Shown piece after piece: positions 1 through 64,000 of a stretch of DNA of 64,000 nt. Location of the stretch: NCBI GenBank assembly GCA_965637545.1, contig OZ281499.1, positions 18,104,001 to 18,168,000 of the forward strand, in the 5' to 3' direction. The position numbers were made by a program, and so were the translations under genes. Numbering within the stretch: the stretch's first letter is position 1; each line of letters begins with the position of its first letter. The notes under the pieces were generated by a model. That model was not told where the DNA came from. It did not search any database and worked only from the letters and a program-made list of their open reading frames with translations. Source of the stretch: Phallusia mammillata (taxonomy: Eukaryota).

Positions 1-1174
1 AAGCAAATGTAGCTTTTTGGATGTACCGTAACTCGACAAACATCCATGTTTACCTTTCACCACATACAACTTTGTTTTGATTTTGTAACTTGCTGTTCTG
101 ACTTCAGCATGTATCTTTCCCAATATGGGCAGTGGTCTCTTTGCTCCATATGCATGTATTACTGTTTCAGTATCTTCTAGTGCGCAATCTTTCAACTTTT
201 GAAGAGTTTTCTCATCAATTATGTTTACAGAAGCACCAGAATCAACTACGAAAGGAATTTCTTGTTCATTCACTTTCAGGATCATGTGAGGTGTTTTGTA
301 ATTAATACTTTTCACTGTACACATGGATACACATTGTGATTCTTCATCACTGTAATCTGAACCAGAGGTGTTTTCTGCATTTCTCACATGCTTTTTATTT
401 CTGTTAATGAAACAACATTGGGGAAAATGATTGTACTTTCCACACTTGGAACATTTCTTTCCATATGCTGGACAAGACTTGCGTCCATGTTTATGAGGGT
501 AGTTTCCTGCACAAAAGTAGCATTTCCTTTGTCTCAAGTCTTCTTGGTCGACTGATACTCTTCTCTTCTCTTTTGGAAATCTTTTCTGCTTTACTCTGGA
601 AACCATTTCTTCATTTGTTGTTTCCAACTTGACTCGATTTGCAATTGCTTTTGCTTGGACTTCTGATGATTCCATTGAATATGCAATATCAAGCAGTTGT
701 GTTAAATTGATATCTTTTTTTTTCAAGTGCTCTTAATCTTAACTTGTTATCTCTGCACTTGCTGATGATTTGACTTTTGATCTCTTTGTCTCGATCATTG
801 AAATCACAATCAACAGATAGTTGTCGAAGACGTGAATAAAATTGATTCATGTTTTCATCTTCTTCTTGTTTCGTCTCACGAAACTTGAATATTTCATAAT
901 CAACATGTTTCATTGGAATAAAGTATTTGTTAAGAGCTTGCAGAGCTTTGTCATACTCTTCAGCATTGCCATTATCTGGTAATGTTTCAAAAATGTCAAA
1001 TACTTCTGCTCCTGCATAATGTAGCAAACATGCTCTTTTTATCTTGTCACTTGTGATGTCTTTTACCACAAATAAGTTTTCAAGGCGTTTCACCCATTTT
1101 GTCCAACGTGTACCAGCAGTTGAATGATCGGTAACGTCAAATGGAGGTAAACTATCTGACAGTGTAGCAGCCAT
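1..1174 (-). pseudogene. gypsy gag-protease, frameshifted in the A9 run at 715-723
   Basis: ATG at 1174 (MAATLSD). After EKK the frame shifts; the alternative frame reads DINLTQLLDIAYSMESSEVQAKAI, then zinc knuckle and DSG protease. Confidence 0.85.
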
Positions 1175-1282
1175 CTTGTTTGTTCTGCTTTTTCGTCTGT
1201 CTTTCTCCTCAACTTTTAGGTGTTTTACGAGTTTCAAGGTGACTTTAAAAGTATCTTCGTCAATCCTTGATTACTATTAATT

Positions 1283-1295
1283 ATCCTCGTCGCCA
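1283..1295 (-). other. Primer-binding site complementary to the 3' end of tRNA-Ser(GCU)
   Basis: Minus strand TGGCGACGAGGAT abuts the LTR; animal tRNA-Ser(GCU) ends ATCCCATCCTCGTCG-CCA (recalled, not searched). Confidence 0.8.
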
Positions 1296-1466
1296 GTTAT
1301 AGTGTTCCGCTGCCTAGTGCTTTGTCAGAGACTAGACATAACACAAAGTGTTTGTTTATATGCTTTCGCTATTGCTCGCGCTCATAGAATGAAACGGCAT
1401 GGTCAATACGGTCACGTGATATACTGTTAACATAGAGATCATATATTACTAATTGTAAACACTACA
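1296..1466 (-). repeat. 5' LTR of the first gypsy element (~170 bp)
   Basis: Lies next to the PBS, has imperfect terminal inverted repeats, and host-type sequence resumes at 1467. Confidence 0.65.
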
Positions 1467-1507
1467 ATGTGCAGAGTAATTTATGATTTGATCGTGGTTA
1501 GTTTTTG

Positions 1508-2330
1508 ATGCCGAAAAACAAAACTCAACTTGACAAAAATGGCCATGCAGCCAGATACGGGATTTTTGAAGTTCTACATCTTGAGAAGCGAAATCAAACA
1601 AACTCTGCACATAAATTTGAGCCACAGAATTAAGTCAACTCAAACTCAAGAGAAAGACCAATTTGTGTGCAGATTTCTTCTGTTAGCACAAAACAAAGCA
1701 AAGAAAATGTGTCTTTGAAGTTGTGTATGAAATCCCCACTTTTTTGGTCAAAGCTCATATTTCTTTGCGTTGATTACTTGCGTTCTCTGCGCTATTTCTT
1801 TGCGTTAGTAGCCTATTCTTCTTTGACAGTTACATAACTTGGAATAATCAAATTCAACTCCCTGATACAATTGACTTTTTTGCGAATTATTTTAGTTATA
1901 TATTGATTGCTGCCGGCCTGATAGCACCTATCAATGGTGTAGTATGCGATGTAGTAGTTAAGTACAGCCGTGATTCAAATATCAGCCGAAACACCCGAAA
2001 ACTACGTGGCGTCTTTGTATCCACGCTGATAACCGGATGTCTTCAAATAATCCTGAATATTATAGTACTTATTAACAGCATTTATCGATTTACTAATAGT
2101 TTTTCTTTTCTTTTACTCATTTCTTATGGGCGGGGTGTCAAATTTTATTGGCCAAATCTTTCCAATGGTTCACTTTGGTCAGCTTTTGCGGAATTACATT
2201 TTTTGCTGGAGAACTTTTTTCACTTCTACAATACGCGTTGTTTCTAACTATAGAAAACTCGTATTTGTTTTCGACTGTGAACTACCTTCTGTTAGGAATT
2301 TGCATTCTGAGTTTCGTCCACATGACAAAA
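1508..2330 (+). pseudogene. SLC43A3-like pseudogene A (3' half, frameshifted)
   Basis: LMPKNK...LKSCMKSPLFW...LIAAGLIAPINGVVCD in shifting frames; the first ~500 nt are nearly identical to 35701-36210. Confidence 0.85.
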
Positions 2331-2573
2331 AGTGGATATAATTTCCAAAAGTGGATATAATTCCGTTTTTGTGAATTTTGTTTAATGGTGTTGCTTATAC
2401 TTCTCGCAAATTGGCATTTTTCAGTTTTGTGGCACATAGTTTGGCCTCCGGCGGTGAGATTGATTGTGAGAATGAACGTTTTGTTTGGTAAACCACCTCT
2501 GACACCATAAGATGAATCCACTACGTTCACGGTTACCTGTATTGACAGTCACGTTTAAGACGTGGTTCGGTGT

Positions 2574-2703
2574 TTTTTTTTTTTTTTTTTTTTTTTTTTT
2601 CCACGGGGTTCGAACCCAGGACTCTCCCGGGGACGAATCCCGATCAGGGTTTTTATGTCTGTATATGGGTCAGGCGCGCCGGACCATTCGGCCAAGTTCC
2701 TGC
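2574..2703 (-). mobile_element. Short tRNA-derived SINE (family A) with poly(A) tail and 13-bp TSD
   Basis: Minus strand has A-box TGGCCGAATGG, B-box GGTTCGAACCC, then CCGTGG(A)n. TSD CGTGGTTCGGTGT at 2561-2573 and 2704-2716. Confidence 0.85.
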
Positions 2704-3978
2704 CGTGGTTCGGTGTTATATACGACAAGTGACATTCCAGGAGAAAGACGACATCTAACGACCAAAATAAATACATGCATCAGACTATTCACCTGATATA
2801 AATATATAACAGTGAAAAGTATTGTTTTCATGCTGTTTCATAATTTTTTTCCAGCAATGCAGTCGTTACGCTTAATGTTTTTAACATTATCTTTTTCATC
2901 TTATTCTGCAAAATCACAACAAAATGCTGTCATGGCACCGAACCACTTCGGCCCAATGAAAATGCGAAGAGCGAATAAACTAACAAACTTTGTTTTGTCA
3001 ATTGTTTGGTTTACACGAGTTCCAATTTTCCGCAGAACGACTATTAAGTTACATCATGATAAAAAAATGTTTCATGGCATAGCGCTTGCAATAAAGTTTT
3101 CAAAATAACACTAAACACAAAGCAATGTTCGAAAGTAGTTACAAAATGTGTCGTGTTGCATGATGCAAACTAGTTCCACTCTGAATCAACTTGTCTTGGA
3201 TTGAGATTTTGCAATAATTCTCACGAGCCTGTACGTTTACCCGTAGTTTTCTATTCTGAAAACTTTATCTTTTTTGAAAAAATAAAAGTAGGCGAATCCG
3301 ACAATTAGAAATAAATCCTTTCCGTAAATGCAATAGATCGTCGCAGCTGTTTACAATTGCTGATGGACTTTTTTGTCACCCTCTTTATACGTAGTTTAGT
3401 CAGAGACACTAAATGCCTTTGCTTTTTTGAACTTGCGATTTGTACAATGAAGTACAATATGATCCCTGAAAGACACAGAATTCTTCGCAAGGGTCGTAAA
3501 AATCTAATCACATCACAAATTGTCCTGCGCGAAAAATTACAATACAACCCCAAGGGCCAAGGCAATACAAAAACAACGCAGCGTGGCATCCTAAAGCAAG
3601 CGGAAATACTGCAAACTTTTATCAAGAACAGCCATATGCGATTTTTTTGAACTGCAGGTTTTGTAACGATCTGTTGTTACTGTTTTTAACCCTTTCGTGG
3701 CCAGCTTTACTCTTCACATCAGTTAAAAACTTTTCAAATTCGTCAAGGTGGCTGGGCTAGGCATTCGTGACGTATTCCATTTTTTCGCGCGTTTATGTGG
3801 AAAAAGGGACGAATGGGAATTACCTTCCACATCATGGGTGTCAAGTTCGCAATTGTCATAGGGTAAGCTTTTCGAAGAGGCATGAATATTTTACCTCACC
3901 TGATTTCGCATAAACTTGAGCAAAATTGAATAGACCAAAAAGTAATACAGACTCGTTCGCTCACTAACAAAAGAGATA

Positions 3979-5702
3979 ATGCAAAGATTACAACAGGATG
4001 GAGTTAACATGGTAAGAGTTTAGTTCAGTCCATACGTTCTACAAAGTACTGTTGCTTTGCAAATCATTTTGATTTTTTTAATGAAGCGCAACTTAACATT
4101 TTATTGCGAAGTATTTTCGGATTACATTTAGCACTTTAATATAATTAAAACTAAAGATTTTGCAGCAAAATACATAAGATTGTGCAAAAGTCTAATTTTG
4201 TTATGCCAAGTTGTCAACGCAAATAAAATAGTTCAGATAAATTCCATTTTTAGAGGCTTTTTTAACAGAACTTGAAGTTAAAAATGACTATGCTTGATGC
4301 ACTAAGCATTTTTACTGCATTACTGGAAGTGCTATTACAAGGTGGTGTTATATACGGATGGCCTTCCATACAATTTGTCCTCATTCAAGAAGGTTACTTT
4401 GCATTTAACTGCTCTTTCCTTCCAGGCAACGGAACTATGACACCATGCTCATCTGACGAGTCGACATTCAACCTCGTATTTACATTAGCTATTGCTGCAC
4501 AAACAATTAGTTCAGTACCATTTGGTTACATATTGGATAAATTCGGAACATGGACCAGTAGAAGCATTGCATGTTTTCTCAACACTTTTGGCTGGACGTT
4601 GCTGGCTGTGATGTCACCACAGACAGTTGGTTTACTTTTCCCAGCCATGATTTTCATTGCAACATCTGGATTGCATTTCCAAGTCACCAACGTTCAATTA
4701 AGCGACCTGACAACCGACCACAAGTCAGGTTACCTTTTTCTACTTGCCGGTGCTTACGATTCCGCAGTAGTGGTGTTTTTTCTGATTAAAGTGGCCTACG
4801 ACAGTGGCACCCACCTTACAAGTGTTTTTCAGTTCATGGCCTGCATAAGTGTGTTTCCATGGTTACGTACGTTTCTCTTGATGCCGAAAAACAAAATTAT
4901 AGTTGACAAAGATGGCAGCGTCGGTAGATACGGAATTTTGGATGTCCTGCATGTTGCAAAACGAACTCAAATAACCTCTTCAGTCGAAACGGGGTCGCCC
5001 AATACAGACAGATCAAATCCGGGGGTTGAATTATCAATAGACGAGACACAAAATGAAGAGAATGAATTGTCTTTGAAATCGTGTTTAAAATCCCTGCTTT
5101 TTTGGACCAACCTCATATTTCTGTCAATTGGGAGTTTGCGTCTGGTGTTTTTCTTTGGCAGTTACATATCATGGGTTAGTCGGATTCATCCTTCCGACAG
5201 AATTGACTTTTTTGCGAACCTTTTTGGTTACATATTGATTGCTGCCGGCCTGACAGCACCTATCAACGGTGTAATATGCGATGTAGTAGAAAAGTACAGC
5301 GGTGATTCAAATATCAGCCAAAATACTCGAAAACTACGTGGTCTATTTGTCACCATGTTCATCACCGGATCCATTGAAATAATCCTGAACGTTACAGTAT
5401 TAACTAATAGCGTTTATGGTTCCCTAGTGACAATGCTTTTCTTTCGCTCGTTTCTTTTCGGGAGTTTGTCAAATTTTTTAGCCAAAAACTTTCCTTTGAT
5501 TCACTTTGGTCAGCTTTACGGAATTACGGTTTTTGCTGCAGGACTTTTTTCACTTCTACAATACGCGTTGTTTCTGTCCATCGAAGACTCGAATTTGTTT
5601 TCTGTTGTGAATTACCTTCTTTTGGCAGTTTGTATTCTTAGCTTTGTCCACCCGGTTCTTATATTCGTCAAAGCCTACACATCACATCCAGTAAATTACT
5701 AA
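3979..5702 (+). CDS. SLC43A3: SLC43A3-like MFS transporter, copy B (intact); exons 3979-4011 and 4269-5702, ~488 aa
   Basis: Motifs LLEVLLQGGVIYGWPS, FGYILDKFG, TNVQL, GAYDSA and RTFLLMP resemble the SLC43 family (ENBT1/LAT3/LAT4); many hydrophobic segments. Mini exon MQRLQQDGVNM with donor ATG|GTAAGA splices in frame to acceptor TTTTAACAG|AAC TTG. Orthology within SLC43 was not tested. Confidence 0.88.
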
Positions 5703-7161
5703 TTTAGGGATTACAACTTTACATGATAGAAAACTATTTCGCTTTCAAACATATTGCTTTGTGTCCCACCAGTGACGCTTTTACCCTAAATTGTACAAAT
5801 TGGGAATGTTTCACGACACAATTCCTAATTTTTTGATTGATGCTGCTAGGTTTGATTCCTCTGTGACTTTCGCATGTTGTACATAATGTGAACCAAGCAT
5901 CGTAATAATACCAAAGCAAATTAAAGCTTTAAACTATCCCCATCTATGTTTTGTTTGCACTTTATTGCATTTTGAATGGTCTATGCAAAGTAGCTGCAAA
6001 AACAACAATACTTGGTTAAGTGAATGCAATGAGTCGTAAAATGCGGTAAAAAGCGTTGAACCATGCTCCAAAGGCGGCTTCGCAAAAACAACATGTGAGT
6101 ATTGCGTGACTAACTTGTCGCATTATTACCCCTGCTATGACGTTGCAATCTTTCACAAGTGTGTGACGAAAAAATTTCGCAAAATTTACCCAAGTGCGTC
6201 GAGTTCAGATGTAAAACGTCTCGGAACGTGTTGAGTTCGTCAGCCGTAAGAGATTGTCCAGGTCACGGTGTTAAATGATGTAAAGAAGACTGCGTGCAAA
6301 AAAACGGCGTTTCGAGCCACTATCACTACACTTTGCTGCATAACATACTCCAGTCGCAAACCAGAGGCACCAGCGATCTCGATTGAACCGTCAAGATCGA
6401 CTCTTGTCCGGTGTCAACGCAGGGTTACCGCATCTGCGTGCGCAAAATTCTTGACGGTTTAAATAAGCATGTTTGGCGACACCAAAGTTTCGTCACAATG
6501 GATTATATCACATGTTGTTAAATAAGTTGCAAAGCAGTGGATAAATTACAAAGCATTTTTTCAAATCCGGTCCTTTTTTTCGCTTTCAAGAGGCGTAGTC
6601 TCCCGCTATGTACGCGCTAGTGCATTTCATGCATCAAAATCAACACAAACAACAGCTATAATGTAAACCGTTAAGTCCCCCATAAAAAGACATGTGAAGA
6701 TTGTAGGTTAAGCGAGTTTGCGTAATCTCCGGACATTGAGAGTGTATTTGAAAATTATTTTCTGAAACATACTTTGCGTCCGAATTCCGGACGAATGGTA
6801 ACCCTATGACAACGCCTGACAAATGTCATACCTGTATGAGGACATGTGTCGGTGAGTCTGCCGGTCGAGTTGCCTTGGAGAGAAAGCACAGCTTGTTGGC
6901 CGGAAAACAAGCCATTGGCCGAAGGATGTCTGACATATTTTATGCAACGCCTGTGAAAAGATAACTCACTGAAGTACACGAGCTCAATTCTGTCCTATCT
7001 TGAGTTTCCGTAGTTTTATTCACCCTCTTTTTACCCTAATCATAATTAAACGTTTAACAAATTACGAAACAGTATGAAAACGATATTTTTCACTATCATG
7101 TTTAAATTAGGCGCATAGTGTGATTTATTTATTGAGGTCGTTAGATGTCGTCCATGAGTTA

Positions 7162-7215
7162 TGACGTCACTTGTCATATATAAAAGCGTATCGCGTCCTT
7201 GATCTGGGCAGTCAA
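7162..7215 (+). promoter_or_regulatory. Candidate Pol II core promoter (CRE + TATA + Inr-like)
   Basis: TGACGTCA at 7162-7169, TATATAAAAG at 7177-7186, and GCAGTC about 30 nt downstream. Confidence 0.4.
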
Positions 7216-9011
7216 TACGGGCAACCGCTTCGGTGCAGGTGTTATAAGTGGTTTTCCAAATAACATGATAGGATCATTCTTATAGCCAGAGTTACAATAA
7301 ACTGGATTTGGCTCAAAAGGCTTTATTTGCCAGCTGTTGAATATGATGGAAAGAACAGGGTCAAACCGACAACCGGAAAATTTGAAAATGATGCAATTTG
7401 AATCTGTGGCCTAGAGATTTAAGACGACGGTTGTCCCAAAAAAGAATATCACCAGCAAATGATACAAGATTTGTTTTCTATCAAAACGATGGTAAAGATA
7501 TGAGGTTTTTATTAACCGAATTATAAAAAATTTAGGAGCCCCTTGTTACTCTCCAATCCGTTGTTAGTATATATTATGGGATACTTCTTCAAAAACTATC
7601 AAAATGTGCATGAGAATAAATCAAAATGTGCAGATTCTGCGCGTTGCGACGTAAAGCACAGGCTTTCATGCACTTAACTTGCCCTAGGGTATAACAGATA
7701 GTTTCGTCCGAATCTGCTAGTCTTGTTTTGATGTTGCAGCTTTCGCTTGTCGTAAATGCACTGTTTCAAAATTTAACTTCAGTAAAAATGTATATGCGCT
7801 CTACGTCGATTTGACACGTCAACAGCGGTTGTTTGAACGTGTGGAAAGTCAGTTACTATGTACAAGGTGTTGGTAGTTTATTTTGAGCAATCCAACGTTC
7901 AAATCTGTTTGTAATGTTCCTTGATGTTTCCTAAGTTGATTTACAGCTTGCAGTTTCAGAAACAAACAGTGTTTAATAAAAGTAACTGTGTGCGCGGCTA
8001 CATAAGCATTGCAGAAAAACTTATGGCAAACACAATCTAACTTATGTTATAACTGAGGGAAGAGCCACTGTAAGTTTGCAAACTTAATATTCTGTGTTGA
8101 TTTATTGCTTGAAAATAGTTTCCGTTCAAACGTATCGTTTCACTCGATTAAGGTTTCTTGCTTGCAAGATGTTTCGTTTTTTCAAAGGTCTGCTACCACC
8201 ATGAGTTGAAACGTAAAAATGTGGGTTCTATATAAGTCTTAAAGTGTTTACGTTTCAAACTACTGCTGGGAAATCACTTGAGAGTCAAGCTTTGCACAAA
8301 ACAACTTGTAAATTTCTTTATTTGTGGTCAAATGTATGTTGGTACGTGCGTGCATCTAAAATTATATAAAGTTAAAAAATTAGGTGATACTTGTCAAATC
8401 GCCGATTGAAAACAACAATAGTAACAACCTAACATTACAAAATCTGCAGTTAAAAAATCACATATGGCTGTTTTTGATCAAAATTTGTAGTATTTCCGCT
8501 TGCTTTAGGATGCCACTCTGTGTTGTTTTTGTATTGCCGTGGGGTGGTATTGTAATTTTACATGCAGAGTAATTTATGATTTGATCGTGGTTAGTTTTTC
8601 ACGACCTGAGCGAAGAGTTGTCTGATTTTTGGGATCATATTGTACGTCTCCGACTAAACTACGTATAGAGGTGGTGACTAAAAATATCCATCAACTATTG
8701 TGAAAATAAGTGACTGTCGACTGTATTTCCGGAAAGGTTTTATTTTTGAAAAGTTTCTCATTTCCAGAAGTGAAAACTACATTTCAATGTAAAGGCTTAA
8801 AGATTGATCGCAAAACCTTAATCCAAGACAAGCTGATACAGAGTAGAAAAATTGAAACTCATGTAATCCAAACGATTTTCAAATCAAAGTTAATTCGTCT
8901 GTGATATTTACTTTGTTGATTCGTCTGTGATATTTACTTTAGGCCGAAAGGTTAGATGCTAATAACTGTATTTTGTTGTTATTTTATAGAGTGTGCAGAT
9001 AAAAAAACATT

Positions 9012-9579
9012 ATGTTAAAAACATTGAGCGTAACTGCTGCATTGCTGGAAGTGTTAACACAATCAGGTGCTCTATACGGATGGCCTTCATTGCAGTATGT
9101 CCTGATGAAAGATGGTTACTTTGCATTAAATTGCTCTTCATCGTCAAGTAACGGAACTTTATTGAAATGCTCATCTGACGAATCGACATTCAATCTTGTC
9201 TTCACATTATCTACTGTTGCAATTATGTTTAGTTCAGTCCCATTTGGTTACACATTGGATAAATTCTGAATATGGACCAGTAGAAGCATTGCATGTTTTC
9301 TCGGCAGCGGTTATTCTTCGTCCATTTCTCCATGGTAGTGTAACCAATTTTCTGGCTCAAAACTTTCCAATGGTTCACTTTGGTCAACTGAACGGAATCA
9401 CTTCATTCGCAACTGGACTTGTCGGCTTTCTGCAATACGCGTTATTTCAAACCATTAAAGACGTGTATTTGTTTTCTGTCATGAATTATCTTCTTTTGTC
9501 GCTTTGTCTCCTTAGTTTTGTCCACCCTGCTCTTATTCTAATTGAAATCGTGCGTCTTAAAAATTATGAAAAAATGTGA
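9012..9579 (+). pseudogene. SLC43A3-like pseudogene C (nonsense codon plus large internal deletion)
   Basis: N-terminal MLKTLSVTAALLEVLTQSGALYGWPS to DKF*, joined near 9300 directly to C-terminal FLHGSVTNFLAQNFPMVHFGQL. Confidence 0.9.
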
Positions 9580-9729
9580 CTTATTTAATAACTCCAGTGA
9601 AGAATAACAAATGTTTTTCCTTGTCTTATTTTTGTTGCCCAGAATGTTAATAATGAAAGTCACCAGTCCTGGCTTACCTAATGTGGTATTTGTGGTGTTT
9701 TAAAATCTTTGTTGACATTCGTTGTAACC

Positions 9730-10090
9730 AGGGTTGCCATACCGTCGATATTTTTCAGTATTGTCCTTATTTTAAAGGGTGGTGTCTTTGGAAAATTCAT
9801 TGTTTTTGAGCAAAAAAATGTCCTTGTTTGACCTTTTTTGCCTTATTTTTAAATATTACAAGGATCAAACGTGGCGAAATGACAGTCAAATCCTTGCTAC
9901 AAGTAAAAGTAAACCTAGACCTGACCTGTCGTGATATGCACGAAGTATCTGCGAACAATGATTTGCTGGAACAGATAGTTTCTGGCAAAAAAAATTGCTG
10001 TGGTATGTCATGGCTGGTATAAACGCAAGGATTTGTTTTGTACAAATGTAATTTTTCAAATGTCCTTATTTTGCGATCGATGTCGATGGA
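9730..10090. mobile_element. hAT-type MITE (CAGGGTTGCCA family), right end degenerate
   Basis: Reverse complement of the element at 44014-44395; repeated TGTCCTTATTTT subterminal motifs. Confidence 0.7.
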
Positions 10091-11179
10091 AACAAGTATT
10101 GAGCTTTAGCGAACCAGGGTTTTTCTTAAAGCAACACAATCGGTTAGTTTATATACCCCCACATAAATAATACAATGAAAACTTAACAACTTCAATCCCC
10201 CCCCCCTCCAAAAAAATATGTTCTCATGAATTTATGAAACTTTATCGTACCACGCTGTATTGTATTTATGGGACCTTTTTACGTGAACGGAATTTTATGT
10301 TTCATTTTTTGTTCTTTTCGTCGCCATTAAAAAGGAAACATATTTGGAGTTTTAAAGGTTGCGAAAACTGTAATTTTCACAATATAATATATAATTAGTA
10401 CTTTTCCTGACTTCCAGTTATTTTACGAAGTACGCAATTTCTGCTGAAGATGTTAGTGTGAAGAAATTACTTGTAGAAGTTAGCAAAAAACATTCGTACC
10501 ATCCTTTCAAAACACTTCGCAGAATGAGTAAAAGCTGGAGGTTGCTGGCCCAACGGCCCAACTTACAACTCTGTATGGTGTAGCCCCGGTTAGGTTATGT
10601 ACTATATCGGGAAAGAAACGATTTGATGACTGTTATATCTTATTTGCCGGTAATATCCTATTTATATTGATTCCCGCTTTTCCTCACTTCTTGTATTGCA
10701 ATCTATTGCGTTGTGTGACGTAACAACCAACCGCCAGTTTTGTGTGATAAAGCAACGTGGTTTACTTTTGCTGGTACTGACATCCGTAGAGCACTGTGCT
10801 AGTCGTGTTTTAGTCATTTACTTTAAATTTGAAATATAAGTGAGCACGGTGAAAGTCGTGGAGTTGTCAATTACTTAGCAGGTGAAATATAAATGATGTG
10901 GATTGAACTGTGATGACCTAAAATCTCTTCCAGCTTTACTTTTATTGTCCTGTACTTTTACCTGCGGGCTTAAAAAGCATTTTGTACAACCACAAGGACA
11001 GCTTTTTTCATTAATGAAGCAAAAGTAAGGAGGTCTTAGTTATTTTCATCAGAGTTACTGCATCATTTGCAAAGTTTATCCCTCGAGTGCTCGAAAAGAA
11101 ACATTTCAGCCAGCCAACAAGATAAGTTCTTTTAGTGTTTTAAAAAAGTTTGCAATGATCTTTGCGCCTGTTATATGTT

Positions 11180-11700
11180 GGCAGTTACAAAAGTTCGATT
11201 ACATTAGCCAGATAAAAACTGCGGACAGGCTCGACTATTTCACTAACCTTTTCAGGTCCATATTAATATCAGGCGGTCTAGCAGCACCTATAAACGGTGT
11301 AATATGCGACGCTGTAATAAAATGCAACAACTCATCAGAAATCAGCCCCCAAACTAGAAAACTGAGTGGCTTCTTTGTATTCATTCTAATAAAAGGATCT
11401 CTTGAAATAATTCAGGACATTACAGTGTTGTCAAACAGGACATATAATTCCCTTGTAACTTTGCTTTTTTGTTTCATTTCTGTACGGAAGTGTGATAGAC
11501 TTCACATCTAAAGCCTTTCCAAAGGTTTACTTTGGTAATCTTTTGGGATTTATGTATATTTTAGCTGGACTTAGCAGTACGGGTTGTTTCAAACCATCGA
11601 AAACTCACATTTGTTTTCTGTGGTGAATTACATTAGTTTGGTTCTTCGTATTCTCAATCTCATTAACCCTGTGCTTATATCTTTGTTAAAGCATTTCCAC
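11180..11700 (+). pseudogene. SLC43A3-like pseudogene D (3' fragment)
   Basis: DRLDYFTNLFRSILISGGLAAPINGVICD...; frameshifts downstream. Confidence 0.8.
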
Positions 11701-11949
11701 GCAACACCGCAAATAATTGAAATAGTGTTTAAACTCATGTAAACTTATCTGTGAAATTAGTTATGGTGATTTTGCTAAACTTTGCAGCCACAATCATATT
11801 CAGCTTGCGTTACGGTTCGATTCGTTCTAAAAAGTGGTACAAAGTACACAAACACATCTTTTGACGATACATTTTGTAATTATAAATGTACAAAACCTAT
11901 AACGATCATTTGCCCCAATTTGTACAATAAAAACACCCCGAATCAATAC

Positions 11950-12545
11950 AGCAAAAATTCCCTGATCAATAATTGACATCGCCAATCATACTGATGACGT
12001 AGTTCCTGCCCTGTAGTTGAACCGGACGTTTGCAAGGCGAGGCTGCGTTGAGACTACATCAAGAATCCATTCCTCGTTGTTATTTCGTTTCCCAATCTCT
12101 TTTACTGACGTCACGAATGGGACACGGTTGAGCGCTTTTCTAACTTCACTTTCGGATAGTTCTGAAACACTATCGTCACGTGATTTTGTAAGCAGTGACC
12201 TCTATTAGTTTCAAGGTTAAGTTGTGTCTTTTGGGTTATCGCGGTGTTCCTTTAATTCTGGCGCAACAGTCTTGGGTGTTGATGTCGAATTTCGTCACTC
12301 TGACGTTACTGCTACGGTGAGCCAATTCAGCAGAAGGCATTACCAAATCCTGGGGCTTTACCGAAGTCCAGAACGAGCATTTGCAAACCAATTTCTTGCC
12401 GGCTGCGCACCGATCTCCGTGGTTTTGTTTTCCTGATTTTTCAAAGCCTTCAGAGGCCGCTACTTTATTATGTAGCAAAGGCAGTTGGATGCGAAATTTC
12501 GATGAAGGTTTGCTCTTTTCAGCAGGTTTGTGCACCTCGACCGGT
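11950..12545 (-). pseudogene. Frameshifted copy of the last exon of the 570-aa unrecognised gene
   Basis: VEVHKPAEKSKPSSKFRIQLPLL...CAAGKKLVCKC matches 46453-47035. Confidence 0.85.
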
Positions 12546-12549
12546 TTCA

Positions 12550-13200
12550 TACCAAGCATGACCCGAGCTGGATGCCAAAGAAACAATCTTCAACATAATC
12601 GAAGATCGAATAGCTTTGCACCAACGTCTTCGGTAATCACATCATGAACGTGTACAAGCCGCCACCAACGCTATTGGTACCTTCGCCCTTCCCCGTGTTT
12701 CCAACTCCATGTATCTACCCTGGTGACTTTAACTGCCAGCACACGACGTGGGGGTTCAACTCAAACTGCACAAATGGAGAACATCTTGTCAGCTGGACCA
12801 ACAACGCCGGTCTCATCCTACTTTATCATTTAAAGGATGCCTGCAGTTTCCACTCTGCCCGCTGGAATACCGGAACTAATCCGGACCTGGCATTAGCGAT
12901 AATCCGGACCTGGCATTAGCGATAATCCGGACCTGGCAACGGTTTGCCACTCCCGGAGCGAGGCGTGATGGCGAAATTTCCTCGCTCTCAACATCGACCT
13001 TTGCTGATCACCACACGCCAATAGGTAACATAGAATATTAGCAAGGCTGACTAGACCGCTTTTGCCCGATAACCAACGATAAAGCGGATAAGCGTCCATC
13101 CCCCGCCGATACCAACTGAAACCAGGCGTACCAGGACTTCTGTAATCTTCTCATAGAAGCGACTAAACAATCATTCCACGAGGTTATCGGAAGACCTACA
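12550..13200 (+). mobile_element. Degenerate non-LTR retrotransposon fragment (APE endonuclease region)
   Basis: NVYKPP...GDFNC...TNPDLAL are APE motifs; includes a 23-bp tandem duplication at ~12876-12936 and a decayed KADW-like motif. Confidence 0.8.
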
Positions 13201-13700
13201 CTCTTTCTAATCATCAGATTTCGGACAGAATATGTTAATTTTATGATACATTGAGCGGAAAACTTAAATGCTAAGGTAAAACGTCGGTAGATTATTCTGA
13301 CTCCGCTTTATTGGTTGGATTCGCTAGTGATTGCAATGTAGTTTATGCGGTTAAAACGTCAGCTGACCAATATTTCATTATGTTTAGGCTCTTTTCTGTC
13401 TTAAGTTTGCAGATTGTAAGTAACGAAGTTAAAACGCCTATACGTCATGTTTTCTCCACCAAGGGCACATGCGCTCCCTGGGGGTACAAGCAGCACAGCA
13501 GGGGATGCGAAATATAGTGTCAAAATTTAGCTAGTACGAAGTTTCAAGACGATTGTAATTATTTCTCGCTCTCGGGCCAGATGTGGCTTGATGACTGGGT
13601 CTGACTCTCAGGCATATCTTAGTTAGTTTAAATTCCTCAAAAACAAAAAGTAAGACCAAATTTTTTTGATTTTAAAACATTGCATGAAAATAGTCTTATC

Positions 13701-13970
13701 CAGGGGTGGGCAACTTTTGTTACTGTAGGGCCAATTATAAATGTCAAAATTGGATCGCGGGCCGCACATGTGCATAACGCAAAGTGATTTTGCTTTGTTT
13801 TTTTTTACCAAATATTCTCAACTACAAGTATAATTCGTATTTGATTCTAGCCACATTTTGCCAGATCGCAGAAAACTAGCACCATGCGCATTAATCAGCT
13901 CAAAAATATGTAATAATTGGACTCGTTTGCCACTACTTTTGAAATCCAAGCGTCTCTGCGGGCCGCACAA
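13701..13970 (+). mobile_element. Truncated hAT-type MITE
   Basis: CAGGGGTGGGCAACTTTT left TIR and GCGGGCCGCA subterminal motifs; no right TIR seen. Confidence 0.5.
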
Positions 13971-14319
13971 ATTCTAAGTGTTAAGTTGAAACCAGTTTGT
14001 CAAACCTGTTCTTTGGGGCACGGAAGGTAAATAAATGTATTGCATGACTCCTATATCCATACGTTTTAAAATATTTGACTTGACACTCGTAGATAAAGAG
14101 GTTCCTAAAACCATGACTACAGGATCTTGCTGTCTGTGTGGTTTTGGATGGAAGATACAGCTTACATACACGCAAAACAACTGACCATCAGCATAAATAG
14201 AAGGGAATTAAGTGTTTTTTGCGTCTTGAAACATTACGGATTTCAACCACCATTCGAAGAACAGGACAGGACACTTGACTCGATAACCCATGGTTTTTTC
14301 GGTGTCCTTGCTGTTTACT

Positions 14320-14547
14320 TGTTTGTTTCGTTTTTATCCTCGGTGGGCGGGCAACGCCTGAATGCGTTATGCTCACAATGAGTCCGCCGTCGAGCTGCCT
14401 GTTTTGTTGCAAGTCTGTTGATCATTTTTTATTTTAATTTTTTCGGTTTAGGCAGTTGGTGACTCCAATTTAGTTCAACCCAACGGGAACCACTGGGTTG
14501 GAGCAATGCCTCTTGGCGGTTGCGCTAACCACTCGGCCATCTTGGCG
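14320..14547 (-). mobile_element. tRNA-derived SINE (family B), internally deleted
   Basis: Head GCCAAGATGGCCGAGTGGTTAGCGCAACC; body is the reverse complement of 32894-33195. Confidence 0.75.
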
Positions 14548-14902
14548 ACAAACCGCTCGACAATGGAAATGTGATAATGAAGTGACAATGCAAATACAAT
14601 TTTAACTTGACTTGACTTGACTCTGTTAAACAAAACCTGTCAAAAGCAACGGATCGCCGCGAAAGAATGTTCATCAGTTTTGGTGGACTTGTAAAACTTT
14701 ATGATTTGTAACTTATTAAGGAACGAAACTGCGCTTGTAAGTCAGTGATAGTAATCCTATTTTGCCCCAAATCGCACTATTTAAGTTGGTAACTTGTAAC
14801 AACATGCTATAAAACGAAAGTTTGGTGTCGCTAAGATATTCATTAAAACGGTCAGGTCCCAGGTAATTGACTGTTCTTGTTTCACATGTTTGAAAGCCGC
14901 AA

Positions 14903-14972
14903 GGTCGCGCAGTGATCTGTGTACAAGATTGCGGTCAAACAGACCTGGGTTCGAACCCCGTGAAAAAAAAAA
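14903..14972 (+). mobile_element. Very short tRNA-like SINE sharing the family A 3' end
   Basis: GGTCGCGCAGTG...CCTGGGTTCGAACCCCGTG(A)10. Confidence 0.6.
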
Positions 14973-17319
14973 GAAATCAGTAACCGCGTCACGTTTGAAA
15001 CTATACACACATAAAAGCCTGAACGTATCTAGCTAAAGTGCAACCCCAGCTATAAGTATTACTGCGTTAATTCGTCCATTGTCAAAACAAACTTTTCAAC
15101 TGACGTGTCTAATCCTTTTAATTGCTCCCATTTATTCGTGGTTTATCAAATAGATGTCGGTAAAGTACTGGTTGGTCAATATGAAATTTTGGCGATGTTT
15201 TAGGCGATGTTATCTGTTACGTACTGTTTTTAGGATGTTGTCACTGCATTGGTTTGTTGTTGGGGAGGAAACGTACACAGATCGCTACATTTCAGCTTTA
15301 AACCTTCTGCAGCAAAATTCTCTTTTGTGCTTAAATGTATGTTGGTACGTTTGTGCACCTAAACATATACTAACTTAAAAAAGTACACGCCTTTTCGAGA
15401 AAACAAATCCATTTTAGCTAAAACTTGAAAAATATAGGTATGACTTTAAACGGCTTATTCATTTTGATTTGATTGATCTATCTTCTATTGAAAAACATAG
15501 CGAGACAATTGCACAAATACAATAACCAAGCCAGAAATAGCTGCGCAGCGTTAGAAGGTTATGGAGCGTAAGCATTTTGTTGCTGGCGTTGCAAGACATG
15601 TGTAGGTGATGGTACCATCCCCAGTCGAACTTTATCCAAGGGCTATCTCCGAATCATACATGATATACCAGAAATATAGTGCGATTATCACAGAAGTTCT
15701 TGTTAAACAAGTACATTCGATTTTCTAGTGTAATTCTATCATTAACCTACGAATTTCTGCGATATTTCAATGAACATTCACACTTGAAATGAACCGCTGT
15801 TTTCTTCTTTGATTTTTGTAAGGGTTATGTAAAAAATTCTTGGGTGTTTTTCGCAAAGCATTTTTCATAATCACCGCTTAGGCTACATACAAATTCAGGA
15901 GTAGAATGTGTTGATGTAGGATATAGTGGCGAGTTATTTTTTTACATGAGACCACTTGTCCCGTTATGTGAAAATTGGTTGCAATTTTTTTAATAGACTT
16001 GCGCGTCACCGCACAACGATGTCTGTAATCTCCTGCAGTATATGTCCTGTTTCAACTTTTCTTTTGCAAACATTTCTTTTAAATTCTCTAGGTGAAAATA
16101 ACCAAGAGATCGCATGGCAATGACCCGCTGTTATCTCCCTTCCCGACCCCCACAGATAATTAGAGCGAGAGAAAGACTTCGGCCCGTTTGACAACAATGA
16201 ATCCGCTGCGACGCGTGAAAAGCGGTTTTGTCTAGGCGGTGTTGGCCTATTTAAAAAATTATATTGCTCACACAGACGTTCAAGCGATTTGAAGACGGGT
16301 TTAAACTTATCAGCGTTTTTGACGCAAAATTTGGGTTAATTTAGACTGCTGTATGCATTAGGTGTATTTAGGTAAGACTTGAAATAATGGAATTAAGAAT
16401 GCCGGATCCTACTAGCGTATGTAACAAACCATTTGATGAAAAAAAGACGGAAAGCCTAGCTGATGAAAAATAGTAATATGGCAGAAAAGAGGCAAGAAGT
16501 TGGTAATATAGACAGTGATTCATCTGAGTCTGATGCAACAAACTGACGATTGGGGCCCAAACGACAGCACTCGAAATCTGCATCAAGGATTAAAAAAATT
16601 CACTTCATCGCAGTAAGTAGAATTTACATTATTTTAGACGTGTACAAGCTTTTTCAAAACAAAATAACAACTTAATTGTGTAGATGTTACTCCACTCATT
16701 GAATGCAAGAATAAAAAGAACAAAACAATCGTTTACGACATCAACATTGTTCTGGTGGACGCAGCCGATGGGACAACAGCAAAATTAAACCGACAGCGGA
16801 AGTGGTTTTGTAACAGAACCTATATTGCATCATTCGTTGAGGACGAGGCTTAGTGCAACTGGGCCTTGTGGTCGCCCATAAATTACCTAATGTGAACACC
16901 CACAACTTGTTTGTTGCGACATGTTTATAATCGCCTATATATTCTGATGGCTTTTCGTTCATTAAAATATGTTCTTTCTTTATGAGTGTGAAATTTGTGA
17001 AACGATGACGTTCCACGATAGGGGTATCATAGTTTAATGTTAGAAAACTATACATTCGGTAGGGATTATGCGAGTGTATTCTCAGATAATCACGATAGGT
17101 TTATCATAGTTTAACATCAGAAAACCACGGGTATATGTACGGATTATGCGAGTATATTCTCAGAAAATCATGTAAGAACTTCGTATTAAATCATGTATGA
17201 TCCGATGTAAACTTTCCGTGTAAAACAACCCTATATATCTATGATTGTCACCAGAAAATCGTACGTAACACAAACATGAACTTATATATTATATGTATGA
17301 TTCGGGGATAATTTTCCGA

Positions 17320-17881
17320 CTGGGTCGTGTCAATGAGCGATCGAATTTGTCGAGCGTTGAGCAGCTCGCTCGGGGAGAAACCGCTAGAATTTGGGGTTCT
17401 TCGGTACTGAAGAAGAAACTCCTGTAAAGCGTCTTTCGGGGGTTTCTCTGACTTCTTCATTGCCTTCTTGAACGTTTGAACTAGCCGTTCGGCGGCGCCA
17501 TTTGTGGACGGGTGATAAGGCGCACCCGTTGGATGAACAATACCCCTCTGCCGGCAGAAATCCTGGAACTCGGCAGAAACGAAAGCCTGCGCGTTATCCG
17601 AGACAATAGTGTATGGATAACCAAAACGTGCGAAGTCTTCTTCGAGCAAGTTCATGGTCGCCTTGGAAGTCATCAATGAAGTAGCATGAATGCACGGGTA
17701 CTTAGAATAAGCGTCGATCATGAGCAACCAATTGCTTCCCAAGAAGTTTACAGCATGGTCGATGTGAACACGACTCCATGGTTTTTCAGGAATCATCCAT
17801 GGATGGACAGAAGATTTAGTAGGAAGGTTTTGCTGTTTTCCGCATATGGAACATTTTCGGCAAAGATTCAGAATATCGTCA
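17320..17881 (-). pseudogene. gypsy integrase (second half of zinc finger plus DDE core), truncated after QIRSLID
   Basis: DILNLCRKCSIC, IDHA, VSDNA and NGAAERLVQ motifs; the ORF runs into unrelated AT-rich sequence near 17320. Confidence 0.9.
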
Positions 17882-19233
17882 ATCAATCAATCACTGTTTT
17901 ATTTGTTTCAACGCCAAAATATGAATGAGACAGATGACATAAATGTAAACATGTAAAATAGGGATTGAAACAAAAGGGTGCAGCTGGAGCCACAATTGGC
18001 TATTTTGAAAAGCTGACCCTATCTATTTTTTTTGGTGAATGGTTGTAAAAAGAAACACAAGAAGAGAAAAACAAAACAAGCACTGCGTTATAAGTGTTTT
18101 TATTGAAAATGCATCAAATAAATAACATGAATCTTTGTGAAAATACGGCTGTAAAAATGTGTTCGCATTTCTTCGGGCAGTAATTTCACGCTTGTCTGGC
18201 GGGGGTAATTAGTGAACGGTATTTGCGTTGCACAAGTAATTAAGACCATAACACCCCGTGGAATGTAAATACTGCACCACGTGTGGTACATTCCATGTGC
18301 ACAGAAAACCTAGGGATTTTGTGGAATGATAGTCGCTCATATGTATGTTGCCAGTATGAAAGATTTGCTGCTACTCATGAAAGCTTTTAAGCCTGTTTTT
18401 TTTGGTGGTTAGTTTATCCGGTAGTGTATTCCAAACTGCGGTGCACTTGTATTTTATTGTATTTTGGGCCCGACTTGATGAAACTTGTGGAACAAAAAAT
18501 TTTTGTGTAGTAGCTCCTCTTGTTGCATGTTGATGTATTGCTGATGTGAAATTGAAAAAGTTGTCAAAAGTCGAAGGGAGTCTTTTGTTTATAAACTGAA
18601 AAGCAAATTTTGCCAATTCCATGTTGTGCATATCTTGTAATTTTAGAATGTTAGTTTTTTTGTATAACCTGTTGGTTGAGGTCCGAAGAGGGCTTTTGGT
18701 TATGATTTTTAAAATTCTATTTTGCATGATTGAAAGTGGATGTATGTTTTTTTTGTTGGCAAAACCCCAAGATAGTAATCCATAAAGAAGGTGTGGATGA
18801 ACCAAGGAGAAGTAAAGACATCGGAGCGTCGATAACTGCACATAATGTCTGAGTTTGGAGAAAACTCCTGCAACTGAAGCAATTTTATTTTTAACAAAGT
18901 GGATATGTTGAGCCCAAGACATTTTGTCATCAAGAATCACACCCAGATATTTTAGTGACCTTGCTTTTTCCAATTCCTTACCATTTACGTTGATGTGCAG
19001 ATTCAAGGAAGCAGATTGTGGAGAAAACATCATATATTTGGTTTTGGTGTAATTGAGGGACAGTTGATTTGCTCTCATCCATTTGTCAACTTTTGTTAGC
19101 TCCTTATTGACGGACATCTGCAATGCTGAAATATTGTGACTGGACATCCAGAGACAAGTGTCATCGGCAAACAAACGGGTCTCAAAGTTGGATGCAGTAG
19201 GAAGGTCATTAATGTAAATTAAGAAAAGCAGAG
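17882..19233 (-). mobile_element. 5'-truncated CR1/L2-type LINE with (ATTG)n tail
   Basis: LLFLIYINDLP...LFADD...KYLGVILDDKMSW...HLLYGLLSWG; 3' UTR ends in GATTGATTGATTG. CGTCA is repeated at 17877-17881 and 19234-19238 (TSD/microhomology). Confidence 0.92.
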
Positions 19234-22200
19234 CGTCATCAATGTTCGGCCAGTACACTGCAGACCTAGCCAACTGCTTCATCCTTTGAATGCCAAAGTG
19301 ACCTTGGTGTAGCAGTTGTAGCACATGTTGTCGTAGCTTTTGCGGAATAACCAATCGAGTTCCATAGAACAGACAACCATGAGAAACTGTCAACAAATCA
19401 GCAGACCTGCGAAACTTTGCAGCTGGATCATTCGAGGAAAGAGTTGTTGGCCAACCGTGTTGGACAAAACGCATGACTCGGGAAAGAACATCATCTTTTC
19501 CGGATTCCTTCTTCATGGTGTTGGGGTCTGTGGGCTGGACTTGACGACTTAGCGTAGTGATGGTGCAAACAGTGTCGACATCATCTGTAGTTTCCTCTTT
19601 GTCAAAATAGGCATCTTCCCCTTGTGGTAAACGGCTGAGTGCATCGGCGTTCTGGTGACTGGCGGTCTTCCTGTACTCGATTTTGTATTTAAACTGACCA
19701 AGAAAAAGCGCCCATCGTGCTAACCGATTTGCCGCAAGTGGAGGTGTTGGCTTGGTAGGACCAAAAAGTGCCAACAATGGCTTGTGGTCGGTGACAAGAA
19801 TGAATTCACGACCAAAAAGATACTGGTAAAACTTCTTCAGTGCAAAGATAATTGAAAGAGCCTCTTTTTGGATTTGGCTGTAGTTGCGCTGACTGGAGGA
19901 GAGTAACTTTGAGACATTGGCAATTGGCCTCTCGCTTCCGTCCCAATAGCGATGAAAAAGTACGGCACCAATGCCAACATTGGACGCATCACAAGATATC
20001 CCAATAGGAAGAGAGGGATCAAAGTAAGTTAAGACGTTGTCAGTAGACAGCAATGTCTTCAATTGACGGAAAGCTTTTGATTCTTCGTTATTCCAACTCC
20101 AAGGAACTTTGTCTCGAGTCAGACGATACAGAGGTTCAGCAATGGAAGAAAAACTTGGTGGCAAAAACTTGCTATAAAATTGAACCGACCCAAGGAACGA
20201 ACGTAGCGCCGATACGTCTTTCGGTGCAGGCATATTGAGCACAGCATCGAGTTTAGAAGCTTTCCTGATGCCGTCTTTATGAAGTAAATGACCCAAGTAT
20301 TCAACTGTGGGTTGTGCAAACTTGCATTTCTCGAAACGACAGCGAAGCCCCTTCTCACTTAAACGTTGAAGCAATCGACGAAGATTGTTCAAGTGATCTT
20401 TTGCCGATGAACCGCTGACAAGTAAATCATCGAGATATACAGCCACTCCTGGGAGATCTTGCGTCAGTTCGTCCATAATCTGTTGAAAGTATCCCGGAGC
20501 CGAGGTGATGCCAAACGGTAATACATTTTGCAGCAAGACACCTCGGTGAGTGCTCAAAGCCAACCTTTTCCGGCTTTCGGGACCTAGACGTATTTGGTTG
20601 TACGCATCAGCAAGATCGATTTTCGTGAAACCAAATCCTCCTCGAAGCTTCTGCATCAAAGTATCTGGAAGAGGTAGTGGATGTCGATGGAGTGCCAATT
20701 GGGGATTTACCGTGGCTGAATAATCCCCGCAAAGTCTTAGTCGTGGCCTGTTGTGAGTTGACAACGGTGCTTTTCGAACGGGAACCACTGGTGTACCCCA
20801 GTCATTGAACTTCACTGGAGTCCAGATTCCTCGGGCAATTCCTGCATCATATTCACGGGCAACATCTTCTTGTAGCGCAAATGGCACAGAACGGTGCTTA
20901 AAGAAAACCGGTTTAGCCTCCGCTTGAAACTTCACTTCAAGCTCTAAACCTTTCAAGCAACCAAGTTCAGGTTTGAAAATGTCTTTAAACTCGTTGCAAA
21001 GACCTCGGCAAGCATCTTGTAAAGGCAGATAGCGTTGGTCGCCTGACGTAACAACGGAATTTACGCAATCTTTGGAAGATGAATGATGCAGTATGTCGTC
21101 AACCGAAATCTCCAAAGAACAAATGGCATTGCGACCAAGCAAATTTAAGCGCGGAACTTTCGTGACAAAGAAATCTTGATCAAAGACTCGACCACCATAC
21201 GAAGTTGGCGTCATAAACATACCCAACAAAGGCACTGGGTGCTCTGTCGCAGAATTAAAACGTCGATCAGGAGCCCGAAGCTTAGGCGACCCGATTCTCT
21301 TCCAATCGTGGACAGACAAGAAATTTCCACTGGTTGCTGTATCCAGCTCAAACTCGCAAAATTTGCCAAAAAGTGACACCACAACCTCCAACTTGTGTAG
21401 TGGGGAATGAGTGGAAATTGACTTTAGAAAATGAACATTCGTCATCGAATTAACCACATCGGACTTCTTCTTACGGCAAGCATCTTCAGTATGACCTATG
21501 CGATTGCAATATCGACACGTCGCATTCTTGTGACGGCAAACCGGCGCAAAATGACCAGTTTTCCCACAGCGATAACATCGGGCAGCTTCTTTGGGCTTCT
21601 CATTCGGTGCGGATTTTGTAGACTGCTTCTTGGATCCGCGCACCTTACGCACAGAACCGCTTGTCCCATAGACGGTTTCCTTGGCAACTTGCGCCGCATC
21701 CTCCGTCTGCATGGCAACCTCAATCGCACGAGAGAAAGTAAGTTCATCTGACTTGAGTTTAAACATGGCCTTCAACACCGCTTCATTGGATATTGAACAG
21801 ATGAACCTGGTTCGTAAAGCTTCATCCAACGGATCTTTGATAGAAGTGAAATCGCATGTAGCAGCATCGTGACGAATCCGGGCGGCCAATTCCTGCACCG
21901 TTTCACCTGGCTTTCGCTGCATGTTGCTCCGAAACCTTTCGCGAATAATAAAACGCTTGGGATCAAATTGATCTTTCATGAAGCCTTCAATCTCCGTCAT
22001 TGTTAGATCGTTGACGTCTTTCGCTGGCAAACTTTGTTCTGCTAAATTGGACAGCAGCTTGTAAGTTGTAGTGGTTTGGTTCGTCAAAAACACTTGGGCA
22101 ACCCTCTTTTCGGATATTGCATGAGCCTTTACAAATGTTGAGAAGCGAGACCAGTAGTCGTCCCACAATTCTGTCGTAGAATCAAAGGGGTTAAAGCTAG

Positions 22201-22336
22201 GTGCAGCAACATTAGAATTAGCAACGGCGGGACCAGAAGACTTTTCCAACACAGACAGGATAAGATTCATCTGCTCTTCATGCTGTCGATGTTGCTGTTG
22301 CATCTGCTTCTGCATCGTCTCCAATAACTTCTCCAT
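18371..22336 (-). CDS. Chimeric 1321-aa ORF: gypsy Gag-PR-RT-RNaseH-(half integrase ZnF) fused in frame to a LINE RT C-half
   Basis: No stop codons over 3966 nt; the junction reads YWPNIDD|ALLFLIYINDLP. Expression unknown. Confidence 0.8.
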   Translation of the reverse strand: MEKLLETMQKQMQQQHRQHEEQMNLILSVLEKSSGPAVANSNVAAPSFNPFDSTTELWDDYWSRFSTFVKAHAISEKRVAQVFLTNQTTTTYKLLSNLAEQSLPAKDVNDLTMTEIEGFMKDQFDPKRFIIRERFRSNMQRKPGETVQELAARIRHDAATCDFTSIKDPLDEALRTRFICSISNEAVLKAMFKLKSDELTFSRAIEVAMQTEDAAQVAKETVYGTSGSVRKVRGSKKQSTKSAPNEKPKEAARCYRCGKTGHFAPVCRHKNATCRYCNRIGHTEDACRKKKSDVVNSMTNVHFLKSISTHSPLHKLEVVVSLFGKFCEFELDTATSGNFLSVHDWKRIGSPKLRAPDRRFNSATEHPVPLLGMFMTPTSYGGRVFDQDFFVTKVPRLNLLGRNAICSLEISVDDILHHSSSKDCVNSVVTSGDQRYLPLQDACRGLCNEFKDIFKPELGCLKGLELEVKFQAEAKPVFFKHRSVPFALQEDVAREYDAGIARGIWTPVKFNDWGTPVVPVRKAPLSTHNRPRLRLCGDYSATVNPQLALHRHPLPLPDTLMQKLRGGFGFTKIDLADAYNQIRLGPESRKRLALSTHRGVLLQNVLPFGITSAPGYFQQIMDELTQDLPGVAVYLDDLLVSGSSAKDHLNNLRRLLQRLSEKGLRCRFEKCKFAQPTVEYLGHLLHKDGIRKASKLDAVLNMPAPKDVSALRSFLGSVQFYSKFLPPSFSSIAEPLYRLTRDKVPWSWNNEESKAFRQLKTLLSTDNVLTYFDPSLPIGISCDASNVGIGAVLFHRYWDGSERPIANVSKLLSSSQRNYSQIQKEALSIIFALKKFYQYLFGREFILVTDHKPLLALFGPTKPTPPLAANRLARWALFLGQFKYKIEYRKTASHQNADALSRLPQGEDAYFDKEETTDDVDTVCTITTLSRQVQPTDPNTMKKESGKDDVLSRVMRFVQHGWPTTLSSNDPAAKFRRSADLLTVSHGCLFYGTRLVIPQKLRQHVLQLLHQGHFGIQRMKQLARSAVYWPNIDDALLFLIYINDLPTASNFETRLFADDTCLWMSSHNISALQMSVNKELTKVDKWMRANQLSLNYTKTKYMMFSPQSASLNLHINVNGKELEKARSLKYLGVILDDKMSWAQHIHFVKNKIASVAGVFSKLRHYVQLSTLRCLYFSLVHPHLLYGLLSWGFANKKNIHPLSIMQNRILKIITKSPLRTSTNRLYKKTNILKLQDMHNMELAKFAFQFINKRLPSTFDNFFNFTSAIHQHATRGATTQKFFVPQVSSSRAQNTIKYKCTAVWNTLPDKLTTKKNRLKSFHE

Positions 22337-22380
22337 ATCGACACAAACGTTGAGATTGAAACAAGTCGTTCAGTTGACCG

Positions 22381-22398
22381 ATCCCATCCTCGTCGCCA
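22381..22398 (-). other. 18-nt primer-binding site for tRNA-Ser(GCU)
   Basis: Plus strand ATCCCATCCTCGTCGCCA equals the recalled animal tRNA-Ser(GCU) 3' end plus CCA. Confidence 0.9.
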
Positions 22399-22405
22399 AA
22401 AACTC

Positions 22406-22693
22406 TGTTGTGTTTTCAATCACGTTTGCGCCTTGCTTCTTTACAGAGTCCAAATAAGCACAGTTTGCTTGTTGTAACTTAGGTTGTATTCAGTCGAAAT
22501 CAGTAAAATAGAATAGTAAGGTAGTAAGTGAACAGCCTTTTATAGGCTCACGAAGTAATTGCAAACGCACCAATCACATTCCTGCAGTAGGCACAAACCA
22601 AGAGCGTACACACACATAACGCATAGCAATTAAAATAACACAAGAATGCCTCGAGCCGCGTGCTCAGGAATAGCGCGGTTGCGTTCCACAACA
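22406..22693 (-). repeat. 5' LTR (288 bp)
   Basis: 7-bp terminal inverted repeats TGTTGTG/CACAACA next to the PBS. Confidence 0.8.
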
Positions 22694-23049
22694 TAAGATA
22701 TGCCTGGGAGTCAGACCTAGTCATCAAGCCACATCTGGCCCGAGAGCGAGAAATAATTACAATCGTCCTGAAACTTCGTACTAGCTAAATTTTGACACTA
22801 TATTTCGCATCCCCTGCTGTGCTGCTTGTACCCCCAGGGAGCGCATGTGCCCTTGGTGGAGAAAACATGACGTATAGGCGTTTTAACTTCGTTACTTACA
22901 ATCTGCAAACTTGAGACAGAAAAGAGCCTAAACATAATGAAATATTGGTCAGCTGACGTTTTAACCGCATAAACTACATTGCAATCACTAGCGAATCCAA
23001 CCAATAAAGCGGAGTCAGAATAATCTACCGACGTTTTAACTTAGCATTT

Positions 23050-23203
23050 ATGTAATAGTTCTGTTCATCGACGATGAAGAGCAATTTAATGCAAAGTAGC
23101 TTTCTTTCATAAGGACATACTGCAATGAAGGCCATCCGTATAGAGCGCCTGCTTGTATTAACACTTCCAGCAAAGCAGTAGTTACGCTCAATGTTTTTAA
23201 CAT
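23050..23203 (-). pseudogene. SLC43A3-like pseudogene E (5' stub; inverted copy of C)
   Basis: MLKTLSVTTALLEVLIQAGALYGWPS..., cut at an AAATGCT microhomology junction. Confidence 0.85.
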
Positions 23204-36210: not shown

Positions 36211-36670
36211 TTATAGTGTGTGTTTTCCCTCATTATGCGGCTATTCTCATGTTTCTTTGTGTGGATCTTTTGCGTATAGGTTTGTTTTCTTTTGCTGTCG
36301 TATGTGGCTTTGTCTATAGTATACAAAGTAGTTACAAATACCAAAATATTACATAGGATTGTTACGACGCAATTAATAGTAATTTTAGTTAGATACGTTT
36401 TTCACATTTATTTGCGTAGGTTTTGTGCAACTTGAGTCTTTTATGGCATATCTTGCTAATCCCTTTTAGCTGCAAGTTCAAGCACCCGATGTGAAATGCA
36501 ATTTAGTGCATCCACTCGTGTCAGCCGACTAAGGCTGCATCATAACTGTTTCATTTACAGTTTGTATCGTCAGACTTAGTTCTGTTACATGTCGAGTATA
36601 GTATAATATTGTTTTGTTTAACTGCAGAAATAGTCAGGCATGAGGCACAAAAGAAATGTAGCAATCCGAA

Positions 36671-37034
36671 CAGGGGCGGCTCGTGCTAGGGTGCTGCGGA
36701 GCTGCAGCACCCCCTAGAGATTTTTACTTAATATTCCCACCACAACATTACAGATAACTTTCATGATACTTATTTTTTTATTCTAAAGTATAATTTTTAT
36801 CAATAAAATTTCCGCCTTGATCGGCATTTTTTTCATTTAAAAAAAAATATTATGGCATTAATATGTTATCTATGGTGGAACTGCAGCTCCAGTTTCATGA
36901 CTAATCGTGACGTTTCATGACGTTTTGCACTTGTGCGCATGCGCACTTGGGAAAGCTACATGCCGGGCGAAATAGGCGACAGGGTGCTGCGGCTCGCGCA
37001 GCTCCACCAATCACGCAGCGTGTGAACCGGCCTG
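36671..37034. mobile_element. Possible non-autonomous DNA transposon
   Basis: CAGGGGCGGCTC...GAACCGGCCTG imperfect termini with repeated GGGTGCTGCGG subterminal motifs; no TSD seen. Confidence 0.35.
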
Positions 37035-37404
37035 CAGTTCAGTGTTGTCTGTTCCGGGTTTAATGTGCTACAAAACCAAACCCGTTTGCTATATTCTTAA
37101 GTTCGACAGTGAGTACAGTTAAATAATTATTTTGTCATCTTTTAATTTATTCTTTGAAGATTAGTCGTGGTTTTTTTAAGATGACTGTAAGTGAGCTTTA
37201 GTTTTTGCAGTGATCATTGAATTAAAAAGGGTGAAAAAAAGTGTATCTACCCAAAAAAGTGTATCTACCACCTTGAAAAAGAAAAAAAAGGTCATCTAAC
37301 CGTTTGAAAAGTCACGATTAACCTTTATAATAAAAACCTGAATAAAAAGTTAAGAAAACTGGGATAAAACATCCGCTATTCCTAATATGTCATGCAGGAA
37401 TAAG

Positions 37405-37540
37405 CAGGGTTGGGTAACGAGTCTTATCAGTCGAGTCTCAAGTCAAGTCAAGTCAGTAGGGGTTCGAGTCTCAAGTCAAGTCAAGTCACAAGGGGTTCGA
37501 GTCTCAAGTCGAGTCAAGTCAAATGAGGTTCGAGTCTTAC
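37405..37540 (+). repeat. Transposon end with ~33-bp tandem subterminal repeats (TCGAGTCTCAAGTCAAGTCAAGTCA)
   Basis: CAGGGTTGGG followed by 3-4 repeat units. Confidence 0.6.
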
Positions 37541-37639
37541 TCCTGAACCGAGGAATTTTTTTAATCTACCATTCGTTGTTATTGGGATTATACATTGTTT
37601 ATTATAAAATTAAATTGCACTCTTAGCTTATTAAATAGA

Positions 37640-37950
37640 CTGGAAGCAATTGATTTACTGTGCAACTTTGTAGATATATTTCAAGGATTGAGTTGTGTTG
37701 CAAGTTGTCACCGAATTAGAACCGTTGGTAGTGATTGTCCTGTAGGCCGAAGCAGATCAACAATTTCATTTGCGCTCATGAACATGCTACAAAAGGAACT
37801 ACAAAGAATGGAAAGCATACAGGTGGTTCAATATGTAGAAGAGCCAACGAAGTAATCAAACTCTCCTTTAATCGTAGAAGAAAAGGGGAGTGAAAAGTTT
37901 TATTTGATCCACAAAGTACAAATAAAGCTAGTTTGCGTGAGCATTTTTTT
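37640..37950 (+). pseudogene. Old degenerate gypsy RT fragment
   Basis: DIFQGLSC...FALMNMLQKELQRMESIQVVQYVEEPT resembles the N-terminal RT region; followed by a decayed DP..NKA..REH motif. Confidence 0.6.
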
Positions 37951-38359
37951 ACTGGACAATAGTTAAATAATCAGTCCATTTCAAATGATAAAGGAGTATT
38001 TTCATTTAACATGTTAAGTTTTGCGAATGTCTCGTGGAAAAAATGTTTTACATGCTGATGTACATGTAGCTTAAAAACGGTTGACAGTTTGGTAGTGCTC
38101 ATGGACGATATTTGTCATTCGCGGTTCAAATAGGCAATAGCATGATATAAGGCTCGAAACCGGATTATCCATTTCAGATCCAACAATTTGAAGCTCAATA
38201 AAGAAAAGTGTATGTTTGGGGCAGACAAGGATACATTTCGTCGCGAATTGGTCATTGCTTCGTATGTTCAAACAGACGCAAACAAATTGCATGCAATGGA
38301 GCAATTAAGCGTTAAAGGGCGAACTGCTTAAATTTTAAGGTATGGTGACGTACATAGAT

Positions 38360-39146
38360 TGGCATATCCCGTTGGGTAACATATTGGACAGTTTAGGAAC
38401 ATGGACCAGTAGAAGCATTGCACTTTTGGCTGGACATTGCTGGCTGTGATGTCACCACAAACATCTGGTTTACTTTGTCCAGCCATGATAATGATTGCTG
38501 CAGGTGGATTTCATTTCCTTGTTAGCAACGTTCAGTTAAGTGAACTGACAACCAATTTTAAATCGGCATACATTTTCTTACTTAACGGTGCTTTTGATTC
38601 TGCCGTAGTGGTATTTTTTCTAAATAAAGTGGATACGACAGTGGCATCCATCTTACAAGTGTTTTTCAGTTCATGGCCTGCCTAAGTGTGTTTCCATGGT
38701 TACGAACATTTCTCCTGATGCCAAAAAACAAGATTCTAGTCGACAAAGATGACAACGTGGGCAGATACGGTGCAATGGAGATCTTACATTTTGCTAAGCG
38801 AACTCAAATAAACTTTGTATTCAAACTGGAGTCACAAACCAACGCAAATCCCGAATCTTCCAACAATGACGCACAACACAGGAAGAAACAGTTGTCATTG
38901 AAATCGTGTTTGAAATCCCCGCTGTTTTGGACCAACCTCATATTTCTTTGCGTCGGTTTTCTTCGTTTGGTTTTTTACATGGGTAGTTACATAACTTGGA
39001 TTGGTCAGATACAATCTCCCGATAGGATTGACTTTTTTGCTAACCTTTTTAGTTACATATTGATTGATGCAGGCCTTGCCGCACCTATCAACGGTGTAAT
39101 ATGCGATGCGGTAGTTAAGTGCAGTCGTGATTTGAATATCATTTAA
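38360..39146 (+). pseudogene. SLC43A3-like pseudogene I
   Basis: TWTSRSI...NGAFDSAVV, frameshift, then WLRTFLLMPKNK...APINGVICD, stop. Confidence 0.88.
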
Positions 39147-40974
39147 CGAAATTAAAAGAGGATGGTATCCTTTCTCTTTAAGAATGTCATCATGAAAAAA
39201 AATCAAAGAAATAACTATTTAATAAGAACTGATGGCGAAATAGAAAAGGTCGTCACGTAGTAAGTTGCAGTTTTCTGTATTTGGCACAATTAAAGTTTAC
39301 AAAACAAACAGTTCAAATTCGTAAATACACGTAAGTAAAGTGAAATGCGTCAACATCGTTGATCGTTGCCCAACAGTGCGAAAACAACATTTCATTTTAC
39401 CACAAGTGCGTACAAAGCTATGGGGTAGGGCAAAATCTTTACGCACCAGCAGTTGTCTGAGTTTTTCCTTAATTATGCGGAAATACTCATGTTTCTTTGT
39501 GTGGGTCGTTCGAGTTTGTATTTTTTCGTTAGCTGTCACATGAGGGGTTGTCTAGACAAAAAATATGTGGGGTTGTCTGTATGTTGAGAATATAGTAATG
39601 TTTTTTGTTTAACTACATAAATAATCAGGCATGGGGCACAACAGAACTGTATCAATCCTTATTAACAATAATTTAGTTATTCTTAAAAGTAATGAGGCAA
39701 AAACGTGTATGTAGAGGTGAAAAGTGTTGATGCACTAAACTTACACTAGGTCACGAAACTTTTTTCATGGCGGGTCGAACAACATTAAAAATATCTCGCG
39801 AGGGCCACTTAGGTGACAAGCCCTAATGCAGTGCCGTTTCAAAAGTTTCCACTAAACGCTTTTGCGGGACCAACTACAGTTAACTCAAGCTTCCGTTTTT
39901 TTAAGGTATATTAAGGTAGAGTCACAAACACATAAACTCACACTAGACAGGTAGGTGATTAATTTTCCGATAAATTTTTGTTTTTTATTGTAACTACTTT
40001 GTATAGGCAACCCCACATATGACAGGCAATGAAAAAATACAAACTCGAATGACCCACGCAAAGAAACATGAGAATTACTGCATTGTGAGGGAAAACTTCC
40101 TACGCACTTGTTGTATGACATGTTGAAACGTCAATTTTGTCAAATGCAGAATACCGCAACTTATTACGTGACGATCTTGACTAATTCGACATCAGTTCCT
40201 ATTAAATCATTATTTTTTTGATTTGTAACCGACCACAGGCGTTTGAGATGGCAACACTGCCTTATTACACGGTTTATTGGTGCAGTCGGGCCAACAGCAA
40301 TCTGTATGTAAACAAACAGATTTGCAAAAAGTCAAATCTATCGGAGGGTTGTATCTGAGTAATCAATGTTGTTTAACGGTTGCGAAAACCTGTTTTGTAA
40401 CTTTTGACCCACGGGCCATACTTTGGACACCCCTGGGGTAAGCTATTTCACGAGACTTGGATCTGATTTTGCATACACTTAGGCAAAGTATAATTAACAA
40501 AAAATAGTTTTTTTTAATTTAAAAATATGTTTGGAAGATGACATTACCAAAAGCGAAATTGACGGGTCCAATGCCAATGTGTCAACTGAGTTTTTGAAAA
40601 CGTTTTTCAACTCGACACGATTGTTTTTTAACTCGACATGATTGAACGCAGAATCGTCAGCTCGTTTCAACATACATGTGCGCGGTAGCATAAATTTTTA
40701 ACTCTGTAAATTTGTAACCCTATGTCTTTCAGGCCTAAACGGTCTTTTGCGCGATTTCACTGTTACTCACTTGTTAAAGACTGCAACTTCATAGCAGGGG
40801 TAATATTGCAAGTTAGTCAAGCTAGACTAAACGTGGAGATGTATCACATATGATTTTTTGGGAAGGGTCGACTTTAAAGCATGGTTCAATGCTTTATACC
40901 GCATTTCTCGACCCATTGCATTCACTTAACCAAGTGTTGTATTTTGAGCAGCTGTGCAAATAAATACTATAGAG

Positions 40975-41471
40975 CAGGGGTCACCAAACTACGGCCCGCG
41001 AGGTCATTTCATCCGGCCCGCGACCACAGATTTTGGTTTGCTAAATCGATATCTTAATTTGTAACATTACAAAAAAATTCTACTCCGTGCGAAAGTTTTT
41101 CTGTTGCGATATGTAGAAATGATATTACCGTAAGTTTCATACGATTACAACGCCCAGGATTGATCCAAAGCCAGTTTGTTATGTCACAAATAAGTCTACA
41201 AGTGGTAATTGTGCGCAAACAATTGCCTTCTTTGGTTACTTGTGACGTAATATACAAGTATTGCTCGCAAGATGGGGCTAACTATGAGTTTAACAGTCGC
41301 TTTACCAGATTTTAAATGGGATTACAGAAAGACCATATCTTGGCGCCCCTATGAAAATAGCCTCGCAGGCTAAGTTTGGAAAGACGGCGCTAAGGCATGT
41401 AAACTATGAGGCTCGCGCAAATCATTACTAAACCCATCCGACCCGCAGTGAAAAAAGTTTTGTGACCCCTG
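40975..41471. mobile_element. hAT MITE (CAGGGGTCACCAAACT family), 497 bp
   Basis: TIRs plus perfect 8-bp TSD CTATAGAG; second copy at 60673-61156. Confidence 0.92.
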
Positions 41472-41725
41472 CTATAGAGGTTAGTTTAAAGCTTTAATGT
41501 ACTTTAGCTTTTACTGCGATAATTGCAGAGCTTGCGTAAGATTTTGTACAACATGCTGAAGTCACACAGAAATCAAACCTAGTAACACCAATAAAAAAGA
41601 ATTGTGTCGATAAAACAATCCCAATTTGCACAATTTAGAGGAAAAGCGGCATTGCTGGGGCGCGAAACAATATATTTGAAAGCGAAATGATTTTCTGTAA
41701 AAGCATATAGAGCCAATAAATGATA

Positions 41726-41777
41726 AGCTGCAGACAGTGCACACTGTTTCGACCTATAAGGTCTCATCAGTGCAGCT
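41726..41777 (-). ncRNA. Minimal type I hammerhead ribozyme
   Basis: AGCUGCA CUGAUGA GACC-UUAUA-GGUC GAAA CAGUG-UG-CACUG UC / UGCAGCU: complete core, G10.1-C11.1 pair, GUC cleavage triplet and 7-bp stem I. Confidence 0.88.
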
Positions 41778-43373
41778 GGTGACGAGAGATCGGCCTTCAT
41801 GAAAGTTGTAATTTTTTATTACTGCACTGGCCTTGTTAGTGTAGGCTTTGACGAATATAAGAGCAGGGTGGACAAAACTGAGAATACAAACTGCCAAAAG
41901 AAGGTAGTTTACAATCGAAAACAAATACAAGTTTTCTATGGACAGAAACAACGCGTATTGCATAAGTGAAAAAAGTCCTGCAGCAAAAACCGTAATTCCG
42001 TAAAGCTGACCAAAGTGAATCAATGGAAAGGATTTGGCTAAAAAATTCGACAAACTTCCGAAAAGAAACGAGCGAAAGGAAAGCATTGTCACTAGGGAAC
42101 CATAAATGCTATTAGTTAATACTGTAACGTTCAGGATTATTTCAATGGATCCGGTTATGAACATGGTGACAAATAGACCACGTAGTTTTCGAGTATTTTG
42201 CCTGATTTTTGAATCACCACTGTACTTTTCAACTGCATCGCATATTACACCATTGATAGGTGCGGCCAGGCCGGCAGCAATCAATATGTAACTAAAAAGA
42301 CTCGCAAAAAAGTCAATTCTGTCGACAGAATGAATCCGACTAATCCATGATATGTAACTGCCAAAGAAAAACACCAAACGCAAACTCCCAATTGATAGAA
42401 ATATAAGGTTGGTCCAAATAAGAGGGGATTTTAAACACGATTTCAAAGACAATACATTGCCTTTATTTTGTGTTCCGTCTACGGATAATTCAACCCGCGG
42501 CATTGGTCTCGTCTTATTAGGCGATTCAATATCGTCTGAAGAGTTCATTTGAGTTCGCTTCGCAACATGCAGGACTTCCAAAATTCCGTACCTACCAACG
42601 CTGCCATCTTTGTCAACTATAATTTTGTTTTTCGGCATCAAGAGAAACGTACGTAACCATGGAAACACACTCAGACAGGCCATGAACTGAAAAATACTTC
42701 TAAGGTGGATGCCACTGTCGTAGGCCACTTAAATCAGAAGCAGAAATCTACAGCAGAATCATAAGCACCGGCAAGTAGGAAAAGGTACCCTGACTTATGT
42801 TCCGGTGTCAGGTCGCTTAATTGAACGTTGCTGACTTGGAAATGCAATCCAGATGTTGCAATCATTATCATGGCTGGGAAAAGTAAACCAGCTGTTTGTG
42901 GTGACATCACAGCCAGCAATGTCCAGCCAAAAGTGTTGAGAAAACATGCAATGCTTCTACTGGTCCATGTTCCGAATTTATCCAATATGTAACCAAATGG
43001 TACTGAGCTAATTGTTTGTGCAGCAATAGCTAATGTAATTACGAGGTTGAATGTCCTTCTTCAATGAGGACAAATTGTATGGAAGGCCATCCGTATATAA
43101 CACCACCTTGTACTAGCACTTCCAGTAATGCAGTAAAAATGCTTAGTGCATCAAGCATAGTCATTTTTAACTCTAAGTTCTGTTAAAAAAAGCCTCTAAG
43201 AATGAAACTTCTCTGATCGATTTTATTTGCATTTGCAATTGACATATATAATTGATTTTTGCAGAATCTATTATATTTTGCTGCTTTTTTTGCAAAGCAA
43301 CAGTACTTTGTAGAACGTATGGACTGAACTAAACTTTTACCATGTTAACTCCATCCTGTTGTAATCTTTGCAT
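41754..43373 (-). pseudogene. SLC43A3-like copy J (young pseudogene)
   Basis: Same two-exon layout (43373-43341; 43179-41754); 70-nt deletion at ~43055 and 1-nt loss at ~42735; the last 324 codons are open. Confidence 0.9.
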
Positions 43374-44013
43374 TATCTCTTTTGTTAGTGGGCGAACGAG
43401 TCTGTATTACTTTTTGGTCTATTCAATTTTGCCCATGTTTATGCGAAATCAGGTGAGATAACATATTCATGCCTCTTTGAAAAGCTTACCCCATTTTAAC
43501 ATCGACAAAACCCATGATGTGGAAGGTATTTCCAAAACTTCGCTTTTTTCACACAAACGCGCGAAAAAATGGTATACGTCACAGATGGCTAGCCAAGCCA
43601 CCTTGACGAATTTGAAACCTTATGTGAAGAGTAGAGCTGCTCATATAAGGACTAACATCAAACAAATTTGACAGTTACCTGTCACTATAATCGTGTTGAA
43701 ATTCGAAATTTTCTTGACAAACTACATTTTCATGGGTGTGGGTTTTTTTGCGTTTGGCTTTTTTCTTGGGTAGTTACTGCTCTTATTTTAGTTCAAATCT
43801 ATTTTCTATTTTTATTTCGTCTTATTTTCGTCTTAAAAATTATGAAAAAGTGTGATTATTTAATAATGGTCCATCCAAACCAGTAAAGAAAAACAAACGG
43901 TTACCTTGACCCATTTTTGCTGCACATAATGTTATTAATGTAAGTCACTAGTCCTAGCTTGCCTAAGCTGGCCAATGTGCTATTTCAAAATCGTTGTAGA
44001 CCTTTCTTATAAC

Positions 44014-44395
44014 CAGGGTTGCCATTGACTTGAAACCAAAAGTAAGGACAAACGAAAAATTAAACTTCATACGAAACGAAACAAACGTTTTTTAACAAAT
44101 CTTTGCTTTTATACGAGCCATGACATATCATATGCAATATTTTTTTGACAGAAACAGTCTGTTCCAGCAACTGATTGTTTGTACAAAATACTTCATGCAT
44201 CTCACGACAGCTCAGGTTTAGGTTTACTTTTACTTGTAGCAGAGATTTGACTAGTGATTGTTGAAAATGACACAAAAGAAGGACTCAAGTCAAAGATAGG
44301 GACACTTCTTAGAAATAAGGACAATGAACTTTTCTAAGACATAGCCCTTCAAAATAAGGACAAATCTTAGAAATAAGGACGCTATGGCAACCCTG
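44014..44395. mobile_element. hAT MITE with CAGGGTTGCCA TIRs, 382 bp
   Basis: 11-bp TIRs and perfect 8-bp TSD CTTATAAC. Confidence 0.92.
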
Positions 44396-45399
44396 CTTAT
44401 AACATTATTTGAAGAAAACAACCAGGTAATAAGCCATGCAAACACAATTAAAAATCATTAATTTCTGATAAGGCAATCAGTTTTTCTATAAATACCACCA
44501 CATGAACAATACAATCGAAATATTACATTGTAGTGTTGTAATTATGGGACCACGTGATCCGTTACGTCTAAGGAAATTTATCTTTCATTATTTGTTCTTT
44601 TCGTCGCCATTAAAAGGAACCATGCAAGGAGTCTAAGTCTTTAAGAGATTGCGAATTGTGCAGCCAAGTGAGTTATAACTTGTTCTTTTTCTGACTCATT
44701 TTATAGCATGCAATTTCAGCTGAAGATGTGAAGAAATTACTTTCAGAAAAGTTAGCGAAAAACATTCATCCCACGCTTTTTACACACTTCGCGGATCCTT
44801 GGTGAAATGCAACTCAAATAAGTGAAAACTATAGGCTGGTATCAGGCCGTTTAATCTAAAGTAAAGCCGAACAACCCGGTCCAACTTACAACTCTGTACG
44901 ATGTAGCCCGGTTAGGTTATGTACTATATCCTTACGATTTGATGACTGGTATATCTTATTTCCTGGTAGTTGCTGATTTCTATTCATTCCCGCTTTTCGT
45001 CAATACAACTTGTGTTGCAATCTATTGCGTTGTGTGACGTAACAGTCAACCGCCAGTTTTGCGTGATTTTGCGTGATTGTCAATTACTTAACAGGTGAAA
45101 TATAAATGATATGGATTGAACTGTGATGACCGAAAATGTCATTCAGCTTTACTTTTATTGTTCTGTACTTTTACCTGGATGCTTAAAATGCATTTTGTAC
45201 AACCACAGGACCAGCCTATTTCATTAATAGAACAAAGTCTAAGGGCCTTACTTATTCTTCATCAGAGTTTTTGCAGCTTTTACAAAGTCGAATGCTCGAA
45301 AAGAAAGTTTTCGGTCAGCCAACCAGATAGTTTTTTTGGTGTTTTGGAAAAGTTTAAAATGATCCCTGTGCTTTTTTTATTATTATTTTGGCAGTTACA

Positions 45400-45870
45400 A
45401 AAGGTGGATTAGTCAGATAGAAACTGTGGACAGACTCGACTATTTCACTAACCTTTTCAGATACATATTAATATCAGGCGGTCTAGCAGCACCTACAAAC
45501 GGTGTAATATGCGACGCTGTAATAAAATGCAACAACTCATCAGAAATCAGCCCCCAAACCTCAAAACTACGTGGTCTCTTTGTATCCATTTTAATAACAG
45601 AATCTCTTGAAATAATTCTTAAAAGTTCATTTCTGTACGGTAGTGTGATAGACTTTATAGCTAAAGCATTTCCAATGATTCATTTCGGCAAGCTTTTTGG
45701 AATTACATATATTTTAGCTTAAGCCTACCATACGTCCTCTTAGAGTATTTTTTTCTTGTTATTTCATTAATATGTCCTCCTTTTTAAGATGGTAATATGG
45801 TAGGCCTATTTTAGCTGGACGTTTCAGAACTTTGCAGTACGCGTTGTTTAAATTCCACGCAATCCCCTAA
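45400..45870 (+). pseudogene. SLC43A3-like pseudogene K (3' fragment; paralog of D)
   Basis: DRLDYFTNLFRYILISGGLAAPTNGVICD...AFPMIHFGKLFG. Confidence 0.8.
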
Positions 45871-46452
45871 CAATTGAAATATTTTTTTTTGCACTTTTTT
45901 GTATAAGGCTGCACTTTTTTGGATAGTTATAACCAAGTGAATATTTAGGTCCTCTGAGCATTTGACAATTGCGTGTATAACGAGTGTTTTAAAACAAATA
46001 ATTTCCACTGGAATGTGTGATTTCGAAACGGATACAATTTTATGAGAGTTGTAAATACATTTTTTTTAATCCACTAACATGAACGATCGAATTGCACATT
46101 AATAATTGTACGAAATGTCTGCTAGTTTGAACAATTATGTGTGCTTTTTGCGGCTGAAAAGCAAAAAAAATATTTTGTCAATGTTGTTCACCGCAATCCT
46201 TCTTGTATTCTGTCTAAACGCGTGCATCACAGCACTGTGAAATTTAGTTGTGGTGATTTTGCTAACTCCTCAGTCACAATCATGATCAGCTTGCTTTACA
46301 GTTCAATCCGCTCTAAAAAGTGGTTTAAAAAAACGCAAACACATCTTTTGGCGCTATATTTTGTGATTATAAATGTACAAAACCTACAATGTCCATTTGC
46401 CACAATTTGTACAATAAAAACACCCTGAATCAATACAGCAAAAATTTCCTGA

Positions 46453-49400
46453 TCAATAATTTACGTCACCAATCATACCGATGACGTAAGTCCTGCCCCT
46501 GCAGTTAAACCGGACGTTCGCAAGGCGAGGCTGCGCTGAGACTACATCAAGAATCCATTCTTCGTTGCTATTTCCTTTTCCAATCTCTTTTACTGACGTC
46601 ACGAACGGGACACGGTTGAGCGCCTTTCTTACTTCACGCTCGGATAGTTCTGAAACAGCATCATCACGTGACTCCTTAGCAGTGACCTCTATTAGTTTCA
46701 AGGTTAAGTTGTGTTCTTGTGGGTTAGCGCGACGCTCCTTTGATTCTGCTGGAGCAACGGTTTTTGGCGTTGACGTCACGAATTTCGTCATTCTGACGTC
46801 AGTGCTACAGTGACCTAATTCAGCAGAAGGCATTACCAGTTCCTGGGGCTTTACCGAAGTCGACAAGGAGCATTTGCAAACCAATTGCTTGCAGGTTGCA
46901 CACCGTTCTCCGTGAGTTTGTTTTCCCGATTTAGCAAAGCCGTCAAAGGGCGCTAGTTTATCGAGTAGCAAAGGCAGTTTAATACGAAATTTCGAGGAAG
47001 GTTTGCTCTTTTCAGCAGGTTTGTCCACCTCGACCGTTTTTTCGTCCACTTTTTCAGGTTGTGTTGAATTTGTTGCCTCGCGACTGGCAAGTAGCTGTTG
47101 TTGTGTTTCCATGACGATAGACTTGACCTTTGCTACGTCGGCTTGGCATTTTCTACAAAGGGAAAACCTCAAACTCGTAAACAAAACAACTTGAAAAACA
47201 GCTTGTAGATATGAAAAACTTTCTATAAGGGATAATTTCATTACTTTCCATTATTCACTAATGTGAAAAGAAAGGAAAATTGGCCATTGAAACAAAACGT
47301 CAAAAAATGCAATCCCAAAACCCGACTGAAGTCAAAAAAATAATTGTATTTTTTGGTTCTGGCCGTTTTTGGAATTGTATTTTTGGTGCGGTTCGGGTTT
47401 TGAGCTGGTTATTTTTGGTTCGGGCCGGTAGAGATGCTAACACAAGAACTCACAGACAGGTACGTCTGCTAATTCCCAAAATGTGGTGCAACGGGGCATA
47501 GGCATTTACTATGGCAGTAATTGCTGACTCAGCAAATTGATGACTTGAGGGTAATAATTGCTGACTCAGCAAATTGCTTTACCATAGTAAAATCCTATGC
47601 TCCGTTGCGTTACATTTTGTAAAATAGCAGGCTTGTCTGTGAGTTCTTGTGTAAGTAGATTTTTCGTTCGGGCCGGGTTTTGGGCTTTTAGGTTTTGATT
47701 CGGGTCAGGTTTTGGCAAGATTTGGGTCTAACTTTGGTGAGTACGCTTGCAGCTTTGTGTTGTTCTCTAAATTTCGACGTAGGCTTTTTAAAAACTTACT
47801 CAATCTGCACAATCGCTTCTTTGATTAATTCTTTTTCGTATTGATTCCTGTCGGATGTGTTTAGAAATTTTGAACGAAGCAGAAATAAGTCTTCCGCTAT
47901 GTGGCGCAGTTGGGGACGTAGTCTGAGTCCGTCAAACCATTCCTGAAACAAATACAGAAAATTCAGCCCAAAAACGGATTTATATTTTAAATATAGGCCT
48001 ACGCTTTAAAATTGCATACTGTTTTTTCCCTTAGGGCAAAGTTTAGACCGAGAGATACTCTAATAATGCAGGATTTTATTAAAATAAAATCGATTCTTAT
48101 TGATTTAAAGTGAATAAAATTCAGGGCAAATTTAAAGAATAACGATTTCATAAAAATGCACCTAAATAATCACTTTAAATAAATGGTAAAAAGGAAAACA
48201 TTTCTTTGTTTCGTTTTTTCAATATTTGCTTTATTAAACTTTTAGATCAGGGATTCCCAAGCGGGAAGGAATTTCTCCCAAAAGAGTAATTTTTAAAATT
48301 AAGGGAAGGAATTTACTTTAATTTTACATGTGGTTTGTAAATAGACATTTATAAGCTGTGGGAATATGACCTGCAAAGTTGATAAAAGATGCAATTTTAA
48401 ATGATTTTTGTATAGTTTAGCATCTATTATGTAGTATATTAGGGAGCAATGAAAATGTTTTTAAAGTGTTTTTTGTGAATTGTTTGGTATTGTGTTTTTT
48501 TTGCCTACCGAGCCCTAAGTGATTTTACCTGCATTGAGACGAAAGCATCCCGTTGGTCTTTGGTTTGTTGTTTTATGTAACAATACTGAAGAGAGAGTTT
48601 TCTTTGCAGTTCGTGCCTCTTCCTTTCTGCTCTCGCCTTCCTCAGAAATTCCTTTACCTCCTCATTTCCATCCCGTTTCTTCGTTTTGCTTGAACTTATG
48701 GTTTTACGAACGGAGGAAAGCAATTCAAGACATACCCCAATTCCCTGAGAAGACATGCGCAAGCACGTTGTGTATTTTTTTAATCTTATTTAGTTCAACA
48801 AACTTTATCAATGCCCTATATCAGTGGTCGGCAACCGCCGGTCCGCGGCCCGGTACCGGTCCGCGAGGGTTTCGTTACCGGGCCGTATAAATGTTTAGGT
48901 TAGATGTTACAAAACGTTTGGTCCATGTATCCCCGGGATGATAAACTAATTTAAGCGTTTTTATTGCTAAATATTTGTACTTTTTTGAAGACCGGTCCGC
49001 GATAAAATTTTAGTTTCAAAAACGGTCCGCCGTGCACAAAAGGTTGCCGACCCCTGCCCTATATGACCCCGAAAGGTGGGGCAATCTACTAATACCATAC
49101 CTTGTGTCAGACCCACATTTACGTTTTAGCTCTCAAATTTTGGCGTGATCCTCCACATACTTGTGTCAACGCATTACTCAAAATGACAAGGCGCACTTCA
49201 TATAATAACGTTCTTTACTTTCTTTGGATCACCGTAGAGCGTAGAGCTGCTAACACAGGAACTCATAGTACAAAAGTTTCGTAAATTTCGATAGGTTGCC
49301 CAAAGAGCACAAATGTAAACCTATTTCAACAGTATATCTCTAAAAATGCCATTGGAAATTTAGCTGTATGTGGGTCTGCCGTGAGGTATATGGTCTTTGT

Positions 49401-51483
49401 AGCTCTACCTCAAAGGTGCAACTTTGGTACGAATGAGGGCAATGGTAAATTTCATACCGAATCAAGTCCGTTTTAAACAAAATCCAGCTGAAATTCGATT
49501 TACAACTCTGTCCTGACAAGAGTTTCGTGGCCATGTTAACAATAATTAGTTTTTACCGAAATCGCTTGTTTGGACTTGATATTTCTGTCTTCCATTTCTT
49601 GAAGAAGCGTTTTGTTGTCACTCTTGAGAGAATCCAGAATGTCACGTGGGTGTTCGAGGTCCAGATCGATTTGGTCAAAACAACTGTGTTTCAATCTTCG
49701 TCGTAAAACCGGATCTTTTCTAATTAAATAAATATTAAAAATGAGTATTTATATTAAATCTGTCGCTTGTTATAACCAGCAAACTATTAAATTGCTCAAG
49801 TTAAGTTCCTAAGGCAATAAACAAATTATAAAACAATGGAAGCTTGTCTCATTGAAAATCTTTAATATAAATTGGTAATTAACATGAGAAATCAAATACG
49901 CTTTTAATAAATGTTTTAGTAAACCTGTAAATTCCGCTGTTGTATCCTGTGTCACCACTCCCTTCTACTTTTTGACTCCATATTGAACTAGTTATAGGCG
50001 ACAAATTCGGAAGAACAAGTTCCTCTAATGGCCGTATAGGTTCGGGATCTTCTTTGCTCTCATCGGATACAGCGTTAGGTAGTTGCTCGGTGTTAAAATC
50101 TCTTTCGCGTTTTGTTCGAAGAAGATTGGGTAAAAAACCTCGCTTGGGGCTAACTGGGTCGGGTTTGGGTGAATTAGGAAGGGTCCGCTCCTCGTCAGAT
50201 GACCCTTCTTCTGGGTCTTCTTGCAAGTTCGCCATATCAGTGCGCTTTCTTTCCAACATCTAAATTTTCGTTTTGATACAAGTTAGGTGTCGGCGTTTTT
50301 GGTTAACAGCTGCAGACAGTGCCTATACTGTTTCGGTCTTTGAACTCTTTTCAAATGTGAACCGGGTCCAAATTATAATGGACTTAATAATGTATAAAAA
50401 TAACATTTCCAATGTAATTTTTTTTACAGTTTTTATGAAATTCCTCCCCTGAACTCATAAAATTCCTCCCTAGGGAGGAATTCCTCCCCGGTTGGGAACC
50501 ACTGCCGTAAAGGCTATTAGGGTAGCCCCTATATTACATCGTTGGAAGTAACAGGCTGAAAATATATGAACTCAACATTTTGTTCAGTCTTCCAAGTAGG
50601 CTACTACTTTTCTAGATGGGGCTAAAACAACACATTACAACTATTTTTTGAAGTGGAATATGTCTAATATGTTATCCCATGTACTGCTAGCGGATACCTC
50701 ATATTGGTAAGAAGTTAAAAGGCACTTCAGCACTTAGTTTAAACAACAAGTGAAGCCTGTTTGTAATAATTACGACAAGATTGATGAAGCATATTGTTGT
50801 TAGAGTAACCACTACTAAACATCAAATTTCAAACCTGTCCCATAAATACCACGAAAACTAGACTTGTTGCAACAAAACTTGAACCCAATTTCATTTCGTG
50901 TTAGCTTCAAATTTAACAGACAGACCTAAGTCCAGAGTTGTAAACGGACCCGAAATTGGAGCCCGAACCCGAAAGTACAAGCCCGAAACCCTGCCCGAAA
51001 CCCTGCCCGAAACCCTGCCCGAACCCGAATCGTTTTTCAGAAGCCCGCATAGGCCCCAACGTTTGATTGACAAGCCTATACTTGAAGCCTCGATAGACGA
51101 TTGGTCTCGAACAAGGCGTTTTAGGGCTGTTTGACATTAGGTTAGGTCCATCAACTAGTTATTTTTTAAATACTGACACAAAGTGTAAAGTCAGGCCTGA
51201 ATTAAGCCCGTTTTATAAATAAAACCTAAGCCCGAACCCGACCCGACTTACAACTCTGCTGCAGCAGTCACTTTGAGTAACGAATTTTGTAACGTAACAA
51301 AGACCAACAAATTAATTTTCTCCTAACCTTCCACAAAAACACTAATACCCCTATTATGACGACACAAGCGAGAATAGCTCCGACAATTTCCCCGGTCTCA
51401 TCGGATGGTGGGGCGGCAGGTGGTTGCTCTGGTGCTTTGTACACATAAACATCTCCATCGTTCTCTTCTCCCAAGTCAGCCAT
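46453..51483 (-). CDS. Unrecognised 570-aa single-pass membrane protein, 6 coding exons
   Basis: Exons 51483-51328, 50259-49925, 49719-49557, 48744-48529, 47942-47800 and 47152-46453. All introns are GT-AG with compatible phases; total 1713 nt. TM segment IVGAILACVVIIGVLVFLW followed by basic residues. Confidence 0.8.
48822..49056. mobile_element. hAT MITE, 235 bp, intronic
   Basis: CAGTGGTCGGCAACC...GGTTGCCGACCCCTG with perfect TSD CCCTATAT. Confidence 0.9.
50933..51258. mobile_element. MITE-like element with CCCGA-rich internal repeats, intronic
   Basis: 11-bp inverted termini CAGAGTTGTAA/TTACAACTCTG and (CCCTGCCCGAAA)x3; TSD not evident. Confidence 0.6.
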
Positions 51484-52859
51484 GTATTTTTTTTTAATTT
51501 AAGTCATGTTTGTCATGCTTCATATTGGCTGAAAAGGACTGATTTGCTAAATGATAATAAGCATTTATAGGACATGTATGGTGCCAATTGTTAAATACTA
51601 TATAATGTTGGCTGCACTGGCTACAAAATGTATTTGCGTTAATTTTACGAACCCGTTAACTTGCTTAATTTGTGTCATTTTTAGGCTCTGTCGAACTTAC
51701 CCTCACCAAACACATTCTTTCTTTTCTACATTTTGGTTAAATAATATCCAATCGCAGATAAACCCATGTGAAGTGCAGCAACTTCCTGGAATTAAACCTA
51801 TGATTCCAGCAAATATCACGAGGAGCTGAAACTGTTAGGAAGATTTTTTCAGTGGTTTTATTTGCCTGACGAACCCCTTATATCTTTGCCAAAAAAAGAT
51901 TGATTAGCTTTAGGAGCTTCTTTGAATGGTTCAACCGACGTCCTAAAACTTGTATTGTTCACTCGCAATGCATTTTATTACACTTTCTTTGTTGGGAGCA
52001 GCTACATAACGTTTGTAGGTCCAGCGCGTTTAGCCATAATTCAACGCCCTCCACTTTTTTGGCACTCCATGGAGTTTCAGATATTTTAAACCTGCATGGT
52101 GACTGTTTTAGTGCAAGTGTGTCGCTATGTTTTCTGTCAAAAAGCGAAACAAACTTAATTCAGCCATATTGAGACAAAATGCGCTCTAAACCCTCTCTTA
52201 AAAATGGACTATGCTAGCTGTATACCATTCTAATCTATTGCTAAATACACACAGCTTGTTGAAACTGGTCAATATTTTCACACCATCCAAATGACTTTCC
52301 CTGTCAACGATTTATGACAAACTACGGCATAAGTTGCACTCACCCAAAGAGTGGTACTTTAAGTGGCTCTTTAAAAGGCAACATTTACTTTCAAAATACT
52401 AACAGATGGTGGCAGTGTTTACGCGAAACACAAGACCAAATAGCAATCCCCAACTGTGGCTTTATACTATAGGCTGGTAGTCCAAATGCTTTGTCGTAAC
52501 TCTGGCCACTCCAAACTCATTACCTGTTAACAACGTTCCACGTCTATAGATCGATATAATTTCTGAAGAAAATATTTAATTAGGTGATGTTTGAAACAAA
52601 AACACTATATAAGTGATTTTCGTTGTTGTTATTGTGGGTCAAATGATCGACCGTGCCTTCAAAAACCACCAAAATATTTATTATGTAAGAAAATATGTTT
52701 GATTTTTATGGTACCCGTTGTCATTTCATATCTGACTAGTATGGAGTCAATGCAGGTAGCTTACTGGAAAACTGACTAGTATGAAAAACTCTTAATCGAG
52801 TTATTCGCAACCTATAAGGTTATGTGTTCTAAAGTAGAAATAATGAAAATTTACTTACG

Positions 52860-53373
52860 TCAAGTTAGAAGACTTTGACTGCGATTGAAATTGTTTCATG
52901 GAAACTATTGCGACATTTTACATCATCACATATAGATGCAGACCGTCAGCTTACACAAAAAAGGTGGTATGGGTTGAATAAGTCAGAACACTAGGTAAAA
53001 AAATGCAATAGACGGCAGGGTGTAAATAATTATATGTTCTCACCACAAACCGTATTTACTCGATTGCAAGCCGCTCTCGATTACAGTTAGCCACACAAAT
53101 TGGAGTGCAAACAACAATCGAGTAATAGTAAGTAGAAATACTAGAATATCGGTTACTGACACAATATTTGATTAAATTCAAAATTAGTAAGTTTTGATTA
53201 ACTAGCTGATTGAAAAAACTGTTGTATTTTCTCAAAAATCGATCGGTCACTATGTGCATGATTTCTATTGCGGAAGTGACGAATTTAGGGGAAGTTAAAT
53301 CTCGATATTTACGTGAAATTTCGCGACAGAGCAGCAGATGGAGCCGATAGGTCGCAGATTATTACGTCGCAGG
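52860..53373. promoter_or_regulatory. Candidate bidirectional promoter between the unrecognised gene and MACO1
   Basis: CGGAAGTGAC (ETS-like) at 53271-53280, plus-strand donor CAG|GTATT near 53372 and minus-strand donor GTAAGT near 52858. Confidence 0.4.
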
Positions 53374-55306
53374 TATTAATCTTTTCTAAAAAACGGTTTC
53401 GTGCAGTTCTCGTTCAAGTGTATCGGTCGACGTAGAATTGCAAGTTTTGTTTTGTGCCTTTAGGTATAGATTTGTTTTCAGTTTCTATAACCTTGTTTAC
53501 AATAAATCGTAAAGATACATTTTTATTTTGTTACATACAGTTGTAAACCGTGCAGAACAGCAGCCAACCAAAAAATTAAAAAAGTTTTGTTTTGTTTTTT
53601 ACACCTTTTAGTTTCATTAACATTCTTTGGTCCGAAAATTATGTTAGAGTGCAGAGCACTCTGCCAGTGTATTAGATTTTTAAATTACTATTATGGACTT
53701 TGTTATTTGAGTATTATATTTTGAACTAAAAGCCTGCCCTATTATGCTTATTGCCTAAAATGTGAAGCAGCACTGTTAAAAAGTCCTAATGAGCCAATTA
53801 GCATGCTAAAGAAAGTCCATGGCAGTCACTTCACATAGTTCACAATAATTATGTGAAGAGCATCAACTGTGCTTCTACTTGGACTAGGGTCCCTCTATTT
53901 GCTTTTTCGTTCCTTAAGAAACAAGAAATTAAAAAATCTCGAGAGTCTTGAAATTTTTTATTTTAGCAGATTTTCTAACAAAAACAAATGAAAAAATCCG
54001 ATTGTATGCCTTTTCGCTTCTAGTAGCGATCACAAATAGTGCTTCACTCGCAAACCAGCAAAAACGAAGTGACTGTGGGTCCTTGTTATAGATATAGTAG
54101 CATGACTACTGCTTGGGAAGGTGAAAGTTTAGTCGCAACTCGCACTGCACATTAAAAATCGCTGTTTCGCGATCAAAGGAAAGTAAGGCAGCCACGGCGC
54201 TCTAGGGGCAAGTCAAAACAAAAAATACACATGAAAAGTGGTGACGCATTTACTTATAATCTATAATACATGGCGTACTTTCTTGCGATAAATTTTTATT
54301 GATTTCATGAGAATCGAGAAGCTATTTGTTCAAGATTTTTCACGAATTTCTCGAGAAGGAACCTTTGTGATGTACATATAATATTCCTAATATATATAAT
54401 GTAGCTTCAGCGCACTTGGCATTGATCAATTCACCTATTGTGCAATTGACTTTTTCCGCTTCAAATCATTTTAATAGTGTGCAGCTGTTTGCAACTGGGG
54501 ATTTGTTTTAGTGTAGTTGTGTTTCTTTGTTTTCGGTCACCAAATAAAACAAACTCAACTCCATTTTGTGTAAAACAATAAACAAAATTACGTAAAAAAG
54601 AATTCAAAAATAAAAAATATTAAAATGTTACCTTGTGGTAAATGACCATTGAGGTATGGAATACAAACACCACTACTGTCAGTTTTTTTTAAGGTTGGTT
54701 TGGGTGACCGCTAAGTAGTTTTAAGAGACCGCAAGTGTTTCATTTAAATACCAAAAAATATTTTTGGGAAACCGCTGGAGAAATTCCCTTCAAAACACCT
54801 CAAAAAACACACTGACTACTGTATTTGCAAATTACAATCTAGTTAGATCAAAAGCTATATTAATTATAAACTTATTGAAAACAAGATCAGAACTGTTACA
54901 AGAAAGGTTTTAACAGCGCAAGTAAGATTTGATTTGTATCTTTAATGTTTGTTTTTTTGTGTAATAAATTTACAGTAAGCAATTACCCACATGATAACAG
55001 AAAATATTTTATTGTTCTTCAAAAAGAACTCCTTTTGTTCACTAGCTAGAAAGCACTGATCTAAATGTACAGTCTCTAGAAAGAAATACAGATGACTTAA
55101 TTTTTTTTTCATTGGTTGGTCCTAATTTTGTTCATATTCTATTCCTTTACATAGACAGGTGTAATTTTTTTGGTCTAGTATACCTTTAAGCTGAAGTTAG
55201 TTCAAGGAAAAGTCACATATAAAAGTTTTTTTTTTTAATTACCAGCTTCTTAAATGTGATTTGGTTACATGCAAATCTAACTTTTCCTTCCAAACAAAAA
55301 ACATCA

Positions 55307-55399
55307 AGCCAATAAATGATAAGCGAACTGCGGAAAGTGCACACTGTTTTGGTCTATAAGGTCTCATCGAACCAAACAATGTGCACTGTCTGCAGCTTA
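55307..55399. repeat. Degenerate hammerhead-family repeat, two partial copies in inverted arrangement
   Basis: AGCCAATAAATGATAAGC...GTGCACACTGTT...CTATAAGGTCTCATC matches 41711-41768, then AATGTGCACTGTCTGCAGCTTA on the opposite strand. Confidence 0.7.
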
Positions 55400-55759
55400 C
55401 GTTTTTGCCAATGTTTGTGTCGAGCTGGTATGCTCGGTGTAAATATATTTAGTCAATTCGTGGGTGTTATCAAATGTTGTAAAGTTGTGTAACACTGTAG
55501 TATGTTTTATTGCAAGAAATATTATCTGCTTGGTCGATCTATTTTTTACATAATATGCCAACAAGGTTGACCACAAAGACTATAGTCAGGAAATATGCTT
55601 ACAGTTGTACAAATCAATAAAGAAAATAGCTATTTGTTTTGTAACAGCAATCCACTTTAACACTTACGTTTTGTAACAGAGGCGAATATACAGTAAGATA
55701 GTGTCTTTTCACATAGTATCAAACTGCTCATGTGCAAAAGGATACAGCAACAATAGACA

Positions 55760-58700
55760 ATGAAAAGACGGAACGTTGACACTAGCAAGCAACCTCGTCG
55801 GCCTCTAAAGCGACCAAACAAATTCACAGACAGTGTATATGGAAGGTAAGAACTGGATTGGGTAAAAAATTTGCAAGAAGCTTTCTAGTGATATGGTATG
55901 AAGACCAATATAATGAGCATTATGTTTGCATGTAAAATTTATTACTTAATACATAGTTTGGATCGGTGGTTCTCAACCTGTAATACGCATGTCATTAATG
56001 GTGGTATGCAACTACCTTTCTACTTTACTTAATTAAAGTTAGATTATGAACTGCAACTTAACTGACCCAACTGATCAGCCCTGGTTTTTGGCGAAACTTG
56101 TGTCTTGAGCATTCCATTGAAATTGCCAATCTTCCTGGTTTCAGCAGTATGCTAGCTTATTCAAGAAGAACAGGCCTAGACCTGGCCTACCATCCCAACA
56201 GAGTTTAGGTGATATGCAGCAATAAAAAAGTTGTTACGCGATCAGTATTAGGTTGAGAACCACTGGTTTACATTTATTATTTTCTTTAATATACAAAAGA
56301 GGCTCTTATTAAGAGCATATTTAAAAGAGCACTTTAGTTTTGTCACAGCAACTGTTTAAAAACACACCATAAATACAGAAATAAAAGAAGTGTTTTTTGA
56401 ACATGCTATTGGAAAAGTAACACAACCTTTATTATTAATTAAGCTCTTTCGTGTACATCAAGTTCATGGTTGTATGGATGTTTATCTTGCTCGCTGACTT
56501 CATACTGGAATTTCGCTTCGAATATGTTTGGCCTTTTTGGTTGCTGATTCAGAGCGTCTACGATACTTTTAAATATCAAGGGCTGGTAAGTAGCTATTGT
56601 GTTAAAATATTTTCGTGGTATTTTATTCATTGCAACCTGTGCAGCTGTTTTTGCCATCTGCATATGTCAATAGCAAATTGACTGGTGGTGTTTGCAATTC
56701 TATCAATATCTCCTCTTTGTTATGCAATTACAAAGCACAATTGGTGTATTGAACTCCCGGGGTATATATGTATTTGTACACATATAAAAATATATGTAAA
56801 TGATAAACAATTCAATGTTGTTTTGCCTTTGGTAATCATTTATTGATACTCGTTTAAAAGTAACAATTTTTTTTCTTCAGTTACAACTTACTTTATAGTT
56901 TGGATAACTGACAAATTATGTTGGTATCGCTTTATAACATGTATATATTACACAATAACTGAACTGGGTGGCTTGTTTTGTAATTTAACTAAAGTAAAAT
57001 TGCATTTGCTGTGTAACGTTCAATCACCTATGCTAGAGAATGGCTGACAGTTATGCTGCAGAATAATATTGATTCTGTGATTATTGTACAAAAGAATTAG
57101 TTTTGAAACACATAGACTCAATTCTATTTTCTTGCCATTCTTAAACCCATGGCTTCCAAATGAAGACATTTTGGTGGGTCTGTTAAAGCTTCTACCATGT
57201 TTAGTACAACAGGCTGCCATGTTTTCATAATAAAACTTGCTTGGTCATATTTTGAGTGTAAAATTTTTTGAAAACATAGTTGTATTTGCTGCATTACAAA
57301 TTGATATTTAATGAAATTTTAGGCCACAGTTCAGAATCACGTGAAAACATCTAAAACCATTCATTCAATTCGTTTAAATCTGATTTGTAGAAAATTAGCA
57401 ACTAGGCATGGACGTAGTGTGCAAAATTTGCTAGTGGTTGCCCTGATGCGTGTGTCATATGTGTGTATGTCGTTAATACAAAACGAAAGGGAAGTTGTCA
57501 CATTACCGCAGCTTTTTATTGAATTTCCTCATGTTTGAGCGTTGTATGGTCAACAACCAAGCATTGTACTGCTTTCAATACTGACTTACTTTCACTGGCT
57601 TAAATGATAGCACACTAAGTTTTGTTTGGTTCAAAAACTAGTGTCTAAACTAGCACAGATGGTTGACACAGGAAAGACATTATTTAAAATAAAACATGTC
57701 CATCTGCTAAATTGCGCCATATTTGTGTTGACGTAATAAAATATGTTTTTGTTGTGGCTCATTAGAAATTTATAAATTGTGTAACATGATTATTTTACTA
57801 ATGCAAATGAAGTTAAATATACTATACCTTGCCATCTGCTGTGTGTATACAAATGCAGCCTGTCCTAATTGAATTAGTCATGGGATATTAGCTGTTCTAT
57901 ACCACTTCTAAACACCTATTTGTTTGCTAAGGTGTTTTTTGTACGACATATACATAAAAAGCAAGTTCTTTTATCTGTCACTAAATATTTTTATTTGTTT
58001 CATATAAATTACCAGAAGCCCTAACTAATCAATAAATTTTTTTTTTGTACTTTTAAACACCCATTTGTTTGTAAAGGTGTTTTTGTCTGTGTAATATTCA
58101 GGTAAAGGCCATTTTTGGATCTGTAACTATAACTAAATATACAAGCTATGATAAAAATATTTTGTTTATTTTCCACTTTTGAACACAAATACATTTGTAA
58201 AGGTGCCTTTTTTGTTTAATGTTTTAGTCAAACGCCAGTTTCTGGATCTGTAACTAAATTTACACACAACCTGTCATAAAGTATCTTTTGTTTATTTTTG
58301 CAGGCCTACTCAGTGTTTTTTGTTTGTATTGCAATTACATCAGACACTGTATGCCTTCTCTTTATTCCCATCCAGTGGCTGTTTTTTATGGCAAGCACTT
58401 ATGTTTGGATCCACTACGTTTGGCACACAGGTGGGCATTACATAAACAGAAGCTTGGCCTTCAGATTATCTGCCATTATTTATGTTTATGTGAGACAGAT
58501 GTTATTTGGTTATTGGCGGGAATTAGATTGAGTTACCGCTATAAATCTTTCATCAGGTTAACATCAGGCAAATTGCACAAACATTTTCAATGACGGGTTG
58601 CAGGGTCCTTGAGCCGTTATTATGCACAAAATAAATGGACCAGAAATTATATGTAACAAATAAATCAACTGAAAATAATGTTTTTTTCAGAAAAATGTGT

Positions 58701-61700
58701 TTAAAATATTATATTAAATATATCAATTTTACTATGACTAACAAGTCAATATGGCGTCTGCATCGACGCTGCATGGCCAAACCCAGCTATTCATCTATGT
58801 CTTAAGTTAATATGTGTTTTTATTGATATATTTTTTTTTATATTATTTATTTATGTATATGGTCACCCTGACTTGTCATGTGGTCTTTTAGATTTCTTAG
58901 GGTGAAAATTTTGTAGTACTTGCCATTTCAGAGTAGGCTGTATTGTGGTTAGACCAAAAAACTTTGTTAACTCTGTAGTTAGTATTTTTGTCATATAAAA
59001 CAATACAAACAATATTTACTCATATTAATATTTGTTGTTGTTTACAGACAAGGGCATTTGTTTGCCTACGGTTTCGCTGTGGTTATTTTTTATGTACATC
59101 GAAGCCACAATGAGGTTGCGCGATTTGAAAAACAGTCCGTTCCATATCGAACTTTGTAAACCCTTTGCTGCTCACTGGTAGGTCCTTGTTTGTTTATTTT
59201 ACTTATTTAGTCACTATACAAAAGTATGCGCTCTATAAGTGGCTGCTGTAATACAGTTTAGGAAGCAGCATAATTTGTTGTCTAAAACACAGTTTAGGAA
59301 CTCTTATTGGTACTTATTGCTTCTCAAAACAACGACATACAGTCAACAGTCCAAAAAATCCTTTTTCCTATATTACATCCAAGAAAATATATAAAGTATA
59401 TATATATAGGTATAAAATATAGATTTTGTCGTATGAGTACATGCATATAAAATACATTATTAGAAGCCTAACCTATTTTAGTTTTAGTTTTCTGCCGTAA
59501 CATATAAAGATTGCAATGATATGTTGTAATGCAAAAGTTTTTTAAACACGCTGTATAGCTAGGTGATAATTGTGAGATTGTATGTTGCACTTTGCCATAC
59601 CTATCCACTAGCTCTTCAATATATACTGACTGCACATTCATTGCATTAAGGAAGGAAACCAGATTTAAATACCCCACACCCAATAACCAATCATGTGTGC
59701 CATGCTAGATTCATTTAGTACCTTCGACTATATCTTTGACTTTGCAAGGAACTGTGTTTTAGTATTGCACCAAACAGTGTTCTAATAAACATAAAAACGT
59801 TACGTCAGGGGTCGGCAACTCTTTAAACACTGATACCAATTTACTTGTTATGTCAAAATGACAATAGCTTTGCATGCCAATATTGTGCATATTAGTGGTT
59901 TGTACCAGCTGATTTTAACAATGGTTAGAAAGCAGACATGATCTGCATTTTTGGTACCATTTAATCATAACAAAATAAAAACAGTTTTTATTCTGTCAAA
60001 CTGTACTTAAAATTGAAATCTTAAAGTACTTTGTGCTATGAACACTCACCTCTTTGGCATGCATTGCATTTCATTATACCATGTTATATTAAAAACCTGT
60101 ACTGCATAAAACACATACTATATGCATTTGTCTTGTACAGTATGCTTTTATCGGATTACAAACAGTGCAGATAAAGTTCCGTTGCAAGTCAGGTTTCAAT
60201 TCACAGTGCAATGACTTTAGTGCATTACATTTTTCCATGTCTTTTAATGTTATGTGTGTTCAAAATCTGTTTTCTCTTTTTAAAGTTTTTAAAATGTAAT
60301 CTCAAATTTCTTATGCACTAACTACACCAGTGATTCTCAAACTTTTCAAGTGTGTGGCGCATGTACAAACTAAATTTTTATTCCATGGCACACTTTGCTG
60401 GCCAACATGACAAAAGTTGTCAAAAATATGTAATTTTCAACTTTATTGTAGTGGATAAGATTACTGTGGGAAACAAGAAAAAATGAGCTTTAATATGTTG
60501 CCATGTATGCCTGCATTTAGTAACCAAGCAAACACCAGAGAATGTTTGAACTTTAAAATTAAACTTTTGCGGCACACTTGGAATCTATCGGGGTGCACTA
60601 GTGTGGCTCGGCACACAGTTTAAGAAGCACTGAAATAAACACATTACTGTCGTAATAATGTTAACCCTAGTGCAGGGGTCACCAAACTACGGCCTGCGGG
60701 CCGGATCCGGCCGGAGGTCATTTAATCCGGCCCTCGACCACATTTTTTGGTTTGCCAAATCGTATTGATAACTTTGTATCATTCAAAATTAATCTACTTC
60801 TTACGAAAAATGTAATAATATTACGTAGTTTAATAGGATTACAACGCCCAGGATTGATCCAAAGTCAGTTTGTTACGTCACAGACAAGACTACTAGGTTC
60901 AATTGTGCGCAAACAAATGCCTTTACTTGTGACGTAACATACAAGCATTGCTTGTAAGAGACGACCTATACAATTTAACAGTCGCATCACCACATTTTAA
61001 ATGGGATTGTAGCAAGACCAAATCTTGGCGCACCTAGAAAAATCGCCTCGCGGGCTAAGTTTTGAAAGGCGGCGCTAGGACATGTAAACTATGTGGCCCG
61101 CGCGAATTATTTTTAGACTTATCCGGCCTGCAGTCAAAAAAGTTTGGTGACCCCTGCCCTAGTGTGTTGTAAAAGTAAATAATTATGTGTCCCCTTCCCT
61201 GAACTATTTGTTGATTTTACTCTTTGCAGCATTGGCCACCCAGTGGTAACGCTCGGAATTGGTTTAAAGAGCTACGTACTTTATCGGTTGCGACTGCGAA
61301 CACAGCATAAAGTTCAGAAAGAAAACAATTTTTATTTGGAGCTTTTGAAGTATGCACTGCCCAAAGAAATGCGACAAAATCATGCGATTTCCTTTGTAGA
61401 CAAGGAGAAGATTGAAAAAGGTTGGTTACCAAAAGTCACATTTAAACCAGAATACTTGTGGTGCAATAATATTATAATCATAACAAATAATGGAATGAAA
61501 CCGGATCTTCTCTAATATTGCTGCTATGTGGTTCCCAAACCTTTATGAACAAATTCCACAAAATTTTTATTCCTCTCAAATAGACTACATAAGAGATGGT
61601 AAACCATACAAAGATTTTTAAAAAATTGAGTCTTTTATCAACTTTGCAGGTTATATTCCCAAGCTAAAGTGTCTATTTACAAAACACATGTAAAAATTAA

Positions 61701-62248
61701 GGCAAATTTCGTCCCTCAAGTTTTAAAATTCCTCCCCTGTTAGGGGTTTAAAATTCCACCACTAGTTTAAGTACAGTTGTATGTTGTTAAATAATCAACC
61801 AATTTGCAATTTTTTTGCATTTAACTTGAATTTGCATTTAACCTTACTTTAATTACCAGGGTTTATTTGTACTTACTTTTTTATAGGAGATTGTAAAGTC
61901 CTTAAATTTCTTGTCCAGATAGACATAATAGCCCAAGACATGGCAATAATTCAGATCCGTTTGGAACAAAGATTTTGAATTAAAACCATATTAGTTTTAT
62001 CCTCGTGTAATTTATAGTATGAAATATTTCCAAATTAACTAAAATAATGGAATACCAATATCCCTATTTCTTGCGAGGAAAATTCGTTTTGTTGACTCTT
62101 AACAGGCTCTGTGTTCTATTTTGGTAAAAAAATTACACTTTTTATTGTATTTTAGCGGAAAGTAATGGACAGTCGAATGGAGTTCTGCCACATCAGCAGT
62201 CAAAGAAGTCGCAAAAACAACTCGCAATACAGGACTCCACAATACAAA
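55760..62248 (+). CDS. MACO1: Macoilin (TMEM57), first six coding exons; the gene continues beyond these
   Basis: Exons 55760-55845, 56444-56585, 58304-58430, 59048-59177, 61230-61420 and 62156-62248 give MKRRNVDTSKQPRRPLKR...ADFILEFRFEYVWPFWL...CLPTVSLW...PFAAHCIGHPVVTLG...VQKENNFY, matching the recalled macoilin N-terminus. The last exon is less certain. Confidence 0.95.
55964..56265. mobile_element. hAT MITE in MACO1 intron
   Basis: CGGTGGTTCTCAACCT/AGGTTGAGAACCACTG; TSD GTTTGGAT vs GTTTACAT (6/8). Confidence 0.75.
60328..60632. mobile_element. Older hAT MITE in MACO1 intron
   Basis: CAGTGATTCTCAAACT/AGTTTAAGAAGCACTG; TSD 6/8 match. Confidence 0.65.
60673..61156. mobile_element. hAT MITE (same family as 40975-41471)
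   Basis: TIRs CAGGGGTCACCAAACT and perfect TSD CCCTAGTG. Confidence 0.92.
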
Positions 62249-64000
62249 GTAAGTGCTGGCTACCAATTCATAACAGATTCCTGTATTGCACAACCTATTC
62301 TATTCCATTGACATGAGTCTTGTTAATATTGTGAGTGGTTGAAACTAGTGACACAATAAACCCATCTTAAAAGGCTAAAACTGAATGTTCAGTCACAACA
62401 AAATCATATGTTGGTAGTGCAAGTAAACTCGTTCATGAAGGCCCAAAATACTATTTATAGTATATCAGCTGCACAAACCCCAAAATTTGCATTTTGTACT
62501 TTTTATAAACCACATGCCTCAGTAAACATAATTTAATTTGTTACAATTTAATTGATGAATTTTTAGCTTGGAATATACACAACACGAACAGATTTTCTGA
62601 TTTCGCTCCAAATTTTCTGAAAATTCAGCCCAAATTGAAACACGATTATAACCATATATTCGGCCAAATTTTCACCCAATTAAAATTTTAATTCATCATT
62701 AGCTTAAACCATTGTGCTATTTTATGACTTTTAATACTTCACTATCCACTTGGAATCAAAAGATAGATTGTATCCTGTTGGCTTCAATACAGTTAAACAT
62801 TTTTGTCTGGTTTAAAATTTTAAGTTGAAATGTGTACAGGGTTCATTTAACTCAGTGGTTCCCAAACTATGCGCCGCAGCACACATGTGCCGCAAGATGT
62901 CATTAGGCGTGCCGCAAAAAAATATTGAAATTAAAATCAATCAAGTAGAGTAGTAGTACCAGGTGCTTAGACCACTAGGCCACATGCTCCACATCTCTGA
63001 GATGTTCAACTAGGCTATTTAACTATGAGAGTGACCTGTATAGCGGCTTTATGACCTCATAGTTAGTGCCTTTGTCAGCTAATTTACTGTGCCATTTTAA
63101 ACTGAAATAAAAAAATTCAAATATATTTTTTATTCAAATGTTCCAAGTGCGCCAAATAATTTTTGTTTTTTCTAAAATGCGCCTTAAAAGAAAAAAGGCA
63201 ACATTTTCTATTAGGACCTGTAAAATCCACAACATAATGACCAGTATAAATCCCTATACAGCAAAATGAGTCTTTTCTTCCTAAGCCATTCTCTACTATT
63301 GTGTAGTTAGTCTGTGTCCATCGGAGCGTGAATAAGCACATGGCTTTGTAGTTTTTCTGTGAATGTGTGGTGCGTTGTTAAACATGTAGGTGTCGTCTAT
63401 CAAGCGTTAAGGAAGTTCTTATATTGCTACGGGCTGCAATGAACCATTTTGTTGTGTTTCTTTCCTAATACGGTCAATACAATTATTTACTAAGTGCTAA
63501 AAAGGTTATGTCATGTATATTTATATACTTTACATGACAAATTATGACCTTTCTTCAATTTCCACATTGAACTTGTTGTTAGTTTCCCAATAACTTTTGG
63601 TTCATGCTTTAAGTTTACAATTACTAAACAGTGTATGTTTTTTTAACAACCTTTTATGTTGTTGGAATTATTGTCCAGTTTTTTGTTTGTATTTTTTTCT
63701 GTTTTATGATGGTTTGTTCCAAATGCTTGGCCAAAAAGGGTTATTCAAACTTTTTTTAAATTACATGTTAATTAATTATCTAAAGTTGATCCTCCCAAAG
63801 TTTGACCCTGGGTGACCCAGCAGTTCCCTCTTAGCCCCCCAAAATGTGACATTTTTAAAACTGCTATACTTAAGTACATGATCCAGGAGTTTTGTACTAT
63901 TGGTTGATGCATTGTTAAGTATGTTTAATCATTTAGTAACTTTTAGTTGGATTCACCCATTTTTCATTGTATTTTAGCATTGTCAAAAAATTGGTTAGTT

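What the first reader, a model, noticed from the sequence alone, without database searches (positions are those of the whole stretch)
41698..41796. Complete hammerhead ribozyme overlapping the stop codon of an SLC43 transporter paralog, in the sense orientation
Seen: a ~99-bp insert absent from paralogs B and F carries, on the gene's own strand, AGCUGCA-CUGAUGA-GACC(UUAUA)GGUC-GAAA-CAGUG(UG)CACUG-UC/UGCAGCU (41777-41726). Every invariant hammerhead position is present. The ORF reads through the catalytic core (CTDETL), its TAG sits in loop II/stem II, and the predicted cut (after 41733) lies 21 nt past the stop. Established: minimal type I hammerheads with a palindromic stem III occur in Penelope-like retroelements and metazoan retrozymes and often work as dimers. 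Inference: any transcript of copy J could cut off its own 3' UTR and poly(A) tail, so the insert may have silenced the gene before its frameshifts arose, or may act as a cis off-switch or as a source of defined RNA ends.
Basis: partly seen in the sequence, partly recalled or inferred. Interest (0 to 1): 0.85.

Follow-up and report, generated by a model that had tools for sequence, protein, structure and literature searches.

The report
Hammerhead retroelement fragment in a pseudogene
The hammerhead ribozyme motif is real and complete, but it is one very young, 5'-truncated copy of a 282-bp mobile element present at about a thousand sites in this sea-squirt genome; it landed in the tail of an already disabled transporter gene, so its overlap with the stop codon is incidental.

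Summary
Observation confirmed. On the minus strand, 41777-41726 carries every invariant hammerhead position and three helices. The TAG lies at 41756-41754 and the predicted cut after 41733. The 100-bp insert (41696-41795) is absent from paralogs B and F.

It is not gene-specific. The insert is the 3'-terminal 100 nt of a 282-bp unit. That unit occurs as perfect tandem arrays and as hundreds of dispersed copies. The hammerhead core pattern has 857 genomic hits against 2 for the reversed control.

Copies have scattered 5' ends and two fixed 3' ends (unit ~254 and 282). Many have head-to-head inverted arms and 10-13-bp target duplications. These are marks of Penelope-like-element (PLE) mobilisation, i.e. 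a non-LTR retrozyme. Autonomous RT+GIY-YIG PLEs with their own hammerheads are in the same genome.

Copy J is a pseudogene: a 70-nt deletion, a 1-nt deletion, and a 1-nt insertion that removed its native stop and let the frame run into the insert. Presumed RNA runs show no contigs on J.

Folding favours a dimer (-50.0 against -34.6 kcal/mol). In J's sequence context the ribozyme fold is predicted at 3% or less. A cis off-switch role is unsupported.

Earlier notes of this scan reported the same kind of element elsewhere in this genome. Verdict: new member of a known kind, low interest.

The parts
41696..41795 (-). 100-bp insert: the 3'-terminal part (unit positions 183-282) of a 282-bp hammerhead-bearing retroelement, i.e. 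a 5'-truncated copy
   Evidence: Absent from paralogs B and F. It is 100% identical to dozens of genomic copies. It maps to unit 183-282.
41726..41777 (-). Type I hammerhead motif: helix I 7 bp (open), CUGAUGA, helix II 4 bp with a 5-nt loop, GAAA, helix III, then GUC and the cut
41732..41733 (-). Predicted self-cleavage site, between C17 (41733) and U1.1 (41732)
   Evidence: Position relative to the core. Cleavage itself was not tested.
41735..41746 (-). Helix III segment CAGUGUGCACUG, a quasi-palindrome that can form a 12-14-bp intermolecular helix in a dimer
   Evidence: RNAcofold gives the dimer -50.0 kcal/mol against -34.6 for two monomers.
41789..41795 (-). 5' strand of the distal closing stem of helix I (GGCCGAU). 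It pairs with 41711-41717 across an 11/8-nt internal loop.
   Evidence: Minimum-free-energy fold of the 100-nt piece.
41711..41717 (-). 3' strand of the distal closing stem (AUUGGCU)
41696..41725 (-). The ~30-nt 'tail' after the ribozyme. Many family copies lack it and end at unit ~250-259 instead of 282.
   Evidence: The 3' ends of family copies are bimodal. This matches the PLE tail described in PMC11167929.
41754..41756 (-). TAG that ends J's residual ORF, inside loop II / helix II
41754..42728 (-). Residual 324-codon ORF of pseudogene J (SLC43A3-like). Its last 13 codons come from the insert.
41838..41838 (-). Approximate site of a 1-nt insertion relative to B that removes J's native stop and extends the frame into the insert
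42747..42747 (-). Approximate site of a 1-nt deletion (frameshift) in J relative to B, at B codon 167
43055..43055 (-). Approximate site of a 70-nt deletion in J relative to B (from B codon 41). Translation from the native ATG stops after 41 codons.

Best explanation
The 100-bp insert is a very young, 5'-truncated, single-arm copy of a 282-bp non-autonomous retroelement. That element is a non-LTR retrozyme, probably mobilised by Penelope-like-element reverse transcriptase and endonuclease. It carries a canonical type I hammerhead 37 nt from its 3' end. By analogy with published retrozymes, the ribozyme serves the element itself: tandem transcripts are cut into unit-length RNAs, most likely through a dimer built on the quasi-palindromic helix III. 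This copy landed in sense orientation in what is 3' UTR in the intact paralogs B and F. In J a 1-nt insertion abolished the native stop, so the frame runs into the insert and ends on a TAG in loop II. J is a pseudogene, so the ribozyme's overlap with its stop codon is incidental and has no selected function. Shown here: the motif, the family, the insertion anatomy and J's lesions. Inferred: the retrotransposition route, dimeric action and the lack of function at this site.
For: The core and helices are all present, and Rfam Hammerhead_1 matches over its full length at 22.8 bits. The 100-bp unit is 100% identical at dozens of loci, with 2163 first-look candidates. The 5' part of the unit has 1125 candidates, as 5' truncation would predict. 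There are 857 core-pattern hits against 2 for the control. The unit forms 282-bp tandem arrays at 100% identity. The 5' starts are scattered, while the 3' ends cluster at 282 (n=29) and around 250-259 with a peak at 254. Head-to-head inverted arms and 10-13-bp target duplications are seen at many loci. The two 3' ends about 28 nt apart fit the PLE tail signature (PMC11167929). The genome has autonomous PLEs: a 973-aa RVT_1 + GIY-YIG ORF flanked by minimal hammerheads, with at least three full-length open frames. J carries a 70-nt deletion, a 1-nt deletion and a 1-nt insertion relative to the intact intronless B and F. No contig of the presumed RNA runs lies on J, while DNA contigs bridge both junctions. 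The literature describes the kind: metazoan type I hammerheads in ~300-bp tandem repeats are non-LTR retrozymes (PMC7229834). They derive from PLEs, and exonic copies tend to sit in 3' UTRs (10.64898/2026.07.22.740005).
Against: No autonomous PLE sharing sequence with the 282-bp unit was found; the 973-aa PLE has a different hammerhead and no BLAST similarity. The window copy has no clear target duplication (3 bp at most) and only one arm, unlike most family insertions. The Rfam score is below the gathering threshold. The family is too young for covariation; one compensatory double change was seen in helix III. dN/dS of J against B is 0.41, so J was constrained for much of its history, and the order of insertion and frameshifts is not settled. 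The RNA status of runs X1-X3 is a guess and only contigs were available.
Confidence: 0.88

Rival explanations
1. One reading: the hammerhead acts in cis on J transcripts. It removes the 3' UTR and poly(A) tail, and so either silenced J before its frameshifts arose or works as an off-switch.
For: The motif is complete and in sense orientation, 21 nt past the stop. The 100-nt piece keeps helix I, its internal loop and its closing stem, and folds as a hammerhead in isolation. Some retrozyme hammerheads cleave efficiently as monomers; the Acropora one has kobs ~0.8 per min (PMC7229834). J's dN/dS of 0.41 suggests the pseudogene is recent.
Against: J has three frame-disrupting indels, and translation from the native ATG stops after 41 codons. 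No contigs of the presumed RNA runs lie on J. In 200-300 nt of J context, helices I and III have a predicted probability of 0.03 or less. The dimer is strongly favoured, and PLE-type hammerheads cleave poorly as single motifs (PMC4209133). The insert is one of about a thousand copies with 0/100 differences from the commonest family sequence.
Confidence: 0.06
2. The solo hammerhead is cut only in trans-assisted fashion. Abundant retrozyme RNAs with the same helix III pair with the J (or other host) transcript to form an active heterodimer, so young insertions in 3' UTRs knock host mRNAs down.
For: The helix III quasi-palindrome gives a dimer about 15 kcal/mol more stable than two monomers. The repeat is by far the deepest feature in the presumed RNA runs, with summed depth 1500-2400 against 0-35 nearby. 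Retrozymes are under-represented in genes (preprint).
Against: No cleavage data of any kind exist. The depth comes from contigs of many copies and may include DNA. J itself is not detected.
Confidence: 0.05
3. A chance match to the hammerhead consensus in a random insertion.
For: The Rfam score is below gathering. The fold z-score is only -0.7.
Against: The window holds 1 match against 0.02 expected. The genome holds 857 against 2 for the control, nearly all from one repeat family that places the motif at a fixed position.
Confidence: 0.01

Closest known systems
Metazoan non-LTR retrozymes (Cervera and de la Pena 2020, PMC7229834)
   Same: A type I hammerhead sits inside a ~300-bp unit (here 282 bp, GC 0.49). 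The unit occurs as short tandem arrays and dispersed copies, has no ORF, and has target duplications longer than 4 bp.
   Different: Circular RNA and self-cleavage were not shown here. Helix III (4-5 bp) is longer than the 1-2 bp typical of newt or Schistosoma motifs. The host is an ascidian, and I found no paper that describes retrozymes in tunicates in detail.
Penelope-like elements with hammerheads in their pLTRs (Cervera and de la Pena 2014, PMC4209133; Frangieh et al. 2024, PMC11167929)
   Same: Shared features are variable 5' truncation, head-to-head inverted 5'-truncated arms, two alternative 3' ends ~28 nt apart (the 'tail'), a hammerhead near the 3' end, and dimer-prone palindromic helix III. 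Autonomous RT+GIY-YIG PLEs with hammerheads lie in the same genome.
   Different: The 282-bp unit encodes nothing and shares no detectable sequence with the one autonomous PLE examined. Its hammerhead is canonical rather than the minimal PLE form.
Hammerheads embedded in mRNA 3' UTRs
   Same: A sense-strand hammerhead lies downstream of a stop codon and could remove the poly(A) tail.
   Different: Those are conserved across species and sit in working genes. This one is a fresh repeat copy in a pseudogene, with no conservation or expression evidence.

Membership tests
Hammerhead ribozyme, type I | Invariant core C3 U4 G5 A6 N7 G8 A9 ... G12 A13 A14, the A15.1-U16.1 pair, H17 at the cut, and the G10.1-C11.1 pair | tested here: met
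   All are present at 41770-41733 on the minus strand.
Hammerhead ribozyme, type I | Three helices around the core, with helix I open and helices II and III capped | tested here: met
   The minimum-free-energy fold of the 52-nt and 100-nt pieces gives helix I of 7 bp, helix II of 4-5 bp and helix III of 5 pairs.
Hammerhead ribozyme, type I | Rfam RF00163 gathering score (34 bits) | tested here: not met
   The score is 22.8 bits with a full-length match. The best family variants in the genome reach 29.3 bits. The shortfall comes from the longer helix III and a non-consensus loop II, not from the core.
Hammerhead ribozyme, type I | Self-cleavage at the predicted site | not testable with these tools
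   Only contigs were available, and they cannot show RNA ends.
Non-LTR retrozyme | Short (150-450 bp) non-coding unit with a type I hammerhead, found in tandem copies | tested here: met
   282-bp unit, up to 4 tandem copies at 100% identity.
Non-LTR retrozyme | Dispersed copies with retroposition marks (target duplications, 5' truncation) | tested here: met
Non-LTR retrozyme | Expression as unit-length linear and circular RNA | tested here: inconclusive
   The repeat is deep in presumed RNA runs, but RNA status is a guess and contigs cannot show circles.
Penelope-like element (non-autonomous derivative) | Two alternative 3' ends 30-40 nt apart ('tail') and inverted 5'-truncated arms | tested here: met
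   The ends lie at unit ~254 and 282, and head-to-head arms occur at many loci.
Penelope-like element (non-autonomous derivative) | Sequence shared with the pLTR of an autonomous PLE of the same genome | tested here: not met
   There is no similarity to the 973-aa PLE family.
SLC43A3 / equilibrative nucleobase transporter-like (host gene) | Full-length similarity of the intact paralog to proteins so named by public sources | tested here: met
   B matches ascidian and scallop proteins named SLC43A3-like / ENBT1-like, with E down to 6e-87 over 97-99% coverage and Pfam MFS_1. J's own pieces give only a weak MFS_1 match.

The most novel reading that the evidence does not exclude
The solo hammerhead is cleavage-competent on host transcripts because abundant unit-length retrozyme RNAs with the same quasi-palindromic helix III pair with it in trans. 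Fresh sense-strand insertions in 3' UTRs would then act as immediate post-transcriptional knock-downs. That would explain why such elements are depleted from genes, and it could have helped retire copy J.
Probability: 0.06. Interest if true: 0.6.

Novelty: new member of a known kind. Interest (0 to 1): 0.25.

Why it matters
For the gene it matters little: the ribozyme is a passenger in a dead paralog. The element family is more useful. It is a young, apparently still active retrozyme in an ascidian. It shows both the PLE tail signature and the inverted-arm architecture, alongside intact autonomous PLEs. This gives structural support, independent of phylogeny, for the recent proposal that animal retrozymes are mobilised by Penelope-like elements. 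It also gives a compact system (282-nt unit, dozens of identical copies) in which to test that proposal.

Tried and rejected
1. The Rfam scan of the whole window at gathering threshold found nothing. Only the local E-value scan found the motif.

2. Covariation across family copies is uninformative. The family is too young, and almost all variants are single decay changes; there is one compensatory double change in helix III, in L055.

3. The search for the autonomous partner failed. The 973-aa PLE has no similarity to the unit. A 314-aa GIY-YIG ORF lies ~1 kb from a unit copy in L073/L074, but its sister copy L062 lacks the unit, so they are neighbours and not one element.

4. RNA evidence is limited. 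The single read-laying run returned contigs only, so there are no ends, strand or level, and the RNA status of the runs is a guess.

5. For the window copy, only a 3-bp repeat (TTC on the + strand) flanks it. Comparison with B and F favours no target duplication.

6. The order of insertion and pseudogenisation is not resolved. 0/100 differences in the insert set against three indels in J is only weakly informative.

7. A weak Hammerhead_1 match inside an intronless Piwi ORF (L027) was judged to be chance.

Full report
**1.

- The minus strand 41777-41726 reads helix I 5' strand AGCUGCA, core CUGAUGA, helix II GACC/GGUC with loop UUAUA, core GAAA, helix III CAGUG..CACUG, then UC and the helix I 3' strand UGCAGCU.
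- In standard hammerhead numbering every invariant position is present: C3-A9, G12-A14, the A15.1-U16.1 pair, C17, and the G10.1-C11.1 pair.
- The ORF 42728..41754 ends ...CTDETL. Its TAG is at 41756-41754, and the cut after 41733 lies 21 nt further on.
- Rfam at gathering threshold finds nothing in the window. A local E-value scan matches Hammerhead_1 over the whole model at 22.8 bits, against a gathering score of 34 (E 0.0026).
- The core pattern occurs once in the window against 0.02 expected.
- The isolated 52-nt and 100-nt RNAs have the hammerhead as their minimum-free-energy fold. In the 100-nt piece, helix I is extended by an 11/8-nt internal loop and a 7-bp closing stem.

**2. The insert is a copy of a mobile element**

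- The insert is exactly 41696-41795 and is absent from paralogs B and F.
- A search of the window's own genome (240 Mb) finds this 100-bp unit 100% identical at dozens of loci, with 2163 first-look candidates.
- The hammerhead core pattern has 857 exact hits against 2 for the reversed control.
- The full element is a 282-bp unit. It forms tandem arrays of up to four copies at 100% identity.
- The hammerhead occupies unit positions 201-252, the cut follows position 245, and the unit ends ...GCUUUUACA at 282. The window copy is unit 183-282, a 5'-truncated copy.

**3. How the family inserts**

- I tabulated 113 BLAST hits of the unit in 53 loci. The 5' ends are scattered along the unit. The 3' ends fall in two classes, at 282 (29 cases) and around 250-259 (peak at 254).
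- Many insertions are two arms joined head to head in inverted orientation. They are flanked by 10-13-bp target duplications.
- The 5' half of the unit has about half as many candidates as the 3' part (1125 against 2163).
- Together these are the marks of target-primed reverse transcription, and specifically of Penelope-like elements (PLEs). Frangieh et al. report two adjacent internal initiation sites for reverse transcription. These sites explain an optional 30-40-bp 'tail' that is unique to PLE insertions (PMC11167929).
- The genome holds many GIY-YIG-bearing ORFs. One family is a 973-aa RVT_1 + GIY-YIG ORF flanked on both sides by a minimal hammerhead with a palindromic UUAA helix III. That family shares no sequence with the 282-bp unit, so the mobilising partner is not identified. 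More PLE loci could not be fetched.

**4. The host gene**

- B (4272-5702, + strand) and F (25912-27345, - strand) are intact, intronless ORFs of 476 and 477 codons, 98.7% identical to each other.
- B's relatives are ascidian and scallop proteins named SLC43A3-like or equilibrative nucleobase transporter 1-like. An earlier, unchecked note of this scan names the species as Phallusia mammillata.
- J is 91% identical to B and has three lesions:
  - a 70-nt deletion near 43055, so translation from the native ATG stops after 41 codons;
  - a 1-nt deletion near 42747;
  - a 1-nt insertion near 41838.
- The 1-nt insertion removes the native stop that B and F use about 25-35 nt upstream of the insertion site. 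The insertion site is therefore 3' UTR in the working paralogs. J's frame reaches the ribozyme only by accident.
- dN/dS of J against B is 0.41 with dS 0.18. J was constrained for much of its history, and the order of insertion and decay is not settled. The insert's 0/100 differences from the commonest family sequence weakly favour a late arrival.
- The window copy has one arm and no clear target duplication (3 bp at most), unlike most family members.

**5. Would it cut J's transcript?**

- Helix III (CAGUGUGCACUG) is a quasi-palindrome. RNAcofold puts the homodimer at -50.0 kcal/mol against -34.6 for two monomers, with a 14-bp intermolecular helix III.
- This matches the dimeric mode described for metazoan type I and PLE hammerheads. 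Their single motifs cleave poorly in vitro (PMC4209133).
- Within 200-300 nt of J context, helices I and III have a predicted pairing probability of 0.03 or less, because flanking J sequence competes for them.
- Three presumed RNA runs show no contig anywhere on J's body. The repeat bin is deep in those runs, but that depth comes from other copies of the family. A DNA run bridges both junctions, so the insert is real.
- Contigs cannot show RNA ends, and the RNA label of those runs is a guess, so cleavage remains untested.
- Some retrozyme hammerheads do cleave well as monomers (Acropora, PMC7229834). Here helix III is longer than the usual 1-2 bp. Monomer activity of the isolated piece is therefore possible.

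**6. Comparison with what is known**

- The element fits the non-LTR retrozymes of animals: type I hammerhead, ~300-bp tandem unit, no ORF, target duplications longer than 4 bp (PMC7229834).
[quoted passage not shown] That preprint notes that the few exonic copies tend to lie in 3' UTRs (10.64898/2026.07.22.740005).
- I found no paper that treats tunicate retrozymes in detail. One ascidian genome paper lists nine type I hammerhead loci (PMC8704543).
- Earlier notes of this scan had already flagged decayed hammerhead/PLE relics elsewhere in this genome.

**7. Verdict**

- The motif is real and complete. It is a fresh, truncated retrozyme copy in the tail of a pseudogene, and the stop-codon overlap is incidental.
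- A regulatory role is unsupported, though in vitro cleavage has not been excluded.
- It is a new member of a known kind.
- The more useful by-product is the family itself: young, abundant, and showing PLE insertion signatures next to intact PLEs.

Noticed in passing
window 55307-55399: A second, decayed relic of the same 282-bp element. Unit 210-267 lies on the minus strand at 85% identity, joined head to head with an inverted fragment (unit 229-254, 96%). This is the family's typical two-armed architecture.
   Followed up: partly
window 50308-50335: A 28-bp fragment matching unit 227-252 (the 3' part of the hammerhead) at 89% identity. It is probably another old relic.
   Followed up: no
L075:2704-5992 (G000:C3, about 16093700-16097000): An apparently intact autonomous Penelope-like element. 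It has a 973-aa ORF (RVT_1 + GIY-YIG) flanked by identical minimal hammerhead cores ~100 nt upstream and ~240 nt downstream of the ORF, with a palindromic UUAA helix III. At least three loci have the same 973-aa open frame.
   Followed up: partly
L027:2-2611 (G000:C5, about 15658108-15660717): An uninterrupted open frame of 870 codons, running from the start of the fetched locus, encodes a complete Piwi-type Argonaute (Piwi_N, ArgoL1, PAZ, Piwi) with no intron in that span. A weak Hammerhead_1 match (24.3 bits) inside it looks like chance.
   Followed up: no
window 1500-46000: At least nine SLC43A3-like copies or fragments lie on both strands. Only B (4272-5702) and F (25912-27345) were seen as full-length open frames; the others matched in pieces or partially.
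   Followed up: partly
L008 and L009 (G000:C7:10768073 and C7:10534711): The same 110-bp element copy with identical flanks and the same 12-bp target duplication occurs at two places 233 kb apart. This indicates a segmental duplication after the insertion.
   Followed up: no
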